NCBI GenBank assembly: GCA_002498605.1 | Contig: DAHY01000009.1 | Location: forward strand, 22,971 to 86,970 | Reading direction: 5' to 3' | Length of the DNA: 64,000 nt | Source of the DNA: Methanomassiliicoccaceae archaeon UBA404 | GTDB taxonomy: Archaea; Thermoplasmatota; Thermoplasmata; Methanomassiliicoccales; Methanomethylophilaceae | Shown: piece by piece, positions 1-64,000 of the stretch | Layout of the letters: each line of letters opens with the position of its first letter | Position numbering within the stretch: position 1 is the first letter of the stretch | Made by a program: the position numbers and the translations under genes | Notes under the pieces: generated by a model | The model's database searches: none | Seen by the model: the letters and a program-made list of their open reading frames with translations, nothing else | What the model was told of the DNA's origin: nothing

Positions 1-1398
1 AGGCGGCCTGGTTTCAGATTCTTCCAAAGCCATGGAACGGACATCCACTTCATCGCCGACTTCCATTCTCGGAACCGTCGATGTTTTGGATTTGAGGTAT
101 TTGCCGTAATACTTTTTCCAACCCTTGAACAGTTGCTTGTATCCTTCGCACTTGAATTCTTCCCCGCCCACGTCGATTATGCATTCCGTGATTTCCGCTT
201 TGGCGGCAGGTGCGACGGTTGCCAGGAATCTTCTCACTATAAGTTCGTAAAGATTCCATTTGTCCCCTTTCATCTTACCCGAAGCCGCGGCCGCGGTTGG
301 ATAGATAGGAGGATGATCCGTGGTACGTCTTTTACCTCTGGAAGGAAGAATCTTTTCCTGTGCAAGGATTTCTTCGGCTTCGGCTTTGAAATCGGATTCT
401 TTGAGTTTCTCAAGAACTGCGCGAAGATTCACGCTTCTGGGATATTCCGTGTTTTCCGTACGCGGGTACGAGATGTATCCGCTGATGTACAGTTCCTCGG
501 CCAATTTCATGGCGGTTGTGGGGGGAATGCCTATTTTGTTGGCTTCCACCTGCATCTGGGTCGTATCGAACGGCGGAGGGCGGTATTCTTCTTTTTCGGA
601 TATTTCGAAAGAAGTCACCTTTCCCGTTTTGACTCCGGATATTTTGGATTCGACGGCTTCCGCTTCTTTCTTTTCCCAGAACGGATTTTTTATGTGATCC
701 CCCTGGAAGGCGAGCAATCCGAATTTTGCGTTAACGTTCCAGAACGGAACCGGCACGAAGTTTTCCACTTCTTCGTTTTTATCCACAAGCAGTTTAAGCG
801 TAGGGCTCTGAACCCTGCCTACGGACAGGAAGTTTTTGCCGACCTGTCCGGATGCGAGGGATATCTGTCTTGTCAAAACCGCTCCCCAGGACAAATCTAT
901 AATCTGTCTTGCTTCCGCGGCATTCGATAAATGTTTGTCGGGAAGTTCCAAATTACTGAAAGCGTTTTCAACCTCAGCCTTTGTAAGTGCACTGAATTTG
1001 GCACGTTTGACCTTTGACATATCGACACCGGCGGCTTCCACGGTTTCAACACCGATAAGCTCTCCTTCCCTGTCGTAGTCTGTTGCGATTATGACTTCTC
1101 CGGCTTCGGCAGCCAGGGATTTAATGTTACTCAATATGGATTTTACTTTTACGGTCTTCACCTGCGGAGCATATACCAGCTCCGTGGGGGAGCCGGCGGA
1201 CCAATCATTGTATTCTTTGGGATAATCCAATTCCAGAATGTGTCCGCGAAGACTGACGACGCTGTATTCATCGCCGTTAGCATCGAATGAGATTACTGAG
1301 GCCCCGCCGATTTTTTTGGTACTGGATTTGCCGTCGGAAAGTATGGTGGATATCCTTCGGGCAGCGTTGGCCTTTTCTGTGATAATCAGTTTCTTCAT
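1..1398 (-). CDS. topA: DNA topoisomerase I (type IA), partial; C-terminus lies beyond the window start
   Basis: Absent from the ORF track because the frame runs off the window edge. Minus-strand translation from the ATG at 1398 reads MKKLIITEKANAARRIS... It has the TOPRIM motif IIATDYDREGE, VGRVQSPTL, and the catalytic-Tyr motif GYISYPRTE. Confidence 0.9.
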   Translation of the reverse strand, partial: MKKLIITEKANAARRISTILSDGKSSTKKIGGASVISFDANGDEYSVVSLRGHILELDYPKEYNDWSAGSPTELVYAPQVKTVKVKSILSNIKSLAAEAGEVIIATDYDREGELIGVETVEAAGVDMSKVKRAKFSALTKAEVENAFSNLELPDKHLSNAAEARQIIDLSWGAVLTRQISLASGQVGKNFLSVGRVQSPTLKLLVDKNEEVENFVPVPFWNVNAKFGLLAFQGDHIKNPFWEKKEAEAVESKISGVKTGKVTSFEISEKEEYRPPPFDTTQMQVEANKIGIPPTTAMKLAEELYISGYISYPRTENTEYPRSVNLRAVLEKLKESDFKAEAEEILAQEKILPSRGKRRTTDHPPIYPTAAAASGKMKGDKWNLYELIVRRFLATVAPAAKAEITECIIDVGGEEFKCEGYKQLFKGWKKYYGKYLKSKTSTVPRMEVGDEVDVRSMALEESETRPP

Positions 1399-1473
1399 CG
1401 TGTCACTCACATTCAAGGCATTATTTAATTATTAGCGACATTCACAAAATTGCTTATGGGAATGTAATTAAGC

Positions 1474-2040
1474 ATGAAATGGCACTACATGACCATGAGC
1501 GTAACCCCTGACAAGGTAGCGGAAATTCTAAGAAAACACAGCGGTGTCGTAAGAGTCGAAATTCCGGATCGGAATTTCTTATGTACACTCGAAGAAGACG
1601 ATTTGTGCGTAGACACGTCTTTCGGAATGCCCATCGACAACAAAGCCATGGACGCCTGCCTTGCCTGTGATTTTGTGCTGTGTGTTTTTGCCAACACTTC
1701 CTTCGAACAGCCCAGCGACAAGATTATGATGATGCAGGATTCGTCCGGTCTCGTATTGGGTCATGACGTAGCCCCGTCACAAATGGATGAGTACATGGCC
1801 CGGGAAGATTTAATCTGGCTGTCCGAAGATTTTGTAATATATCCGAGTACCGAAATGGGAGACGATATAATTCTGGTTATGCTGCCTCAAATCTATAACG
1901 GATTTTCCGAAGAAGACGGCGTATCGGAAGCTGTTATCTTCTATCCCGCAACCACAACCGATTCCATAATAAAGGAAAAATACGGCGAGTTCGACGATCC
2001 GCAGATCGCCACATTGTTAATGGGAATCAAATTGAAATAA
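1474..2040 (+). CDS. hypothetical acidic protein
   Basis: 188-aa ORF in a gap between recognised genes. I recognise no motif. The start could be an internal Met (M6 or M8). Confidence 0.45.
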   Translation: MKWHYMTMSVTPDKVAEILRKHSGVVRVEIPDRNFLCTLEEDDLCVDTSFGMPIDNKAMDACLACDFVLCVFANTSFEQPSDKIMMMQDSSGLVLGHDVAPSQMDEYMAREDLIWLSEDFVIYPSTEMGDDIILVMLPQIYNGFSEEDGVSEAVIFYPATTTDSIIKEKYGEFDDPQIATLLMGIKLK

Positions 2041-2041
2041 T

Positions 2042-2497
2042 TCAGTTCCTGGTACCGACATGATGCATGTTGCCCGATTTGGGGGAAACCATGGTAAGTC
2101 TTCCTCTGAGCACGCCCTTTATGGAAGTTATTTCGGAAGCAAAATTCTTCAGAGTTCCCAATTCGCCTTCGACAATGAGAATTTCCATACACCTGTCATG
2201 ATCCAGATGGACATGAATGGTGGTGTTAACGTTGCTTATGTGCTCATGCTGCAGTTCGGTTAATCTTTCGCCGACGCTGGATATACTGTGGTCGTATACC
2301 ATGACAACAACCCCGGTCATGTACTCGTTATCGTTCTTCCAATCGCTTTCGGCAAGGGAATCGCGGACAAGGTCTCTTATGGCCTCTGATCTGCTGACAT
2401 ATCCCTTCTTGGAGATAGAAGCATCAAACTCTTTCAAAAGTTCGGGTTCCAGTGAAACACCTATGCGTGTGACTCCATCCATATATACGCGGAACAC
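2042..2497 (-). CDS. nikR: nickel-responsive transcriptional regulator NikR
   Basis: N-terminal ribbon-helix-helix (RIGVSLEPELLKEFD...GYVSRSEAIRDLVR) plus a C-terminal His-rich metal-binding domain (HEHISNVNTTIHVHLDHD). Met6 at 2482 is a plausible true start. Confidence 0.8.
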   Translation of the reverse strand: MFRVYMDGVTRIGVSLEPELLKEFDASISKKGYVSRSEAIRDLVRDSLAESDWKNDNEYMTGVVVMVYDHSISSVGERLTELQHEHISNVNTTIHVHLDHDRCMEILIVEGELGTLKNFASEITSIKGVLRGRLTMVSPKSGNMHHVGTRN

Positions 2498-2590
2498 TTT
2501 CTGCAGTATTAAACTTGTCGGAGTTCTTGTGTCCTTAGCGCATATTTCATTCTCCTCAAGGATTAAACCATAGGTGTCGATATCCCTGAT

Positions 2591-3376
2591 GTGGCAATGA
2601 ACGCAGACATCATCGGCGGGTTGTTATCTTCGGCGGTCCGCAATGCGGTTTCAGGAAAGGATACGGCAGTGTCTTTTTCCGGAGGGGTAGATTCGGGTCT
2701 CATTGCCGCCATGGCGACGGAATACACGGAAAACGTAAGATTGTACACTGTGGGTACGGAAGGCGCACATGATGTGCTGAAAGCCGAAGAAGCGGCAAAA
2801 TTATTGGATTTGGAACAGGAACATATACTGCTGACCGAAGACAACATAGAAGGATTGCTGAAGGAAATGATTCATATCTCCGGTACCGAAGATCCGTTGA
2901 CTCTTTCTTTTGAAATTCCCACGTTCTGCGTTACGAAGTTTTGTTCCGAACACAGCATCATCGGCGGCATCGGAGCCGACGAACTTTTCGGAGGATATCA
3001 CAGATACATCGGAATGCCGCCTTCGGAATTCAAAGATGCCAGAAACGAAGATCTGAAAAAATTAATGTCGTACGTCATTCCTCACGAGGATAAAGTTGCC
3101 GATTATTTCGGCAAAACAATTCATCGGCCGTTTGTCGACAGGGATCTTGTTGATGCGGTATTGTCTCTTCCCTGCGAAGAAATACTCCCCTCGGACAAAC
3201 GTCCCCGCAAAGCGATCCTGAAAGAAATCGCGGAAAGCATGAATCTGAACCTGTTGGCCGAAACCGAAAAGAAAGCCGCGCAATACGGTTCCGGGGCAAT
3301 GGGGCTGATAAGGAAGTCGGCAAGGAAAGAAAAGCTGACGGTGGGCGAATACGTCAAATCTTTTTCCGACCGTTGA
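2591..3376 (+). CDS. asparagine-synthetase-like PP-loop ATP pyrophosphatase (synthetase domain only)
   Basis: PP-loop SFSGGVDSG and GADELFGGY, as in the AsnB C-terminal domain. There is no N-terminal glutaminase domain. Start is GTG 2591 or ATG 2597. Confidence 0.7.
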   Translation: MAMNADIIGGLLSSAVRNAVSGKDTAVSFSGGVDSGLIAAMATEYTENVRLYTVGTEGAHDVLKAEEAAKLLDLEQEHILLTEDNIEGLLKEMIHISGTEDPLTLSFEIPTFCVTKFCSEHSIIGGIGADELFGGYHRYIGMPPSEFKDARNEDLKKLMSYVIPHEDKVADYFGKTIHRPFVDRDLVDAVLSLPCEEILPSDKRPRKAILKEIAESMNLNLLAETEKKAAQYGSGAMGLIRKSARKEKLTVGEYVKSFSDR

Positions 3377-4686
3377 CGGCACCGGTAATATACCCTTTGT
3401 ATTATACGGCGTACGTGAACGATTTGGAAACAAAAGAGGATTTTCTCGATTGGTTATACGGATTGACTTCCCAGGGCATAAAACTGGGTTTGGACAATAT
3501 CACGGAACTCCTCGAAAGAATGGGCAATCCCCATAAATCTTTCAAAAGCGTGCATGTGGGCGGAACCGACGGCAAAGGATCCGTCTGTGCCATGGTTTCT
3601 TCGGTGCTGAGGGAAAGCGGAATCAGTACGGGATTGTTCGTTTCCCCGCATATAACGGAATTCAACGAACGGATATCCGTTGACGGAATACAGATTACCG
3701 ATGACGAACTTGCCGAGATGGCGGCCCTTGTCGTTTCGCACGTCCGGGAGATGTCGGACAACGGGAAATACTGCACATTCTTCGAAGTCACCACCGCAAT
3801 AGCTTTTCTTTATTTCAAGAAAAAAGGGGTTGAATACGCCGTTGTCGAAGTCGGAATGGGAGGCAGAGCGGATTCCACCAATGTTCTGATTCCCGAAGTA
3901 TGCGTAATAGGAAACGTAAGTTTGGAACACACCGCATTTCTGGGAAACACCCTGGAAAAGATAGCTTTTGAAAAAGCCGGCATCATAAAACCCGGAGTGC
4001 CCTGCGTGACGATGAACGGCGATGAAGCATTTGCGGTAATCAGAAAAACCGCCGAAGAAAGAAAGTCGCCTCTGATACGCGTGAACAAAGCGGATATAAA
4101 CATTATGAGTCTGGATGAAAAAGGTACTTTTTTTCAATATAAGGGGGAAGACTATCACGTATCCGTTCCCGGAAGATATCAGGCCAAAAATGCATCTTTG
4201 GCCATCGAAGCCGTGTCGATGTTAAGCATATACGGACAAAAATGCAGATGCAACATCCGCAAAGGACTGGAAAAGGTATTTTGGCCCTGCAGACTCCAAA
4301 GAATACCCGGCACGCCGTTTATAATGGACGTAACCCACACCGTGGAAGGATCCGCGCAGATAATATCGGACATCCGGGAAATATACGGCAGTGTGAACGT
4401 TGTGTTCGGAGTCCTCAAAGATAAAAACATAAGGGGCATAGCAGAGAACATTTCCAAAATAGCAAACCGTATAATAGTAACCCGGCCGGAAACCGAAAGA
4501 GCTTCCCCGTCCGAAGAAACAGCCAGGATTTTTTCGGAATTCTTTGAAGACATCATTGTAACCGATAACGTTGAAGAAGCCATGAACAAATCATCGGAAA
4601 TTTTCGGCGATGGATTGATATTGGTTACGGGGTCTTTCTATACAACCGGGGAGGCGATGAAATGGATAAAAAAGACATATCTCTGA
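3373..4686 (+). CDS. folC: folylpolyglutamate synthase / dihydrofolate synthase family (Mur-ligase fold)
   Basis: HVGGTDGKGS P-loop and SPHITEFNERI, typical of FolC. The start is uncertain: TTG 3373 overlapping the upstream stop, or GTG 3415. Confidence 0.85.
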   Translation: MTAPVIYPLYYTAYVNDLETKEDFLDWLYGLTSQGIKLGLDNITELLERMGNPHKSFKSVHVGGTDGKGSVCAMVSSVLRESGISTGLFVSPHITEFNERISVDGIQITDDELAEMAALVVSHVREMSDNGKYCTFFEVTTAIAFLYFKKKGVEYAVVEVGMGGRADSTNVLIPEVCVIGNVSLEHTAFLGNTLEKIAFEKAGIIKPGVPCVTMNGDEAFAVIRKTAEERKSPLIRVNKADINIMSLDEKGTFFQYKGEDYHVSVPGRYQAKNASLAIEAVSMLSIYGQKCRCNIRKGLEKVFWPCRLQRIPGTPFIMDVTHTVEGSAQIISDIREIYGSVNVVFGVLKDKNIRGIAENISKIANRIIVTRPETERASPSEETARIFSEFFEDIIVTDNVEEAMNKSSEIFGDGLILVTGSFYTTGEAMKWIKKTYL

Positions 4687-5324
4687 TTCTTGACAGATTA
4701 TCCGAAAAATACGGAGGCGATGCGGCGTATCCCGGAAGATCTTCGGAGGGACTGAGTCCCGAATGGCCTTTCGATCCGTTTCACGTATTGATATCCACGA
4801 TACTGTCGCAGAGAACCAAAGACGACAATACCCGAAAAGCCTCCGACAGGCTGTTTTCCGTTTACGGCACAATGGAAGAGATAGCCTCCGCCGAAACCGA
4901 AAAAGTAGCCGAACTTATCCGCCCCGCGGGATTTCCGAATCAGAAAGCCGGTGCGATAATCGAAACCTGCAAAATTCTTTTGAGGGATTACGGCGGCAAA
5001 GTTCCCACACAGACCGAAGAACTTCTCAAACTTCCGATGGTCGGAAGAAAGACCGCGGCATGTGTGAGAGCTTACGCAATGAGCATTCCCTCGGTCTGTG
5101 TGGACACCCACGTTCACAGAATCACCAACCTTATGGGTTTGGTTGATACCGACACTCCGGAAAAAACCGAAGAAGAGCTTATGAGAATCACTCCGAAAAA
5201 AAGATGGATGGATATAAACCGTTATTTCGTAAGGCACGGCCAGGTAATTTGCAGACCCAACCGTCCGAACTGCGGAGAATGCATCGTTGCCGACATGTGC
5301 GATTCCCGAAAGGATGACGCATGA
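4662..5324 (+). CDS. nth: endonuclease III (HhH-GPD DNA glycosylase/AP lyase)
   Basis: HhH motif LPMVGRKTAACV, VDTHVHRI, and the C-terminal 4Fe-4S loop CRPNRPNCGECIVADMC. Confidence 0.9.
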   Translation: MDKKDISLILDRLSEKYGGDAAYPGRSSEGLSPEWPFDPFHVLISTILSQRTKDDNTRKASDRLFSVYGTMEEIASAETEKVAELIRPAGFPNQKAGAIIETCKILLRDYGGKVPTQTEELLKLPMVGRKTAACVRAYAMSIPSVCVDTHVHRITNLMGLVDTDTPEKTEEELMRITPKKRWMDINRYFVRHGQVICRPNRPNCGECIVADMCDSRKDDA

Positions 5325-5330
5325 TTTTTA

Positions 5331-5732
5331 ATGATTAATCCATATACGGCGGTTGTGCACGAAGTTTCTGTAATATCGGGCATCGTCAATGCCGTTCTCG
5401 AAGAACTTGAAAAATACGATGTTATCAAAGTTTCTGCCGTTGATATTTTAATCGGCGACATGACAATGTTGGGAGACGAACAACTTACGTTTGCTTACGA
5501 GGTGGTAACAAGGGATACTTTGCTTGAAGGATCCAAGCTCAACATTGAGCACGAATCGATAAGGGTTACCTGCGATGCCTGCAAATACGACGGACCCGTG
5601 AAGTTATTGGAATCCGGAGATTACACATCTCACAAAATTCCCGTGATGTCCTGTCCCGAATGCGGAGGACACATCGAAGTCGTGGCCGGACAGTCCTGCT
5701 GCGTCACATCCGTGGATATAGAGGAGGCATGA
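5331..5732 (+). CDS. hypA: hydrogenase nickel incorporation protein HypA
   Basis: Zinc ribbon CDACKY...CPECGG. The canonical MHE N-terminus suggests a GTG start at 5355 (VHEVSV). Confidence 0.85.
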   Translation: MINPYTAVVHEVSVISGIVNAVLEELEKYDVIKVSAVDILIGDMTMLGDEQLTFAYEVVTRDTLLEGSKLNIEHESIRVTCDACKYDGPVKLLESGDYTSHKIPVMSCPECGGHIEVVAGQSCCVTSVDIEEA

Positions 5733-5735
5733 TTC

Positions 5736-6815
5736 ATGTACAAATACAGAGACGAAGCAACCGCCAAGAGAATACTCAAAGGAATCAAAGACCGCGGCGT
5801 CGAGTGTAACCTGATGCACATATGCGGAACTCATCAGGACACCATCGTGCGTTTCGGACTCGAGGAAATGCTGGCCGATGCGGGCATTAAGATTCATCAG
5901 GGGCCCGGATGCCCTGTTTGTGTGACGACCGCCAAAGAAATATCGGAAATCATAACCCTTGCCAAAGGAGGCGTTACCGTAACGGCTTTCGGAGACATGA
6001 TGAGGGTTCCGACGCCGATGGGTTCTTTGTTTGACGCAAAAACCGACGGAGCCGACGTCCGTATTGTGTATTCCATAGAAGACGCTGTTACAATGTCCCG
6101 AGATTTGGATAACGATGTGGTGTTTGTCGGAGTGGGTTTTGAAACCACCGCGCCCTCCACCTGTGTTCCGTTGAACAGAGACGATGTACCGGAAAACTTT
6201 TCGGTTTACAGCTGTCACAGAATTTGCCCGCCGATAATACAGGCATTGTTGGATATGGGAGAAAACAAGATTGACGGTTTCATAATGCCGGGACACGTAG
6301 CCGTGATAACCGGAACCGAGATTTTCAAGCCTTTTGCAGAGAAATACCACCTTCCTCAGGTTGTGGCAGGTTTCGAACCGCTGGATGTGCTGATGTCCTG
6401 CTATATGCTCGCCAAACAGATATCCGAGGGAAGAGCCGAGGTGGAAAACGAATATACCCGTCTTGTCAGGGACAAGGGAAACCTGAAAGCCCTGGAACTT
6501 ATGGACAGAACCTTCGAACCCATAGATTATGCCTGGAGAGGATTCCCGGTCATCGAAAAGAGCAGACTGGCGTTTAAACCGGAATATGCCGAGCACGATG
6601 CAACCAAAGTTCACGAAGATCTTATTGCATCCGCCCCCGAGGTCGAAGAAGAAGCCAGGGGTTGCAGATGCGGCGAAGTGCTCAGGGGACTGATCAAGTC
6701 CCACGAATGTCCGATGTTCGGTAAACCCTGCAAACCCAGTTCTCCTTCGGGACCATGTATGGTTTCTGCCGAAGGCAGTTGCAATATAGCTTACAGATAC
6801 TCGGATAAGAGGTGA
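5736..6815 (+). CDS. hypD: hydrogenase maturation protein HypD
   Basis: Motifs CGTHQD, GPGCPVCV and PGHV. It starts 4 nt after the hypA stop. Confidence 0.9.
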   Translation: MYKYRDEATAKRILKGIKDRGVECNLMHICGTHQDTIVRFGLEEMLADAGIKIHQGPGCPVCVTTAKEISEIITLAKGGVTVTAFGDMMRVPTPMGSLFDAKTDGADVRIVYSIEDAVTMSRDLDNDVVFVGVGFETTAPSTCVPLNRDDVPENFSVYSCHRICPPIIQALLDMGENKIDGFIMPGHVAVITGTEIFKPFAEKYHLPQVVAGFEPLDVLMSCYMLAKQISEGRAEVENEYTRLVRDKGNLKALELMDRTFEPIDYAWRGFPVIEKSRLAFKPEYAEHDATKVHEDLIASAPEVEEEARGCRCGEVLRGLIKSHECPMFGKPCKPSSPSGPCMVSAEGSCNIAYRYSDKR

Positions 6816-7409
6816 ATGGAAGTGGAACAAGCAAAACCAAAAATCGTACCTATTGCCGCCCCCCGTACCGGTAAAAAGAACATACTGATTGTAACAAACG
6901 ATTCTGAAGTGACCATTTCAAACAAATTGGAAGCGGCCGGCGATCTTTTCGGCGGCAGAGTCACCGAAATACGCGAGTTCGTAAAAAGTCTTGAAGAGGA
7001 ATTCGGCGAAGAAGGAAGCAATACCATGAACATATCTTTCGGGCTGATAACCACGTTCTTCGGATTCGTACCCAGCAATTATTCGATATACAGATACAAG
7101 TATGCCATGAGCAACAAAGAAGAGTATCTGCTTACCCAGAAGGAAAGAGACTATGCCGGCAGACTGGAATACGTTTCAAGAGGATTTGACAAAGTCATAA
7201 TCTGTGTTCCCAAAGAGATGTTCAGAATCCTGGTTGACAACGATGCTCTTCATAACGGTAAAATCATTGCCGTTACTTCGAAAGACTTCAAAGGACTCTG
7301 CGAAGAAAGAGAATGGATATACCTTGAAAGGAAAGGTGCCAGACTGGGAAAAAAGAACGCAGAGAAAGTAAGGAATTATCTGAGAGAACTCAACGCCGGT
7401 ACTTCCTGA
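6816..7409 (+). CDS. hypothetical protein directly abutting hypD
   Basis: The 197-aa ORF starts on the nucleotide after the hypD stop (TGAATG). No recognisable motif. Confidence 0.55.
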   Translation: MEVEQAKPKIVPIAAPRTGKKNILIVTNDSEVTISNKLEAAGDLFGGRVTEIREFVKSLEEEFGEEGSNTMNISFGLITTFFGFVPSNYSIYRYKYAMSNKEEYLLTQKERDYAGRLEYVSRGFDKVIICVPKEMFRILVDNDALHNGKIIAVTSKDFKGLCEEREWIYLERKGARLGKKNAEKVRNYLRELNAGTS

Positions 7410-8064
7410 TTCTTTCTCTTACGGTATCGTCCGCGCGTCGGGATTCACATACCTTGCGCACGGTCATATTCTGAATTTCGGGATTCAGTTTTCCCGAAAT
7501 AAGAATATTTTCCGTTTTATCGGGAAACAGTATGTAACAGTATGAAAGAGTCCAGGCGGACCCCATTTTGTAATAGTATCCGTCATGATGAACAGAAACC
7601 AATCTGTTCAGCACCCTGTCGATGTTTTTTCCGTCAATGAATTTGAAAAGAAGCATTACCGCAGCCATGCGCATTTTGAACTCTTCGCCGGAAGAAAAGA
7701 ACTCATCGCAAAGAGTCCACAGTTCTTCGTCATAGTCCGGGTTATGCTTCCAATCATTGCATAACAAATCGCATACCGCCCAATTTTTCACACAGGGGGC
7801 AAACCTGCGGGTAAGAGCAATCCGTTCTTCGAAAACCATATCCGCGTTTGCAATGACAAGCGCCTTCAGCAGATATTCTTCGTGATATTCCGAATCGGTT
7901 TCAAGAAAACTCCGCCATTCGCGGTTCATTATTTCAGAAGCTATTTTTCTGAGAACCGGCATTCTGACGCCCAGTATATTATCGGTGTCCGGCAGCAGTT
8001 TTCGGTTAAATTCGGCGTATTTTCGGTCGACGTTTTCAAACAATGCATCAATCACGTCACTCAA
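7390..8064 (-). CDS. DNA alkylation repair protein (AlkD-like HEAT-repeat family)
   Basis: Helical-repeat protein with the family-typical N-terminus ...YAEFNRKLLP...ILGVRMPVLRKIA and a W..CD core. It overlaps the ogt 3' end by 8 nt, so the two form an operon. Confidence 0.7.
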   Translation of the reverse strand: MSDVIDALFENVDRKYAEFNRKLLPDTDNILGVRMPVLRKIASEIMNREWRSFLETDSEYHEEYLLKALVIANADMVFEERIALTRRFAPCVKNWAVCDLLCNDWKHNPDYDEELWTLCDEFFSSGEEFKMRMAAVMLLFKFIDGKNIDRVLNRLVSVHHDGYYYKMGSAWTLSYCYILFPDKTENILISGKLNPEIQNMTVRKVCESRRADDTVRERIRKYRR

Positions 8065-8536
8065 AAAATTCAGCCTCTAAATCGAGCAATCTCTTTTTCA
8101 AGGCACTTCCGCCGCCGTAAGATCCTATGCCTCCCGCGGAGGGCACGACTCTGTGGCAGGGCACGATAATCGGAATCGGATTTTTACCGCAGGCGGTACC
8201 CACGGCTCTTGACGAATTGGGATTTCCGATTCTTTCGGCCAATTCTCCGTAGGTTACCGTTTCTCCGAAAGGGATTTTGGAAATTTCCGACCATACCGAA
8301 TGTTGGAAATCGGTCCCGTCACAGGAAAGGGGAAGATCAAAACATCTTCTTCTGCCGATGAAATAGTCTCTCAACTGAGACATTGCCTCGCATATGACAT
8401 CTGTCTCCCGATCTTCGGCGACAGGCAAATTGCAAGTTGGAAGGTACAATCCGCAGATGTTTCCTTCACCGTCCTCACTTATGCTTATCTTGCCGATAAG
8501 GGTCACATAAGTGTACGTATACTTGTCCCGTGTCAT
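8057..8536 (-). CDS. ogt: O6-methylguanine-DNA methyltransferase
   Basis: Active site PCHRVV, VTYGELA and SRAVGTACGKNP. Confidence 0.9.
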   Translation of the reverse strand: MTRDKYTYTYVTLIGKISISEDGEGNICGLYLPTCNLPVAEDRETDVICEAMSQLRDYFIGRRRCFDLPLSCDGTDFQHSVWSEISKIPFGETVTYGELAERIGNPNSSRAVGTACGKNPIPIIVPCHRVVPSAGGIGSYGGGSALKKRLLDLEAEFFE

Positions 8537-8568
8537 TTTACTCTTCCTGAACGTTTATCTTTTATCTA

Positions 8569-9504
8569 ATGTATATCTGTTTTGTGATTATTTGCGCCAG
8601 CAGACGAACCGACATACCTGCTTTTCACTCGGAATGGATGATGAACAGACTCAAAGCAGGGTACGTTCTCGTAAGAAATCCTGTGGTTGAAAACGTTGTT
8701 TTCCGGATAGATCTGAACCCCAAAAGCGTTGATTGCATCTATTTCATGTCGAAAGACCCCCGGCCGATGATACGGCACATCGATGAAATCACGGAAATGG
8801 GTCACAACGTATTGTTTCAGGTAACCGTGAATCCCTACGGCAGGGATTTGGAACCCGGAGTACCCGATGTGGCGCTTGTTGCCGACGGATTCAAAGAACT
8901 TTCAAAAAAAATCGGAAAGGAGAGAATACTGTGGAGATACGACCCGGTATTGTTTGATAAAAGATACGGGAGAAAATATCACGAAAGGAAGTTTGGGTTG
9001 CTGTGCGAGGAATTATCGGAATACACAAACAGGTGCATATTCGGTTTCCTTGACGTTTACGATAAATTCGACAAATCAACGGCTTCCGAAAGACTTTACG
9101 ATTCTTCCGATTCCGACAGAAACTGGTTTATGGGTATGGCGGGGGAAACGGCAAGGGAACACGGAATGAGTCTCAGCTGGTGCTGTTCCCCTCAACCTGT
9201 GAACGAATACGGAATAGACAACAGAGGCTGCATAGACAGAGAGACAATGCTTTCGCTGGGTATACCTTTTGAAGATGTTCCCGGGAACACGCGGAAAGGG
9301 TGCAGATGCGTCAGGAACATAGACATAGGGGCGTATGACAGCTGTCTGCATAACTGTGCTTATTGTTACGCAAACAGCGTCTCGCCTCAGGGACGTTCTT
9401 CAAAGATTTACGATTCAGCTTCCGATATGCTTTACGGATCGTTGAAAAATACCGATACGGTGAGGGAGCTCACCGAACGGCGTTTACGGATTACCGATTT
9501 CTGA
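8569..9504 (+). CDS. DUF1848-family Fe-S (radical-SAM-like Cys cluster) protein
   Basis: N-terminus IICASRRTDIPAF and C-terminal Cys cluster CRCV...CLHNCAYCYA, which match my recollection of DUF1848. Confidence 0.65.
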   Translation: MYICFVIICASRRTDIPAFHSEWMMNRLKAGYVLVRNPVVENVVFRIDLNPKSVDCIYFMSKDPRPMIRHIDEITEMGHNVLFQVTVNPYGRDLEPGVPDVALVADGFKELSKKIGKERILWRYDPVLFDKRYGRKYHERKFGLLCEELSEYTNRCIFGFLDVYDKFDKSTASERLYDSSDSDRNWFMGMAGETAREHGMSLSWCCSPQPVNEYGIDNRGCIDRETMLSLGIPFEDVPGNTRKGCRCVRNIDIGAYDSCLHNCAYCYANSVSPQGRSSKIYDSASDMLYGSLKNTDTVRELTERRLRITDF

Positions 9505-10467
9505 AGCCCGGTCCAAGCCCGTTTCTTTTTTCATCCTGTTCTTGGAGAACAATACCGAATCCATGAACACGACCCATATGATTTCAACAACGATGGATGT
9601 GGCTATCGCAACCATGGCATAAGGTGCCAGATGAGGTATTGTGGCAAGACACAACGCTATGGCGATACCCTTGTTGCGGTAAGATACCATAAGAACATCC
9701 GTAACTCTCTGGCTCCATCCGATACCCATTTTCTTTTCCGTTAATTCCACACCGGTTCCCACAAAGAAAGTTCTGATTGCGGAAATAATGACAAACAGAA
9801 GAAGGGGAGCCAATTCCGAAGGGAACTTGGTGGAGCTGACAGAAAGTATGACAAGGAAAGATATGAACAGATTCATCATTATTCCCATGGCATCTCTGCT
9901 GATTTTCACTTTCGTGAGTAATCTGGATAATATCAGCGGCACTCCGATTATTTCTATGACGGTTATGACAACATTGGTCATATCAACGGTTTTGCCCAAT
10001 GTTGCATAGATTATGAAAGGAATCCATAAAAGAGCGAATAAGTAAGTGAGAATCGTGCCTCTGCCAGCGTGTTCCATATCCCCTCTGAGTGTGTAGGAAA
10101 GAGGAACAACGGATGCGGCAAAAGGCGCGGCGGCAATGAACACGAGGCCCATGGAATAGTTTTCCCATCCGGGGTGACCTTTCATTAACATGTATCCGAT
10201 AAGAGGAACCAGAGAGGCAACCACAAGTCCCAGCAATACAGCTCTGGTCACAGATCGGCTGTACTTTATGGGATTCAGATTCTTATAAGGTATGCGGGAC
10301 AACGAAATTGTCATCATTATGGCAAGAACCAGCACTGTGATGTTGGCTCGTATGTCGGCGGTAAGAATATGGTCGGGAAATGTGCCTGAAATGTTTATGA
10401 TCAACGATATAATTAAGCCGATGGACAGCATTATCGCACTGCTGGCCAAAATTTTTTTGATTCGCAT
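9484..10467 (-). CDS. polytopic membrane transporter (BASS/ACR3/AEC-like)
   Basis: About 9-10 predicted TM helices and a YRNKGIAIAL-type segment. The family assignment is tentative. Confidence 0.45.
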   Translation of the reverse strand: MRIKKILASSAIMLSIGLIISLIINISGTFPDHILTADIRANITVLVLAIMMTISLSRIPYKNLNPIKYSRSVTRAVLLGLVVASLVPLIGYMLMKGHPGWENYSMGLVFIAAAPFAASVVPLSYTLRGDMEHAGRGTILTYLFALLWIPFIIYATLGKTVDMTNVVITVIEIIGVPLILSRLLTKVKISRDAMGIMMNLFISFLVILSVSSTKFPSELAPLLLFVIISAIRTFFVGTGVELTEKKMGIGWSQRVTDVLMVSYRNKGIAIALCLATIPHLAPYAMVAIATSIVVEIIWVVFMDSVLFSKNRMKKETGLDRASEIGNP

Positions 10468-10563
10468 AAGAATCTGCAGAGCTTATTATGTTTTAACTGT
10501 TATGTTATGTATGCGACAAAACCTGGCAAAACATTATTTAATCGGTAACAATCCCATAAACAG

Positions 10564-11493
10564 ATGTCTGGTGTTGCCCGAGTAAAAGCCGGATGGTACA
10601 ATGCGTTCAGACCGTGGACACTCCATGGTGCCGTCGTTCCCATAGTATTGGCGGGAATGGTGGCACTGTATGATTTTAATTTTAATTGGGGTATCTTTGA
10701 CTGGTTTATCTTTTCCCTTGTAATGATCGGCGGCATATTGCTGCAATCCGCCGCCAATCTTCTCAACACTTACGGGGATTTCAAGAAAGGAACCGACACA
10801 GTAGAAAATCATACCCGGTCTCCCGAATTGGTAACAGGAGAACTTAAGCCCACAGACGTAAGAAATGCAGGGCTGCTGTGTGTCGGCATTGTCGCGTTGA
10901 TAGGTATTGTACTTGTCTGGTACAGCGGCTGGTGGCTGCTTGTCATAGGGCTCGCCGGGATGTTCGGGGTCGTGATGTACACCCTGGGCGTTTCATACAA
11001 ATATCTGGGTCTGGGACAGCCAAGCACATTTCTCCTTATGGGTATTCTGATGCCTGTCGGAACTTATTACACGATGACTGGTACCATTACATGGATCCCC
11101 ATTCTGCTGACACTGCCGAATGCATTCACATTGACCGGTGTTCTTGCCGGCAACGAAACAAGGGATTATCACACCGACAAAGAAGCCGAAGCAAAGACAA
11201 TGTCCGGTCATATGAGTTATGAGGGAGCACTGAGATATTACAGAGTCTTGAATTTTATGTGTTATCCGATTCTTTTAATCGTAATCGGATTCCGTGTGAT
11301 TCCCGTAACCTGTCTGCTGGCGGTTTTGGCACTGTACGATTATCATAAACTGTATATTAATTCAAAAACCGAACCGATGGATAAAAAATCCGGATTTATG
11401 CTGGTGCCCAGAGCCTTCACTCATAATTGGCATTTCGGTGCTTTGCTTGCAATAGGTTATTTAATCGGTGTCGGCGTTCCGTTGCTGATTTGA
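10564..11493 (+). CDS. menA: 1,4-dihydroxy-2-naphthoate prenyltransferase (UbiA superfamily, MenA-like)
   Basis: LLQSAANLLNTYGDFKKGTD resembles the MenA first Asp-rich signature. The second motif is DYHTDKEAEAKT. Multi-TM protein. Confidence 0.75.
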   Translation: MSGVARVKAGWYNAFRPWTLHGAVVPIVLAGMVALYDFNFNWGIFDWFIFSLVMIGGILLQSAANLLNTYGDFKKGTDTVENHTRSPELVTGELKPTDVRNAGLLCVGIVALIGIVLVWYSGWWLLVIGLAGMFGVVMYTLGVSYKYLGLGQPSTFLLMGILMPVGTYYTMTGTITWIPILLTLPNAFTLTGVLAGNETRDYHTDKEAEAKTMSGHMSYEGALRYYRVLNFMCYPILLIVIGFRVIPVTCLLAVLALYDYHKLYINSKTEPMDKKSGFMLVPRAFTHNWHFGALLAIGYLIGVGVPLLI

Positions 11494-12233
11494 TGAAAGA
11501 AGACAAGCAGCTCGGGATTCAATTCGAGGGCAAAGACGTCTATGTCAAAGACGTATTTACTGAGATTTCCTCATATTATGACGAAATGAACGACATAATG
11601 TCAATGGGTATGATCAAACGCTGGCACAAGTTCATGATGAAGAAACTCGGAGACCTCGACGGCAAGAAATGTTTGGATGTGGGCACCGGTACGGGTGAAA
11701 TCGCATTCATGATGGCATCCCGCGGAGGAAACGTTACCGGAATAGATCTTACGCCGGCAATGATAGAGCTTGCAGAAAAAAAGATAGCCGAAAACAATAT
11801 GCCGGCGGTGGAAATGATTGTCGGAGATGCTTTGAATCTTCCTTTCGAAAACGAAACTTTCGATTGCATCACATCAGGATACATGCTCAGAAACGTAACC
11901 GACATTCCCCGGGCAGTAGCTGAGATGCACCGGGTTTTGAAATCGGGTGGCGTCTGTGTCGTCGCAGAACTGGCAAGACCGACCAACCGTCTTATACGTC
12001 CGTTTTACAATTTTTACATGAACAGAATAATTCCGCGTTACGGACGGAAATACGACAAAGGGCAATCAATTGACGGCAGAGAACCGGCTTACGATTGGCT
12101 CACGGCATCCATAGAAGGTTTTCCGTACGGCAAAGCAATGACGGACATCTTTTTCGATGTGGGTTTTGACGATGCGAAATTCTTTGTAAAGAGTTTCGGC
12201 GCCGTAAACATATATGTGGGAACAAAAAAGTGA
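11493..12233 (+). CDS. ubiE: demethylmenaquinone / ubiquinone methyltransferase
   Basis: The ATG at 11493 overlaps the menA stop (TGATG). SAM motif LDVGTGTGE, and the UbiE-typical YDEMNDIMSMG and GYMLRNV. Confidence 0.85.
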   Translation: MKEDKQLGIQFEGKDVYVKDVFTEISSYYDEMNDIMSMGMIKRWHKFMMKKLGDLDGKKCLDVGTGTGEIAFMMASRGGNVTGIDLTPAMIELAEKKIAENNMPAVEMIVGDALNLPFENETFDCITSGYMLRNVTDIPRAVAEMHRVLKSGGVCVVAELARPTNRLIRPFYNFYMNRIIPRYGRKYDKGQSIDGREPAYDWLTASIEGFPYGKAMTDIFFDVGFDDAKFFVKSFGAVNIYVGTKK

Positions 12234-12256
12234 ATACCGGCCTCATCGGCCGGTAT
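12234..12256. terminator. bidirectional hairpin between convergent ubiE and the aminopeptidase gene
   Basis: ATACCGGCC-tcatc-GGCCGGTAT forms a 9-bp stem, followed by TGTTTCTTT. Confidence 0.4.
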
Positions 12257-12263
12257 TGTTTCT

Positions 12264-13676
12264 TTAAGGTTTTTTCTTGGGGCTTTCGTAGAAAGCTTTG
12301 ATAGCCAGATACAAAGTGTACGCGTCGGCTTTCGAAGTGACTTCCACGGGAGCATGCATAGACAGCACGGGTACGCCCATATCGACGGTATCGAGATTAT
12401 GGATGGAAATTTCCGCTGCTATGGTACCTCCTCCGCCGGCCTCAATTTTACCCAATTCCCCGACCTGCCAGTGAATTTCCGCATCATCAAGAATATCTCT
12501 GAGGAATCCCATCGTTTCGGCGGAAGCGTCATTGGTTGAATATTTTCCGCCGGAACCCGTGTATTTGGATACGACGGGCCCGCGTCCCAGATACGAACAG
12601 TTGGTCGGTTCGTAAACATCCATAAACGCAGGATCCACGGCGGCGTTGACATCGCAGGAAAGACACATCGATCTTTGGAGTATGTGACGTACTTTCAAAC
12701 CGTAAGTGTCGGCAATATCTTCCATGAAGTCTCTGAAGAAGAAAGATCTCATTCCCGTGGTTCCGTCGGAACCCGTTTCTTCTTTGTCCGCAAACACCGT
12801 TAAAGTGGTGTATTCGGGGTTTGTTGTTGCGAGTTCCGCCATCAGATTGGCATATGCACAGACGCTGTCGTCCTGTCCGTAAGCACCTATCATGGAACGA
12901 TCCAGGCCGAAGTCCATGGGTTTTGCCGCAGGTACCGCGCACAATTCCGCGGTGAGGAAGTCTTTTTCGGATATGCCGTATTTTTCATGAAGAATATTCA
13001 TGATGTTGAGTTTTACCTTTTCGGAAACCTTTTCGTCATCGTAAGGCCAAGAGCCGACAAGAATATTCAAATTCTCGGGACTGAATGCTTCTGCGACAGT
13101 CTGTTTCATTTGGTTTCTTGCAAGATGAGGCAAGAGGTCCGTAACACAGAACTGCGGTTCTCCTTCTTCTTCGCCGATTGCAATCTTTATGGTTTTTCCG
13201 TCTCCGGTGCAAACGATTCCGTGAAGAGAAAGGGGTATGGTAAACCATTGGTATTTTTTGATACCGCCGTAATAGTGTGTTTTCAAATAGGCCATTCCGG
13301 TGCTTTCGAACAGCGGATTGGGTTTGAGATCCAATCTTGGACTGTCTATATGACTTACTCCTATGCGTATTCCTTCGGAAACCGGTTTCTTTCCCATTGT
13401 TACCATGAGAAGGTTTTTGTCCCTGTTGTTCAGATAGAATTTATCGCCCGCGGCGTATTTTTTACCGCGAACGTATTCCGTGTATCCTTTGGATTTCAGA
13501 AGAGGGATTGTGTAATCCACGACCTCTCTTTCGGTTTTGCAGTTAAGGAATTCTTTGTATCCTTCACAAAATTCCTGGGCGCTCTCCAATAAAGAATGTT
13601 TTCTCTCACCAAGACTCTTGGGAGACATGAGCAATTCTTCGGCGAGCTTCTGGCCTTCGGTTTTTTCTTTGTCCAT
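12264..13676 (-). CDS. M18-family aminopeptidase
   Basis: GVSHIDSPRLDLKPNP, YYGGIKKYQW and a C-terminal HAPVE segment, typical of aspartyl aminopeptidase-like M18 enzymes. Confidence 0.85.
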   Translation of the reverse strand: MDKEKTEGQKLAEELLMSPKSLGERKHSLLESAQEFCEGYKEFLNCKTEREVVDYTIPLLKSKGYTEYVRGKKYAAGDKFYLNNRDKNLLMVTMGKKPVSEGIRIGVSHIDSPRLDLKPNPLFESTGMAYLKTHYYGGIKKYQWFTIPLSLHGIVCTGDGKTIKIAIGEEEGEPQFCVTDLLPHLARNQMKQTVAEAFSPENLNILVGSWPYDDEKVSEKVKLNIMNILHEKYGISEKDFLTAELCAVPAAKPMDFGLDRSMIGAYGQDDSVCAYANLMAELATTNPEYTTLTVFADKEETGSDGTTGMRSFFFRDFMEDIADTYGLKVRHILQRSMCLSCDVNAAVDPAFMDVYEPTNCSYLGRGPVVSKYTGSGGKYSTNDASAETMGFLRDILDDAEIHWQVGELGKIEAGGGGTIAAEISIHNLDTVDMGVPVLSMHAPVEVTSKADAYTLYLAIKAFYESPKKKP

Positions 13677-13757
13677 GAAAGGACAATGAATCCGATGTAC
13701 TTGATAGTTTTCAAATATGGGCCGATTCTGGGAGGATTCCGGTTTGTTGTTTTTAAA

Positions 13758-13860
13758 ATGTCATATGCATTGTTAAATTATGTCATATAAATTAAAAATA
13801 AGTCATATAAACGACATATAAATATGAAAGATTTTGAAATATAAATTATATAAATGTCGT
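13758..13860. repeat. phased G(T/A)CATATAAA repeats in a divergent promoter region
   Basis: GTCATAT at 13760, 13782 and 13802; GACATAT at 13813; an inverted copy (TATAAATGTCGT) at 13849-13860. Confidence 0.6.
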
Positions 13861-13914
13861 TATAATCGATATTATTATAAACTATAATCTGTATTAACGT
13901 CACGGGATGCCGTC

Positions 13915-15198
13915 ATGCTATACGCAGGAGAATTGGTCAGCCGGCCGGAAGGGATGGGCACCGCACATCTTTCACTACATGACTGCCTGTCCTCAAAATT
14001 TTTTGAGTATTACTCGGCATTTGCCAATTCGGGCGGAGGAACTATATTCGTATCATCCGGGAAATTCGAATCCGATACGGATGAAACAATATCCCTTCTG
14101 AGAAGCAAACTGTCGGATAAATCAATAATCAGTTCAAATTCCATAAAAGATTCCGATTTTGTCAAAACGCCGGAAGGGTTCAAACTTGATGTCACTCCGG
14201 CAGATCGATTTTTACGCCCTGTATATCTGGGCAGCTCCCCTGAAACGGGTACATTCGTATGGAAAGACAATGACGTTTTTATCTGTGAAACCGAACAGGT
14301 TATGTCAATGATCCGAGACGGTTCAACCACATATGACGGAACATCTTTGAACGATTTTGTTGTTTCTGCAATCAATCAGAATTCTGTTGATGATTTTAAA
14401 TCAGCTTTAAACAAGGATCATATGTGGAAGAATTTCGACGCCGGGAAGTTGATTGCCTCTTCTTTGATTGCAAGAGAACAGAACGGCAGTCTCAAACCCA
14501 CGGTTGCAGGACTACTGTTGTTTTCCGATTATCATATCGCCGGCAGTTATCTCAGGGGATACAGGCTGAGATATTCAGATAAAAACTGGACCGTAGATTC
14601 GGAGGACGGAAGATGGACCGGAAACATTCACGATTTTCGTTCCGAAGTGAAAACCTGCGTATCTTCTATTTTCAAAAATATTTCCGAGCCTATTATGGAA
14701 TTGGTAACAAATGCGTTGGTTCATGCCGATTATAATTTCGGTGACGGCGTATCGATTGTATGCGATGACAATTCGGTGGTAATTACAAATTACGGTCTGT
14801 TCAGATCATCTGTTGATTCATCAATAAAAGGGGAACGCAATCGCAGAAATCCGATTATGGCGAACATAATAGGGGCGATATCACATTTCCGGGGTCTGGG
14901 TCATGCAATACAGTCTTTGCAAAAATTCGAATTCAACACGTATATAGATCAGGATTTGGTATCCGGCAAGGTAACGGTAACAGTCAAATCTTTTGCGGAG
15001 AAGGGCGTAGAAATAAGTCCGTATGCAAAGAAAGTCCTGGAACTCGTAACTGCGAACAAAGATCTTGTGATAGATCAAATTTCTGAAAAAATCGGACTCG
15101 GCAGGCGCCAGACAGAGCGTTACATTTCCGAATTAAGGGATAAGGGAATTATCGAAAGGGAAGGCAGCCGCCGTTCCGGAAAATGGAAAATGCTGTAA
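13915..15198 (+). CDS. AlbA_2/Schlafen-like plus HATPase_c_4 plus C-terminal wHTH putative regulator
   Basis: AFANSGGGTIFV (AlbA_2 core), ELVTNALVHADY (ATPase-like) and a C-terminal wHTH (ISEKIGLGRRQTERYISELRDKGIIEREG). The N-terminus looks shortened relative to the family. Confidence 0.6.
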   Translation: MLYAGELVSRPEGMGTAHLSLHDCLSSKFFEYYSAFANSGGGTIFVSSGKFESDTDETISLLRSKLSDKSIISSNSIKDSDFVKTPEGFKLDVTPADRFLRPVYLGSSPETGTFVWKDNDVFICETEQVMSMIRDGSTTYDGTSLNDFVVSAINQNSVDDFKSALNKDHMWKNFDAGKLIASSLIAREQNGSLKPTVAGLLLFSDYHIAGSYLRGYRLRYSDKNWTVDSEDGRWTGNIHDFRSEVKTCVSSIFKNISEPIMELVTNALVHADYNFGDGVSIVCDDNSVVITNYGLFRSSVDSSIKGERNRRNPIMANIIGAISHFRGLGHAIQSLQKFEFNTYIDQDLVSGKVTVTVKSFAEKGVEISPYAKKVLELVTANKDLVIDQISEKIGLGRRQTERYISELRDKGIIEREGSRRSGKWKML

Positions 15199-15282
15199 CA
15201 TCAAAACATCACCGATGATGAAAACAGAATAAGATTATTTTTTATTCAGGATAAATTAATTAAAAGAAGAGGAAAGAGTTTT

Positions 15283-15303
15283 CGGCATCTTAGAAAGATG
15301 CCG
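15283..15303. terminator. hairpin between convergent genes
   Basis: CGGCATCTT-aga-AAGATGCCG forms a 9-bp stem and is preceded by a T-run. Confidence 0.4.
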
Positions 15304-15323
15304 CTCAATCAGGTTCTGAAACT

Positions 15324-15701
15324 TTACTTCGGAACGTCGGTCTGAGAGCAGTCCAACGCAGGCCCCGTTTCATAAAGCGGCGGCGGCTTGCTGCGAACAG
15401 CGTCGATGACGCCGTCCGGCACCTCCAGGAAATCGACGAGATCCTGGTTGGATACGTATCCGCCGCTGGTGATTACGGCCCCCTCGTACTCAGCGATGGG
15501 CAAAACATCGAATCCGTCGGCCTTGACAAGCGCCTGGGCTTCACCGTCACCGGTAACGTCGGCGGCTGACTTGCAGTCAACGTATTCCACATTGAATCCC
15601 GCTTTCAGGAGGGCATCCTTGGCCTTCTTGAACCTTTTGTAATCGGAAGCATGCTTCTTGCGTGCAGCTCCCGAATCATAGACTATGATGACATTGTCCA
15701 T
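15324..15701 (-). CDS. ArsD-like thioredoxin-fold protein lacking the metalloid-binding cysteines
   Basis: From Met17 (MDNVIIVYD...) the protein is collinear with ArsD: LLKAGFNVEYVD, then LPIAEYEGAVITSGGYVSNQDLVDFLEVP. There is no CC...C motif. The ORF-track start at 15749 is an alternative. Confidence 0.4.
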   Translation of the reverse strand: MDNVIIVYDSGAARKKHASDYKRFKKAKDALLKAGFNVEYVDCKSAADVTGDGEAQALVKADGFDVLPIAEYEGAVITSGGYVSNQDLVDFLEVPDGVIDAVRSKPPPLYETGPALDCSQTDVPK

Positions 15702-15892
15702 GAAAGTGAAATGTTTTCGAACCTTATATTTTACTTTTGCATGTACCATCCCTGTTTAATGTACATAATCATGCATAAAGTATCAGAATGAGTTATTATT
15801 CTTCATTAATCAATTTTCAATAAAAGTTGAAAAGCATCGGTTTTCCAATCAAAAGGAGAAGTTTATTTTCTTTAAATCATATACGCAGAACG

Positions 15893-16585
15893 ATGTCCGT
15901 TTTCAAGAATATAAAGAACTCAGAAATTTTTAGGTTGAAGGACCTTATTTCCGAAGGCCGGGGTCAAACAATAAGTTACAGTATGCTCGACAACTCCGAC
16001 GTATCGATTCATATGTATTTTTTTGACGAAGGGGAAGAAATAAGCGAGATGAAATCCCCGTTTCAAAATCTGATTAAAGTTTTGGACGGAGAATTAAAAA
16101 TAGACGGCAAATCGCCCGCAGAACTTACTGAGGGAGAACTTTACGTCATTCCTCCCAACACGGATACAGTAATCTCCGCTGCAAAATCAGTTAAGTACAT
16201 AAGCATATTACTGCCCATGGAAGGGGAACTCATCAAAAATATAGATCTGTCCACCAAGATGATTGCGAAAGAATTGGTAGATTACCGCCCCGGTCAGGTG
16301 GTAAATTTGACGTTGGTCAATAAACCGGGTCTCAATCTGTCCGTAATAGCCATTGACGAGGGGGAAGGTTTGAAAACACATACAGCTCCCGGCGACGCAA
16401 TGGTACTGGCTCTTGACGGTGAAGCCAAGATAACCATAGCAGACGAGGAATTCATGCTCAGGGAAGGCGAGACAATCATTCTGCCGAAGAGTATTCCCCA
16501 TGCAGTATACGGGATGACCAAATTCAAGATGTTGCTTATTCTGGTTAAGGACGTCGAAGCCAAGAAGCCTGTTGTACCAAACTGA
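15893..16585 (+). CDS. bicupin (two cupin beta-barrel domains)
   Basis: Two repeats of a cupin-like pattern (GE..I....P H..). ATG at 15893 is preferred over the TTG at 15827. Confidence 0.65.
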   Translation: MSVFKNIKNSEIFRLKDLISEGRGQTISYSMLDNSDVSIHMYFFDEGEEISEMKSPFQNLIKVLDGELKIDGKSPAELTEGELYVIPPNTDTVISAAKSVKYISILLPMEGELIKNIDLSTKMIAKELVDYRPGQVVNLTLVNKPGLNLSVIAIDEGEGLKTHTAPGDAMVLALDGEAKITIADEEFMLREGETIILPKSIPHAVYGMTKFKMLLILVKDVEAKKPVVPN

Positions 16586-16869
16586 CGGATAAAAGTAAAT
16601 CCGATAACCAAACCATTTACTTTTCTTTTAAAATCCGTTTATTATTGTGCATTTTGGCTTTGCAATATGATTTTTTTATACAAAATTCATTTCTTATAAT
16701 CATTTTTGTGGTTTAGCCGTCATGTCATTGTTTATCAAATTGATTTTTCAAATCATTACCGACACTATTTCCGGGATATTGACATTTAAAGTCAACATAA
16801 TTTTTTGACAGAATGTTATTACTGTGTAAGAGTACATACCGACATCTTACACGGAAGAGAGGTGAACCT

Positions 16870-17874
16870 ATGAAAAACAAACCTTTCGTATGGCAAATGG
16901 TGAAAGAAGCCGCTGAGCAGTCTGAAAACGAAATAATAACTTATGAGGAAATCAGGGAATACATAACCGCCCGTTACGGGAATGTAAATACTTCTACAAT
17001 CAATGCACAAATAATCGAAGGTTCGGTGAATCATCCGAGTCGAGTTCATTTCTCCAAAAATATCAAACCCCGCATATCCAACAGAGATGTCGATTTTCTT
17101 TTTAACGTCGGACGCGGTAAAGTGTCTCTGTACGATTCAAACAAACACGGAGTTTGGTGTATCACGAGAGCAAACGACGGTAAACTGGTGGTTGCAGAAT
17201 ATACAGAAGACAGTAAAAAAACTGTTTCGTCCGCTGTTTCAATGAAATCAAATAAACCCGCGAATAAAATACAAAAACGAAAATCGCAGAATGCCGATGT
17301 GCCCAGACCGTGTAAAAGTCAAATGGAATATTATCTGGATGCGTGGAATAATTTAGGAAACTATACCTTGCAGGAGGATGCGTTGAATGAATTATTTTTT
17401 AAAACTTATCCAAAAAACTCTGATATTAATCACGTACTCATAAAAGCTTCATCACTCAATGATTTTTACAGCACCAATATTTTTTCAATTTTCCCTGTTG
17501 CCAAACACATTTTCAACCTAGATATTGATGAAAGACTCGCCGACGGTGATGAAAATTTAGTTAACGAAATTGCTGTTGTAAAAATGGAAAACGGGTCTGT
17601 CAAAAAATTCTACTCTTTTGCTACGAAATACTGCAGTCACCATAAACCCCTGGATTATCCCATATATGACAGGTATGTTGATAGGATCCTGAGACATTTT
17701 CGTGATGTTGACGGTTTTTATTTTTTCAGAAACGATGATCTGAAAGATTATAAGGCCTTCAAAGGTATTCTGTCGGAGTTCCGGGATTTTTACGAATTAA
17801 CCGATTATACGTTGAAAGACATCGACAAGTATCTCTGGCAACTGGGCAAGGAAAAGTTTCCGATAAGGTACTGA
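16870..17874 (+). CDS. orphan protein: N-terminal wHTH-like domain plus unknown C-terminal domain
   Basis: ATG at 16870 is preceded by GAGGTGA. The N-terminus reads VWQMVKEAAEQSENEIITYEEIREYITARYGNVNTSTINAQI. The region is visibly AT-rich. Confidence 0.6.
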   Translation: MKNKPFVWQMVKEAAEQSENEIITYEEIREYITARYGNVNTSTINAQIIEGSVNHPSRVHFSKNIKPRISNRDVDFLFNVGRGKVSLYDSNKHGVWCITRANDGKLVVAEYTEDSKKTVSSAVSMKSNKPANKIQKRKSQNADVPRPCKSQMEYYLDAWNNLGNYTLQEDALNELFFKTYPKNSDINHVLIKASSLNDFYSTNIFSIFPVAKHIFNLDIDERLADGDENLVNEIAVVKMENGSVKKFYSFATKYCSHHKPLDYPIYDRYVDRILRHFRDVDGFYFFRNDDLKDYKAFKGILSEFRDFYELTDYTLKDIDKYLWQLGKEKFPIRY

Positions 17875-17969
17875 TTATCGGAGTTCGGCCTTAAATATAC
17901 AAATGCTCCGGCAATCCCGTACAAAGATTAAGCCAAGAGCAAAGGCGGTAGTAAAAGAAAAGAACAGAG

Positions 17970-18042
17970 TGCGGATGCCGGGATTTGAACCCAAGTTCTA
18001 ACCTTGGCAAGGTCAAGTGATAACCAGCTACACTACATCCGC
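17970..18042 (-). tRNA. tRNA-Gly (anticodon GCC)
   Basis: The reverse complement GCGGATGTAGTGTAGCTGGTTATCACTTGACCTTGCCAAGGTTAGAACTTGGGTTCAAATCCCGGCATCCGCA folds as a cloverleaf with anticodon loop TTGCCAA. No encoded CCA. Confidence 0.9.
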
Positions 18043-18349
18043 GTTATAATTCTTGATTGGCTTTTTCAATATATACTTTTTCATTAACGGTCTAACGGCA
18101 TTTCTTCGAATTAACAAATAAAATTATAACATCAGTGAAGACGGAATACAGACATCCGAACAGAATCAAACGGTTTGTCAAAATCGGCAATATAATTTTT
18201 GTTTTGCAATTCCGATGTTTGTGTGACGGCATATGCATTCCGTCATTTCCAGTCATCATTATAAGTAGGGCATGTATATTATCGTTTGAAATTAAGCGAT
18301 GTCTGCGTTGAAGTCGCAGGCGGTTTGACTTCAGATCAAGTGATATTAT

Positions 18350-19786
18350 ATGATCTCGAACTTTACTAAATTAGGAATCACGGAAGATGCCGCAAAGGCA
18401 ATGTTGGATATGGGTTGGGAAGAACCCACACCGATTCAGAAAGAGGCCGTCCCCATAGGATTGAAAGGGCGCGATATGTTTGCTCAGGCCCAAACAGGCA
18501 CCGGTAAAACCGGTTGTTACGGTTCCATCATAATCGGAAAAATCGAAGCCGCCCAGAAAGTTCCCCATTCGATAATACTCGTTCCAACCAGAGAACTGGC
18601 GGTACAGGTATCCAAAGAACTGTCCAGACTGTCCAAGTATACGGGTCACGTAGCCGTTCCCATCTACGGCGGAGTCAGCATCGATGCTCAGATCAAGAAG
18701 CTGGACAAAGGAGCGGACATTATCGCGGGCACTCCCGGAAGAGTGAAAGATTTGATGAGACAGGGAGCATTGAACCTTTCTGCCATTGAAGTTGTCGTAC
18801 TTGACGAAGCGGACCGTATGCTGGAAATGGGTTTTATTGAAGACATAGAAGATATTCTGAAGATGATGCCCATCGGAAGACAGACTCTTCTGATGTCGGC
18901 AACAATGCCGGAAGACGTCAAACGTCTTTCTTACGATTATATGAAAAATCCCATTGAAATCAGTGTTTCGATGGATGAAGTCGTTCTGGATCTTACAAAA
19001 CAGTATTACATACCCATCGGACGCCGCAACAAGTCATGGGCCCTGAGCCGAATTCTTGATGCGAACAAATCCAAAGCAATAATTTTCTGTCAGACCAAGA
19101 GAATGGTGGATATGCTGGTGGAACGTCTTGAACGCTACGAGTACAAGGCCGAAGCCATTCACGGCGATATGCCTCAGAACAAGAGAGAAAGAGTCCTCAA
19201 CGAATTCAAGAACTTCCGTGAAGGGGAAGACGATGAGAAACGTACCGTCAGAATCCTTGTTGCCACCGATGTTGCGGCCAGAGGACTCGATGTGGAAGAT
19301 ATTACTTTTGTGATAAACTATGACATGCCCGAAGATGTTGAAACTTATATTCACAGAATCGGCAGAACCGGCCGTGCCGGAAAGGAAGGTACGGCTATTT
19401 CTTTCGTTACCGCGGAAGAAGAGCATCTTATCAAAGAGTTTGAACTGAGGACCGAGATGGTAATCGAAGAGATGGATGTTCCCGGAACCGAAGAAGGCGA
19501 AAAAGACACCATCCGAAGAGTGGTGGACTTCGATCAGGCCGCGGATGTCTTCGGTATGGTTAAGTTCGAAATAAATATCGGTAAAAAAGACGGACTCGGA
19601 AAAGTCGGAATTTCAGACTTTGTGGTCAGGAATGCCAGAATAATGGAGTATGCCATCGGCAATATTGAAATCGGCAACGATTCTTCAATCATCGAGGTTC
19701 ACAAAGATTTCGGCAGAAAGATGACCCAGGACCTTACCAAAGCGAGATTTGACGGGAACAGAGTCAACGTACAGGTAGTACAGTGA
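18350..19786 (+). CDS. DEAD-box RNA helicase with DbpA-like C-terminal RNA-binding domain
   Basis: AQAQTGTGKT, DEAD, SAT and HRIGRTGRAG, plus a C-terminal ~75-aa RRM-like extension. Confidence 0.9.
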   Translation: MISNFTKLGITEDAAKAMLDMGWEEPTPIQKEAVPIGLKGRDMFAQAQTGTGKTGCYGSIIIGKIEAAQKVPHSIILVPTRELAVQVSKELSRLSKYTGHVAVPIYGGVSIDAQIKKLDKGADIIAGTPGRVKDLMRQGALNLSAIEVVVLDEADRMLEMGFIEDIEDILKMMPIGRQTLLMSATMPEDVKRLSYDYMKNPIEISVSMDEVVLDLTKQYYIPIGRRNKSWALSRILDANKSKAIIFCQTKRMVDMLVERLERYEYKAEAIHGDMPQNKRERVLNEFKNFREGEDDEKRTVRILVATDVAARGLDVEDITFVINYDMPEDVETYIHRIGRTGRAGKEGTAISFVTAEEEHLIKEFELRTEMVIEEMDVPGTEEGEKDTIRRVVDFDQAADVFGMVKFEINIGKKDGLGKVGISDFVVRNARIMEYAIGNIEIGNDSSIIEVHKDFGRKMTQDLTKARFDGNRVNVQVVQ

Positions 19787-19824
19787 TTCTCCCGCCAAAC
19801 CTCTTTTTTTATTTTTAAATCCGA

Positions 19825-22449
19825 TCAGATACCCAGAACTATCAGAACATTGCCTACCTGCAATGTTTCCACAGCCTTTCCGTCCAATGTAAGACGGGTT
19901 TCCAATTCAAAGAATTCCGGGTCCAACTCATAAACTTCGTCGGCCTTCACAATAACCTTTCCGGATTTCAGTTGTTCCGCAACATCCGAGGGATTCATTT
20001 CGGATATGGCGGCAACAATGCCTTTCGCGGCCGCTTTGAATGCGGGGCCGAGTTTTGCGTGAACCGGTTTGACGCTGACCACTTCTTCGGTGAATTCGGC
20101 GGATTCGGCAACCGTGATATCGGAGGCTTTGGTGGTTTCGGAAATATCGGCGATGGCGTCTTTCAGCAGGGCGGCCTCTGTGCCGACAAATTCCAATGTG
20201 GGTATTTCGGCATTCAGGGGAATCTTCTTGGAAGATTTCCATGCTCTGACGGCCGCAACAACGTCTTTGAGAATTTCTCCGGCGGCTTCAGCCTCCTCGT
20301 CAATCATGATAGGCACAGGCCATTTGGTAAGGTGTATGCTTTTTTCATCTTCGAACTGTCTGAAGATATTCTGATACATCTCTTCTGTCACGTGGGGGAA
20401 CAGAGGCGCAATCATTTTGAGAGAACCGTAGAACACGTTGTACAAAGTGTAAACTACAGCTTCGTCATCGCGGCTCTTTACCATTTCCACATAATGGTCG
20501 GCAAACTCGTGCCAGATGAAAGATTCCAGTATCTTAACAACCCTGTCGAATTGATAATCGTCATAAAACGCACTTACCTCTTTGACAACCTTTGAGAATT
20601 TTGAAAGAATCCATTTATCGGAAACGCGCAACGTATCGCAGGACTCCGACGGTTTGTTTTTCAGGAATCTGGAAACGAACTGTCCCAGATTGAATATCTT
20701 ATTGCAGAATCTTCTTCCGCGGACAACATCGGGTTCTCTGAATGCATGGTCGATACCCAAAGAACAGGTTGCCGCATAATACCTCAATGCGTCGGCTCCG
20801 TATTCTTCCAGTATAGGCACGGGGTCGATGACGTTTCCGACCGAGGAGTGCATGGGAGTTCCGTCCGGCGACATGATGAATCCGTTAATCATAATGTCAT
20901 CCCAGGGTTTCTCGCCGGTCATCTGTTCGGAACGCAATATGGTGTAGAACGCCCAGGTCCGTATAATATCATGGGACTGAGGTCTCATGGACATGGGGTA
21001 CAGCTTCTTGTGAAGTTCCTCATCTCTTTTCCAGTATGTATTATAAAGAGCGGAGCCCGAAGAATCCATCCAGGTATCGAAAACATCGGTGGAACCGATC
21101 AGATTACCGCCGCATTTGGGACATTTTTCGACAGGGGGTTTATCTTCGGTCGGATCGCAGTAGAGCATCCCCTCGGTGGCGCAAACGGCATGATTGCAAT
21201 CTTCGCATTCCCAGATGGGGATGGGGGTTGCAAACACTCTTTGACGGCTGAGAACCCAATCCCATTCCAGCGATTCCACCCAATCCACCAGACGGACTTT
21301 CATAAATTCGGGATGCCAATCGATTTCATCGGCTTTCTTCAAAACTTTTTCTTTGAAGTCCAACGTCTTAAGGAACCATTGAGGAACCTGAAGATATTCT
21401 ATGGGCGTCTTGCATCTCCAGCAAACCGAGAGTTGCTGAGGGTTATCCTTCTGTTCTTTCAGAAGTCCCAGATCTCTCAGGTCATTTATGGATGCGGCTC
21501 TGGCTTCAGTAACAGTGAGTCCCTTGTATTTACCCGCTATTTCGGTCATTCTGCCGGTTTCGTCAATACCTTTCTCCATCGGGAGATGGTATTTCATAAC
21601 CCATTCCAAATCGTCTTTGTCTCCGATGGTACATATCATGACAAATCCGGTACCGTATTTCGGATCTACCTTTTCATCGGCAATGACCTTTACTTTTTTG
21701 TTGAACATGGGCGTAACAAGTTCTTTGCCCACCAAATGGGTCTTTTCCTTGTCATCGGGATGAACGGCAACCACCTGACAGGTGCACAGGAGCTCGGGCC
21801 TTGTGGTGGCAATCAATACGGATTCATCCGAATCCGCAATGCCGAATTTGATAAAGTTGAGTTTGGTGACATTATCGGTGTAGTCCACTTCCGCGTCTGC
21901 AAGTGCGGTCATACATCTGGGACACCAATTAACGGGATAGTTGGCTTTGTAGACCAGGCCTCTGTTGAAGAGTTCGACAAAGGACAGCTGAGTGATTTTT
22001 CTGTAATATGGAGCGTCGGTCTGATAGTAGATGCTGGGATCCATGCTTTCCCCGAGTTTTTCGAAATCCCTGGTCATTTCATCAATGAAGCCGTTGGCAT
22101 ATTCGCTGCAGAGTTTTCGATATTCGCTTCGGGGCAGATCCAGTTTCGTTATGTTGTGCTTTTTCTCCACTTTGACTTCGATGGGAGTACCGTTTACGTC
22201 AAAACATAAAGGGAAGAATACGTTGAAGCCGTTCATTCTCTTGTATCGGGCGGCAAAATCGGATATGGAGTATCCTGTTGCGTGACCCAAATGCATTGAA
22301 CCCGATGTGTACCTTGGGGGATTATCTATGCTGAAGACGGGAGCGTCGGAATCCGGATCAAAACGGTATATTCCCTCGTCCTTCCACATCTTCTGCCAGC
22401 GTCCCTCTATCGAAGAAGAGTCATACTGAGACATTTTGAACGTGGTCAC
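19825..22449 (-). CDS. valS: valyl-tRNA synthetase
   Basis: Class I HIGH motif (SMHLGHATGY), an editing domain, a size (874 aa) typical of archaeal ValRS, and GADALRYY. The KMSKS position reads PMHSS (see findings). Confidence 0.9.
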   Translation of the reverse strand: MTTFKMSQYDSSSIEGRWQKMWKDEGIYRFDPDSDAPVFSIDNPPRYTSGSMHLGHATGYSISDFAARYKRMNGFNVFFPLCFDVNGTPIEVKVEKKHNITKLDLPRSEYRKLCSEYANGFIDEMTRDFEKLGESMDPSIYYQTDAPYYRKITQLSFVELFNRGLVYKANYPVNWCPRCMTALADAEVDYTDNVTKLNFIKFGIADSDESVLIATTRPELLCTCQVVAVHPDDKEKTHLVGKELVTPMFNKKVKVIADEKVDPKYGTGFVMICTIGDKDDLEWVMKYHLPMEKGIDETGRMTEIAGKYKGLTVTEARAASINDLRDLGLLKEQKDNPQQLSVCWRCKTPIEYLQVPQWFLKTLDFKEKVLKKADEIDWHPEFMKVRLVDWVESLEWDWVLSRQRVFATPIPIWECEDCNHAVCATEGMLYCDPTEDKPPVEKCPKCGGNLIGSTDVFDTWMDSSGSALYNTYWKRDEELHKKLYPMSMRPQSHDIIRTWAFYTILRSEQMTGEKPWDDIMINGFIMSPDGTPMHSSVGNVIDPVPILEEYGADALRYYAATCSLGIDHAFREPDVVRGRRFCNKIFNLGQFVSRFLKNKPSESCDTLRVSDKWILSKFSKVVKEVSAFYDDYQFDRVVKILESFIWHEFADHYVEMVKSRDDEAVVYTLYNVFYGSLKMIAPLFPHVTEEMYQNIFRQFEDEKSIHLTKWPVPIMIDEEAEAAGEILKDVVAAVRAWKSSKKIPLNAEIPTLEFVGTEAALLKDAIADISETTKASDITVAESAEFTEEVVSVKPVHAKLGPAFKAAAKGIVAAISEMNPSDVAEQLKSGKVIVKADEVYELDPEFFELETRLTLDGKAVETLQVGNVLIVLGI

Positions 22450-22497
22450 TATAAAAGAAGATAATAAAAAGGTTTGCTGAACAGGTTTACCGTTACG

Positions 22498-23673
22498 TCA
22501 CTTCTTTCGCTGACGGAACTTTACCTTGGTGTCCTTGAGGTCCATTACTGAATCCGTGATTCTCTTCATCAGATTCGAAGTGGTCGTGATAAGGTCCCAA
22601 CCCACCTCCTTGTAACTCATGACCTTGCCCTTGAAGTACAGTCTGGCGGTTATGCTGTACTTGAAGCGTCCGCCGGTATCGTTGTAACGGGACACATGGA
22701 GCATGAGACTCTCGGGGGTGTACACTTTGTTTATTTTGTTTACCTGTTCCTGAATAACGTCATACATGGCACTTCTCAGGTTTTTGTCCTGATCCTGAAG
22801 CCCGCTGATCTGTATGAACATCATTTCTCTTTCCCTGCAGGCGGAAATAACCTCGATAATATCGTACTGGGTCAGTACACCTACCAAGGCACCCCCTTCT
22901 ACTACGGGCAGAGTGGAGATATTGTCTTTGATCATGAGTTCGGCGGCATCCTTTACGGTATCGTCCCAGTTAACGACCGTAGGGGAATGAACGTAAACGG
23001 ATTTTATTGTCACGTTGGCCTTTGTTTTCTTCTCAAAATCACCGATGGTTTTGGTATCATCCTTCCAGATGATGTCTATGATTTCTTTCATGCCTATGAC
23101 GCCGACGACAATATTTTCATCATTGACCACGGGAATGGTCAAAGTATCCAACTCTGTCATGATATCATAAGCATCGGATAACATATCGTTCACGGAAACT
23201 CTCTGAACGGGGTTCGTCATAAGTTCCCATACCTTAATTTCGCCGAGAGCCTTTATTTTCGAGGCAACACCTACAAGCGCGTTCCTGGAAACGATACCGA
23301 CAACTTTCTTACCGGACATTATGGGAAGCTGTCTGCAGTTGTTTGCGGTCATGGCTTCGGCAATCACGGTTATTTCATCTGCGGTTGTCAGAATCGGAAC
23401 TCCTTCAATCAGGTTCTTTACCTTGTTATCCATGTTGGCGCTCTTCTTCTTCAGTACGGACGTGTAACTGACAACTCCCTGATAACTCCCGTTTTCCAAA
23501 ACCGGAATTTCCTGGTAGTTGCTCTTTTTCATAACTTGCAGAACATCAGACAAACGGTCTTCGGGACTGACGGTCGGAAAATTACTGTCCATAATGTCTT
23601 CGACGGAATTAGCGTCGATCTGAGACCTGAGCATGGATAGCCTTCTCGGATCTTCTAGATCTTTCAATACCAT
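22498..23673 (-). CDS. four CBS domains fused to a C-terminal HPF/RaiA (S30AE)-like domain
   Basis: Four CBS repeats span residues ~24-278. Residues 285-391 (MFIQISGLQDQDKNLRSAMYDVIQEQVNKINKVY...DLKDTKVKFRQRKK) follow the HPF sequence pattern. Confidence 0.7.
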   Translation of the reverse strand: MVLKDLEDPRRLSMLRSQIDANSVEDIMDSNFPTVSPEDRLSDVLQVMKKSNYQEIPVLENGSYQGVVSYTSVLKKKSANMDNKVKNLIEGVPILTTADEITVIAEAMTANNCRQLPIMSGKKVVGIVSRNALVGVASKIKALGEIKVWELMTNPVQRVSVNDMLSDAYDIMTELDTLTIPVVNDENIVVGVIGMKEIIDIIWKDDTKTIGDFEKKTKANVTIKSVYVHSPTVVNWDDTVKDAAELMIKDNISTLPVVEGGALVGVLTQYDIIEVISACREREMMFIQISGLQDQDKNLRSAMYDVIQEQVNKINKVYTPESLMLHVSRYNDTGGRFKYSITARLYFKGKVMSYKEVGWDLITTTSNLMKRITDSVMDLKDTKVKFRQRKK

Positions 23674-23752
23674 TGATAAATCCTCAGATATACATCGTGT
23701 TCAATGGCTATAAAACTTAGTTCCGGGGGGCCAGTAAGTCCCCCGGATAATT

Positions 23753-25462
23753 TTAAAGGGTTGAAAATTCTTTTCCGTTGATAAGCTGGCGGATAACTCC
23801 CGCCACATCATCCGCAGGTATGCGTTTCTGATCGCCGGTATCTCTTTCCCTTATCGTGACGGTTCCTTTGTTGGGGCCCTTCAGAGAATCATAGTCGACG
23901 GTAACGCACCACGGGGTGCCCACCTCGTCCATTCTGGCGTATCTTTTGCCGATGGTGCCGGAATCATCGTAATAAGCGGGTGTTTCGGAAGAATGCACAT
24001 CGGCGAATATCTTTTTCGCCAGGACATCCAAGCCGTCCTTGTCCATCAACGGGAAGATGCCTACCTTTATGGGCGCGATTCCGGGTACGAGTTTCATAAT
24101 CGAATAACCACGTTTTTCGTCATTGAAGTAGCTGTGTTCCAACACGGAGTAGAATATCCTGTCCAAACCGTAGGAAGGCTCTATTACATGAGGAATAACG
24201 CGTTTTCCGTTTACTTTCTCCGTTACTTCACGGACTTCGAAATACTCGTCTGTAAGAACGATTCTTTCGCCGTTTATGTTGAGGGTGATTTTGTTGTCGA
24301 AGATGTTGTCTTCGGTTTCGGATTCAAGGGCGGAAGCAATGTCCTTAGCCTTTTCTTTGAAAGCCGGACCCAGTTTTTTGTGATTGGCCACGACCTTTTT
24401 GAAAGTCATCTCCTTGGGTTCGTCGAACATTTCGAAATGAGACAAATCGGCTCCGGAGAACTCCGAATGTCTGGAAAGATCCCAGCATCCTCTGTCGGCA
24501 ATACCGGTGATTTCGGTCCATCCGTACGACAAAAGCACTTCGGCGTCCCAGCAGTCGGCGGCATAGTGCGCCATTTCATCCTTCAGATGCTGTCTGAATC
24601 TGAGTTTTTCGGTATCGATTCCCACTCTTTCCAGGAGTTGTTTGGTAGTGTACACGAAATAAGCCAGTACGGGATTCGCGATGACTCCTTTATCCACAGC
24701 CTCAGCCACGGTCATCGTAACTGTTTTATCGGTGTCGTTGGGCAGAAGCGTAAGTTCACCGTTCTGCACTTCCGAGAAACGGGGCCAGCTCTTGTCTTCG
24801 GGATTTACAAACAATTCAACTTCCATCATGTTGAATTCTCTCATCCGTATCATTCCCTGGCGGGGAGAAATCTCATTTCTGTATCCCCTGCCGGTCTGAA
24901 TAACGCCGAGAGGCAATTTTTCACGGTTGTATCTGTACAGATTCTGGAAGTTGACGAATATTCCCTGGGCGGTTTCCGGTCTCAGATACCCGATTCTTGA
25001 AGAACCGGGACCGATGGTGGTTTTGAACATAAGATTGAAATCTTCGATCTTGCCGAGTTCTCCGCCGCATTCGGGACATTTTATGTTAAAGTCCCTGAAG
25101 GCTTTTTCCAATTCGGCGGGGCTCATGGTATCGGGATTTTCACAAAAATTCCCTACGAGATGATCCGCTCTGAAAGGAAGCTGGCACTCTGTACAGTTGA
25201 CCATATAATCGGAGAACTGTTCAACATGTCCCGAAGCTTTGAAGACATCTTCCGGGTTGATGGTTTCCGAATCGATTTCGATGAAACCCTCACGTACTTT
25301 GTAGATGTTTCTCCAGGCTTCAAGGATGTTGTTCCTCATGGAGGTTCCAAGAGGTCCGTAATCGAACATCCCGGCAACTCCGCCGTAAAGCTCGAATGAA
25401 GGCCAGATATACCCTCTGCGTTTACAGACGGACATCAATTCTGTACTGATATCTTTACTCAT
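23753..25462 (-). CDS. glyS: glycyl-tRNA synthetase (archaeal/eukaryal dimeric type)
   Basis: RRGYIWPSFELYGG..G..DYGPLG N-terminus, class II motifs, and a C-terminal anticodon-binding domain. The start is Met at 25462 (MSKDIS) or 25474. Confidence 0.9.
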   Translation of the reverse strand: MSKDISTELMSVCKRRGYIWPSFELYGGVAGMFDYGPLGTSMRNNILEAWRNIYKVREGFIEIDSETINPEDVFKASGHVEQFSDYMVNCTECQLPFRADHLVGNFCENPDTMSPAELEKAFRDFNIKCPECGGELGKIEDFNLMFKTTIGPGSSRIGYLRPETAQGIFVNFQNLYRYNREKLPLGVIQTGRGYRNEISPRQGMIRMREFNMMEVELFVNPEDKSWPRFSEVQNGELTLLPNDTDKTVTMTVAEAVDKGVIANPVLAYFVYTTKQLLERVGIDTEKLRFRQHLKDEMAHYAADCWDAEVLLSYGWTEITGIADRGCWDLSRHSEFSGADLSHFEMFDEPKEMTFKKVVANHKKLGPAFKEKAKDIASALESETEDNIFDNKITLNINGERIVLTDEYFEVREVTEKVNGKRVIPHVIEPSYGLDRIFYSVLEHSYFNDEKRGYSIMKLVPGIAPIKVGIFPLMDKDGLDVLAKKIFADVHSSETPAYYDDSGTIGKRYARMDEVGTPWCVTVDYDSLKGPNKGTVTIRERDTGDQKRIPADDVAGVIRQLINGKEFSTL

Positions 25463-26300
25463 TTGAATTACCAATCAGGGCTATGAGTATATCCACGTCG
25501 TAAACCATTCCGACAAGTTCGTCTTTGGATCCTCTTACGGGGATCTGTCCGAAGTCATGAAGCTTCATAAGCCTGGCAACTTCCGATATGGATGTTTTCT
25601 TGTACACCGTTATCGGGTCCTTGATCATGAAATCACTGACCTCTTTGTCTTCGTTGAGATACTTGTCGGTTGCCGTGTAGAACAGAGGCAGAACGTTTCT
25701 GTATCCTGCGAGGGTGGTGTCTTCTATTCCGAGAATCTGCATTGCTTCCGGATCTCCGGCCTGATCGCTGAAAAGGTCACGGTCGGTTATGATGCCGGTA
25801 AGATTTCCGACGCTGTCCAATACAGGCATCGCGGGAACGTCACTGAGCCTCATTGCGGGAATCGTGTATGAGAGGGGTTCATGTTCCCAGGCGGTCACAC
25901 AAGTAATCTTGATTACTTCCTCCGCAGTGATTTTGCTCTTAAGGGCTCTGACATCGTCAAGCAAATCCGTGGGGGTTATGATACCGACTAGTTTTCCGTC
26001 TTCGGTGACGGGAAGTCTGTGAAATCTCTCCCTGTAGAAAATTTCCGCCGCTTCGCGAACAGTGGTTTCGGTGCTCACGGATACGGGGTCTTTTTTCATG
26101 ATGAGAGACAGTTGGTCCTCCTCGAAGTTGTTGAATATATCTTTCCTGGATACAACCCCGACAAGTCTTCCGTCGGATCCGCGTATTACAGGGAGTCCGG
26201 TCAGATCGTTCCTGACCATTACATTGATTGCTTCATTTCTTGTTCCCGGCACCTCAGCTACAATGGGTGCCAGTGTCATAATCTCCGATACTCTTTTCAT
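25455..26300 (-). CDS. four-CBS-domain protein
   Basis: Four CBS repeats (for example GLPVIRGSDGRLVGVVSRKDI and RLPVTEDGKLVGIITPTDL). The stop overlaps the glyS start. Confidence 0.8.
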   Translation of the reverse strand: MKRVSEIMTLAPIVAEVPGTRNEAINVMVRNDLTGLPVIRGSDGRLVGVVSRKDIFNNFEEDQLSLIMKKDPVSVSTETTVREAAEIFYRERFHRLPVTEDGKLVGIITPTDLLDDVRALKSKITAEEVIKITCVTAWEHEPLSYTIPAMRLSDVPAMPVLDSVGNLTGIITDRDLFSDQAGDPEAMQILGIEDTTLAGYRNVLPLFYTATDKYLNEDKEVSDFMIKDPITVYKKTSISEVARLMKLHDFGQIPVRGSKDELVGMVYDVDILIALIGNSNE

Positions 26301-26740
26301 TTCTTATCAGCCTCAGGCGATCTAACCGTAATTACCGGGCGTTTGGAAGACCGGACAACTTTATCGGCTACGCTTCCCATAAGAAGTTTTGAAACACCCG
26401 ACCTTCCGAGTGTACCCAAGACTACCACGTCATGGTTTTCCGATTCTTCGAGAATAACCTTTATCGGAATACCTTCCGCCAATTTTTTCTCCACTTTGAC
26501 TCCGTATTCCCTGCCGAGTTCTTCCACGTAACCGAGAGCGACTTTGCCTTCGTTTTCCAGTGTGTGGTAAACGTTCATTACCGCAGTGTCCATCGGTATG
26601 TTTCTGAATATTGTCTGGTCGACAACATAAAGGGCGGTGACGACACCTCCGCTGAGTTTTGCAAGCTCCAGAGCAGTCCTCACGGCCGCCTTGGTATATT
26701 CACTTCCGTCCGTCGGTACTAGAATCTTATCAAAAGCCAT
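26297..26740 (-). CDS. universal stress protein (UspA family)
   Basis: ILVPTDGSE...VVLGTLGRSGVSKLLMGSVADKV ATP-binding motif. It overlaps the downstream CBS gene start by 4 nt. Confidence 0.85.
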   Translation of the reverse strand: MAFDKILVPTDGSEYTKAAVRTALELAKLSGGVVTALYVVDQTIFRNIPMDTAVMNVYHTLENEGKVALGYVEELGREYGVKVEKKLAEGIPIKVILEESENHDVVVLGTLGRSGVSKLLMGSVADKVVRSSKRPVITVRSPEADKK

Positions 26741-26752
26741 TGTTCATCACCT

Positions 26753-27799
26753 TTATTTTGTCATATTGAAACGTAATATACGTTCGTTGCCCATGAACAT
26801 GCCGTCAACAGTTCCGTCCTTGGACGGAAACACGGTGATATCGGCCTTCATTCCTGGTCGGAGCCCGATTCCTTTCTCATCATATAATAGCTTTCGTCCG
26901 TCAATAACAAGAGTTTCCCAGAATTTTTTACGGGTTCCCCCCTGAGATGCCAAAACAGAAAGATAGCGTCCGGCTTCTTCCCGCAGGTCTGGCGAACAAA
27001 GCATTGCGTTATCGGTTCCCAGGATGGTTCTGTTTCCGACTTCTTCCATTGTCGCATAGGGGGGATTCAATCCAAAGAACGCGTTGGATCTCGGACATAT
27101 CACAATCGGCACATCTTCATCCGCGCATTTGATCAAATCCATCTTCTCGGCGGATGCCATGTGAACGATGAAGGAAGGTGAAAGTGCCAGTATATCATCG
27201 ATATCTTCTCTTTTTCCTTCGCTGGCATGTATTGCGAACATTTTGCCTTTGCGTTTTGTATGTTCGGCGACCGACTCGGAATAAGACAACGGCATATCGT
27301 TTATTCCGGACAGACCGATTCCGTCGGCAACTTCCAGAATTTCATCAATTTCGGAAGGATCGTATTCGTCGGAAACGGGGCGTCCCATGATGACGGCATC
27401 CGGAACGGCGTTTCTCAAAAGTTTGCATCCTTCGACACCTCCTTCTCTGAAGTCTATGAATGTACCGATGCCGTTGGAATATGATTTTTCGGAATATTCT
27501 TTGATATTTTTTGTCAGTGTTTCTTTTGAAGCTTCGGACAGATATCTGTGTTTGAGGCCTCCGGGGCCCACAAGATCGTTGAGACCGATATTATTCGGAA
27601 CCGTCATTCCGCAATCGGCACAATGGGTATGTCCGTTGACCGGAGGGCTCATGATAAATCCTTTTGAAACCGGGGTTTCGGGACAAACGCCTTCCGAAAT
27701 TTCAGCAATTAAACCGTCTTCTGCCAGAACGTATCCTTCAATGGGGCCGTCCGGCGTGATGACGGTTCCGCTGAAATACTTCATGTCCGTCAATTGCAT
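26753..27799 (-). CDS. metal-dependent amidohydrolase-superfamily protein
   Basis: HxH motif (VNGHTHCAD), FAIHASE and GTDNAM. The substrate is not assignable. Confidence 0.65.
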   Translation of the reverse strand: MQLTDMKYFSGTVITPDGPIEGYVLAEDGLIAEISEGVCPETPVSKGFIMSPPVNGHTHCADCGMTVPNNIGLNDLVGPGGLKHRYLSEASKETLTKNIKEYSEKSYSNGIGTFIDFREGGVEGCKLLRNAVPDAVIMGRPVSDEYDPSEIDEILEVADGIGLSGINDMPLSYSESVAEHTKRKGKMFAIHASEGKREDIDDILALSPSFIVHMASAEKMDLIKCADEDVPIVICPRSNAFFGLNPPYATMEEVGNRTILGTDNAMLCSPDLREEAGRYLSVLASQGGTRKKFWETLVIDGRKLLYDEKGIGLRPGMKADITVFPSKDGTVDGMFMGNERILRFNMTK

Positions 27800-27875
27800 C
27801 CATTACATATTTTGTTCTTTCGTACGTAAAATACAAATATTCATTTTTTCCATTTCCTGATTCAAGGTGATTCTA

Positions 27876-28043
27876 ATGATTAAAGTCATAAAAGAAGAAT
27901 GTACCGCATGCGGTGCATGTGCCGACGTCTGTCCTCAGGACGCCATCGTAATCGAAGACTTTGCTGTAATCGATAATGATGCCTGTGTGGAATGCGGCGC
28001 ATGTATTGATGAGTGTCCTCAGGACGCCATCGTAGAAGAATGA
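27876..28043 (+). CDS. 2x[4Fe-4S] ferredoxin (55 aa, below the ORF-track size cutoff)
   Basis: AGGTGA lies 5 nt upstream of the ATG. The protein reads [55 protein letters not shown], which contains two CxxCxxCxxxCP motifs. Confidence 0.8.
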
Positions 28044-28052
28044 AATCCATTA

Positions 28053-28079
28053 CCGGCCGTCCGGCCGGGAATATTTTTT
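28053..28079. terminator. hairpin plus T-run between convergent genes
   Basis: CCGGCC-gtcc-GGCCGG followed by GAATATTTTTT. Confidence 0.4.
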
Positions 28080-28081
28080 AA

Positions 28082-29017
28082 TTACGCCCAATAAGGCTTT
28101 TTGGAGAATTTGTAAGCCATCTGCACGGCGTTGGCGGCTTCTCCGCAGGCGGTTATGATCTGTTTGTATTTACCGGGATAATCAACAACGTCTCCGCAAG
28201 CGAATATGCCCTTTCTGTTCGTGGACATATCCATATTGACTTTGACAAGTCCGTCGGGTGTCAGGTCCAATCCCCACTTTGTCAGAATACCGAGATCTGC
28301 GGTTATGCCGATATTGATTACGGCCAAATCGGTAGGTATGTCGAATCTGCGTCCGTTCTGTTCAACGGTCACGGATTTTAACACACTGTTGCCGTTGAAC
28401 GAAATGGGTGTCGCGTCCATAACTTTCAGGATGTTGCTTTCCTCCAGGGAAGTTACGTTCATTTCATCCGCACGGAATTCGGGTCTTCTGTGCACAATGG
28501 TGGTGTCTGTGACGGAATCGGCAATCAAAGCCATTTCTATGGCGCTGTTTCCGCCTCCGAACATTGTAACTTTCTGTTCGACAAGTTTTTCTTTGACGGG
28601 CAATAGATATTCAACGCCTTTTCCCGCAAATTCCTCCTCTCCGGGAATATCCAATTTGCGCGGGTTAAATTCTCCCATGCCTATTGCTATGATTACAGTA
28701 AGCGTTTTGTATTCGCCTTTGTCGGTTACGATAATAATTTCTTCGTTTCCGTCTTTAATCTCAAGAACCTTTTCAAACTCTCTGATTTCACATCCCAGAT
28801 TTTCTGCCTGGGCATAAAAACGGTCGGAAAGTTTCCTGGCCTGAACGAGTTCGAATCCGGGGAAGTTCTGCACTCCTTTTTCAGGGTACAGTCCCACTAA
28901 TTGTCCGCCTACGCGACCCGAATCGATAATCAGCGTGTTCATCAATTTGGATCTGGCGTAAATCCCTGCAGTAAGGCCTGCTGGACCGGCACCGACGATG
29001 ACTGTATCGTATATCAT
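28082..29017 (-). CDS. thioredoxin-reductase-like ferredoxin-NADP+ oxidoreductase (no redox CxxC)
   Basis: YDTVIVGAGPAG, GGGNSAIEMA and FACGDV. GKGVEYLLP occupies the place of the TrxB CATC motif. The start is probably Met at 29017 or 29041 rather than 29143. Confidence 0.7.
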   Translation of the reverse strand: MIYDTVIVGAGPAGLTAGIYARSKLMNTLIIDSGRVGGQLVGLYPEKGVQNFPGFELVQARKLSDRFYAQAENLGCEIREFEKVLEIKDGNEEIIIVTDKGEYKTLTVIIAIGMGEFNPRKLDIPGEEEFAGKGVEYLLPVKEKLVEQKVTMFGGGNSAIEMALIADSVTDTTIVHRRPEFRADEMNVTSLEESNILKVMDATPISFNGNSVLKSVTVEQNGRRFDIPTDLAVINIGITADLGILTKWGLDLTPDGLVKVNMDMSTNRKGIFACGDVVDYPGKYKQIITACGEAANAVQMAYKFSKKPYWA

Positions 29018-29223
29018 CCGGACGGGAAATATAGTGTCCATATAAAAGAATGACTGAAAAAAGTCAAATAAATTTTCGATAATCGTAAAAAATTTATGTT
29101 TTTCATTAGAATATTCCGGTTTTGTTAAGAAACGTATGGACATTCTCTGCTCATTGCGTAATTTAACAGGGTATTCGGTTTAATTTAATAGTCGCAAAGT
29201 AATATCATCCGCAGAGGTAGGAT

Positions 29224-29577
29224 ATGGACGCACCCGGATTCGCAGATGTTCTGCTGAACTTGATATTGGATGAAATCGACGATCTGATAATAATACACGA
29301 CTCCTCGCATAACGTAGTGTGGATGAACCGTGCCGCATTGAAGGCATTCGGCAAAACCGGGGATGAGGTAATAGGTATCAAGTGCTACAGACTGCTCGGA
29401 CGTTCCGCATGCTGCGCGGATTGCGAAAACATATGCAATCAGGTTCCGGTTCGCCGGAAAGAACCAAGGGTTATACCCGGCACCGGAGAAAAGTACGAAT
29501 GCACCACGGTGCCTTACTTTGAAGACGGCAAGGCAAAGTTGGTGATTCAGCATATGAGGCCGTTCGGAAAGCCATAA
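29224..29577 (+). CDS. stand-alone PAS-like domain protein with a Cys cluster
   Basis: PAS-like core (DLIIIHDSSHNVVWMNRAALKAFGKTGDEVIG) followed by CYRLLGRSACCADCENIC. The antisense 135-aa ORF is judged a shadow. Confidence 0.5.
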   Translation: MDAPGFADVLLNLILDEIDDLIIIHDSSHNVVWMNRAALKAFGKTGDEVIGIKCYRLLGRSACCADCENICNQVPVRRKEPRVIPGTGEKYECTTVPYFEDGKAKLVIQHMRPFGKP

Positions 29578-29603
29578 ATAGGGTTCTGACATTCCAGAGA
29601 TTT

Positions 29604-29705
29604 ATGGAAATACTGTCTCAGTTTTCGGCAATCATAATCGCTTGCATCGGATACTTGGCAATTCTTATGGCTTACGATATAATCTATAAGAATAAAAAAG
29701 CCTGA
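29604..29705 (+). CDS. possible 33-aa single-TM micropeptide
   Basis: MEILSQFSAIIIACIGYLAILMAYDIIYKNKKA. Hydrophobicity is the only support. Confidence 0.2.
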   Translation: MEILSQFSAIIIACIGYLAILMAYDIIYKNKKA

Positions 29706-29927
29706 TCTGTGTACGTTCGAATAGCCGAAGCCCGTATATTTTTGTCCTCAGACGTCGGAACCGTATCACTGTCGAACCGGAACAGACCCGATTTTGTTAA
29801 AAGAAGCGTAAAAACAGTATTCCGGGTTAATTCTCATCGGAATAAATATCTAAGAATTGACTCAAACCCGCTCCGACGGAACGGGGTCGATACAGCAGAT
29901 TAAATATTTGTCGTTCGGTTCCGATAT

Positions 29928-30158
29928 GTGGAAATAAAAAAAACAGCGGTAAACGCAAGAAGATTATTCTTTCTTTTTGCGGCGTTGGCATTCATAGGAT
30001 TGGGTATTTATTCCATGGGGTACAGAAACCATGGTGTTCTTATCCTGATAGTGGGGATGTCGGGATTTTTGATAGCCTTGTCCGTACTCAAATTTTCTTT
30101 CAGAGTTCAGGGTTCAATCGAAGCCAAAGAACGAAGGGAAAATAAATATCGTAAGTAA
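29928..30158 (+). CDS. small two-TM membrane protein
   Basis: GTG start, two hydrophobic helices and a basic tail. Confidence 0.35.
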   Translation: MEIKKTAVNARRLFFLFAALAFIGLGIYSMGYRNHGVLILIVGMSGFLIALSVLKFSFRVQGSIEAKERRENKYRK

Positions 30159-30200
30159 ATACGTAAAAAGTTTGAAAGATCCAATCCGAGTTATTCAGAC

Positions 30201-30407
30201 TTAGTATCTCTGACGTCTTCCGCCACCGTTTCTGTCGGCAGGGCGGTGTTTCTGGAAACAGTCTCTGCAGTACACGGGTCTTCCTTCTGTCGGTTTGAAA
30301 GGTACCTGACATTCTCCGCCGCAATCTGAGCAGACAGTGTCGAACATCTCGCGAGGTTCGTTATTTCTGTCTCCATAGTTCCTGTTTCTGTTTCCTCCGT
30401 AGGCCAT
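30201..30407 (-). CDS. small zinc-ribbon protein with Arg/Gly/Asn-rich tails
   Basis: CSDCGGECQVPFKPTEGRPVYCRDC (CxxC-x17-CxxC), flanked by GGNRNRNYGDRNN and RNGGGRRQRY. There is a strong GGAGAG Shine-Dalgarno-like element. Confidence 0.6.
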   Translation of the reverse strand: MAYGGNRNRNYGDRNNEPREMFDTVCSDCGGECQVPFKPTEGRPVYCRDCFQKHRPADRNGGGRRQRY

Positions 30408-30532
30408 AATTATCTCTCCTATCTATCTCGGCCCTAATACTACTTCCTAACCTTCCCTACAGCGTACAGGGAGCTATATCAGAATGCCTGTATTCTCACA
30501 TTGTGCTACCGATTATAAATCTTTGCATTCGG

Positions 30533-31447
30533 TCAGCAATGGGGACAGGACCAGAGTCCGTTGTAAAAAATCATATCCCTGCCGCATCTGGGACATCTGT
30601 GATCGATATCGGAACCGCGAATAATTTTCCCGTTGAGGTCTTTTGATGCCCAAAATATCAAATCCGTCAGGAAATCAGCCCTCTCGGTTTCTTCCGCACA
30701 ATACAGATTCAAATTGTCCGCCTCGTTGTAAAGTCGCAGATTCATTCTGTTCAGTGCGGATGCAATATTTTTGTGAGAAGTTGCGGAAATTATCTTTTCG
30801 GAAAAAATGTTATTTCTGTATCTGACGTCGAGATATTCGATGGATTTGTTAAGGAACAAATCAAAAGCATCCTCATCCGGACGAACTGGTACGGAGAGTA
30901 TCAGGTTTCTTTTAGGTTCCAGCTCGGGATGCCGGTTTATTATGCGGGAAAGTGTATCGTGTAATTCGTCGCGCATGGATCCTTTAACCATTCCGTAGGA
31001 TCTGCGAATAGTGTCGATATCCTCTATTCTGCCTATGGAACCTAAAGTTTTAGCGGCTTTGGAAAATTCTTCGCCTCTTTTGTACCGTATGATTTCCAGC
31101 ATCAGAGGGATTCTTTCTTCGATTTCTAAAAATGCGGAGAGGTATCCGATACAGGCACCGCGCACTGTTTCTGTATCCCTGATACTCATATCTCTGATCG
31201 TTGCGGCAACGTAGGATTCTCTGACGTCCGTAAGCAACATGATGACTTCGGTACGGACTCTTTCGTCGTCGTAGGATAAATAATGCTCCAGGATAGGCGC
31301 ATACTCTGGTCGGTAATGCACAACTAACCATCTGTCGGCGGATATACCGCCCGGTCTTCCGGTTTCTATTTTATCTATGCCGCCGATAAAACGTTCCAGA
31401 TAGCCAGCTTTACCGGAAGATGAGTTTCCCGTGTTAACCGGATTCAC
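30533..31447 (-). CDS. HEAT-like repeat protein with C-terminal zinc ribbon
   Basis: Repeats DDERVRTEVIMLL / DTETVRGACIGYL / AAKTLGSIGRIEDIDTI, and a C-terminal CPRCG...CPHC. The proposed GTG start at 31447 overlaps the upstream stop (GTGA). Confidence 0.55.
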   Translation of the reverse strand: MNPVNTGNSSSGKAGYLERFIGGIDKIETGRPGGISADRWLVVHYRPEYAPILEHYLSYDDERVRTEVIMLLTDVRESYVAATIRDMSIRDTETVRGACIGYLSAFLEIEERIPLMLEIIRYKRGEEFSKAAKTLGSIGRIEDIDTIRRSYGMVKGSMRDELHDTLSRIINRHPELEPKRNLILSVPVRPDEDAFDLFLNKSIEYLDVRYRNNIFSEKIISATSHKNIASALNRMNLRLYNEADNLNLYCAEETERADFLTDLIFWASKDLNGKIIRGSDIDHRCPRCGRDMIFYNGLWSCPHC

Positions 31448-31674
31448 TTGAGGTCGTCCCTTGTTTCCAGGGCCATTCTGAGCATTGCGGCTTCTTCTTG
31501 TGTAAAGGTGATGCCCTTGCCCATTTTGCTGCGATCGGGAGCCCATTCTCTGATGTCATATTTGGGCTCATTTTCGTTCCAGCGGACTATGTTCAATTCT
31601 TTTTTCCACCCTTTGGAAGATTCGGACAACACCGCAATCTCTTCTACAACCTCGTATTTGAATTCATTAGTCAT
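31444..31674 (-). CDS. YdbC/PC4-like (DUF2128-type) putative ssDNA-binding protein
   Basis: IAVLSESSKGWKKELNIVRWNENEPKYDIREWAPDRSKMGKGITFTQEE matches my recollection of the YdbC family signature. Confidence 0.55.
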   Translation of the reverse strand: MTNEFKYEVVEEIAVLSESSKGWKKELNIVRWNENEPKYDIREWAPDRSKMGKGITFTQEEAAMLRMALETRDDLK

Positions 31675-31852
31675 GTTTTTACCGCTATCGGGATTCTATT
31701 TTTAGTATTTAAAATAGCAGAAGAGACATCGATAATAAATAATGACGTGATGATATAAACAGTCCCAGTGTAAATATATGCAAAAAATTATTACACCGTT
31801 TGTCTTAGGATTATTCGCATCTTTTATATATTTGTAAAGACAGTTTACGTTT

Positions 31853-32467
31853 ATGTCATTCTTTGATAATCCTAAAAATTTTGGATTGGCAGCTATTGTG
31901 ATAGGTGCCATCAGTTTGATAATGGGAATCGTAGGCATCGTTAACGGAGCCTTGGCCGACCCCATCGCGACAGGATCTGTTGTTGCGTCGGCAGGTACGC
32001 TTGCGTTCGGTGCTTTGATTCTCGGAGTGGGACTGCCCGTGTACAAGGGAGAAGAATCTAACAAGCTTAACATTCTCGGAATGTTTGTCAGATTCGTCGG
32101 ACTTGCAATAATCGTTCTCGGAATATTTACCGGTGCAGGACAAATAATCGACGACAGCCTGTCTGCAGGTATCGTATACATTGTTGTTCAGGTCGTTCTC
32201 GGTTTGGTCCTTATGTGGATTGCCGGAAGAATTGTAGATGGATCTGTTGACACACTTGACAAAATCATCTGGATTGTTCTTCTCGTTGTGTTCGCAATAC
32301 TCACAATATTCTTCCTTTACGGCATCATAGCGCCTTTCCTCGTCGACGGTTACGTACTGATCGATGCGGTAATCGCTGCGATAGAGAGCCTCTGTTACTT
32401 CATTCTGGCTGCTTTCCTCTTGGTATCCGTACTTTCAGAGGATGTTAAGTCCGCAATGGGAATGTAA
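31853..32467 (+). CDS. hypothetical polytopic membrane protein
   Basis: About 6 TM helices, no recognisable motif. The opposite-strand ORFs are shadows. Confidence 0.6.
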   Translation: MSFFDNPKNFGLAAIVIGAISLIMGIVGIVNGALADPIATGSVVASAGTLAFGALILGVGLPVYKGEESNKLNILGMFVRFVGLAIIVLGIFTGAGQIIDDSLSAGIVYIVVQVVLGLVLMWIAGRIVDGSVDTLDKIIWIVLLVVFAILTIFFLYGIIAPFLVDGYVLIDAVIAAIESLCYFILAAFLLVSVLSEDVKSAMGM

Positions 32468-32647
32468 GTTTGCAGAACCGGGCAGAACCAATCAAACCTT
32501 TTTCACAATTTTTAATTTATAAATATCCTTTTTACAATCGGTTTTCGATAATACTTATATATCTATAATTTTTAATCATAATGTCGATAACAAGACAGGA
32601 TATACAAAAGTGTCCAGGTACTTTATGGAACGGACGAGTTGATCTGA

Positions 32648-33934
32648 ATGGATATGGGTCTCGTCGTAGCTCTGACTGCAATTATATTTATTCTGTTGAT
32701 TTTTTCAGCATATTTCTCGATGTCCGAGATGACATTTTCAACAGTTAATACGATTAAATTAAAAAAATTAGATTCCGAAGGTGTATCCAACGCCGCAAAG
32801 GCAATATCTCTAACTGAAGATTTTGACAAGTTTTTGACTACGGTCTTAGTCGGCAATAATTTGGTAAACATCGCAGCTTCGACAACCTGTGCGATGTTGT
32901 TTACCGAACAGCTTTTGCCCGGCAATCCCGGTCTTGCTACGGTATTGGCAACAATAGTCATGACACTTCTCATTCTGACTTTCGGGGAAATTCTTCCAAA
33001 GACACTGGCTAAGCGAAATGCCGAGCGTTATGCTTTGAAACTCGTCAACTCCCTGTCGATGTTTGTAACGATATTCTATCCGTTGTCCTGGGCATTTGTA
33101 AAGATGGGAAACTTCCTTACCAAGAAAGAAGACGAGGATGCCGCTCCGACGCTGACCGAGGATGAACTCGTAGTAATGATCAATGAGATCGAAGAAGAGG
33201 GAACTCTTGAAAAAACCGAAAGCGATCTGATTAAATCCGCCATCACTTTTGATGACACCAAACTTTCCGAAGTCTATATACCCAGAGTTGACATAGTTGC
33301 CGTAAGCAAAGACGTTAATATGGACGAATTGAAAGATATTTTCATACATACGGGCTACTCCAGAATACCTGTTTACCATGAAAATATCGACAGAATCGTT
33401 GGTGTTGTAAACGCTAAAGATTTCTACCGAAGATATGTGGAAAACGACAATTTCAATATTATCGATATAATCCGTCAGGTGCAGTTCTTTGATGTTTCAA
33501 CAAATATTGACGAAGTTTTGAATGTAATGCAAAGGACAAAGGTACACATGGCCGTTGTTCTCGATGCGTTCGGAGGTACCCTGGGTATCGTAACCCTTGA
33601 AGATTTGATCGAAGAACTTGTCGGAGAAATCTGGGACGAAAGCGATGATATTACGCTTCCTGTGGTCCGTGAAGCCGACGGATCTTACACGGTCCTGGGG
33701 GATGCCAACATATTCGATGTAATGGAAGATCTGGGCCTGGACTTCGATCCCGGTGAATACCAGGATTACAATGTAAGCGGATACATTCAATATGTTACCG
33801 GGAAGATACCCCGCAGGGGCGCAGTAATAGAACTGGACGGTGTCACAGTCACGGTTCTGTCCACCAAAGGCAGACGTGTGAAGGACGCAAAATTCGAACT
33901 TAAGCCCGATGCTCAGAACTCGGAAGAGAGTTGA
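32648..33934 (+). CDS. CNNM/CorC-type transporter (DUF21 + CBS pair + CorC_HlyC)
   Basis: N-terminal DUF21 TM region (GEILPKTLA), a CBS pair, and a C-terminal transporter-associated domain. Confidence 0.85.
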   Translation: MDMGLVVALTAIIFILLIFSAYFSMSEMTFSTVNTIKLKKLDSEGVSNAAKAISLTEDFDKFLTTVLVGNNLVNIAASTTCAMLFTEQLLPGNPGLATVLATIVMTLLILTFGEILPKTLAKRNAERYALKLVNSLSMFVTIFYPLSWAFVKMGNFLTKKEDEDAAPTLTEDELVVMINEIEEEGTLEKTESDLIKSAITFDDTKLSEVYIPRVDIVAVSKDVNMDELKDIFIHTGYSRIPVYHENIDRIVGVVNAKDFYRRYVENDNFNIIDIIRQVQFFDVSTNIDEVLNVMQRTKVHMAVVLDAFGGTLGIVTLEDLIEELVGEIWDESDDITLPVVREADGSYTVLGDANIFDVMEDLGLDFDPGEYQDYNVSGYIQYVTGKIPRRGAVIELDGVTVTVLSTKGRRVKDAKFELKPDAQNSEES

Positions 33935-34346
33935 AGTAATCTTTCAATACGTCGATAGCCAGCTCTCTCTTTGCGGGATATGAAGCAACTTTGCATATGA
34001 AGGAGATAACATCTCCTCCGGCGCCGATTCTGTATTTGCCGGACATTGCATCCTGTTTGTCCAATCTGAAAAAGAAACTGCAGTCTTCATCGATACGTTC
34101 TTCGATTTCGTTGGAGATCCAATTAATAACATCTTCGCCCAATCTTTCAAACAATCCGTCGATGTCTTTCTTTTTTGTAAGACTGACTTCCAATATTCTG
34201 GTAATGTTGCCCAGCTCTCCCTCGGCAATCTCTTCGGTATATTCGTCAGTACCAGTCAATTCCGCAAACATGTTCGAAATACGATCCGCATCCTCGGTGG
34301 AGTATATCATTACCCGGGATTTTACCCATACAAAAGCAGGTTTCAT
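33900..34346 (-). CDS. UPF0201 / COG1931-like putative RNA-binding protein
   Basis: The IYSTEDADRISNMF N-terminal signature (xTED..kv) recalls the UPF0201 family. The start may be Met13 at 34310. Confidence 0.45.
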   Translation of the reverse strand: MKPAFVWVKSRVMIYSTEDADRISNMFAELTGTDEYTEEIAEGELGNITRILEVSLTKKKDIDGLFERLGEDVINWISNEIEERIDEDCSFFFRLDKQDAMSGKYRIGAGGDVISFICKVASYPAKRELAIDVLKDYFNSLPSSEHRA

Positions 34347-34882
34347 TCGTTTGCCTCTTCTTTAATTTTCTTTTCGGCTTTGGGAAGCAGTGCCGCAAAC
34401 TCTTCCGCTCTTTCGGAAGATACCGCAACAACGGTATTTTTTGTTCTGAACAAAACTCCCTGCTCGCATCCTGCACAGGTATAGTATCTGTACTTGTAGT
34501 TTCTGAAACTTATGCCCGCATAATTTCTGAGTTCATTCATAACTCCGTAGCGAGTGTCTAGTATTTTCTCAATTCTGTAACTGCGGGTTTTGAAATATTT
34601 TATCACGACTTTATCTTCATACACTTCGGTACTCAGTGTGAATTTCCGAAAGATTATGAAAAACAGAATTGTGATGACCGCGAATACGGCGAGCAACCAC
34701 CAATTGGTCCACCCGAGTATGGCGCTCACAAGAATAAACAGGTCAGTAGGTATAAGTATCGCCATAGTCGCTTTTTCAACCGTTTCGGGCACGACTCTCA
34801 ACCTTTCGCTGAATACGGGTTCCATATTATCCGAATGTTGGTCGGAGTTATTTATTTTCCGCACGGACGCTCCACCTGGCAT
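34343..34882 (-). CDS. membrane protein with cytoplasmic PH-like domain
   Basis: Two TM helices followed by a beta-rich domain. It overlaps the downstream gene by 4 nt. Confidence 0.5.
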   Translation of the reverse strand: MPGGASVRKINNSDQHSDNMEPVFSERLRVVPETVEKATMAILIPTDLFILVSAILGWTNWWLLAVFAVITILFFIIFRKFTLSTEVYEDKVVIKYFKTRSYRIEKILDTRYGVMNELRNYAGISFRNYKYRYYTCAGCEQGVLFRTKNTVVAVSSERAEEFAALLPKAEKKIKEEANE

Positions 34883-34930
34883 GCAAAAAGGGAATGTTTA
34901 TATCGTACTTCTTTATTGGTCAATATCGTT

Positions 34931-35004
34931 GGGCCCATAGCTTAGCTTGGTGGAGCGTCCGGCTGATAACCGGAAGGTCATGTGTTCGAATCACATTGGG
35001 CCCA
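34931..35004 (+). tRNA. tRNA-Ile (anticodon GAU)
   Basis: GGGCCCATAGCTTAGCTTGGTGGAGCGTCCGGCTGATAACCGGAAGGTCATGTGTTCGAATCACATTGGGCCCA, with anticodon loop CTGATAA. A TATA-like GTTTATATC lies about 30 nt upstream. Confidence 0.9.
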
Positions 35005-35041
35005 CTCATTTTCATCTGGCATACCTTATTTTTTAGACCAA

Positions 35042-35539
35042 TCACTTCTTACAGACTTCATTTCCGGCCAAAGGCCTGTGATATTTTCCCGTGACGGATT
35101 CAGTCTCTATTCTGTATACCGCCGTAGGAGGTATTTTCGCATCATCCATGCCGGTCTTTCCGGGCATGAGCTTGTCTACGACTTTCAGAAGCATTTTCTT
35201 CTTTGTTTCCTGATCGTCCACCATCTTGACCTTTCCGCGTATGATTACGGATTCGTAAACTGTGGTTGTGTCGCATGCCGCCACACCGCAGTTTTCATAA
35301 CCTGTTCTTTCCCAAACCGTAAAACAGACCCGCGGATCCCTTTTGAGATTTTCGATTTTTTCGCCCAACCTGCGTCCGTGTATGTAGACGATTCCGTCCA
35401 TCATCACATAGTTGACGGGTGCGGCGTACGGATAACCGTCTTCACCGTTAGTGGATATAACTCCGACATCGATTCTGTTCAAAAATTCTGAAATTTCTTT
35501 TTCTTTCATGCTGTTTTTCTTCATATTGGGTTGCATCAT
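35042..35539 (-). CDS. pyridoxamine 5'-phosphate oxidase-family FMN-binding protein (NimA-like)
   Basis: Split-barrel pattern: GVISTNGEDGYPYAAPVNYVMMDGIVYIHG and RVCFTV. Confidence 0.8.
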   Translation of the reverse strand: MMQPNMKKNSMKEKEISEFLNRIDVGVISTNGEDGYPYAAPVNYVMMDGIVYIHGRRLGEKIENLKRDPRVCFTVWERTGYENCGVAACDTTTVYESVIIRGKVKMVDDQETKKKMLLKVVDKLMPGKTGMDDAKIPPTAVYRIETESVTGKYHRPLAGNEVCKK

Positions 35540-35803
35540 AAATCACCTCTCGGTACTTTAAACGTAAAAGGGTCTGGTGTAATAAATAGATTTACGATTT
35601 TGTGTTTTTTGAAGCGATATTGATGAGATATTTATCGGTTTATAGATCAAAACAAGCAATAATCAATATTTGTTCCAATCATGGGATTAAATGTTGTATC
35701 TGTTGTTAGAAAGTATGATTGAATCCAATATTGAAACAAAAAAGCTTGTCATTGGATGCAACTACAAAAGTTATTTATACTAATAATACGTAATATCTAT
35801 TAC

Positions 35804-36050
35804 ACGCGCAGAGATTGCAAAGTTGAAGGATGTGGCTGTTCTTCGGAAAAGTCAACCCGGAAACTTTATGGCCCTGCAACGACAAGGACGAAAAGAATGA
35901 TATTCTTGAGTCATCGTGAAGGATTCCCTACTGGAATCATACGAAGAAACGGAGTGCCTCGGGCGTTTCTAAGGTGAAACGCTTTCGGGGAAAATTATAC
36001 TCGACCTTCGTAAGGTCTGCGCGTGTGATGCGGTTGTTTTGTTTATTTTT
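35804..36050 (+). ncRNA. structured ncRNA candidate, unit A of a tandem paralogous pair
   Basis: TTGGATGCAACTA box at 35753 and TTTATA at ~35775. The 5' CACGCGCAGAG (35804-35814) pairs with TCTGCGCGTG (36017-36026). A T-rich tract lies at 36035-36052. Confidence 0.45.
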
Positions 36051-36285
36051 GTAATACTGATTATTCTGTTCAAAATCTAATTCAATGTCAATCGTTTTTG
36101 AGCATGCTCAGAAAGTATTCATCTCTTGTTTATTATCTGCGTTTAATGACTTTATATTTTTGAGATTCTGATTTCTGAAAAGATCTGATTTATCCTATCC
36201 GTATTGTGGGCGCATCCGGTTTTCAAAATACTGTTGGATGCAACTAAGAAAGATACTTATATTGTGTATCTCGTACTAACTTGTG

Positions 36286-36530
36286 CACGCGCAGAGATCG
36301 CAATAAGCAAGTAGGATTGAGCCCGGTTCTGTGCGGAATCTTTGGCTCAAAAATCTGAATGTTGCGAACCCTGTTTAGACAATCGACGACAGAATTGGAA
36401 CGGTCGAACGGAATTGAAACGAGATTTCCCACTGGAATCACGCGATGATTCATGCCCCTCGAACGTTCCTGGAAGAACGGATCGGGGGAGTAAGTTCTGA
36501 GTCATCGTGGCACTCTGCGCGTGCAGTGAG
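36286..36530 (+). ncRNA. structured ncRNA candidate, unit B of a tandem paralogous pair
   Basis: TTGGATGCAACTA box at 36234 and TTATAT at ~36257. The 5' CACGCGCAGAG (36286-36296) pairs perfectly with CTCTGCGCGTG (36513-36523). Confidence 0.45.
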
Positions 36531-36646
36531 CCTTACGTTCAGACCTGTCATTCAGTTCTTGTATATAGTATGATTCATAAAAAGTCGGCTTCAGACCGCA
36601 AGAAATGAAAATATTGTAAAAAGTTTAAATTTATACTATAACGGCC

Positions 36647-38425
36647 TCAAACGTTTTCTCTCCAACCCTCTGTTGCGTAATTATCAAGATAATGACTGTG
36701 CGTTAACGGCACCCAGACGGCAACGCTAAGGTCTATATGGCCATATGCCAAACCGGCATACATCGGCCCCACATCACTTTCTTTTAAATTTACCGTGTAC
36801 CCCAATTCTTCCAACAGGTGCATTAACACAGTAGAAGATCCGACGGCGCAGGCCCAATTTACCAATCCGATATCGATGTGACCTCGATTGTTTTTATATT
36901 CAAGATCTCCCAGCCATCGATTCTTGACGGATTCGTTTTTGTCAAGCCACATTTCCGTGGCCCGCTGGACACTTACATCCTCGTCTTCAATGAATGCCAG
37001 CAGATCGTTCAATTCATCGATGGAATATGTATATCTCGATAATAAATCCGCAAGATCCTTATCCGATTCCAGTAGTCCGTTTCTTGTCCAGGATTGAATG
37101 GATTCGGCATCTCCGTAAACACCTAAGTCATCATCCAGGCAGATCATGTCGTATTTTCCTATTGCCCAATGAGGATCCCATAAAGTAACAACGATACAAT
37201 CTTTATTTTTGTATGCGGCATCGAGAGTGGAAAGCATACCAGCTTCCGAACTTGATTGAAGCTTATAATTCAGATCGTAGTATTCTATGGCCGTACCGGT
37301 TATCTCCATGATGCCGGCTCCGGCGTCAATGCCTATGATGGTACCGCCTAACTTATCGTTGTGAGCATTGAGATCCGATATTCCGGTTATTTTCAGTTGG
37401 TTAAAAGTATATTGAGTAATGTACAAACCCATCCCGGCTTCTTTATCGATGACGTTGCCTGCATAGGTTATCGGTTCGGACTCATCACTTTCCAAAAAGA
37501 ATGCACCGGCGCCGACTACAAGCAACATCGCAATTGCAACGGCACCGACTTTCAGAGTTCGGTTTCCGTTCTTGGTTTTTCTTTTCTCGGAACTGAAAGC
37601 CTTCGGTTCGGATTTTGTGAAAGACTGTGTCAATCTGTCTAATGTTACTGCAATCAATACAATGGACAAACCCGCTTCGAATCCTATACCGACATCGATT
37701 CTGCTCAATGCATAAACTATGTCTCCTCCGAGGCCGCCTCCGCCGATCATTGCGGCTATGACCACCATTGACAGCGACAGCATAATGCACTGGTTAATTC
37801 CGGTCATTATCGAAGGCATAGCAATAGGAAGTTGAATTTTGGTCAATTTATGCCATGTTGTGGAACCGAATGCATCTGCAACCTCGTTCATTTCTTCGGG
37901 AACCTGTCTTATGCCAAGATTCGTTAAACGGACAACCGGAGGCATCGCGAATATTACTGTTGCAATAACTCCGGGTACGATTCCCAGTCCAAAGAATATC
38001 ACTGCCGGAATCAAATAGACAAAAGCCGGCATTGTCTGCATAAAGTCCATCAGAGCTTTGACGAAAGAATTGGATTTTTCGCTTCCCGAAGCCCAAATAC
38101 CCAAAGGTATGGCAAGGACAACCGCCACTATCGTGGAAACGATGACCATGTTGAGTGTGATCATCGAACTTTCCCAGTAACCCATGTAATAAATAAGATA
38201 AAACGAAGCTCCGATAAATAACGGCATCACTAAACGTTTTGTTATCAAAACCGAGATGAATATCAGAATTATGATAAACACCAAAGGATCCGGATAATTG
38301 AGGATATTCCCGATAATCCGAAGAAAGCCGTCTAAAATATTGCTCAGAAGGTTTAACAGGCCTCCGAGATAAGTTTCAATCCAATCCACTGCGAATTCTG
38401 CCGCTTTTCCTATTACGGAAGTCAT
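36647..38425 (-). CDS. opuABC: glycine betaine/osmolyte ABC transporter, fused permease and substrate-binding domain (OpuABC-type)
   Basis: The N-terminal half is a TM permease with an ABC EAA-like loop. The C-terminal half is a periplasmic-binding-protein-like domain (WDPHWA, GLVNWAC). Confidence 0.8.
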   Translation of the reverse strand: MTSVIGKAAEFAVDWIETYLGGLLNLLSNILDGFLRIIGNILNYPDPLVFIIILIFISVLITKRLVMPLFIGASFYLIYYMGYWESSMITLNMVIVSTIVAVVLAIPLGIWASGSEKSNSFVKALMDFMQTMPAFVYLIPAVIFFGLGIVPGVIATVIFAMPPVVRLTNLGIRQVPEEMNEVADAFGSTTWHKLTKIQLPIAMPSIMTGINQCIMLSLSMVVIAAMIGGGGLGGDIVYALSRIDVGIGFEAGLSIVLIAVTLDRLTQSFTKSEPKAFSSEKRKTKNGNRTLKVGAVAIAMLLVVGAGAFFLESDESEPITYAGNVIDKEAGMGLYITQYTFNQLKITGISDLNAHNDKLGGTIIGIDAGAGIMEITGTAIEYYDLNYKLQSSSEAGMLSTLDAAYKNKDCIVVTLWDPHWAIGKYDMICLDDDLGVYGDAESIQSWTRNGLLESDKDLADLLSRYTYSIDELNDLLAFIEDEDVSVQRATEMWLDKNESVKNRWLGDLEYKNNRGHIDIGLVNWACAVGSSTVLMHLLEELGYTVNLKESDVGPMYAGLAYGHIDLSVAVWVPLTHSHYLDNYATEGWRENV

Positions 38426-39816
38426 TCGGTTACGCCTCCGTTAAGAGTATCGGCCGCCACGGAGGGACTCACGGTTCCCAGGAAAAGACCCGTATCGGAT
38501 ACTACTGGTATGGGGAAATCGGTAGTAACCATAATCTGGATAACATCACTCATAGGAGCATCGGGACCGACAGTCGGCATTTCCACGACTATGTCCGATA
38601 AATCCTGTTCTCCGGCTTTTACGGCTCGAAGAACATCGTCCGATTCCACCCGGCCCAAGAAACGGTTATGTCTGTCAATAACAAGCATGTCGTTTCTGTC
38701 AAGACGATCCATTATTCTCAGTGCGGTTCTCGGTCCCTGGGTAACATACAGCAGGTTTCTGGGTCTTCTCATGAATATTTCGGCGGTAAGAACCTTTGTT
38801 CTGTCGACTTCCTTTACGAAACGGCTTACGTATTCGTCGGCAGGATTCTGAAGTATGTCTTCGGCCCGGCCGATTTGAACGATTTTACCGTCTTTCATCA
38901 AAGCGATACGGTCTCCGAGCTTCAGGGCCTCATCCAGATCGTGTGTGACGAATAAAACGGTTTTACCGAGTTTCGATTGAATTTTTACGATCTCGTCCTG
39001 CATATCATTACGTATCAAAGGATCCAATGCACTGAACGCTTCATCCATGAACAGGATGTCGGGATCGGTAGCCAACGCGCGGGCCAATCCCACTCTCTGT
39101 TTCATGCCTCCGCTAAGGTCGGAAGGCATGCTTTCTTCGTATCCCGCAAGTCCGACCAAATCTATTGCTTCTTTGGATTTCTCAAGACGTTTTGCTTCAG
39201 GCACGCCCTGCATCTCCAATCCGTATGCAACGTTATTGATAACGTTCCTGTGGGGTATCAGTGCAAAATTCTGGAATACCATGGACATTTTCTTTCTTCT
39301 TGCAATGCGGAGATCATTCTCGTCAAGAGCAGTGAAATCCAATCCGTCTATTATGACACGGCCGGAGGTAGGTTCAATCAAACGATTCATACAGCGTTCC
39401 AAAGTTGACTTTCCTGAACCGGAAAGTCCCATCAAAACGAAAATTTCGCCTTCCAGAATATTAAAAGAGACGTCGTAGAGCCCAACATTATGAGATGTTC
39501 TGTTCTGAACTTCTTCTTTGTCATACCCCCTTTCAAGGAGTTTGAGGGCTTCTTCGGGACGCCGTCCGTAAATTTTGGATAAATTTTGAACCTGTATCAT
39601 AATGCGGTTGCCTTCGGAATCTACCGGAGTCTCCGCTCCCGCAAAGATATCCTCGGCGGTACGTCCTTCTTTTCTGACGGGACGGTATTTTTTTGTGAGG
39701 TTTTTGACGGAACCCTTTACCCGGACTCCGATCTTATGCATATTTGTTGATAAAGCCTCATTGAACTTGTCATCCAAGGCCTTAATCGGTCTTTTTGTTG
39801 TTATCTTTGAGGACAT
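38422..39816 (-). CDS. opuAA: glycine betaine/osmolyte ABC transporter ATPase with tandem C-terminal CBS domains (OpuAA/ProV)
   Basis: GLSGSGKST, LSGGMKQR, DEAFSALD and a C-terminal CBS pair. The canonical N-terminus would start at Met73 (39600, MIQVQNLSKIYG), so the 72-aa extension is doubtful. Confidence 0.9.
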   Translation of the reverse strand: MSSKITTKRPIKALDDKFNEALSTNMHKIGVRVKGSVKNLTKKYRPVRKEGRTAEDIFAGAETPVDSEGNRIMIQVQNLSKIYGRRPEEALKLLERGYDKEEVQNRTSHNVGLYDVSFNILEGEIFVLMGLSGSGKSTLERCMNRLIEPTSGRVIIDGLDFTALDENDLRIARRKKMSMVFQNFALIPHRNVINNVAYGLEMQGVPEAKRLEKSKEAIDLVGLAGYEESMPSDLSGGMKQRVGLARALATDPDILFMDEAFSALDPLIRNDMQDEIVKIQSKLGKTVLFVTHDLDEALKLGDRIALMKDGKIVQIGRAEDILQNPADEYVSRFVKEVDRTKVLTAEIFMRRPRNLLYVTQGPRTALRIMDRLDRNDMLVIDRHNRFLGRVESDDVLRAVKAGEQDLSDIVVEMPTVGPDAPMSDVIQIMVTTDFPIPVVSDTGLFLGTVSPSVAADTLNGGVTE

Positions 39817-40095
39817 TATTTGTCATCTCCGAAATTCGAACAATGTTCGGTACCGATTTCTTAAGCGCATACGCTGAAGAAATCCAACAATGTTAGTCGC
39901 AGGATCAACCCACGGATTGAATTCCATGGGGATTTCTTAGCGTATGAGCGGACGGGCACCCGTATTGTGCGGGATGCGGAGCGTCCTATTTTCTGATCGG
40001 CACGAATCTGCTCCGAACTCAGGACGCAAACAGATACAGAATACCTGTTTTCGTCAAGGCGTGCTTTGCCACACTCAGCATCATATATAAATTAT
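39817..40095 (-). promoter_or_regulatory. promoter plus long structured 5' leader of the opuA operon
   Basis: A minus-strand TATA (ATTTATATAT) lies at ~40084-40092. A 17/18-nt inverted repeat spans 39868-39885 / 39930-39946. Two AACAATGTT palindromes lie at 39839 and 39886. Confidence 0.4.
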
Positions 40096-40253
40096 AGGGT
40101 TTTTTGGTATTTTCGCCGATATTCCGGCTATCCAGTTAAAACAACCGACTTATCGTTATGTGTATATTCAATCGTGATTTGATTTTTGTAAATGTATAAA
40201 ATCCTTATTTTCTCGCATTAATTTTTAATTGCGTTAAACGTATTAACAGACGT

Positions 40254-40323
40254 ACGTTGTTTGATGTAATAAAATTGCAGTGAGATAAATCCGGGAATAC
40301 CCAATAAAACGTTGTTTGATGTA
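40254..40323. repeat. two perfect 15-nt direct repeats ACGTTGTTTGATGTA
   Basis: Copies at 40254-40268 and 40309-40323, with starts 55 bp apart, in the AT-rich divergent region. Confidence 0.7.
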
Positions 40324-40493
40324 TTGAATTCATAAAATGTCTTGATTCAATGTCGAATATACTGTCAAATGTACGATTATGAAAATCAACTTAATTCGCG
40401 TATATTTTACGTTAAAAGCAGTGAATGAGTAAATTTAATACGAAAATCGTAGAATAGTTGAGTTTATATACAATGAACACGTTAGTATGTTCT

Positions 40494-40696
40494 GAGGTGA
40501 GACCCAATTTCAAAACGCAAAGTAACTAAGATCTGCGGCGAGGACATGAACGGAGTAACGTATCCCTTGGTAGAGAAATGGCCGGTTGGTACCTCTCGAT
40601 GGGATTGATGCTCACATCGTGTCTGTAAGACTCGACTGATGACCGCGACAAACCCCTGCCGCGAGGCAGGGCACTTACCTCCATGGGCTTTTTTCT
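40494..40696 (+). ncRNA. structured RNA candidate (stand-alone sRNA or cis-leader of the QueG-like gene)
   Basis: TATA TTTATATA at 40463-40470. A terminal helix forms between GAGGTGAG (40494-40501) and CTTACCTC (40674-40681). A GNRA hairpin CCCTGCC-GCGA-GGCAGGG lies at 40654-40671, and an oligo-T tract at 40688-40696. Confidence 0.4.
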
Positions 40697-40762
40697 GCAT
40701 ATTGCTTTTTCTGTATGTTCAATCGTAACGATTCAATATAACCGTAACAATCTTTATTTGCT

Positions 40763-41506
40763 ATGGACGAAGGGATTCGTGAGAAAATATCTGAAATATG
40801 GCCGTACTTTACTGTTGCCGATGCCACAGCATGGGATACGGATCCGTTTGTTTCGTCTTTGATTCCGTCTTCGCAAAGACCTAAATCCATATTGCCTTCG
40901 GCCAAATCGGTAATTGTTGTAAGGACTCCGGTGTCTCCGACGATACTGCATACAGCCCCTTCAATCTTTTACAAAGAACATTACAAAACACTCAATATAC
41001 AATTGGATTTGATTGCTCAGCAAATCGCAACCCTTTTGGATGCCGAAGGATTCGATGCCGTTCCGGTTGCCCGGGACGGATATCAAGGCATCAGAGGATT
41101 GAAAGAAGATTCCTCTTCTTTTTTTTCACACCGTCACGCCGCGTACCTTTCCGGATTGGGAACTTTCGGATTGAACAATACCTTATTGACAAAAACCCAT
41201 GGACCCAGAGTCAGACTGACGTCCATAATAACCTCGGCTGAACTGAAACCGGGAACACCGTTGAAGGAAGATATATGCATAAAATGCGGAAAGTGCGTTT
41301 CATCTTGCCCTGCAAATGCTTTGAACGGCGATATGTACCCCGGCGGATTGGATAAAATGTCATGCGTCGGCAGAACCGAAAAACTGGCCGAAAGAGGAAT
41401 CACCCCCTGCGGAATATGCATAGCAGTCTGCCCCATAGGAAAAAGAGTCATTCCGCCTTCCGAAGAATTTGTGAAATCGGTTCAAAAATATGAGCTTAGA
41501 AACTGA
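40763..41506 (+). CDS. epoxyqueuosine-reductase (QueG)-like / reductive-dehalogenase-like 4Fe-4S protein
   Basis: FSHRHAAYLSGLGTFGLNNTLLT...GPRVRL core plus CIKCGKCVSSCP and CGICIAVCP ferredoxin motifs. Confidence 0.65.
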   Translation: MDEGIREKISEIWPYFTVADATAWDTDPFVSSLIPSSQRPKSILPSAKSVIVVRTPVSPTILHTAPSIFYKEHYKTLNIQLDLIAQQIATLLDAEGFDAVPVARDGYQGIRGLKEDSSSFFSHRHAAYLSGLGTFGLNNTLLTKTHGPRVRLTSIITSAELKPGTPLKEDICIKCGKCVSSCPANALNGDMYPGGLDKMSCVGRTEKLAERGITPCGICIAVCPIGKRVIPPSEEFVKSVQKYELRN

Positions 41507-41616
41507 ATTCATGGACAATCGTGTTGTTTTCCATGGACATAACAATTATAAAATTTAGTAAATGAGAATAACAATGATTAATAAGTATTATATAGTATAA
41601 CCAATATGTTATAAAC

Positions 41617-41892
41617 ATGTCTTTGCAGTGGTTTCAAGGTGCCAGTGAGGAAGAATACGCCCTGACTGTCTACAGATTACAGGAGAAATGCGGTTTAACC
41701 TTCAGAGAAGCGATTGCCGTGTTGAACCCCAATCATTTTTTCGGAAGCCTTGCCGAACAATGGGACATAACCAAGGAAGCGGTCCATAACCTCAACAGAC
41801 GCGGATGGGACAAAGTTTGGAACACGGTGGGCGAAGAAAATTGGGATGCCGTTGACGAACTTGTGCCAACTTGTTTCACTCATTCGTTCTAA
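41617..41892 (+). CDS. small hypothetical protein (possible HTH)
   Basis: 91 aa. The LQEKCGLTFREAIAVL segment is HTH-like. It has an AT-rich upstream region and lies next to tRNA-Pro. Confidence 0.4.
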   Translation: MSLQWFQGASEEEYALTVYRLQEKCGLTFREAIAVLNPNHFFGSLAEQWDITKEAVHNLNRRGWDKVWNTVGEENWDAVDELVPTCFTHSF

Positions 41893-41965
41893 AAAAACCA
41901 TAATCGGATGATTATATGTCATATTCGCTTTTTCTCGCGATACTATTACAGGTCTGGAATGGTGA

Positions 41966-42041
41966 TGGTGGGCCCGCCCGGATTTGAACCGGAGTCAATA
42001 GCTCCCGAAGCTACTAGCATACCAAGCTAACCCACGGGCCC
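41966..42041 (-). tRNA. tRNA-Pro (anticodon CGG) with genomically encoded CCA
   Basis: The reverse complement is GGGCCCGTGGGTTAGCTTGGTATGCTAGTAGCTTCGGGAGCTATTGACTCCGGTTCAAATCCGGGCGGGCCCACCA, with anticodon loop TTCGGGA. Confidence 0.9.
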
Positions 42042-42091
42042 AGTGCTCTGATGTATCAGGCACTATGATTAATACATTTGCTTTGAAGACT

Positions 42092-44725
42092 TTACGAGAT
42101 CATATTCCTCAGTACATATTGCAGAATGCCGCCGTTGGACAGATAGTCTATTTCTGCCGGCACATCGGCTCTGCAAACAATCTCAAACTCAAGCTTCTGC
42201 CCTCCGCGGTAAGCGGTGACGGGGACTATGGAACCAGGTTCGATGTCTTCCAGATATATGTCGAAAGTCTCGGTGCCGTCAAGACCCAGAGTCCCGGCGT
42301 TCTGCCCGTCCAAATACTGCAACGGGAAAATACCCATTCCGATAAGATTGGATCTGTGAATTCTTTCGTAGGACTCCGCGATAACGGCTTTTATTCCCAA
42401 CAAAAGAGGCCCTTTGGCCGCCCAGTCTCTGGAGCTTCCCGTGCCGTATTCTTTTCCCGCAAGAACAATCAGCGGAGTTCTGTCTTCGATATATCTTTCG
42501 GAAGTTTCGAATATCGTTCCTTTTTCGTTTTCGGGGAAATAAACGGAATGACTTCCCTCCGAACCGGGAACCAGTTTGTTCTTCAGCCTTATGTTGGCGA
42601 AGGTTCCGCGAACCATAATCTCGTGGTTGGCTCTTCTGGATCCGTAGGAGTTAAAATCTTCTTTCCGTACCCCCCGTTCTTTAAGATAAATTCCCGCATC
42701 GCTGTTTTCGGAGAAAGATCCGGCGGGGGATATGTGATCCGTCGTAATCGTGTCTCCAAGCACCGCAATGCATCTGGCACTCCGTATGTCTTTGATTTCC
42801 GGATCCTCGAATATATCTTCAAAGAACGGCGGTCTGCGTATGTATGTGGATTCTTCGTTCCAATCAAACAACGGCGATTCTTTGTACGGGACCGCGTCCC
42901 ACCTTTCCGAACCTCGGAAGATGTTTTTGTATTCTTTGACAAAAGTTTCGGAGTTAACGTATTCCTTTTGTATTCTTTCCACTTCCCCGTCTTCCGGCCA
43001 GATATCTTTCAGGAAAACCTCTTTGCCTTCGAACATACCCAGAGGTTCGGTTTCAAAGTCGATGTCCACTCTTCCCGCGATGGCATAGGCAATCACCAGC
43101 GGCGGGGAAGCGATATAGTTGGCCTTTACCAAAGCGTGAATCCTTCCTTCGAAATTACGGTTGTTGGACGCAACGGCGGCAACCGCCAAATCATTGTCGA
43201 CAATCTGTTTCGATACTTTCGGGGACAAAGGTCCGCTGTTGCCGATGCAGGTCATGCACCCGTAACCGCATACGTGGAATCCCAGATCTTCCATGTAATT
43301 CAGGAGTCCGGATTTTCTCAGATATTCCGTAACGACCTTTGAACCGGGAGCCAGTGAGGTTTTGACATAATCTTTTTTGGTCAGCCCCAGCATTCTGGCG
43401 TTCTTTGCCAATACTCCCGCGGCAATCATTACTGACGGATTGGCGGTGTTTGTGCATGAAGTGATGGATGCTATTACGACGGAACCGTCTCCCAATTTTT
43501 CCGAAGACGGCATTCTTCTTTTCGGTACGTTCAAATCTTTCAGCGTATCGTTGAAAGCGTCTTTCATCTTTGACAGAGGGATGCGGTCCTGAGGCCTCTT
43601 ATGGCCTGCGAGAGAAGGTTCCACATCGTTCAGGTCAAGTTCCAGAACATCGGTGTATTCGGCTTCGCCGTTGTACCAAAGAGTTTGTTCCTTAGCATAT
43701 TTTTCGATTGTATCGATGTGTTCCGGTTTTCTTCCGGTCAGTTTCAGATACTCTATTGTTTTACTGTCGATGGGACAGAATCCCATGGTGGCCCCGTACT
43801 CGGGAGCCATGTTCGACAGAGTGGAACGGTCCGCCAAATCAAGATTTTCGTAACCGGGACCGCAGAATTCCACGAATTTGCCCACGACGCCTTTTTCTCT
43901 GAGCATCTGTACGCAGGTAAGCACAAGGTCGGTAGCGTTTATGCCCGGCCTCAGTTTGCCTTTGAGTCTGAACCCTATAACATCGGGAAGACTCATGAAA
44001 CTGGGCTGTCCCACCATTACGGCTTCGGCTTCAATACCGCCGACACCCCAGCCCACCACGCCCAGACCATTGATCTGAGGCGTATGGGAATCGGTTCCGA
44101 AACAGGAGTCGGGATAAGCAACGTTACGGCCTTCTTTCTCGGAAAGATGGACCACGGGCGAAAGATATTCGAGATTGACCTGATGACATATCCCGTTGCC
44201 CGGAGGCACAACACGGAAATTTCCGAAAGAATTCTGAGCCCATTTGAACAGTGCGTATCTTTCTTTGTTTCTTTCGAATTCCAACTCTTCGTTCAGATTC
44301 CGGGCTTCCGGTTCTCCGGAGTAATCGGTTTGAACCGAATGGTCTATTACCAAGTCCACGGGAACCAGAGGGTCGATGACTGTGGGGTCCAATCCCATAT
44401 CGGCAACCGAATCCCTCATGGCCGCCAAATCCGCAACGGCGGCACCGCCGGTAAGATCCTGCAACAGTACTCTTGCGGGTATCCACGGCACATCTTCGTC
44501 AGATCTGTTCTTCGGTTTCCACGAAGATGCGGTTATCACGTCTTTGTCGGTGATGGTTTTTCCGTCTCTCTGCCTGAGCATCGATTCAACAATTACTTTG
44601 ATGGAATAGGGCATTTTGGAAAGGTTTTCGATTATACCCTTCTCTTCGAGTTCCCTGAGACTGTAAACATCTATTTCTCCCTCGTCGGTGACGATGGTTC
44701 TGATGCACTTTCCTATCTCTTTCAT
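42092..44725 (-). CDS. acnA: aconitate hydratase A
   Basis: 877 aa with full-length aconitase/IRP architecture. Cluster-ligand regions SCTNT and GCMTCIGNSG are present. Confidence 0.9.
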   Translation of the reverse strand: MKEIGKCIRTIVTDEGEIDVYSLRELEEKGIIENLSKMPYSIKVIVESMLRQRDGKTITDKDVITASSWKPKNRSDEDVPWIPARVLLQDLTGGAAVADLAAMRDSVADMGLDPTVIDPLVPVDLVIDHSVQTDYSGEPEARNLNEELEFERNKERYALFKWAQNSFGNFRVVPPGNGICHQVNLEYLSPVVHLSEKEGRNVAYPDSCFGTDSHTPQINGLGVVGWGVGGIEAEAVMVGQPSFMSLPDVIGFRLKGKLRPGINATDLVLTCVQMLREKGVVGKFVEFCGPGYENLDLADRSTLSNMAPEYGATMGFCPIDSKTIEYLKLTGRKPEHIDTIEKYAKEQTLWYNGEAEYTDVLELDLNDVEPSLAGHKRPQDRIPLSKMKDAFNDTLKDLNVPKRRMPSSEKLGDGSVVIASITSCTNTANPSVMIAAGVLAKNARMLGLTKKDYVKTSLAPGSKVVTEYLRKSGLLNYMEDLGFHVCGYGCMTCIGNSGPLSPKVSKQIVDNDLAVAAVASNNRNFEGRIHALVKANYIASPPLVIAYAIAGRVDIDFETEPLGMFEGKEVFLKDIWPEDGEVERIQKEYVNSETFVKEYKNIFRGSERWDAVPYKESPLFDWNEESTYIRRPPFFEDIFEDPEIKDIRSARCIAVLGDTITTDHISPAGSFSENSDAGIYLKERGVRKEDFNSYGSRRANHEIMVRGTFANIRLKNKLVPGSEGSHSVYFPENEKGTIFETSERYIEDRTPLIVLAGKEYGTGSSRDWAAKGPLLLGIKAVIAESYERIHRSNLIGMGIFPLQYLDGQNAGTLGLDGTETFDIYLEDIEPGSIVPVTAYRGGQKLEFEIVCRADVPAEIDYLSNGGILQYVLRNMIS

Positions 44726-44813
44726 TCTATCTCCCTGCCCGCATTAATACCGCGGAATATAATAAAGAGTCGTAAACGGAAACACGAGAAAGAATATCTT
44801 AAGATGTTTTAAA

Positions 44814-44838
44814 TAAAAAAACCCGGCCCGATTGCCGG
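44814..44838 (-). terminator. hairpin plus U-run after the AhpD-like gene
   Basis: On the minus strand: CCCGGC-aatcgg-GCCGGG followed by TTTTTTT. Confidence 0.5.
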
Positions 44839-44850
44839 GATATTTGAATT

Positions 44851-45252
44851 TCACTTGCCTTCTTCTTCATCCCACTCTTTGAAAAGCTGGACGATTCCCT
44901 TTTTGGCAATGGACCAGCTGGGAACTCCGCCGGTTAGAACGGCGACCTGAACGGCTTCAAGAATCTCGGCTCTGGTGGCGCCGTAGTTCTTCGCCACTTT
45001 GGCCTGTGCGTATACACAGTCGTCGCAGGCTCTCACGCATACGCAGGCGAGAGCTATGAGTCTCTTGGTTTTCATATCCAGGGCTCCCTCGGACAGAATG
45101 GCATCATCCAAATCCCGGATGATATCCACAAAACCCGGAGTGAGGTCCTTTATGGCTTTCAGTGTGTTGGGTGCAAAATCACCCATGATTCTGCGCATTT
45201 CACAAAAAGACGCAGGATCTTTCCTTCCACAAGTTTCATTGTTGTCGGACAT
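44851..45252 (-). CDS. carboxymuconolactone decarboxylase / AhpD-like family protein
   Basis: CMD-family helix pattern with CVRACDDCVYAQ (a CxxC). Confidence 0.8.
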   Translation of the reverse strand: MSDNNETCGRKDPASFCEMRRIMGDFAPNTLKAIKDLTPGFVDIIRDLDDAILSEGALDMKTKRLIALACVCVRACDDCVYAQAKVAKNYGATRAEILEAVQVAVLTGGVPSWSIAKKGIVQLFKEWDEEEGK

Positions 45253-45314
45253 AGTGTGGATATAGACTCGGTTACTTTATGTAATCATCGTAATTAACAG
45301 CATTTAAACTGTTT

Positions 45315-46088
45315 TTATGACAGGCGAAACATTTCTTCGGATACGATTTTTTCAAGAACCTCAAAATTTTCCTTGCGGTTCGAGGCAATAATGGGGCATT
45401 CTTTGTCGTAAGATTCTTTTTCCTTGACGGAACCCACGAATCCTCCCGCCTCTCTTACAATCAAAGCACCGGCGGCAAAATCCCAGGGTTGCAGCGAAGC
45501 CTCGTAGTAAATGTCTATCCTTCCTTCGGCAAGCAGACACAATTCATAAGCCGCGGTACCGAATCTGCGTATGTCCTCGCAGAGGGGAAACATACGTTCC
45601 GAAATCCGGAAACACATGGAAGCCCGTTCTTTTTTGTAAGCGCTCCAGGAAGTGCAGAACATCGAATTGGCAAGGGGCCGGTCCGAAACGTGAATTCTAT
45701 TATTTCCGGAATATGCGCCCTTATCTTTTTCGGCACGGAACATTTCGTCCGTGTAAGGTTGATAGACAAATCCCAGAGCGGGAGTTCCGTTCTCGGTCAA
45801 CGCGACCGATATCGTGCTTACTTTCAGATCTCTGGCATAGTTTGCCGTGCCGTCGATCGGGTCAACGATCCATCTGTATTTTCCTTCGCCTTCTCCGCCG
45901 TCTTCTTCGCCGATAAACGAAGATCCCGGAAGAATTTCCGTTAACTTTTTTCTGAGGAATCTTTCCACCTCGTAATCGGCACTGGTTGCAATATTTTCTC
46001 TGGTTCCTTTGGTTTTTATAATCAGGTTTTCCCGGTTCAGCATAATGTTTCCGGCGGCGCGGATTATTTTTTCGATATCGTCAATCAT
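45315..46088 (-). CDS. suhB: inositol monophosphatase / FBPase-family phosphatase
   Basis: FIGEE and WIVDPIDGTANY metal-binding motifs, plus WDFAAG. Confidence 0.85.
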   Translation of the reverse strand: MIDDIEKIIRAAGNIMLNRENLIIKTKGTRENIATSADYEVERFLRKKLTEILPGSSFIGEEDGGEGEGKYRWIVDPIDGTANYARDLKVSTISVALTENGTPALGFVYQPYTDEMFRAEKDKGAYSGNNRIHVSDRPLANSMFCTSWSAYKKERASMCFRISERMFPLCEDIRRFGTAAYELCLLAEGRIDIYYEASLQPWDFAAGALIVREAGGFVGSVKEKESYDKECPIIASNRKENFEVLEKIVSEEMFRLS

Positions 46089-46203
46089 CTTGTTTCAGTC
46101 ATTCACGCATCGGATAAGGGAATAATAGCAGTTTCCTCGAAACCGTTCTGTTTTTCATGATTTACACATTCAATTTTTAACCCTTGAAGAGAGTACACAA
46201 GCG

Positions 46204-47601
46204 ATGGACGACGACACCTGGTGGGATTTGGTCAATAAACTGACAGAGGTCCAGAGGGAACTTTTTGAAAAAAAGATACCCGCGCTGATAATTCTGGAAG
46301 GATGCAGCGGCAGAGTCATAGGACGGGTGGCGGGGGATCTTTTGAACAAATTGGAACCCAGAGGCGTAAAATACACTCATTTTCAACCCGAAGATCTCTT
46401 CTGTCCCGAGTTGAGTCTCCGCTTCTTGGAGGCTACGCCCGCAAAAGGTCAGCTCGCGGTTTACGACAGGGGATGGTATTCCCATGTGGCGGAAAATCTT
46501 GAAGGGATGTCGGACGAGAGATTGGAAAACAACATAAACGAAATCAACGATTTTGAAAAATATCTGGTTTATAACGGGGTTCTGCTTGTAAAGCTGTTTT
46601 TGACCGCAGAACCGGATAAAGCGGAAACACTGGCTGACGCCTTCGGACCCAGGCACAAAAAGAAATCCTTCCTGAACGACGACTATGTGGACGTGAACGT
46701 ATACACCGGAGAACGGATGAAACGCATCATCAAAAAAACCGATACGCCTTACGCAAAATGGTCGATGATCGATATCGAAGATCCCGAACGGACGGCGTAC
46801 AACAGCATTTACGCGATAACGAACGCGCTGAATCATAAACTGAGATACGTCCCCGCTCCGAGAGATGAAGAAATCCCGAGAATTTATGATAATCCGCGTA
46901 AAACGGTTGACCTGACCCTCGAAGCCGAAGATTACGACATCAAACTGAAAGAATATTCGAAGGAACTGATTAATCTTCAATCGAAACTGGCGGTGAGCAG
47001 CCGTTCCCTGATTGTTATATTCGAAGGCAGAGATGCCGCCGGCAAAGGCGGCAGCATAAAACGTCTTGCCCATGCCTTGAATCCCAGAGGTTATGTTGCC
47101 AAACCCATAGGCGTTCCCACCGACGATGACAGCAATCATACGTATCTGTGGAGATTCTGCAAAGAGATGCCCTGCTACGGCAGGATAACGATATTCGACC
47201 GCAGTTGGTACGGAAGAATGATGGTCGAACCCATTGAAGGGTTCTGCACCGAAGACGAATACCGCCGTTCCGCCGAAGAAATAAACTGGTTCGAAAAAAT
47301 TCTTACGGATTCCGGCGCCGTCATAATCAAATTCTGGATGGAAATCAGCAAAGAAGAACAACTGTTCCGGTTTACCAAACGTCTTGAAAACCCCCTCAAG
47401 GAATGGAAGATTACAGACGAGGATTGGAGAAATCGGGCCAAGTGGGAAATTTACGACGAATACGTGGATAGAATGATTGAGAGCACGAACACGCCCTACG
47501 CCCCATGGTTCGTCGTTGAATCCGAGCAGAAAAAATACGGTCGTCTTAAGGTTTTGAAAACAGTCATAGACGAATTGAAAAAGGCTCTGAAAATTGAGTG
47601 A
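46204..47601 (+). CDS. ppk2: two-domain polyphosphate kinase 2 (PAP-like)
   Basis: The C-terminal domain has an intact Walker A (FEGRDAAGKGGSIKRL) plus FDRSWYGR. The N-terminal domain shows ILEGCSGRVIGRVAG (degenerate P-loop) plus YDRGWY. Confidence 0.85.
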   Translation: MDDDTWWDLVNKLTEVQRELFEKKIPALIILEGCSGRVIGRVAGDLLNKLEPRGVKYTHFQPEDLFCPELSLRFLEATPAKGQLAVYDRGWYSHVAENLEGMSDERLENNINEINDFEKYLVYNGVLLVKLFLTAEPDKAETLADAFGPRHKKKSFLNDDYVDVNVYTGERMKRIIKKTDTPYAKWSMIDIEDPERTAYNSIYAITNALNHKLRYVPAPRDEEIPRIYDNPRKTVDLTLEAEDYDIKLKEYSKELINLQSKLAVSSRSLIVIFEGRDAAGKGGSIKRLAHALNPRGYVAKPIGVPTDDDSNHTYLWRFCKEMPCYGRITIFDRSWYGRMMVEPIEGFCTEDEYRRSAEEINWFEKILTDSGAVIIKFWMEISKEEQLFRFTKRLENPLKEWKITDEDWRNRAKWEIYDEYVDRMIESTNTPYAPWFVVESEQKKYGRLKVLKTVIDELKKALKIE

Positions 47602-47664
47602 TTACGTCGAACGACGACACCATGGTTCGACATTATTAAATAAGAAATTCCCTGTCTCGCAAAT

Positions 47665-48357
47665 ATGACGGAGGAATTCGGCGAAAAAATCGCCGGTGAT
47701 ATAGCGATGTCCTCGGAACCGGGGAAGACCATCCGCAAATGGAGAGAAGAATTCTCTCTGTCGCAGCAACAGCTTGCGGACAGCATGGGTGTCTCCAATT
47801 CCGTGATAAGCGACTATGAATCCGGAAGACGGAAATCACCGGGTGTGGCCGTTATCAAAAAGATGGTTGAATCCTTAATCTCGCTGGACGCGATGAACGG
47901 ATATCCCGTTGCTTCGAGATACCGGCCGGAAGCCAGAGACGAATGTATTCTGGCCATGGAGGAGTTTGACGGAGGCGTGGATTCGGAAAGATTCATAGAA
48001 ATCATTGCCGGAAAAAACATAAATCCCGACAAAATGCCTTCCAGGAAAATCTACGGATACACGATTGTGGATTCCATGAAGGCCATAGTGAATCTGAGTT
48101 CGGAAGACTATCTGAAGATATACGGTTGGAACATAGAGCGCGCATTGATTTTTACTGATGTGCATTTCGGAAGGTCGCCCATGGTTGCAATCAGAGCGCA
48201 TCCTTTGACGCCGGGAATGGTAGTTTACCAAAACCCCGAAAATACCGATCTTTTGGCCATCAAGCTGGCCAAACTGGAGAAGATACCTCTGGTCACAACC
48301 AAACTGACAGTCGAACAGTTAACCCAACGTTTGAATAAACTTAAGGAAGGGAATTGA
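47665..48357 (+). CDS. XRE-type HTH transcriptional regulator with C-terminal domain (COG1395-like)
   Basis: IRKWREEFSLSQQQLADSMGVSNSVISDYESGRR HTH. The stop abuts the HMG-CoA synthase start (TGAATG). Confidence 0.7.
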   Translation: MTEEFGEKIAGDIAMSSEPGKTIRKWREEFSLSQQQLADSMGVSNSVISDYESGRRKSPGVAVIKKMVESLISLDAMNGYPVASRYRPEARDECILAMEEFDGGVDSERFIEIIAGKNINPDKMPSRKIYGYTIVDSMKAIVNLSSEDYLKIYGWNIERALIFTDVHFGRSPMVAIRAHPLTPGMVVYQNPENTDLLAIKLAKLEKIPLVTTKLTVEQLTQRLNKLKEGN

Positions 48358-49410
48358 ATGGATGTAGGAATTGTAAGTTACGGAGCGTACGTGCCGCGTT
48401 TCAGAATCAAACCCGAAGAAATCGGGAGGGTCTGGGGCGTTGACGGCGTAGGCATGGGAAGAGGACTGAGAATAGAAGAGAAAGCAGTCCCCTCGCCCGA
48501 CGAGGATGTTATAACGATATCCGCGGAGGCGGCGAGATATATGATGGACAGAGTCCCCGACGTGAACCCGCAGGATATCGGAGCCGTTTACGTGGGTTCG
48601 GAGTCGCACCCTTACGCTGTGAAACCCACATCCGGAACCATTGCGGAGGTAATCAAAGCCACCCCTGCGCTGACTGCCGCGGATTTGGAATTCGCCTGTA
48701 AAGCCGGTACCGCCGGAATTCAGATGTGCGCCGGACTCGTGGGTTCGGGAATGATCCGCTACGGAGTGGCAATCGGAGCCGACACATCCCAGGGCGCTCC
48801 CGGAGATGCACTGGAATATTCTGCTTCCGCCGGAGGAGCCGCATTCCTTATAGGTTCGGAAAAAATAATCGCAAAAATCAACAAAACTTTGAGTTTCACA
48901 ACCGACACCCCCGACTTTTGGAGGAGGGAAGGTCAGCCCTATCCCCGTCACGGAGGCAGATTTACCGGAGATCCCGCGTATTTCAGACATATAACCTCCG
49001 CGGCAAAGATGATGTTCGAAGAAATGGGCACCGCTCCCGAAGATTACAATCACGCAGTCTTCCACCAACCCAACGGAAAGTTCCCGGAAAGGGTCGCAAA
49101 GACATTGGGATTCACCCCCGAACAGATTAAAAACGGTCTGCTGACCCCGTACATCGGAAACACATACAGCGGTGCCGTACCCATCGGACTTTCCGGGGTT
49201 CTTGACAAAGCAAAACCCGGCGACAGAATATTCGTCGTGTCCTACGGATCCGGAGCGGGCAGCGATGCCTTCGACATAACCGTTACGGATGAAATCAAAA
49301 ATTACAAAAAAGAGAACGCGCCCACTTTGGACAAGGTTCTCGAAAACCCGGTGTACATCGACTACGCAATGTATGCGAAGTACAAGGGAATCATAATTAT
49401 GCCGGAGTGA
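48358..49410 (+). CDS. hydroxymethylglutaryl-CoA synthase (archaeal)
   Basis: [15 protein letters not shown]-terminus and catalytic Cys context [11 protein letters not shown]. Confidence 0.9.
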
Positions 49411-49414
49411 TAAC

Positions 49415-50578
49415 ATGAGAGAAGTAGCTATTGTAGGTACGGGAGTCACGAAATTCGGAGAACTCTGGGACAAATCATTCAGGGCAATCGGAATCGAAGC
49501 GGGAATAAAAGCCATAGAAGACGCGGGCATGTCCGGATCCGAAGTGGACGGAGTTTATTTCGGAAACATGTCTTCCCGTTTCATCAACCAGCAGCACATC
49601 GACGCGCTGATTGCCGATTATTCGGGAATGGCGACCCGCAACGTTCCGGCCGTAAGGACCGAAGCGGGCGGAGCATCCGGAGGGGTGGCTTTCAGACAGG
49701 GAGTCATGGCCGTTGCTTCGGGAATGAACGACGTCGTATTGGTGGGAGGGGCGGAAAAGATGACGGATATGGACGATGCCGGAACCGCTCTGATTATGGA
49801 CAGTACCGCGGATGCGGAGTGGGAAGTCTCCATGGGACTTACGCTCACCTCATTGTACGCCATGATTGCAAGACGTATGATATACGACGGTATCGCGACC
49901 CGTGAGGAAATCGCATCTTTCGCGGTGAACGCTCACAAACACGGTGCGCTGAACCCCAACGCACAGTACAGGAAAGCCGTATCGTTGGAAACCGTTATGC
50001 GATCCGGCCCCGTCGCGGAACCGTTGGGCATGTTTGATTGCGCCCCGTATTCTGACGGTGCCGCCGCCGTGGTTCTGGTTCCTCTGGAACACGCAAAGAA
50101 AATGGGCGTCGATTACGTAAAAGTCTCGGCAACTGCTCAGGCAAGCGACACTCTGGCACTCTTCCAGAGAGAAGACATTACCACCTTTAAAGCAACAACC
50201 GTTGCGGCCAAGGAGGCATACAAGATTGCCGGCATCGAAGCCAAGGATATCGATGTGGCGGAAGTTCACGACGATTACACCGTCGGAGGAATCATGGCAC
50301 TTCAGGATCTGGGTTTCTTCAAGAAGGGAGAAGCCGGAAAAGCCGTTCTCGAAGACCGCGTAAGCATCGACGGCGAAGTTGCAATCAACACTTCCGGCGG
50401 TCTTAAAGCCGCGGGTTATCCCGTGGGCGCCGCAGGCGTTGCACAGATTGTGGAGATAACCAACCAGCTCAGGAACAGAGCCGACAACAGACAGGTCAAA
50501 GATGCCAAATACGGTCTTGCCCAGTCTGTCGGAGGTACCGGTTCCGCCGTTACGGTCAGCATATTGGAGGCGATCTGA
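49415..50578 (+). CDS. acetoacetyl-CoA thiolase (archaeal thiolase-domain protein)
   Basis: Thiolase fold with a C-terminal GGLKAAGYPVGAAG. It follows the HMGCS gene by 4 nt. Confidence 0.9.
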   Translation: MREVAIVGTGVTKFGELWDKSFRAIGIEAGIKAIEDAGMSGSEVDGVYFGNMSSRFINQQHIDALIADYSGMATRNVPAVRTEAGGASGGVAFRQGVMAVASGMNDVVLVGGAEKMTDMDDAGTALIMDSTADAEWEVSMGLTLTSLYAMIARRMIYDGIATREEIASFAVNAHKHGALNPNAQYRKAVSLETVMRSGPVAEPLGMFDCAPYSDGAAAVVLVPLEHAKKMGVDYVKVSATAQASDTLALFQREDITTFKATTVAAKEAYKIAGIEAKDIDVAEVHDDYTVGGIMALQDLGFFKKGEAGKAVLEDRVSIDGEVAINTSGGLKAAGYPVGAAGVAQIVEITNQLRNRADNRQVKDAKYGLAQSVGGTGSAVTVSILEAI

Positions 50579-50982
50579 TGTCAGCTGTTGCAAAAGAGTG
50601 GAGAGAAATCCCGGCAAGATACAATCTCGAAGGTTCCGAATGCGGAAACTGCGGAAGGAAATATTTCCCCAAGAGGAATATGTGTCCCCACTGCAGAAGA
50701 AACGGATTCGGAAAAATGCGTCCTTACGATGTTTCGAAGAAAGGAAAGATATTCACTTTCTCCATAATTCATGACGCTCCGGAAGCCAACAGGGATCTTA
50801 AACCGTACGCCGTGGCAATGGTCAGGACCGATGACGGACTCCTGATATCCGGCCAGCTGACGGATGTGGATCTGGCACAGATTGAAATCGGTATGCGGGT
50901 CCGTGCCGTACTGAGGAAACTCGGCGATGCGGGTCCGTCCGGAATAATCCACTACGGATTCAAATTCGTTCCCGATCTGTAA
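50578..50982 (+). CDS. DUF35 OB-fold/zinc-ribbon scaffold protein of the thiolase-HMGCS complex
   Basis: CGNCGRKYFPKRNMCPHC rubredoxin-like ribbon plus an OB fold. The start overlaps the thiolase stop (TGATG). Confidence 0.85.
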   Translation: MSAVAKEWREIPARYNLEGSECGNCGRKYFPKRNMCPHCRRNGFGKMRPYDVSKKGKIFTFSIIHDAPEANRDLKPYAVAMVRTDDGLLISGQLTDVDLAQIEIGMRVRAVLRKLGDAGPSGIIHYGFKFVPDL

Positions 50983-51016
50983 TCGGAACGATACCAAACT
51001 TTTTTTAAAATTCAAA

Positions 51017-51030
51017 GGGGGTCCGCCCCC
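51017..51030. terminator. bidirectional hairpin flanked by T-runs
   Basis: GGGGG-tccg-CCCCC, with CTTTTTTT upstream and TTTATTTTT downstream, between convergent genes. Confidence 0.4.
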
Positions 51031-51043
51031 TTCCCTTTATTTT

Positions 51044-51520
51044 TCAAGCCTTCATTATGTCAACGGCCGCCACATGTTCCAGAATAAGTTCCGTGTAGGG
51101 TATCGACGATTTTTCCAATTCCATGTTTTTCGCGGATGTTTCGGTGCAGTCAATCAAAGAATCGTCTCTTTTGCAGCCTATTTCGTCAAGTCTCAAATCA
51201 TCGGTATTTCCGATAAGCAGTATCACAAATTCCGTATCCCCTTTTTTTGGGCTCATCTTCTTTATGGCTCTGCCGATCTGTCTGTCGGCCGACGCATAAA
51301 GAATGATTTCGGAAAGAAGACTTTTGGAACGGTTGACGCTCCGGGAAAACGCTCTCTCGGCGTGCAGGTAAGCAGATAAAACATGATCCTTTCCGCAAAT
51401 ATAATCGGGATTGAACAGTACCGCTTCGATCCCGAGAGAATCAAAATGAGCTATCAGCTCGGCGGGAGTTTTTTCGCATTTTATACCGATGACATCCAAC
51501 ATGACAGGTTGTTGATACAT
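51044..51520 (-). CDS. cgi121: KEOPS complex subunit Cgi121
   Basis: From Met146 of the long ORF: MYQQPVMLDVIG...LFNPDYICGKDHVLSAYLHAERAFSRSVNRSKSLLSEIILYASADRQIGRAIKKM, which matches the Cgi121 pattern. The upstream 145 codons are judged spurious. Confidence 0.6.
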   Translation of the reverse strand: MYQQPVMLDVIGIKCEKTPAELIAHFDSLGIEAVLFNPDYICGKDHVLSAYLHAERAFSRSVNRSKSLLSEIILYASADRQIGRAIKKMSPKKGDTEFVILLIGNTDDLRLDEIGCKRDDSLIDCTETSAKNMELEKSSIPYTELILEHVAAVDIMKA

Positions 51521-51619
51521 TCGTCCTGTTTTAACTTTTATCAATGAAAGAAACTGAAAAAGTTTATCATATACGGTATGTATGCCCGACTTATTGGAAC
51601 AGTTCCGGGACGAATTCAA

Positions 51620-52552
51620 ATGAGTAACGAATGGATTAAGGTAGCCGCTCCGGCCACCACCTCCAACATTGGGCCGGGGTTCGACACGTTCGGACTCGCT
51701 TTGAAAGAACCTTTTGATATTGTAGAGGGCAGAAGAATCGATTCCGGTCTGATGATAAGTGAAATCACGGGACCCGGAAGCGACATCATACCCACCGACC
51801 CGGAAAAGAATTCGGTATGTATCGCCGCCGGCGAAGTTCTCAGAAAATCCGGAGAAGATTTCGGAATCGAATTCAGGATAAAAAAAGGAATCAGACCCGG
51901 AAGCGGACTCGGTTCCTCCGGAGCATCCGCCTCCGGCGGTGCGTATCTTGCGCATTTGATGTGCGGAGAAAAATTAAGCGATAACGATTTGGTTCTCTGC
52001 GCGGCCAAAGCCGAAGGCGTGACTTCGGGAGGACTGCATGCGGATAACGTTGCCCCGAGTCTTTTGGGCGGTTTCACCGTGATACGCTCTTACGATCCTT
52101 TTGACGTGATATCGATAAATCCCCCCGAAAATCTGGGGGTCGTCGTGACTCTTCCCGAAATATACATAGAAACAAAGGAAGCCCGCAAGGTAATTCCCGC
52201 CGAAGTTCCGTTGAATCATTTGGTGTTCCACGTTGGGAACGCATCCTGTCTGACTTACGGAATGGCCACGGGAGATTTGGATTTGATAAGAAGATCCATT
52301 CAGGATCTGGTATCGGAGCCCAACAGAAAGAATCTCGTTCCCAATCTTAAAGAGGCCGAAGAAGCCGCTTTGTCCGAAGGGGCGCTCGCATCCTTTTTGG
52401 GAGGGTCCGGGCCGTGTATAATGTCGTTCTACGACAAAACTTCAGGTAACGGAAACAATATCGCCGAAAGCGTAAAGTCGGTTTTCGCCCATGCCGACAT
52501 AAAATGCGAAACATGGGTAACGGTTTGCGGCAAAGGCTGCAGAAGGATTTGA
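51620..52552 (+). CDS. thrB: homoserine kinase
   Basis: GHMP motif GSGLGSSGASA and N-terminal APATTSNIGPGFD. ATG at 51620 is preferred over 51578. Confidence 0.85.
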   Translation: MSNEWIKVAAPATTSNIGPGFDTFGLALKEPFDIVEGRRIDSGLMISEITGPGSDIIPTDPEKNSVCIAAGEVLRKSGEDFGIEFRIKKGIRPGSGLGSSGASASGGAYLAHLMCGEKLSDNDLVLCAAKAEGVTSGGLHADNVAPSLLGGFTVIRSYDPFDVISINPPENLGVVVTLPEIYIETKEARKVIPAEVPLNHLVFHVGNASCLTYGMATGDLDLIRRSIQDLVSEPNRKNLVPNLKEAEEAALSEGALASFLGGSGPCIMSFYDKTSGNGNNIAESVKSVFAHADIKCETWVTVCGKGCRRI

Positions 52553-52556
52553 AGAA

Positions 52557-53774
52557 ATGGTATCTCACAGAGTTTTGTGCTGGGACTGCGGAGCGGTGAT
52601 CGAAGACCCGTTTGTCAGCGTATGCCCGAAATGCAAAGGATTGCTCACAGTAAAGATGGACTTGGAGAAAGTCAAAGAAAAATCTCCCGAAGATCTCAGG
52701 AAAACTCCGATAGGCGTGTGGAGATATTCCGACTTTATGCCGGTTGACGCGTCCAAAAAAGTATCAATTCAGGAAGGCGGAACGCCGTTGTACGATACAA
52801 AGGCTCTTGCTGAAATCGTCGGTGTAAAGGGAATGCACGTCAAATTCGAAGGACTGAATCCCACCGGTTCTTTCAAAGACCGGGGAATGACCATAGGCGT
52901 GACCCGGGCCAAAGAACTGGGTGCCGAAATCGTCGGTTGCGCTTCCACCGGAAACACTTCGGCTTCGCTTGCGGCATACGCCGCCAAGGCCGGAATGAAA
53001 TGCGCGGTGTTTCTCCCGTCCGGAAAGGTTGCGGCCGGTAAGCTGGCTCAGGCTTTGTTTTACGGTGCCAAGGTTTTGTCGATTGACGGAAACTTTGACG
53101 ATGCTCTCGCATTGGCAAGAAAAATGTCCGAACAGAAAAAACTGTACCTGCTGAATTCCATCAACCCGTACCGTCCGGAAGGACAGAAATCCGTTCTGTT
53201 CGAAATAATGGACCAATTGAACTACAACATTCCCGACAGAATTGTTCTGCCGGTCGGCAACGCCGCCAATATCTGGGCGGTATACAAAGCGCTTACCGAA
53301 CTGGAAGAAGTGGGATGGATTGACAGAATGCCCATGCTTACGGGTATTCAGGCCGAAGGTTCCGCTCCGGTTGCCAGAGCGTTCGACGAAGAAAAGAAAG
53401 ATTTCATTCCCGTCGAAAACCCGGAGACCATTGCAACCGCGATACGCATCGGCAACCCGGTGAGCGGACGCAAAGCTCTCGCCGCCATATACAATACCGG
53501 CGGATATTCGGAAACCGTCTCCGATGAGGAAATCATTGCGGCTCAGAAACTGACCGCGAGGAAAGAAGGCGTGTTCGTCGAACCCGCTTCCGCCGCATCC
53601 GTCGCGGGAATAATCAAACTCAGAAACATGGGAATCATAGACAGGGACGAGACTGTTGTGGCAATCTGTACCGGCAACGGACTCAAAGACCCGGAAACCG
53701 CCGTGAAATACAGCAACCCGCCAATCAAGTGCGCCAATTCCGTGGAAGCCGTGAACAAGATTCTTTCCGATTAA
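52557..53774 (+). CDS. thrC: threonine synthase
   Basis: PLP-lysine motif NPTGSFKDRG and an N-terminal zinc ribbon CWDCG...CPKC. Confidence 0.9.
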   Translation: MVSHRVLCWDCGAVIEDPFVSVCPKCKGLLTVKMDLEKVKEKSPEDLRKTPIGVWRYSDFMPVDASKKVSIQEGGTPLYDTKALAEIVGVKGMHVKFEGLNPTGSFKDRGMTIGVTRAKELGAEIVGCASTGNTSASLAAYAAKAGMKCAVFLPSGKVAAGKLAQALFYGAKVLSIDGNFDDALALARKMSEQKKLYLLNSINPYRPEGQKSVLFEIMDQLNYNIPDRIVLPVGNAANIWAVYKALTELEEVGWIDRMPMLTGIQAEGSAPVARAFDEEKKDFIPVENPETIATAIRIGNPVSGRKALAAIYNTGGYSETVSDEEIIAAQKLTARKEGVFVEPASAASVAGIIKLRNMGIIDRDETVVAICTGNGLKDPETAVKYSNPPIKCANSVEAVNKILSD

Positions 53775-53783
53775 TTCAAAGAA

Positions 53784-56030
53784 TTAACGGAAATCCATAA
53801 GATTGGATTGCTTTGAGACCTTGGTCTCTTCGTATTCCGCGGCCATGGCTTCGAGTTCATCGTCGTCGGGAGCCCAATCCGCCTCGGGGGGTTTTGTTTC
53901 CGCGGAACCTCCCGCCTGTTCTTTCAGGCTTTTGGCAAGGGCATTGCCGATTCTGTGCAAAGAAGCAAGCTTGCTTTCGGAAGCCGTCATAATATCGGTT
54001 CTTTTCCGATATCCCGCATCAAAAAGAATCCTGGCTCTTGTTCTTCCGACGCCTTTGAACGATACCAAATCCATAAGTTCTTCTTTCACGCCATACTTTA
54101 TACGGGTAAGCAGAGGTCTTATTTTCTTCATGGTTTCGGGAGCGAATATATACGCTATTTCGCTCATTGCGTACATAATCCAATTTATCATTTCGATTCT
54201 GGAACGTATGTCTCCGGGACCGATTCCCATGTTGTTGGTAATACTTTCTTCGGGTACTTCGGATATCCAATCCGTTATCATTGCGGAAACCTTTACGGCC
54301 CCCATGAAAATTTCCTGAACGAATTCATCGTAAAGATCCTTATCGTCAAAAGGGTCGTACAGCAAACTGTCCTGATACCTGTCGGCGATGGCATTCAAAC
54401 GGTCTTCATCGCTCTTTTTGGGATAAAGTCCCATTACGTCGGGCGTCAAAGCGGCGGCAATCAGAATTTCTATATCCTCCGTGTCGTCCTTTATTTTCCG
54501 GACGGCATCTCTCAGTATCACCGCGGATTTCGGGTCTATGTACAAATCCGATATTCTTTTGCCGAAAGGCAATATCCTGAGAAAATCCCCGGTTTTTTCT
54601 ATCATTTCTTCTTCCGAAAGAAAATCGGTTACTTTTTTCACAACCTCTTCCGCGCCGTACATCGAAGAGGTGCTTCCGTAAAACGTGGATTCAAGGAAGT
54701 CTATGACTTCTCCGTCGGTGGAAGCATCGCCGGTGGCAATCAGTCCCAGTATGTGACTTCTCAGAGTATTCTCGTTTCCGAGATTCGAAGTCAGATGTTC
54801 GGTGTCATGCTGAATATAATCATACATCAGATGATCGAAATGATTTTGATTTTTAGCTATAAGAACAGCTTCGCCGTAAGGGTCGTAACCCGGTCTCCCG
54901 GCACGTCCCGACATCTGCTTCATTTCCATAACGGATATCGGAACCGTGCCCACGTTTGCTTCGTATCTCCCGGTATCTCTGATTATGACTCTTCTGGCGG
55001 GGAGATTGATCCCGGCGGCCAGAGTGGGGGTTGCGATGATGCATTTTATGTTTCCGTTGCGGAAGTTGTCTTCGACGTATTTTCTCTGTTTGTAGGTCAG
55101 TCCCGCGTTATGGAATGCGGTTCCGGAGGCAACGCATTCGGCCAGCTGCCTTCCCAATGTGGTGGGTTCGGCACCCCCTTCCAACAATGCGGTTTCCTGC
55201 GGGCTGAGGGTTCTTCCGGCAAGTTTGTTCATTTCGTCCGAAAAACGTCTGGCCAAAGATTCGGTGGAACGGCGGGTGTTCACAAATACAAGGCACTGTC
55301 CGCCTTCTTTGACGGTCTGTTTCACCAGCCCCCATATGGGATCCTTTTCCCTGGGAACTTCTACACGTTCCATATTTTCGAAGGTTATTTCGTCATTGAA
55401 GTACACGCCTTCCTTAAGAGGTATGGGACGCCAGTCATCCACTATCAATTCCGCGTCCAGCCATACGGCTAGATCCATTGCGTTGGATATTGTAGCGGAC
55501 AAAGCTATAATCTGAAGTTTCGGGTTTCTTTTCATTAACTTCGTTAGCGTGACTTCCAAAGTCGGACCCCTCCCGGGGTCGTGTATCATGTGTATTTCGT
55601 CGGCAATCACAAGCCCCACGGACTCTATCCATCGGTTTCCGTGTCTTATCATCGAATCCGCTTTTTCGGATGTGGCCACTATGATGTCCGCATCGTTGAT
55701 TCTTCCGCCGTCGGAGTCCAAATCCCCCACGCTCATGGCGACTTTGTATCCCAGATGCGAAAAGGAATCCAAATCTTCCATTTTTTCCGAGGCCAAGGCC
55801 TTCAGAGGAACAATATAAAGAACTTTCTTTTTTTCTTTGAGGACCATTTTCATTGCGGAAATGTATCCTATTATGGATTTTCCGCTGGCCGTCGGTACGG
55901 AAACCACAAGACTGTGTCCTTCGAGGGCTATCGGTATCGCTTTGGCCTGATGTCTGTGCAATTCGATGAAACCCTTCTCTTTCAGGGCGTCGGCGACGTC
56001 TTTGGGAATATCCAATTCATCGAATCTCAT
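53784..56030 (-). CDS. hel308: Hel308/Ski2-like DNA helicase
   Basis: PTASGKS, DEIH and SAT, plus winged-helix/ratchet and C-terminal HhH domains. Typical archaeal Hel308 length. Confidence 0.9.
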   Translation of the reverse strand: MRFDELDIPKDVADALKEKGFIELHRHQAKAIPIALEGHSLVVSVPTASGKSIIGYISAMKMVLKEKKKVLYIVPLKALASEKMEDLDSFSHLGYKVAMSVGDLDSDGGRINDADIIVATSEKADSMIRHGNRWIESVGLVIADEIHMIHDPGRGPTLEVTLTKLMKRNPKLQIIALSATISNAMDLAVWLDAELIVDDWRPIPLKEGVYFNDEITFENMERVEVPREKDPIWGLVKQTVKEGGQCLVFVNTRRSTESLARRFSDEMNKLAGRTLSPQETALLEGGAEPTTLGRQLAECVASGTAFHNAGLTYKQRKYVEDNFRNGNIKCIIATPTLAAGINLPARRVIIRDTGRYEANVGTVPISVMEMKQMSGRAGRPGYDPYGEAVLIAKNQNHFDHLMYDYIQHDTEHLTSNLGNENTLRSHILGLIATGDASTDGEVIDFLESTFYGSTSSMYGAEEVVKKVTDFLSEEEMIEKTGDFLRILPFGKRISDLYIDPKSAVILRDAVRKIKDDTEDIEILIAAALTPDVMGLYPKKSDEDRLNAIADRYQDSLLYDPFDDKDLYDEFVQEIFMGAVKVSAMITDWISEVPEESITNNMGIGPGDIRSRIEMINWIMYAMSEIAYIFAPETMKKIRPLLTRIKYGVKEELMDLVSFKGVGRTRARILFDAGYRKRTDIMTASESKLASLHRIGNALAKSLKEQAGGSAETKPPEADWAPDDDELEAMAAEYEETKVSKQSNLMDFR

Positions 56031-56118
56031 AACTCCCGATAAGAGGCGGAGATAATTAACCCTTGTCGGAACAATCTTTGCACAATGGTTAATAAGGGTC
56101 AGATATTATCGATTTTTA

Positions 56119-57069
56119 GTGTCCCGAAGAAATCTGTTCGTCGCGGTGTTTGTTTTGTCTTTATTCATGATGCCTCTGGCATTGACCGAAGAGGCGTATG
56201 CTTCATCGGACGGGTTCGTGTATTATCACGATAAACTCACAGACAAAGAAAAGAAAATTTTCGATTTGTGCGAATTTGAAAACACTTCCGACACGGTCCC
56301 CGCGGATACGGAACAGGAAACCGTAACCATGGTGGCAAAACTGATGGTACTCGAAAATCCGAAACTGTACTGGTTATGGGTATCCCCGACGCTGAACGAT
56401 GACGGAACGCTGTCTTACAGTTTTATCGACGGTTTCGATCCCGATCCGCCCGGCGCCATGGAAAGTTTTGTCAATGAAATAAAATCCGAACTGGATATCG
56501 GGTATTCGGTCAAAGACGCCGCAACCGCGGTCAACGCAAAACTTACAGCCAACACAAAACTTGTTGAAAGCAGTGAAAACATTGCAACGGGAACGGCTTT
56601 CGGAGCCATTGTTCTCAAAGAAGCGGATTCCTTCGGATTTGCCGCCGCTTTCAGTTACACAATGAACGAATTGTACGGTGACGGCAACATCAATATTCTG
56701 ACGGCGGTCGGAAAACTTCACAATTCCGAAGGTTACGACGAACACGCCTGGAATCTTGTACGTACCGAAGATAAATGGTACGGAGTCGATACGGCACTGA
56801 ACAAAAAAGAAAATTCAAACTCGTATGTCATGACGGCTTCCAACGACAGGGGCAACAGCGAAGGATACACCTTTGCGGCCTCTCATCAGCCCGGTTTGTC
56901 GGAGTATCTGGAATCAAATACATTTTTTGAAACCCCGGAACCGTACATGAAAGAAATACTGCCCCCCGAGGAGCCTACCACATTTGAAAAATACGGTCCT
57001 TATGTCATGGTAATAAGCATTATAACCATACTGTGCATAATGATGATAGTTTATTCAAGACGTGGTTGA
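56119..57069 (+). CDS. secreted, C-terminally anchored transglutaminase-like protein
   Basis: GTG start, signal peptide, a DEHAWNLV...WYGVDTA (His/Asp) core, and a C-terminal TM helix. Confidence 0.55.
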   Translation: MSRRNLFVAVFVLSLFMMPLALTEEAYASSDGFVYYHDKLTDKEKKIFDLCEFENTSDTVPADTEQETVTMVAKLMVLENPKLYWLWVSPTLNDDGTLSYSFIDGFDPDPPGAMESFVNEIKSELDIGYSVKDAATAVNAKLTANTKLVESSENIATGTAFGAIVLKEADSFGFAAAFSYTMNELYGDGNINILTAVGKLHNSEGYDEHAWNLVRTEDKWYGVDTALNKKENSNSYVMTASNDRGNSEGYTFAASHQPGLSEYLESNTFFETPEPYMKEILPPEEPTTFEKYGPYVMVISIITILCIMMIVYSRRG

Positions 57070-57119
57070 TTCGAAATTCTTTATATATGAATATACAACA
57101 ACCCAACTGAGGAGTCAAA

Positions 57120-59210
57120 ATGGCAAACAAAATTGAAGAGAAGCCCACCGACAATCCCGTGGAGACATGGATCGACAGGCAGACCTTCAGGTCCACAGAG
57201 GACATCGAAATACCCGAGAAAATGGCCGATAGGGTTATCGGACAGGACGAAGCGGTAGAGGTAATGCGAAAGGCTGCTTTCCAGAAGAGGCATGTTATGC
57301 TCATAGGAGAGCCGGGTACAGGAAAATCTATGTTGGCCAATTCCATGGTGGAATATCTCCCCAAAGAGGAATTGGAAGACGTGGTATCGTACCATAATCC
57401 CGAAGATTTCAATGAGCCCCGCATAAGGACTCTTCCCGCCGGAAAGGGCAAGGCAATAGTTGCGGAACAGAAAGCACATGCCACCGCCGTCAAGAATCAG
57501 AAGAATTCCATGTACATTTACGTCAGCGTTTTCATAATGTTGCTTGGTTTGATGGGTTCGATAATGTTCGGTAACTGGACCATAATGTTCATTGCGCTTT
57601 TCAGCGTTTTCATAATACTTATGTTGCTGAGAAATCCCAACCAGAGGAGCGAGATTATGATCGTTCCCAAAGTGCTGGTGGGACACTCGCCGGATGACGT
57701 ACCGCCGTTTGTCGATGCCACCGGCGCGCATGCCGGAGCATTGTTGGGAGATGTCAGACACGATCCTTTCCAATCCGGCGGTCTTGAAACACCGTCTCAC
57801 GACAGGATAGAACCCGGTGATATTCACAAGGCCAACAAAGGAGTTCTTTACATTGACGAAATAAACATGCTGAGGATGGAATCCCAGCAGGCTTTGCTGA
57901 CCGCAATGCAGGAAGGAAAAATGTCCATCACCGGACAGTCCGAACGTTCCTCCGGAGCCTTGGTAAAGTCGGAGCCCGTACCCTGCGACTTTATACTAGT
58001 ATGTGCGGGAAATCTTGACGCTTTGCAGGGAATGCACCCGGCGCTCAGATCAAGAATCAGAGGATACGGTTACGAAGTCTATATGCGCAACACCATGAAA
58101 GACACCGATGAGAACAGAGACTTCGTTGCAAGATTCGTTGCGCAGGAAGTCCGCAAAGACGCAAAGATTCCTCATTTCGATAAATATGCGGTCGGTGAAA
58201 TCATCAAGGAAGCCCAGCGCCGCGGGGGCAGACGGGGAGAACTCACCCTCAGGCTGAGGGAACTCGGAGGTCTTGTACGCGTGTCCGGCGACATTGCCGT
58301 GGGCAGAAAGGCGAAAATCGTAACCAGGGAAGACGTTCTTACCGCAAAAAGATCCGCCAGAGGTTTAGAACAGCAGATTGCCGACCGTTACGTGGAAGCC
58401 AACAAGAAATATCCCTTGTTCCGCACCGACGGTTCGGAAGTGGGCATGATTAACGGTCTGGCGGCAATGAATTCCGATACGGAGATGTCCGAATATGCGG
58501 GAATCGTGCTGCCGCTGGTTGCCGAAGTTTCTCCCGCACAGGTCAGAAAGGGCGGACGTATCGTCGCCACCGGTCAACTGGGAGTGATAGCCAAAGAAGC
58601 CGTGGACAACATATCCGCGGTCATCAAGAAGTACACGATGACCAACCTTACGGACGTGGACATACACCTTCAGTATATCGGCACATATTCCGGCGTGGAA
58701 GGGGACAGTGCATCCATAACCATGGCAACAGTCATCATATCGGCTTTGGAAAACATACCCATACGTCAGGATCTGGCTATGACCGGAAGCTTGAACGTCA
58801 GAGGACAGGTTCTTCCCATAGGCGCGGTAACCGCCAAACTGGAAGCCGCCGCCGAAGCGGGAATCAAAATCGCTCTTATACCGGAAAGCAACGCCAAGGA
58901 CGTGATGATGGAAGACCGCTACTACGACGTAATGGACGTATATTCGGTATCCAACCTGCGTGATGTTCTGGAATACGCATTCGTGGACTGTCCTCTCAAG
59001 ACACAGTACCTGGACAAGCTTCTGCCTCTCACCCATGACGGAAAATCCACCGCCAAGAAGCTGGAAAGGCCTCCGAAGCCTTCGGAAAAGCCTTACAGGG
59101 TGGTTGTGGAAACCGTCGACATGTCCGAGGAAACGGAAGACTGCGAGACCGAGCCGGAACACGTTCCCGAAAGCGAAAGAACCGGCGGAGGCTCGCCCTG
59201 CGGGGCTTAA
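57120..59210 (+). CDS. lonB: archaeal membrane-bound Lon protease (LonB)
   Basis: AAA+ Walker A GEPGTGKS, two TM helices inserted in the ATPase domain, and the protease Ser/Lys pair (GDSASIT / TAKLEAA). Confidence 0.9.
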   Translation: MANKIEEKPTDNPVETWIDRQTFRSTEDIEIPEKMADRVIGQDEAVEVMRKAAFQKRHVMLIGEPGTGKSMLANSMVEYLPKEELEDVVSYHNPEDFNEPRIRTLPAGKGKAIVAEQKAHATAVKNQKNSMYIYVSVFIMLLGLMGSIMFGNWTIMFIALFSVFIILMLLRNPNQRSEIMIVPKVLVGHSPDDVPPFVDATGAHAGALLGDVRHDPFQSGGLETPSHDRIEPGDIHKANKGVLYIDEINMLRMESQQALLTAMQEGKMSITGQSERSSGALVKSEPVPCDFILVCAGNLDALQGMHPALRSRIRGYGYEVYMRNTMKDTDENRDFVARFVAQEVRKDAKIPHFDKYAVGEIIKEAQRRGGRRGELTLRLRELGGLVRVSGDIAVGRKAKIVTREDVLTAKRSARGLEQQIADRYVEANKKYPLFRTDGSEVGMINGLAAMNSDTEMSEYAGIVLPLVAEVSPAQVRKGGRIVATGQLGVIAKEAVDNISAVIKKYTMTNLTDVDIHLQYIGTYSGVEGDSASITMATVIISALENIPIRQDLAMTGSLNVRGQVLPIGAVTAKLEAAAEAGIKIALIPESNAKDVMMEDRYYDVMDVYSVSNLRDVLEYAFVDCPLKTQYLDKLLPLTHDGKSTAKKLERPPKPSEKPYRVVVETVDMSEETEDCETEPEHVPESERTGGGSPCGA

Positions 59211-59240
59211 TGCTTTAATCGGGGAGGTTGATGACATACC

Positions 59241-59771
59241 ATGTCCGGCGGGCAGGGGTACGAAAACTATTCTTTGATGATCGGAAGATTTCAGCCTTTT
59301 CATGAGGGGCATCTTGAGGTTGTCCGCAAATGCGCCCGGGAATCCGATAATCTGACAATAGGCATAGGAAGCGCTCAATATTCCCATTATCCGGATAATC
59401 CGTTCACGGCCGGCGAGAGATATCTGATGATACGGAACACGCTGGACGATCAGGGTATAGACAATTACTGCATTGTGCCCATTGAAGATCTCAACAGATA
59501 TTCGGTGTGGGTTGCCCATGTTGCGTCCATGTCCCCGCCGTTCCATTACGTTTACAGCAACAATCGGTTCACAAGGCGTCTGTTCGAAGAGGCGGGATAC
59601 GAAATGAGGGAGTCCCACATTTACAACCGCGAAGTTTATTCCGGAACAGAGGTCAGAAGGAGAATGATTGCCGATGAAAATTGGCAGGAATTATTGCCGA
59701 AGCCGGTTGTTGAAGTCATAGAGGAGATAGACGGCGTCGGACGTCTGAAGGATATTTCCGGAGGAAACTGA
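59241..59771 (+). CDS. nadM: nicotinamide-nucleotide adenylyltransferase (archaeal NadM type)
   Basis: GRFQPFHEGH, ISGTEVRRR-like SGTEVRRRM. The start may be Met at 59277. Confidence 0.85.
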   Translation: MSGGQGYENYSLMIGRFQPFHEGHLEVVRKCARESDNLTIGIGSAQYSHYPDNPFTAGERYLMIRNTLDDQGIDNYCIVPIEDLNRYSVWVAHVASMSPPFHYVYSNNRFTRRLFEEAGYEMRESHIYNREVYSGTEVRRRMIADENWQELLPKPVVEVIEEIDGVGRLKDISGGN

Positions 59772-60244
59772 TGAGTTCGGACAGATTGGAGGAGGCTCTG
59801 AGATCCACGGGATCCACGCTTTCGTTGGCTGAATCCTGCACCGGAGGGCTTATCAGCACCCTTATTACGGATACGCCGGGAAGTTCGGATTATTTTCTGG
59901 GTTCCGCCGTCACCTACAGCAATCATTCCAAAAACCGTTTGATCGGAGTTTCTCAGGAAACTTTGACGGAATACGGAGCGGTAAGCGAACAGACGGCGAT
60001 TGAGATGGCCGAAGGCTCTCTTAAACTGTTCAATTCCGACTTCGCCGCCTCCGCCACGGGCGTCGCGGGTCCCGGCGGAGGAACCGAAAAGAAACCCGTC
60101 GGGACTGTCTGCATCGGACTGACCAACGGAAGAAGAACCTTGGTTTTTACCGAGCATTTTGAGGGTAACCGTTCCGAAATACGAAAATCCACGGCAAACA
60201 AGGTTTTTGAACTTCTTACCGACTTTATACTGGAGAAAATATGA
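59771..60244 (+). CDS. pncC: NMN amidohydrolase (CinA C-terminal domain, PncC)
   Basis: ESCTGGL, YSNHSK and TGVAGPGGG motifs. The start overlaps the nadM stop (CTGATG). Confidence 0.85.
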   Translation: MSSDRLEEALRSTGSTLSLAESCTGGLISTLITDTPGSSDYFLGSAVTYSNHSKNRLIGVSQETLTEYGAVSEQTAIEMAEGSLKLFNSDFAASATGVAGPGGGTEKKPVGTVCIGLTNGRRTLVFTEHFEGNRSEIRKSTANKVFELLTDFILEKI

Positions 60245-60945
60245 GATATTCCGGACAAATCGGTCTTCTGGGAGCCGAAGGACAAAAGAAACTGGAAGAC
60301 TCCTTTGTAACCGTTGTCGGATGCGGAGGGCTGGGAACCTTCGTTTCTCTGTTTTTGGTTTCCGCGGGAGTGGGGCGCATAAGGCTTGTCGACGGAGACG
60401 TACCCTCGGAAAGCAACTTCAACAGACAGTTTTTCTATCCGGGCACAAAAGGGTTCAAGGCCGACATACTGGCAAAAAAATTGAAAGAAGTCAACGACTC
60501 TGTCACAATCGAACCGATTTGCGAATACCTTGACGGAAAAAACGGAAACCGAATTACAGAAGGAAGCGACATTGTCGCCGACTGTCTCGATTCGCTTGAA
60601 TCAAGACTGATTCTCAACAAGTTCGCGGTAAATCGAAACATTCCCCTTTCCCACGGGGGAGTGGACGGTTTTCTGGGTCAGGTTACGTTGGTCATTCCCG
60701 GAAAGACGCCGTGTCTTGAATGCATATTCGGAAATATGAACGATGTCGGCGAAGCCCCCAAATCCCTTTCGTCTTCGGTTTCCATGATAGCTTCGGTTCA
60801 GGCCACGGACATTATCAAACATATCACGGGAATCGGAGAAACATTGGCGGGAAGTCTGCTGACAATATCCATGGATTCCAATTCGTACAATAAAGTCGGT
60901 ATTTCAAAGAATCCCGAATGTCCCGTCTGCCTTAATATTCGTTGA
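60241..60945 (+). CDS. ThiF/MoeB/UbaA-family E1-like adenylyltransferase
   Basis: GCGGLGT nucleotide loop, NRQ, and CxxC...CxxC zinc sites (CLEC, CPVC). It overlaps pncC by 4 nt. Confidence 0.8.
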   Translation: MRYSGQIGLLGAEGQKKLEDSFVTVVGCGGLGTFVSLFLVSAGVGRIRLVDGDVPSESNFNRQFFYPGTKGFKADILAKKLKEVNDSVTIEPICEYLDGKNGNRITEGSDIVADCLDSLESRLILNKFAVNRNIPLSHGGVDGFLGQVTLVIPGKTPCLECIFGNMNDVGEAPKSLSSSVSMIASVQATDIIKHITGIGETLAGSLLTISMDSNSYNKVGISKNPECPVCLNIR

Positions 60946-60975
60946 AAATAAATACCTCTCTTCGGTTCAGGGGTC

Positions 60976-61881
60976 ATGGAAAAGATAATGACCGGGAAAG
61001 TCAAGGAAGTCTACGCCGTCGACGACGATACGCTTGAGTTCGTATACACCGACAACATATCGGTTTTTGACAAAATCATCCCGTCACAGATACCTCACAA
61101 AGGCGAAACTCTTTGCAGAACCGCAAAATTCTGGTTCAATCTGCTGAATGAAAACGGAATTCATAATCATTACATAAGCGAACCCGCCCCGAACAGAATG
61201 AGGGTCAAAAAAGTCAATATTATAAGAAATTATGACGAAATCAATGAAAAAACCGTGAATTATCTTATTCCTTTGGAAGTAATCTGCAGGCACTATGCCG
61301 CAGGTTCTCTGATGGACAGAGTGAAAGACGGAAAAATATCCGCCGAAGATTTGGGCTTCCCGAAAAATCATAAAGTTTCTTACGGTGAAAAATTACCTTT
61401 TCCGTTCATTGAAGTCACCACGAAACTGGAAGAACACGATATGAGTCTGACCGAAGACAAGGCCAAGGACATGGCCGGTTTAACCGATGACGAATACGAA
61501 GAAATCAAAAACACCGTTTTGAAGATCGATGAAATCATAGCCGAAGAAGCCATAAAACGCGGATTGATTCATTGCGACGGCAAAAAGGAATTCGGTTTCG
61601 ACAAAGAACGCAGGCTTATGGTTCTGGATACTTTCGGCACTTTGGACGAGGATCGCTGGTGGGACGCGGAAGAATACGCAAAAGGCAATGTTCTGGAATT
61701 GTCCAAGGAATTCGTGCGCCAGCACTACAGAAACACCGGTTACCATTCGGAATTGATGGAAATCAGGGAAAAAGGCGGAGAAGAGCCCGACATACCTCCG
61801 TTGCCTCAGGACATCATTGACCGTACGAGCAATCTGTACGTCAGTATGTACGAAAGAATAACCGGTGAGAATTTCAGGTAA
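60976..61881 (+). CDS. purC: SAICAR synthase
   Basis: GKVKEVY...YTDNISVFD N-terminus and LIHCDGKKEFG. Confidence 0.9.
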   Translation: MEKIMTGKVKEVYAVDDDTLEFVYTDNISVFDKIIPSQIPHKGETLCRTAKFWFNLLNENGIHNHYISEPAPNRMRVKKVNIIRNYDEINEKTVNYLIPLEVICRHYAAGSLMDRVKDGKISAEDLGFPKNHKVSYGEKLPFPFIEVTTKLEEHDMSLTEDKAKDMAGLTDDEYEEIKNTVLKIDEIIAEEAIKRGLIHCDGKKEFGFDKERRLMVLDTFGTLDEDRWWDAEEYAKGNVLELSKEFVRQHYRNTGYHSELMEIREKGGEEPDIPPLPQDIIDRTSNLYVSMYERITGENFR

Positions 61882-61909
61882 AACCGGTTTTGATGTTACG
61901 CAATCAACA

Positions 61910-62335
61910 TCATACCAGTTTTACCAAAACCATGTTTTCCCCGTAAGGACATTCGGTATCCCCTTCAACACTTTCCACCTTGAGTTTGATACCCGCGATT
62001 TCCGAAGGGGGATGACATCTGAACCAGTTCGCGCAACAGGGCATGTCGCAATCGATTTCCTGGAACGTGATCATGCCGCCTTCGATGACATTCTTTTTCT
62101 GAAGGGCGGCCGGGGTGGCGACTTTCTCCACTTCGACGACCTTCACTTTATCCTCGGTTTCGATGCAATCGTGGGTCTGTTCTCTTATTGCCGAAATTCT
62201 GTAACGGGATCCCTTTTCAAGATTGAGGCAGACGCTTTTCAACTTACATTCTCTGCATCCGTCCATCGGCCCGGCGTAATAGAATTCAAAACCTTCTTTT
62301 GCGGATATTTCGGATATCAGTGTTATCAAGACCAT
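61910..62335 (-). CDS. UPF0179-family Cys-rich protein
   Basis: ITLISE.SAKEGFEFYYAGPMDGCRECKLKSVCLNLE pattern recalled for archaeal UPF0179. The start shares one nucleotide with the egsA stop (TAATG). Confidence 0.55.
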   Translation of the reverse strand: MVLITLISEISAKEGFEFYYAGPMDGCRECKLKSVCLNLEKGSRYRISAIREQTHDCIETEDKVKVVEVEKVATPAALQKKNVIEGGMITFQEIDCDMPCCANWFRCHPPSEIAGIKLKVESVEGDTECPYGENMVLVKLV

Positions 62336-63393
62336 TAAATCACCCCTGTTTCTCTTGCCACATTGGCAGCGGCTTCACGGCTTATTCCGTTGCCGAGAAT
62401 CGTAAATCTGTCCTTTCTTATTCCGGCGGCGGCAGTAAGAGCTTCAATGACCTCTTCGTCGCTGAGTCCTATTTCTTTTCCCGTCGTAGGTGCGCCGATA
62501 GTTTTCAGAGCATCCCGGATAAGTTCCCAATCCCCTCCGTGAAGGTACATCATCATAATTGCACCGACACCGCACTGTTCTCCGTGCATCGCACGTTCGG
62601 GATACATTATATCAATGGCGTGAGAGAACATGTGCTCCGAACCGCTGGTGGGTCTGGAACTTCCGGCAACGCTCATGGATATCCCGGATATTATTATCGG
62701 CCTCAACGCAATCCAGACGCTTTCTTCCAAATCCGGGCGTATCAGTTCGGAATTTTCGATTATCGTTTCCGCGGCATATTCGGACAGTGAATAAGCCGAA
62801 CGGCTGAACTCATCGTTTCTCAGTCTGTGAGCGAATTTCCAGTCCTTGAGGGCGGTCAGGTTGGATATCACATCGGCACAGCCCGAGGCGAGATACCGAT
62901 ACGGGGATTTGCTGATAATCTCCGTATCCGCCAATACCCCGAGGGGGGAAACCGCATCGATGGACTGAGGACCCACATCCATTTTGAGCGATGCTCTTCC
63001 GGAAGCGATTCCGTCATGGGCCGCGTTGGTGGGGATGCTGATGAATGACAAATCCATATCGTCGGCGGCTATTTTCGACAAATCTATTTTGCTTCCTCCG
63101 CCGACGGCCAAAATGAAAGACGATCCCGTTTCCCGTATGACGGATTTCACCTCTTCAAGATTTTTCAACGTGGCATATCCCGTTATGAGAGTGTGCATGT
63201 CGTAATCCTTCGACATATATTCTTCGACAAGCTTTCCTGCGGCATCGTATGTATTGCTTCCGGTAACTATCAGTCCCGTCTTGCCGAATCTGAAAGATTC
63301 GCACATTTCCGGCAATTTGCTCAACACATCATGTCCAATGTATACGGTTCTCGGGAACTCCATTTTTTTAGCTTTGTCGAAAATATCCATCAT
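62335..63393 (-). CDS. egsA: sn-glycerol-1-phosphate dehydrogenase
   Basis: From MMDIFDKAKKMEFPRTVYIG..., with GGGSKIDLSK and the metal-binding HMFSH / HGEQ motifs. The upstream 153 codons of the long ORF are rejected. Confidence 0.85.
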   Translation of the reverse strand: MMDIFDKAKKMEFPRTVYIGHDVLSKLPEMCESFRFGKTGLIVTGSNTYDAAGKLVEEYMSKDYDMHTLITGYATLKNLEEVKSVIRETGSSFILAVGGGSKIDLSKIAADDMDLSFISIPTNAAHDGIASGRASLKMDVGPQSIDAVSPLGVLADTEIISKSPYRYLASGCADVISNLTALKDWKFAHRLRNDEFSRSAYSLSEYAAETIIENSELIRPDLEESVWIALRPIIISGISMSVAGSSRPTSGSEHMFSHAIDIMYPERAMHGEQCGVGAIMMMYLHGGDWELIRDALKTIGAPTTGKEIGLSDEEVIEALTAAAGIRKDRFTILGNGISREAAANVARETGVI

Positions 63394-63450
63394 GTTGTCC
63401 GATAGGAGATATTCTGAAAGATATAAAAGGAACCCAGTGGATTCCGCGTT

Positions 63451-63993
63451 ATGGAACGCAGAGTTTTGTTGATCTGTGCCTGCGGAAGACGGGAAGGTTT
63501 CACTTATACCATGTGTTCCGTGGCCGAGCACGCGCTGAAGAACGATGGATGGACGGTCGATACCGTTTTTCCGATCGAAATGAAAATCGGACACTGTACG
63601 GGGTGCGGATCCTGCGAAGACGGCAAAGGCTGCGTCATTGACGATGACATGGAATCCGTTTACCGTTCTTTCCATGAGGCGGAAATCGTTCTGTTCTGTA
63701 CGCCGATTCATTACAGCGGGGTCTCGTCCGTAATCAAAACAGTCATAGACAGGTTTCAGACGTTGTGGTATTCTTCCGGGAAAGGTCCGAAGTATATGGC
63801 CGCAATGATGTGCGGAGGACACGAAGAGCCGGAATTCCGCGGTGCGATGCATGTTTTCAAATCTTTGTCCATAACCGCGGGTTCGGAATGGTTGGGCGAG
63901 TTAAAAATTGCCGACACCGACAGGAAAGACTTTTCCGAAGTAAAAAAGGAAACCGAAAATTTCATCGCCGGTCTGATTCGGTCGCTGAAATGA
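63451..63993 (+). CDS. iron-sulfur flavoprotein / NADPH-dependent FMN reductase-like protein
   Basis: Flavodoxin-like fold with the compact Cys motif CTGCGSCEDGKGC and TPIHYSGVS. Confidence 0.7.
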   Translation: MERRVLLICACGRREGFTYTMCSVAEHALKNDGWTVDTVFPIEMKIGHCTGCGSCEDGKGCVIDDDMESVYRSFHEAEIVLFCTPIHYSGVSSVIKTVIDRFQTLWYSSGKGPKYMAAMMCGGHEEPEFRGAMHVFKSLSITAGSEWLGELKIADTDRKDFSEVKKETENFIAGLIRSLK

Positions 63994-64000
63994 ATACCGA

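Follow-up and report, generated by a model that had tools for sequence, protein, structure and literature searches.

The question raised by this locus is whether the four-CBS protein encoded between valS and glyS is a ribosome hibernation factor, as the initial annotation had proposed after reading its C-terminal segment as an HPF/RaiA (S30AE)-like domain. Our analysis indicates that the gene encodes the orthologue in the Methanomethylophilaceae of HibA (= AHA), a ribosome hibernation factor of archaea, and we give this reading, including the mechanism proposed below, a probability of roughly 0.88. Membership in the HibA/AHA family is near certain, and a hibernation function would follow by analogy with the characterised members.

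The gene occupies positions 22498-23673 of the window, by which we mean the whole 64,000-nt stretch of DNA that was analysed, and is read from the minus strand, an orientation that had not been specified before; all of the features located below are on this same strand. It is an ATG-to-TGA open reading frame of 391 aa plus the stop codon, and because a homology search recovered 648 homologues at E<=1e-5, the ORF is real and not a product of chance. The nearest homologues are 391-aa proteins from MAGs of Candidatus Methanomethylophilaceae that share 54-86% identity with it, and the relatives are all labelled “CBS domain-containing protein” in the databases. One database record, P0001 (378 aa), starts at M14 instead, but residues 1-13 are kept in the Methanomethylophilaceae relatives, and we therefore place the start at the ATG at 23673. 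The four CBS repeats that had been reported at about residues 24-278 were recovered as four stretches of Pfam PF00571 (E=1.3e-38), the first of which covers residues 24-76, and the 107-aa segment that had been quoted as the C-terminal domain corresponds exactly to residues 285-391.

When the full-length protein was compared with PDB sequences using phmmer, the top match was 9sr9_H (E=2.1e-17, query residues 24-365 against 6-357), which is the HibA of Pyrococcus abyssi. A pairwise BLASTP comparison with P. abyssi HibA aligned the CBS part only, at 25% identity. HibA (PAB0961, PDB 9SR9-9SRF) was described by Madru et al. (Nat Commun 2026, PMC13324472) and AHA (Haloferax volcanii HVO_2384) by Souza et al. 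(bioRxiv 2026, PMC12934967), and the two make up one family in which a CBS tetrad is fused to a C-terminal HPF/RaiA domain (PMC13324472, PMC12934967). In the cryo-EM structures, the HPF domain lies in the mRNA/tRNA channel of the 30S subunit, where it spans the A and P sites, and the CBS module rests on the 50S subunit and can insert a long CBS3 loop into the peptidyl-transferase centre (PTC; PMC13324472, PMC12934967). Together with the genetics, these structures showed that the factor silences 70S ribosomes and protects them (PMC13324472, PMC12934967). Inhibition of translation in vitro has been demonstrated for HibA/AHA, and deletion of the genes results in slower recovery from stationary phase and fewer ribosomes, with experimental proof limited to the HibA of P. 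abyssi and T. barophilus and the AHA of Hfx. volcanii (PMC13324472, PMC12934967). HibA is present in 47% of archaeal genomes (PMC13324472), and a protein of Methanomassiliicoccales archaeon RumEn M2 was among the seed queries of the AHA survey (PMC12934967), so that the order to which the gene belongs was explicitly covered. A UniProt accession linking to the published seed A0A0Q4BAF9 was sought in the cluster accession lists and none was found there. The CBS-HPF fusion family is already known, having been described experimentally in 2025-2026, and as HibA/AHA has also been surveyed across Archaea, we count the finding at this locus as known.

We assign the C-terminal domain (residues 285-382, 22528..22821) as an HPF/RaiA (S30AE) domain on three independent grounds, namely Pfam matches in relatives, profile comparisons, and predicted structure. 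Foldseek searches with the full-length AF2 model were swamped by CBS tetrads, and the C-terminal domain was therefore modelled alone, which gave an AlphaFold model with a pLDDT of 89.3. Compared with the PDB, the top 26 matches of this domain model were all bacterial or plastid HPF, RaiA/protein Y, pY, or RafH structures (E 1.6e-6 to 2.8e-3, TM 0.6-0.75). In the full-length model, strands are predicted at residues 286-290, 322-331, 337-347, and 350-358 and helices at 294-315 and 361-382, with a disordered tail at 381-391. The order that had been anticipated for this segment, in which a short initial strand and a long helix precede three further strands, another helix, and a K/R-rich tail, matches both AlphaFold models.

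Profile searches of increasing diversity point the same way. Neither the full window protein nor its C-terminal segment matched PF02482, even with the cut-off at E<=10, and direct Pfam and NCBIfam scans of residues 285-391 from this copy alone gave no S30AE match either, only sub-threshold DUF3888 noise. A profile built only from 14 close relatives in the lineage (A1) recovered nothing relevant from the PDB with HMMER, which meant that more diverse sequences were needed. A second, word-indexed homologue search with A1 returned only fragments from the same lineage, and it was an exhaustive search of 1.84 billion protein representatives with A1 that provided the diversity, yielding 296 clusters. 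Among the best 149 of these matches, 89 proteins have a length of 340-430 aa and carry the domain at their very C-terminus, and another 26 are no longer than 140 aa. From 48 diverse family sequences, seeded on the window domain, we then had a second profile (A3), which matched residues 274-379 of P. abyssi HibA in the PDB (E=4.4e-8) and also, along the entire domain, more than 20 bacterial chains of HPF/RaiA/YfiA, among them E. coli HPF (9.3e-5) and RaiA (2.4e-3). Residues 287-390 of PDB 9L96, a 406-aa CBS protein, also match the HPF profile; a literature search on this entry found no paper. Aligned with hhalign to four solved bacterial HPF/RaiA sequences, A3 gave a probability of 97.6% (E=3.8e-12), in an alignment of 92 columns that takes in residues 285-386 of the window protein, and A1 gave 76% against bacterial HPF (E=2.3e-5).

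PF02482 itself is matched by the C-terminal domain of 8 of the 14 close relatives, one of which, 54% identical to the window protein, passes the gathering score (26.7 bits against a cut-off of 23.7), and by 38 of the 48 diverse family members at E<=0.01. As the window copy has no PF02482 match of its own, its homology to PF02482 comes through transitive evidence and structure only. Taken together with the HibA homology, Foldseek, profile-to-PDB searches, hhalign, and PF02482 in relatives uphold the initial annotation's central claim of an HPF/RaiA-like domain on a four-CBS protein; both profile and structural similarity to S30AE, whose absence it had named as counting against this claim, were found in the C-terminal ~105 aa.

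Further features of the domain are those of the archaeal family. It carries a net charge of +9 and has 35 invariant columns among close relatives. Two archaeal insertions relative to bacterial HPF are both present, one of 3 aa in the beta1-alpha1 loop and one of 7 aa in the beta2-beta3 hairpin, and at both of them the bacterial HPFs are gapped where the window protein and P. abyssi HibA carry residues. The protein ends in a basic tail, KVKFRQRKK (residues 383-391, 22501..22527), that is disordered in the model, and the final 15 residues together have a net charge of +5, compared with a family median of +4.

The CBS tetrad (residues 24-278, 22840..23604) has a net charge of -11, and four CBS units are visible in the full-length AF2 model. 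Using this model as a Foldseek query, we found the top match to be a ribosome-bound SriA/SriB chain from M. acetivorans, 9znf_4 (E=3.5e-21), followed by SSO3205 (AMP-bound), MJ1225, SriD, AMPK-gamma, and Dri (ranks 9 and 13), in a PDB library that extended to 8 April 2026 and from which the 9SR9 HibA entries were absent. Both papers derive the CBS module of HibA/AHA from a SriA/CM-5-like ancestor that bound the large subunit (PMC13324472, PMC12934967), and the finding of SriA/SriB as the closest CBS structure fits this published origin.

The counterpart of the HibA “PTC loop”, or AHA “loop 3”, is the extended loop after CBS3 (residues 203-222, 23008..23067), which aligns with the loop at 190-207 of P. 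abyssi HibA. It is 27 aa long (P. abyssi, 30 aa; family median, 29), and W203, K208, G211, D212, and K215 are conserved in relatives, with G-D at the centre. The loop is predicted to be disordered (AF2), with a low pLDDT of 52-60. CBS4 contains a canonical ribose-phosphate motif of the form G-h-h-T-x-x-D, read from the sequence as G265-V-L-T-Q-Y-D271 (22861..22881), in which the T/S and D positions are held by 79 and 76 of 91 family members, respectively. The equivalent in CBS3, GVIGMKE, is non-canonical but stays inside family variation, as more family members have G than any other residue at the T/S position (30/91). With this non-canonical CBS3 motif, the protein may have one nucleotide site or two.

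The sole lineage-specific feature that we found is a conserved N-terminal extension of ~23 aa (residues 1-23, 23605..23673), which is predicted to be helical, with helices at residues 4-7 and 9-20 in the full-length AF2 model. M1 and L6 are invariant in the Methanomethylophilaceae relatives, and the ~23 aa that precede CBS1 here compare with a family median of 8 aa.

The steps of the mechanism that we propose are taken over, by homology, from the HibA of P. abyssi and the AHA of Hfx. volcanii as seen by cryo-EM. The HPF/RaiA-type domain (residues 285-382, charge +9) would bind the mRNA/tRNA channel of the 30S subunit across the A and P sites, with the K/R tail directed to the mRNA exit channel, and the acidic CBS tetrad (residues 24-278) would dock on the 50S subunit in the space of the tRNAs, from where the loop at 203-222 might enter the peptidyl-transferase centre. 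The 70S ribosome would thereby be left idle and protected, with tRNA and mRNA kept out. The likely site for AMP, ADP, or ATP is the interface of CBS3 and CBS4. By the same analogy, we infer that the window protein binds ribosomes, inhibits translation, and binds nucleotides.

The initial annotation had gone further and suggested that silencing is gated by energy charge, a hypothesis that is unproven for the characterised members too. The CBS module of HibA binds AMP with a Kd of 12 uM and prefers AMP over ADP over ATP (PMC13324472), and two AMP molecules were seen in AHA (PMC12934967). Neither AMP nor ATP changed the binding of HibA to ribosomes or its occupancy in vitro (PMC13324472), and since the P. 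abyssi protein was unaffected in this respect, the energy-gated step is unproven. ARC factors are reportedly released by ATP (bioRxiv 10.64898/2026.01.19.700304).

The genomic neighbourhood was as had been described, with valS downstream (19825-22449) and glyS upstream (23753-25474) of hibA, and beyond glyS both a Usp protein (26297-26740) and a second four-CBS protein, of 281 aa (25455-26300). The latter matches the NCBIfam HhpR model NF053603 over its full length (2-279 of 282, E=4e-37) and 2yzq_A with E=9e-32, and on this sequence evidence it is an HhpR/PH1780-like protein of the CM-3 family. The possibility that it is a Sri-type factor was considered and is ruled out by this full-length match. 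The CM-3 family is reported not to exclude HibA (PMC13324472), and as the neighbour belongs to CM-3, its co-occurrence with hibA does not go against the published exclusion between HibA and Sri/CM proteins. Besides this neighbour, no other CBS protein or HPF domain was found within the window, nor was a sri-type operon. The block of Usp, 281-aa CBS tetrad, glyS, and hibA is kept in GCA_964306465.1, whose HibA is 56% identical; valS is not downstream of hibA in that genome.

The short region between glyS and hibA contains several candidate signals. Directly after the glyS stop codon, and separating the two genes, is a GC-rich hairpin (23722..23747) with a predicted RNA fold of -18.5 kcal/mol (z=-3.75), a stability that was reached by 0 of 200 shuffled sequences, and an analogous hairpin is found in the 56%-identical relative. 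The TATA-like element that had been noted for the gene was seen as the octamer TTTTATAG at 23708-23715, ~38 nt upstream of the ATG, and the 56%-identical relative has a TTATATG element at a similar distance from the start. A Shine-Dalgarno-like GAGGA (23681-23685) lies 8 nt before the ATG, with GAGGTG at the same place in that relative. The octamer, a candidate promoter element, and the GAGGA were recognised from sequence only. The presence of the hairpin, TATA-like element, and GAGG in both window and relative is consistent with hibA having a promoter of its own.

Several other explanations of the protein have to be weighed against these results. CBS tetrads have many functions, and the tetrad described here is structurally similar to MJ1225, SSO3205, and AMPK-gamma, so the protein might be a metabolic or transcriptional regulator of the HhpR/CM-3-like or MJ1225/AMPK-gamma-like kind, with a generic alpha/beta module at its C-terminus (for example, one binding RNA or a ligand) that is unrelated to the ribosome. 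It matches the HhpR model NF053603 in part (residues 39-198, E=4e-10), and a few dsRBD proteins occur among the weak Foldseek matches of the C-terminal domain (ranks 38-46, E>0.01). The top full-length sequence match, however, is HibA and not HhpR, the C-terminal domain is HPF/RaiA by fold, by profile, and by Pfam in relatives, and it is the neighbour at 25455-26300 that is genuinely HhpR-like, with a full-length NF053603 match (E=4e-37), which together make a regulator of this kind highly improbable. Alternatively, the tetrad alone could be the working part, as in the small- and large-subunit CBS factors of the Sri/ARC type, with the C-terminal domain a dispensable extension. The best structural match of the tetrad is a ribosome-bound SriA/SriB chain (9znf_4, E=3.5e-21), and a SriA/CM-5-like ancestry of the HibA/AHA module is what both papers propose (PMC13324472, PMC12934967). 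Set against this are the strong conservation of the domain, with its 35 invariant columns in close relatives, its position at the C-terminus in 89 of 149 representatives (the best 149 of 296 clusters), the observation that in every HibA state it is the HPF domain that stays anchored to the 30S subunit (PMC13324472), and the fact that the window holds neither a sri-type operon nor any CBS tetrad besides that of the HhpR-like neighbour. A dispensable domain thus seems to us scarcely credible.

A different possibility is that the protein belongs to the HibA family but mainly has a non-ribosomal role, in which it would partner or sequester, for example, replication or recombination proteins in a nucleotide-dependent manner, and would bind ribosomes only secondarily. 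Pull-downs in Thermococcales found HibA (Pab0961/TK1186) together with DNA replication and recombination proteins (PMC13324472), and sequestration of a partner under the control of the ATP/AMP ratio has been suggested (PMC13324472, Discussion). Under stress, though, ~75% of the hibernating-like 70S particles of P. abyssi carry HibA (PMC13324472), and the deletion phenotypes described for T. barophilus and Hfx. volcanii have to do with ribosome pools and with recovery (PMC13324472, PMC12934967); the window protein also retains the PTC loop, the HPF domain, and the basic tail. We therefore consider such a role very unlikely. Also unlikely, and put forward tentatively, is that the gene is a regulatory variant of HibA and not a plain orthologue, forming part of a conserved stress module of Usp, HhpR-like CBS-tetrad regulator, glyS, and hibA. 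Under this joint reading, the CM-3-type neighbour, Usp, or both might control the expression or activity of hibA, and the 23-aa N-terminal helix and non-canonical CBS3 might provide a distinct partner contact or nucleotide stoichiometry.

We retain the reading of the gene as an orthologue of HibA/AHA, which is conceptually nothing new beyond the 2025-2026 papers, and its remaining value is in annotation. A reading made without database searches had independently recovered the logic of the CBS-HPF fusion in a recently found and widespread archaeal hibernation system. Its remark that HPF is not a standard archaeal annotation holds for the databases, where the label is still “CBS domain-containing protein”, and fails for the literature, given the HibA/AHA papers. 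As the public labels have not changed, the gene can be re-annotated as hibA/AHA in the Methanomethylophilaceae. These are methanogens associated with the gut and rumen, and dormancy and recovery are relevant to their persistence in the host.

Compared with the characterised HibA/AHA proteins, the window protein has the same two-module architecture at nearly the same length (391 aa here and 392 aa in P. abyssi), a CBS tetrad whose third repeat is followed by an extended loop, a linker of 8 aa that equals the median of aligned family representatives, and a C-terminal HPF/RaiA domain with the two archaeal insertions and a basic tail, and the sequence homology extends over the full length (E=2.1e-17). 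It differs from P. abyssi HibA in that identity is only ~25% over the CBS module, in its conserved N-terminal helical extension of ~23 aa, which P. abyssi HibA does not have, and in the CBS3 ribose motif, which is GLVTLHD there and GVIGMKE here.

With the bacterial and plastid HPF/RaiA proteins (YfiA, protein Y, PSRP1; PF02482 Ribosomal_S30AE), the similarity is one of profile-level homology over the whole domain, and by this homology the binding position at the A and P sites of the 30S subunit would be the same. The bacterial proteins are standalone or carry a long-HPF dimerisation domain, whereas the domain here ends a 391-aa CBS fusion, and bacterial HPF lacks the 3-aa beta1-alpha1 and 7-aa beta2-beta3 insertions; the window copy is also too divergent for the Pfam threshold of PF02482 alone. 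From the HhpR/CM-3 regulators the hibA protein differs in having no full-length NF053603 match, in contrast to its 281-aa neighbour.

There are other archaeal ribosome hibernation factors built on CBS tetrads, SriA-D of Methanosarcina acetivorans (PMC13454478) and ARC-A/P of Methanolobus (bioRxiv 10.64898/2026.01.19.700304), of which SriA/SriB, through chain 9znf_4, is structurally closest to the CBS module of the window protein. In the Sri and ARC proteins, however, the CBS tetrad stands by itself, whereas in the window protein an HPF domain is fused to it. The Sri and ARC proteins are encoded together with paralogues in operons, of which the window holds none, and bind as tandem pairs. Finally, Dri of Pyrobaculum calidifontis (PDB 9E6Q/9E7F) is also a CBS-tetrad factor, which reaches into the PTC with a loop and connects the two subunits (PMC12934967), but on the 30S side it has a second CBS tetrad in place of an HPF domain, its CBS module on the 50S subunit is rotated by ~180 degrees, and it is confined to Thermoproteota.

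Directly upstream of glyS and hibA, on the same reverse strand, the window carries genes for a 147-aa Usp protein and a second CBS tetrad protein of 281 aa (25455-26740). These two genes overlap each other and glyS, an organisation that resembles an operon and lies immediately upstream of hibA. Along its full length, the 281-aa protein matched both the HhpR model NF053603 (E=4e-37, below the cut-off) and PH1780 (2yzq_A; E=9e-32). The gene order Usp, CBS, glyS, hibA is kept in the L001 locus of a relative, with 56% identity between its HibA and the window copy; the Usp and CBS counterparts are at 2850-4136. A GC-rich hairpin between glyS and hibA (23722-23747, reverse strand; -18.5 kcal/mol, z=-3.75) directly follows the glyS stop codon, and an analogous hairpin occupies the equivalent position in this distant relative (L001 5850-5865). 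Its role may be to signal the end or the processing of a transcript.

The public record of a protein identical to the window HibA (P0001) is 378 aa long and begins at M14. Because the 13 residues before M14 are conserved across relatives, with M1 and L6 invariant (23605-23673, reverse strand), the start in P0001 was probably mis-called. A second copy of the octamer TTTTATAG that stands upstream of hibA occupies 22449-22456, a short way ahead of ATG 22434 of valS, and the mechanical ORF start of valS, GTG 22449, is located within this copy (start region 22432-22456, reverse strand). The real valS start is probably ATG 22434, giving the 869 aa called in locus L003, and a start at this position would make the valS mRNA near-leaderless.

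Among other family records, a 257-aa fragment of this archaeal HibA lineage (P0299, NCA74238.1; P0012 cluster) is labelled “Gammaproteobacteria bacterium” at NCBI, which most likely reflects a mis-binned contig. In PDB entry 9l96 (also 9l98, 9l9c, and 9l9v), chain 9l96_a is a 406-aa “CBS domain-containing protein” in a large complex, and the HibA C-terminal profile hits this chain over residues 287-390 (E=0.0026). This is probably a further HibA-family ribosome complex; our literature search found no paper on 9l96.

The window also encodes a DEAD-box RNA helicase (18350-19786, forward strand) with a full-length DbpA-like match, covering positions 4-459 of the 460 in NF008744 (E=1.7e-118, below the cut-off), and the L003 helicase contains the PF03880 DbpA domain. 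As DbpA-type helicases in bacteria are 23S-rRNA-specific, a DbpA-like helicase near hibA in an archaeon may be worth attention.

Follow-up and report, generated by a model that had tools for sequence, protein, structure and literature searches.

Two tandem genes of a probable new structured RNA family beside opuA in Methanomethylophilaceae

The locus and its two RNA units

The window, the whole 64,000-nt stretch of DNA from Methanomassiliicoccaceae archaeon UBA404 that was analysed, contains a gap without protein genes in which lie two tandem copies of a structured non-coding RNA gene, each about 220 nt long. Their conserved upstream neighbour on the same strand is tRNA-Ile(GAU) (34931-35005, plus strand), which directly precedes the RNA gene in relatives. 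Unit A (35803-36025, plus strand) is 223 nt long and unit B (36286-36523, plus strand) is 238 nt long, and their terminal pairing can be extended to 35799-36029 and 36284-36525, respectively. The first-pass annotation had read the gap as two tandem, paralogous, promoter-equipped structured RNAs. This core reading was borne out, and was strengthened by orthologues with a common promoter and fold and by covarying helices. Its coordinates for unit A were all 1 too high; those for unit B were correct except for the CACGCGATGATTCA stretch, which lies at 36439-36452 and not, 1 too high, at 36440-36453.

Both units are preceded on the plus strand by the same 13-mer, TTGGATGCAACTA, which repeat search and cross-lineage comparison confirmed at 35752-35764 and 36234-36246. 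In unit A this upstream promoter box is followed by an A-rich BRE-like element and a TATA box, CAAAAG TTATTTATA C (35765-35781, plus strand), in which the TATA-like element at 35771-35779 is centred about 26 nt before 35803. The corresponding BRE-like and TATA-like element of unit B, AGAAAGATACTTATAT, was read from the sequence and compared across lineages; it is at 36247-36262 on the plus strand, with the TATA-like part at 36255-36262. These promoter-like elements, also described at first pass, turned out to be conserved: in five lineages a promoter block that begins with the TGGATGCAACT box and includes the TATA element ends about 23 nt before CACGCG. All lineages show conservation between about -51 and +1, and the sequences further upstream could not be aligned. 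The box core TGGATGCAACT is conserved in all lineages and, among 83 loci, was present only upstream of these RNA genes.

We used the archaeal TATA-to-start spacing rule to place the predicted 5' ends, and both the 5' and the 3' ends given here are predicted from promoter geometry and T-tracts only. Given this spacing, transcription is predicted to start at base 1 of the RNA, and a BRE/TATA promoter at the right distance from that base is kept across species, suggesting that each RNA gene is independently transcribed from its own predicted archaeal promoter. On the 3' side, unit A is followed by the oligo-T tract noticed earlier (36034-36051, plus strand), a likely archaeal terminator. Strong oligo-T runs stand directly after the terminal helix P1 in unit A and in unit C of a relative, and would terminate archaeal RNA polymerase. 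In unit A, the 3' strand of P1 has an alternative partner in downstream sequence, with which it can make a small hairpin ahead of the T-tract. Termination signals after unit B, and after units D and E of relatives, are weak, which leaves room for read-through into opuA.

The predicted fold is a five-way junction in which P1 closes P2, P3, P4 and P5. P1 is a sequence-invariant 11-bp helix that joins the predicted 5' and 3' ends of the RNA. Its 5' strand, CACGCGCAGAG, is identical in the two units (35803-35813 and 36286-36296, plus strand) and pairs with UCUGCGCGUG at 36015-36025 in unit A, where the single mismatch to the complement is a G.U pair (G35813.U36015), and with CUCUGCGCGUG at 36513-36523 in unit B. 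Repeat search confirmed both the shared 11-mer and the closing helix that had been claimed for it: CACGCGCAGAG and its complement gave four matches at no more than one mismatch in 64 kb against 0.44 expected, and none of 100 shuffles reached four.

P2 is a long hairpin with a loop-E-like internal loop of the AGUA/GAA type. In unit A (35814-35871, plus strand) it is irregular and carries a C(UUCG)G tetraloop at 35842-35847; the UUGCA/UGCAA pairing proposed earlier is ambiguous, one of two possible registers for its base. In unit B (36297-36368, plus strand) the base UCGCAAUA/UGUUGCGA is followed by the AGUA..GAA internal loop and then by UUGAGCC/GGCUCAA. Folding and alignment placed J2/3 and P3 at 35872-35921 in unit A (CCCU, then the hairpin ACGA..GAC..GUC..UCGU) and at 36369-36422 in unit B (J2/3 CCCUG), both on the plus strand. 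The hairpin that had been seen in both units is P4, GAUUCC-CUACU-GGAAUC at 35922-35938 and GAUUUCC-CACU-GGAAUC at 36423-36439 on the plus strand (GATTCC..GGAATC in the DNA); it was recovered by repeat search and alignment, and its stem is invariant in all family members. P5 is a long hairpin, at 35940-36012 in unit A, where folding and alignment gave from the base the helices UACGAAG/CUUCGUA, GAGU/ACUC, CCUCG/CGGGG and an apical GCGUUUC/GAAACGC, and at 36441-36509 in unit B, with the base helix CGCGAUGAUUCA/UGAGUCAUCGUG (both plus strand). The 12-mer TGAGTCATCGTG is present in both units as claimed (35907-35918 and 36498-36509), but it is not a homologous element, being the 3' side of P3 in unit A and the 3' strand of P5 in unit B. 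Short unpaired motifs are also conserved, namely CCCU in J2/3, GGAAC in L3 and UUCCU in the apical region of P5, and a loop-loop contact between L3 (UAGGAA) and L5 (UUCCUR) is possible. Both units folded far better than dinucleotide shuffles (z = -3.6 for unit A and -5.8 for unit B). Of the two, unit B has the body nearest to the single-copy orthologues.

Relatives and selection on the fold

Orthologues were reached by synteny through OpuA. Single-copy orthologues were found at the syntenic site, in the order tRNA-Ile(GAU), RNA and convergent opuA 3' end, in L069/L070, L071 and L074-L076. These three Methanomethylophilaceae lineages are more distant, with OpuA about 68% identical, and each has one RNA copy in the same place with the same promoter; the conservation in related archaeal genomes that had been proposed as a check extends to promoter and fold. 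Among loci reached through the PNPOx-like gene, L050 (98% PNPOx identity) alone kept the gap; PNPOx-like homologues at 82% identity or less stand in other contexts, where the RNA was not found. The data set comprises five lineages, with 7 full-length distinct sequences and 2 partial ones, and the RNA family ranges from about 218 to 238 nt. A covariance model built from the relatives only found both units of the window (unit A with 44.5 bits, E=1.7e-10; unit B with 69.6 bits, E=1.8e-17) and nothing else in it, with filters on or off.

The model search did not find the RNA in the OpuA lineage at 55% identity (L072/L073). In a more distant lineage, reached through a PF01877 protein of 60% identity, tRNA-Ile and other neighbours were kept, with neither opuA nor the RNA at the locus; the nearby PF01877 'RNA_binding' gene is also kept in a lineage without the RNA, and the comparison pointed to no protein or ligand as a partner. 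The 18-mer CACGCGCAGAGATYGCAA gave 31 matches in the genome contig collection, in unrelated bacteria and one Woesearchaeote, which is about the chance expectation; this pattern was too narrow because the orthologues read ...GAGGTCGCAG. A degenerate pattern based on P4 gave, in metagenome contigs, an identical copy of the window (L063) and chance matches only. In viral contigs, the P4 pattern and a P1...P1 pattern matched only L052 and L083, as chance matches in GC-rich coding DNA, and the covariance model found no match in L083. Likewise, neither unit had a blastn match in the phage or plasmid collections, and an att-like repeat of the tRNA-Ile 3' end was sought in the window and not found. 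These searches suggest that the RNA family is confined to a subclade of Methanomethylophilaceae and has a narrow distribution.

In the model-fitted alignment, on which the count of 58 pairs was made, the fraction of cells that pair is 92.2%, compared with 27.8-42.7% in slid controls, and two-sided changes are present in 25/58 pairs against 3-7 in the controls, statistics that rest on few independent events because only five lineages contribute. None of 500 shuffles reached the observed values. In a structure-blind MAFFT alignment, P5 had two-sided changes in 6/12 pairs, with 95% of its cells pairing. Helix covariation was a further check proposed at first pass, and compensatory changes were seen in P2, P3 and P5 in the model-fitted alignment. 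The sequences of these three helices change while the pairing stays, suggesting that selection acts on the fold. P1 and P4 are without covariation, and their pairing is backed by complementarity and wobble changes only.

Sequence change is slower in the RNA than in the opuA coding sequence next to it: across the three relatives, identity is 85-90% for the RNA, 73-78% for the adjacent opuABC coding sequence and about 50% for the third codon positions of the latter. A comparison of the window with L050 gave identities of 96-97% for unit A, about 93% for coding DNA and about 75% for spacers, which also contain indels. The strand was assigned from the promoter and from G.U counts. With 53 G.U cells, pairing is 92.2% on the plus strand against 84.0% on the opposite strand, and in the L050 copy of unit B all three one-sided P1 changes (3/3) are wobble-compatible only on the plus strand. 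MFE z-scores do not discriminate the strand for units C, D and E.

Canonical SRP and RNase P RNAs have been reported for the order (PMC4153887). A search of Rfam 15, whose families include RNase P RNA, SRP RNA, riboswitches, C/D and H/ACA sRNAs and HgcC, at the gathering threshold over the 64 kb gave three tRNAs only. At E up to 10, the gap and the L069 orthologue gave chance matches to miRNA and snoRNA families that lie outside the units and far below the gathering score, so that the first impression of a match to no known RNA family withstood this search. Literature full text was searched for the P1 sequence, for Methanomassiliicoccales non-coding RNAs and for archaeal structured-RNA surveys, and no description of the RNA was found. 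We concluded that units A and B are very probably two paralogous genes of a new, previously undescribed, highly structured non-coding RNA family.

A trans-acting folded RNA and its alternatives

Our joint explanation, to which we assign a probability of about 0.6, is that of a new structured non-coding RNA gene family whose folded product acts in trans. This figure is a compromise between the high confidence in the gene family and a mechanism for which we would give slightly less than even odds, namely a folded RNA particle that works in trans and binds a protein or a ligand. A trans-acting, shape-dependent RNA is still the most likely mechanism, with a regulatory link to opuA as a live rival. 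Transcription of each gene would start at the first base of the RNA from its own TGGATGCAACT box and BRE/TATA. The folded RNA would serve as a protein scaffold or binding partner, or would bind a ligand, and recognition may occur through the sequence-invariant nucleotides of P1, P4 and the junction, rather than through linear antisense regulation. An ancestral single gene would have been duplicated in the window genome, after which copy A, the more strongly conserved one, would have kept the ancestral promoter, while copy B would have kept more of the ancestral body and evolved faster. The second copy is already eroding in a sister lineage.

Bacteria have riboswitch-controlled antisense RNAs of a layout similar to that of this locus. 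The RNA could accordingly be a riboswitch-like sensor tied to the opuA operon, which encodes a glycine-betaine ABC transporter: a small ligand would bind the five-way junction, and formation of P1 would decide between termination at the U-tract and antisense read-through into the opuA 3' end. We regard this as unlikely, if the strongest of the alternatives. The RNA gene is convergent with opuABC in every lineage, about 120-160 nt from its stop codon, and the distant lineage without opuA at the locus is also without the RNA, even though tRNA-Ile and other neighbours are kept there; this co-occurrence is, however, based on few lineages in which synteny is conserved anyway, and L072 has opuA at 55% identity without such an RNA. 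The aptamer-like fold, a multi-helix junction closed by P1, would suit a sensor, but a sequence-invariant P1 is unusual in riboswitches. Similarly, the weak terminator signals after units B, D and E and the alternative hairpin ahead of the unit A T-tract are countered by the strong oligo-T runs immediately 3' of P1 in units A and C. Furthermore, about 620 nt and a second promoter separate unit A from opuA, and opuA in relatives has its own terminator hairpin. A new archaeal class of ligand-sensing (or catalytic) RNA that controls opuA from the 3' side, either as a riboswitch-type sensor driving convergent or antisense transcription or in trans on the opuA leader, seems to us slightly less probable again.

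The opuA 5' leader is itself structured, 270 nt long, and equally conserved. In an unrestricted duplex prediction, each RNA paired with its own opuA leader no better than shuffled controls did, although this is a crude test. The same result bears on the idea that the units are classical base-pairing sRNAs, like OmrA/OmrB, acting in trans on mRNAs via a conserved single-stranded seed. Tandem paralogues with identical 5' and 3' ends and divergent middles would be expected of such sRNAs, and the short unpaired motifs in J2/3, L3 and the apical region of P5 could offer a seed. However, the conserved ends are not free, being the two paired strands of P1, and selection preserves five helices, not a linear seed, which makes this idea improbable.

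Far less credible is that the units are a MITE-like or inverted-repeat element at the DNA level, with the 11-bp terminal inverted repeats as sites of recombination or transposition. The repeats are perfect and sequence-invariant around a more variable interior, and one genome has two copies. The terminal repeat is also accounted for by helix P1 of the RNA, given that in unit B of L050 the changes in P1 are G.U-compatible on one strand only. Each lineage had copies at one syntenic locus only, and neither the rest of the window nor the other loci to which the model was applied yielded any more. The repeats do not include the conserved promoter, and neither unit is flanked by a target-site duplication or direct repeats. 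Substitutions in the interior are compensatory and include G.U pairs, a pattern that makes sense only for RNA, and the phage, plasmid and viral collections contained no matches.

A putative k-turn or box C/D-like module binding L7Ae, which the first-pass annotation had proposed for unit B, is just as improbable. The GAUGAU and CUGA strings do flank the base of P5, but the two strands there form a continuous 12-bp Watson-Crick helix with a single 2-nt bulge, tandem G.A pairs are absent, the helix covaries freely in relatives (3' strand GAAUCGUUGUA, GGGUCAUUGUA or AAACAUCAUA), and the boxes are not conserved in units A, C, D and E.

Both ORFs named at first pass exist and neither was conserved when ORFs were compared across units and relatives, so that a small protein is the least credible reading of all. 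The 73-aa ORF at 35756-35977 (plus strand) begins within the promoter box and is intact in L050, but it is absent from units B, C, D and E, which also disposes of a conserved protein starting at the ATG in the box, and the differences between the window and L050 inside it all change the amino acid (4/73 residues). As for the minus-strand ORFs containing IPVGNL, the recurrence of the short peptide MIPVGNLRIVQATVPIRLT in C, D and E is due to its overlap with conserved P3/P4 sequence; these ORFs do not share a start, a stop or a length (34 to 69 aa), are absent from the best-conserved unit, A, and are opposite to the promoter orientation. In this comparison, no ORF kept its position and frame with changes that were mostly synonymous.

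Significance and comparison with known systems

To our knowledge, few structured non-coding RNAs are known in archaea beyond tRNA, rRNA, RNase P, SRP, guide sRNAs and a handful of riboswitches. The units would add a fold family with a five-way junction of about 220 nt, a family-specific promoter element and clear covariation, and their hosts are host-associated methylotrophic methanogens, relevant to methane from gut and rumen. The invariant stems of P1 and P4, the loop-E-like motif and the possible L3-L5 contact would point to a specific partner. The duplication would be a natural experiment, with the promoter preserved in one copy and the body in the other. The constant position beside opuA raises the possibility of an RNA-based control of osmolyte uptake; such control, if true, would together with the structured opuA 5' leader make an RNA-only osmoadaptation circuit in gut methanogens.

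Orphan stand-alone structured RNAs found by comparative genomics include the raiA motif RNA of Firmicutes and Actinobacteria and the HgcC-type archaeal RNAs. The units resemble them in a length of about 200 nt, predicted independent transcription, a fold of several helices that covariation supports, strong conservation of nucleotides in junction and stems, and the lack of an obvious cis-regulated gene. They differ in resembling none of the Rfam 15 families in sequence or structure, in their archaeal promoter, in being found in one subclade of Methanomethylophilaceae, and in the tandem duplicate in the window genome.

The lysine riboswitch (L-box) has a five-way junction closed by P1, a long P2 with an internal loop of the AGUA/GAA type and a short arm with a pentaloop. 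The likeness of the units to it is one of architecture only and covers the P1-closed five-way junction, the loop-E-like P2, the short pentaloop hairpin arm and a length of about 170-230 nt. Unlike the L-box, the units gave no match to the Rfam Lysine family at E up to 10, lack the L-box core motifs, and have a sequence-invariant P1. Nor do they occupy a 5' UTR, since in all lineages what follows downstream is the convergent opuABC.

Convergent antisense RNAs controlled by riboswitches are known from the S-box downstream of the Clostridium acetobutylicum ubiG operon and from the B12 riboswitch and AspocR in Listeria. As in these systems, a structured RNA with its own promoter lies just downstream of, and convergent to, an accompanying operon, here opuA. 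The difference is in the strong T-tracts after units A and C, and in that ligand binding and antisense read-through are only proposed here.

OmrA and OmrB are tandem paralogous sRNA genes of enterobacteria with conserved ends. They share with the units the arrangement of adjacent duplicated genes with near-identical 5' and 3' ends and promoters and divergent middles. In the units, by contrast, the conserved ends pair together, and the divergent middles keep a common structure by compensatory change.

Two tandem units and their relatives

The gap between a PNPOx-like gene (35042-35539, minus strand) and the 3' end of opuABC (36647-38425, minus strand), a glycine-betaine ABC transporter gene, contained no credible ORF. 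All the repeated elements that the first-pass annotation had listed were present in this gap, with the coordinates of unit A shifted down by one. On the plus strand, the 13-mer TTGGATGCAACTA was located at 35752 and 36234, upstream of units A (35803-36025) and B (36286-36523), and the 5' strand of the terminal helix P1, CACGCGCAGAG, at 35803 and 36286. The complement of CACGCGCAGAG was found at 36015-36025, with one mismatch that makes a G.U pair, and at 36513-36523. The units also shared the GATTCC..GGAATC hairpin (35922 and 36423) and the 12-mer TGAGTCATCGTG (35907 and 36498). When up to one mismatch was allowed, CACGCGCAGAG and its complement gave four matches in the 64-kb window against 0.44 expected, and none of 100 shuffles reached four. 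Each unit was predicted to form a multi-branched fold closed by the terminal helix, with a minimum free energy of -77.7 kcal/mol (z = -3.6) for unit A and -100.2 kcal/mol (z = -5.8) for unit B, compared with dinucleotide shuffles.

Source names of the homologues of neighbouring proteins placed the window within Methanomethylophilaceae. Metagenome contigs of the same species were 100% identical across the gap, and therefore carried no information. The entire gap was retained in a sister lineage, L050, whose coding nucleotide identity to the window was about 93%. In three distant lineages (L069/L070, L071, and L074-L076), OpuA was about 68% identical and the synteny opuAA-opuABC ... tRNA-Ile(GAU)-160aa-PF01877-CNNM was retained, with the PNPOx gene missing from it. 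Each had one RNA copy (C, D, and E) of 218-219 nt on the tRNA strand, between tRNA-Ile and the opuABC stop codon, with the 5' end CACGCGCAGAGGUCGCAG and the 3' end GGCUCUGCGCGUG. A covariance model (R1) was built from these three orthologues only, leaving out the window units. It scored 69.6 bits for unit B (E = 1.8e-17) and 44.5 bits for unit A (E = 1.7e-10) in the window, and 42.4 and 21.1 bits for the copies of A and B in L050. No further match was found in the window or in the other fetched Methanomethylophilaceae contigs, including with filters off.

In the lineage whose PF01877 neighbour was 60% identical, tRNA-Ile and the other neighbours were kept and an HTH_10 gene replaced the RNA and opuA; in the lineage with OpuA at 55% identity, opuA was present elsewhere without the RNA. 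The family is therefore narrow, and so far it always adjoins opuA. The patterns used in both scans of large collections were too specific when judged against the corrected consensus. An 18-mer occurring twice in the window had no archaeal match among 185,579 species representatives, one chance match in a Woesearchaeote aside, indicating that the source genome region is absent from or masked in that collection.

Architecture and covariation of the fold

All members shared one predicted architecture, a five-way junction of helices P1 to P5. P1 (11 bp) pairs the 5' end with the 3' end. P2 is an irregular hairpin of 58-72 nt, whose register at the base was ambiguous in unit A, with an AGUA/GAA-type internal loop that we take to resemble a loop-E or sarcin-ricin motif. 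The joint from P2 to P3 starts with CCCU, and P3 has two helices, one outer and one inner. The P4 hairpin has 6 bp (GAUUCC/GGAAUC) and the loop CNACU in all copies except the L050 copy of B (UGA), and P5 is a hairpin of 70-76 nt.

Covariation was counted in a model-fitted alignment of nine distinct sequences from five lineages. Standard pairs occupied 92.2% of 449 cells, against 27.8-42.7% when the partners were slid by 1-3 columns, and two-sided changes were seen in 25 of 58 pairs, against 3-7 in the slid controls. None of 500 shuffles reached the observed values of pairing or covariation. Because this alignment leans towards the model, the count was repeated on a structure-blind MAFFT alignment, limited to the helices that it aligns. 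There, 95.3% of cells paired (31-49% in slid controls), and half of the P5 pairs (6/12) had two-sided changes. Compensatory changes, which had been noticed between the two units at first, were found in both alignments.

P1 and P4 showed no covariation, both being invariant in sequence. The degenerate B copy of L050, however, had three one-sided substitutions in P1, all of which produced G.U or U.G pairs, and these wobble-compatible changes support the predicted P1 pairing despite its invariance. A candidate tertiary contact, which we only infer, would join UUCCUR in the apical part of P5 to the L3 loop, which reads UAGGAA in C-E and UUGGAA in B; both motifs were conserved across copies B to E, with no covariation.

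Promoter, transcribed strand and history of the copies

When the three distant lineages were compared with each other, identity was 85-90% for the RNA, against 73-78% for the adjacent opuABC coding sequence, whose third codon positions were saturated (48-54%); the spacer between the RNA and opuA was 68-71% identical. The window and L050 shared 96-97% identity in unit A, about 93% in coding DNA, and about 75% in the spacers, where L050 has a deletion of 54 nt between A and B (L050 1-1032, reverse strand, against window 36053-36300). The structure contained 53 G.U cells, and 92.2% of cells paired when read on the plus strand, compared with 84.0% on the minus strand.

A conserved block, (T/A)TGGATGCAACT-N2-RAAAGTTATTTATAC-N8-CGTAAT-N8-CACGCG, was found upstream of every copy, and similarity among lineages vanished upstream of it. 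Among the 83 loci fetched, the TGGATGCAACT box was present only at these RNA genes. In archaea the centre of the TATA box lies about 26 nt ahead of the transcription start, a spacing that places the predicted start within 1-2 nt of the first P1 base. T-runs followed P1 in A, the L050 copy of A, and C; those of B, D, and E were weaker. A third promoter-like box, AAAAAGTTTAAATTTATACTA (36616-36640, plus strand), was close to the BRE/TATA of unit A, AAAAGTTATTTATACTA, and 100% conserved in L050; it would fire antisense into the 3' end of opuABC, or may be part of the opuA terminator region. An imperfect 20-nt inverted repeat, TCAATATTTGTTCCAATCAT / ATGATTGAATCCAATATTGA, was located at 35663-35734 between the PNPOx promoter and the unit A promoter. 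Its right arm and flank, GAAAGTATGATTGAATCCAATATT, was 100% conserved in L050 and the spacer around it was not; a regulator may bind this repeat within the divergent promoter region.

The ancestor probably had a single RNA gene beside tRNA-Ile. The window lineage has this gene in duplicate, separated from the tRNA by the PNPOx-like gene. Unit B adjoins opuA, as the single-copy gene does, and its body was nearer to the orthologues (61-64% identity versus 56% for A), with a higher model score. The promoter of unit A, in turn, was the most orthologue-like; the CGTAATATCTATTA stretch ahead of the start was identical. In L050, the copy of A was nearly unchanged and that of B was 74% identical. The latter had lost the upstream TGGATGCAACT box, part of the TATA element and both strands of the P2 base, and kept P5 through compensatory and wobble changes; this looks like decay or rewiring of one paralogue.

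Compared with L069, L071, and L074, only the window and L050 lineage had the PNPOx-like gene between tRNA-Ile and the RNA genes; L074 carried a copy elsewhere, at 263-757. Homologues of up to 82% identity were found in unrelated contexts, often beside an HxlR regulator gene, which suggests a recent insertion or translocation.

A highly conserved, structured leader of about 270 nt follows the TATA box of opuA (39817-40100, minus strand; L069 3320-3616, L071 368-664, L074 2347-2643). In its long-range helix, UCUGAGUUCGG with UCGAAAUUCGGAGA, the SD-like GGAGAU just upstream of the opuAA ATG pairs with a segment about 200 nt upstream, and conserved hairpins lie between the two strands. RNAalifold predicted 65 pairs, five of them with two-sided changes, and no Rfam match was obtained for this candidate translational riboswitch or leader of an archaeal glycine-betaine transporter. 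Upstream of opuAA, a gene-free gap of about 950 nt contained a GC-rich island, gccctgcctcgcggcaggggtt... (about 40480-40700, minus strand), overlapping a 72-aa ORF (40482-40700, minus strand). Just past the opuABC stop codon, a hairpin, GACCUCUUGCUUCGCG...GCAAAGCAAGAAGUC, was conserved in L069 (about 6800-6860) and L071 (about 3850-3900), followed on the opuA strand by a U8 run as in an intrinsic terminator; the window lineage is without it.

Function and comparison with known RNAs

A conserved, promoter-equipped gene, its fold under purifying selection, and its transcribed strand could be read directly from these sequence comparisons. Compensation maintains the five helices, two stems and a few nucleotides at the junctions do not vary in sequence, and the conserved ends are tied up in P1. 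Given these features, the RNA most likely acts in folded form, as a particle that would be recognised by a protein or would bind a ligand, and not by linear antisense pairing. The main rival, a sensor that convergent transcription would link to opuA, seems unlikely: the constant position next to opuA, the joint absence of RNA and opuA, and the weak terminators of some members would fit such coupling, but strong T-tracts follow A and C and another opuA lineage has no RNA.

A small protein was not supported. As the first-pass annotation had stated, the ORFs were not shared by the two units: the 73-aa plus-strand ORF starting in the upstream box, its alternative explanation, was absent from B, C, D, and E, and the minus-strand ORFs varied in start, stop, and length and were absent from A. 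All nucleotide differences in the 73-aa ORF between the window and L050 were amino-acid-changing (4 of 73 residues). Neither the k-turn or C/D-box element suggested for unit B nor a MITE was supported when tested.

Rfam 15 at the gathering threshold detected three tRNAs and nothing more in the 64-kb window. When E values up to 10 were admitted, only chance microRNA or snoRNA matches appeared in the gap and in one orthologous locus, far below threshold and outside the units, in agreement with the initial view that no known RNA family fits either unit. Canonical SRP RNA and RNase P RNA have been reported for Methanomassiliicoccales (PMC4153887), so A and B are not disguised forms of these. Full-text searches of the literature turned up no description of the RNA family. 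The family is the same kind of object as the orphan structured noncoding RNAs raiA and HgcC, and in architecture it resembles the lysine riboswitch with its five-way junction, but A and B are members of none of them; they are best described as a new family with a new fold, belonging to a kind of genetic element that is already known.
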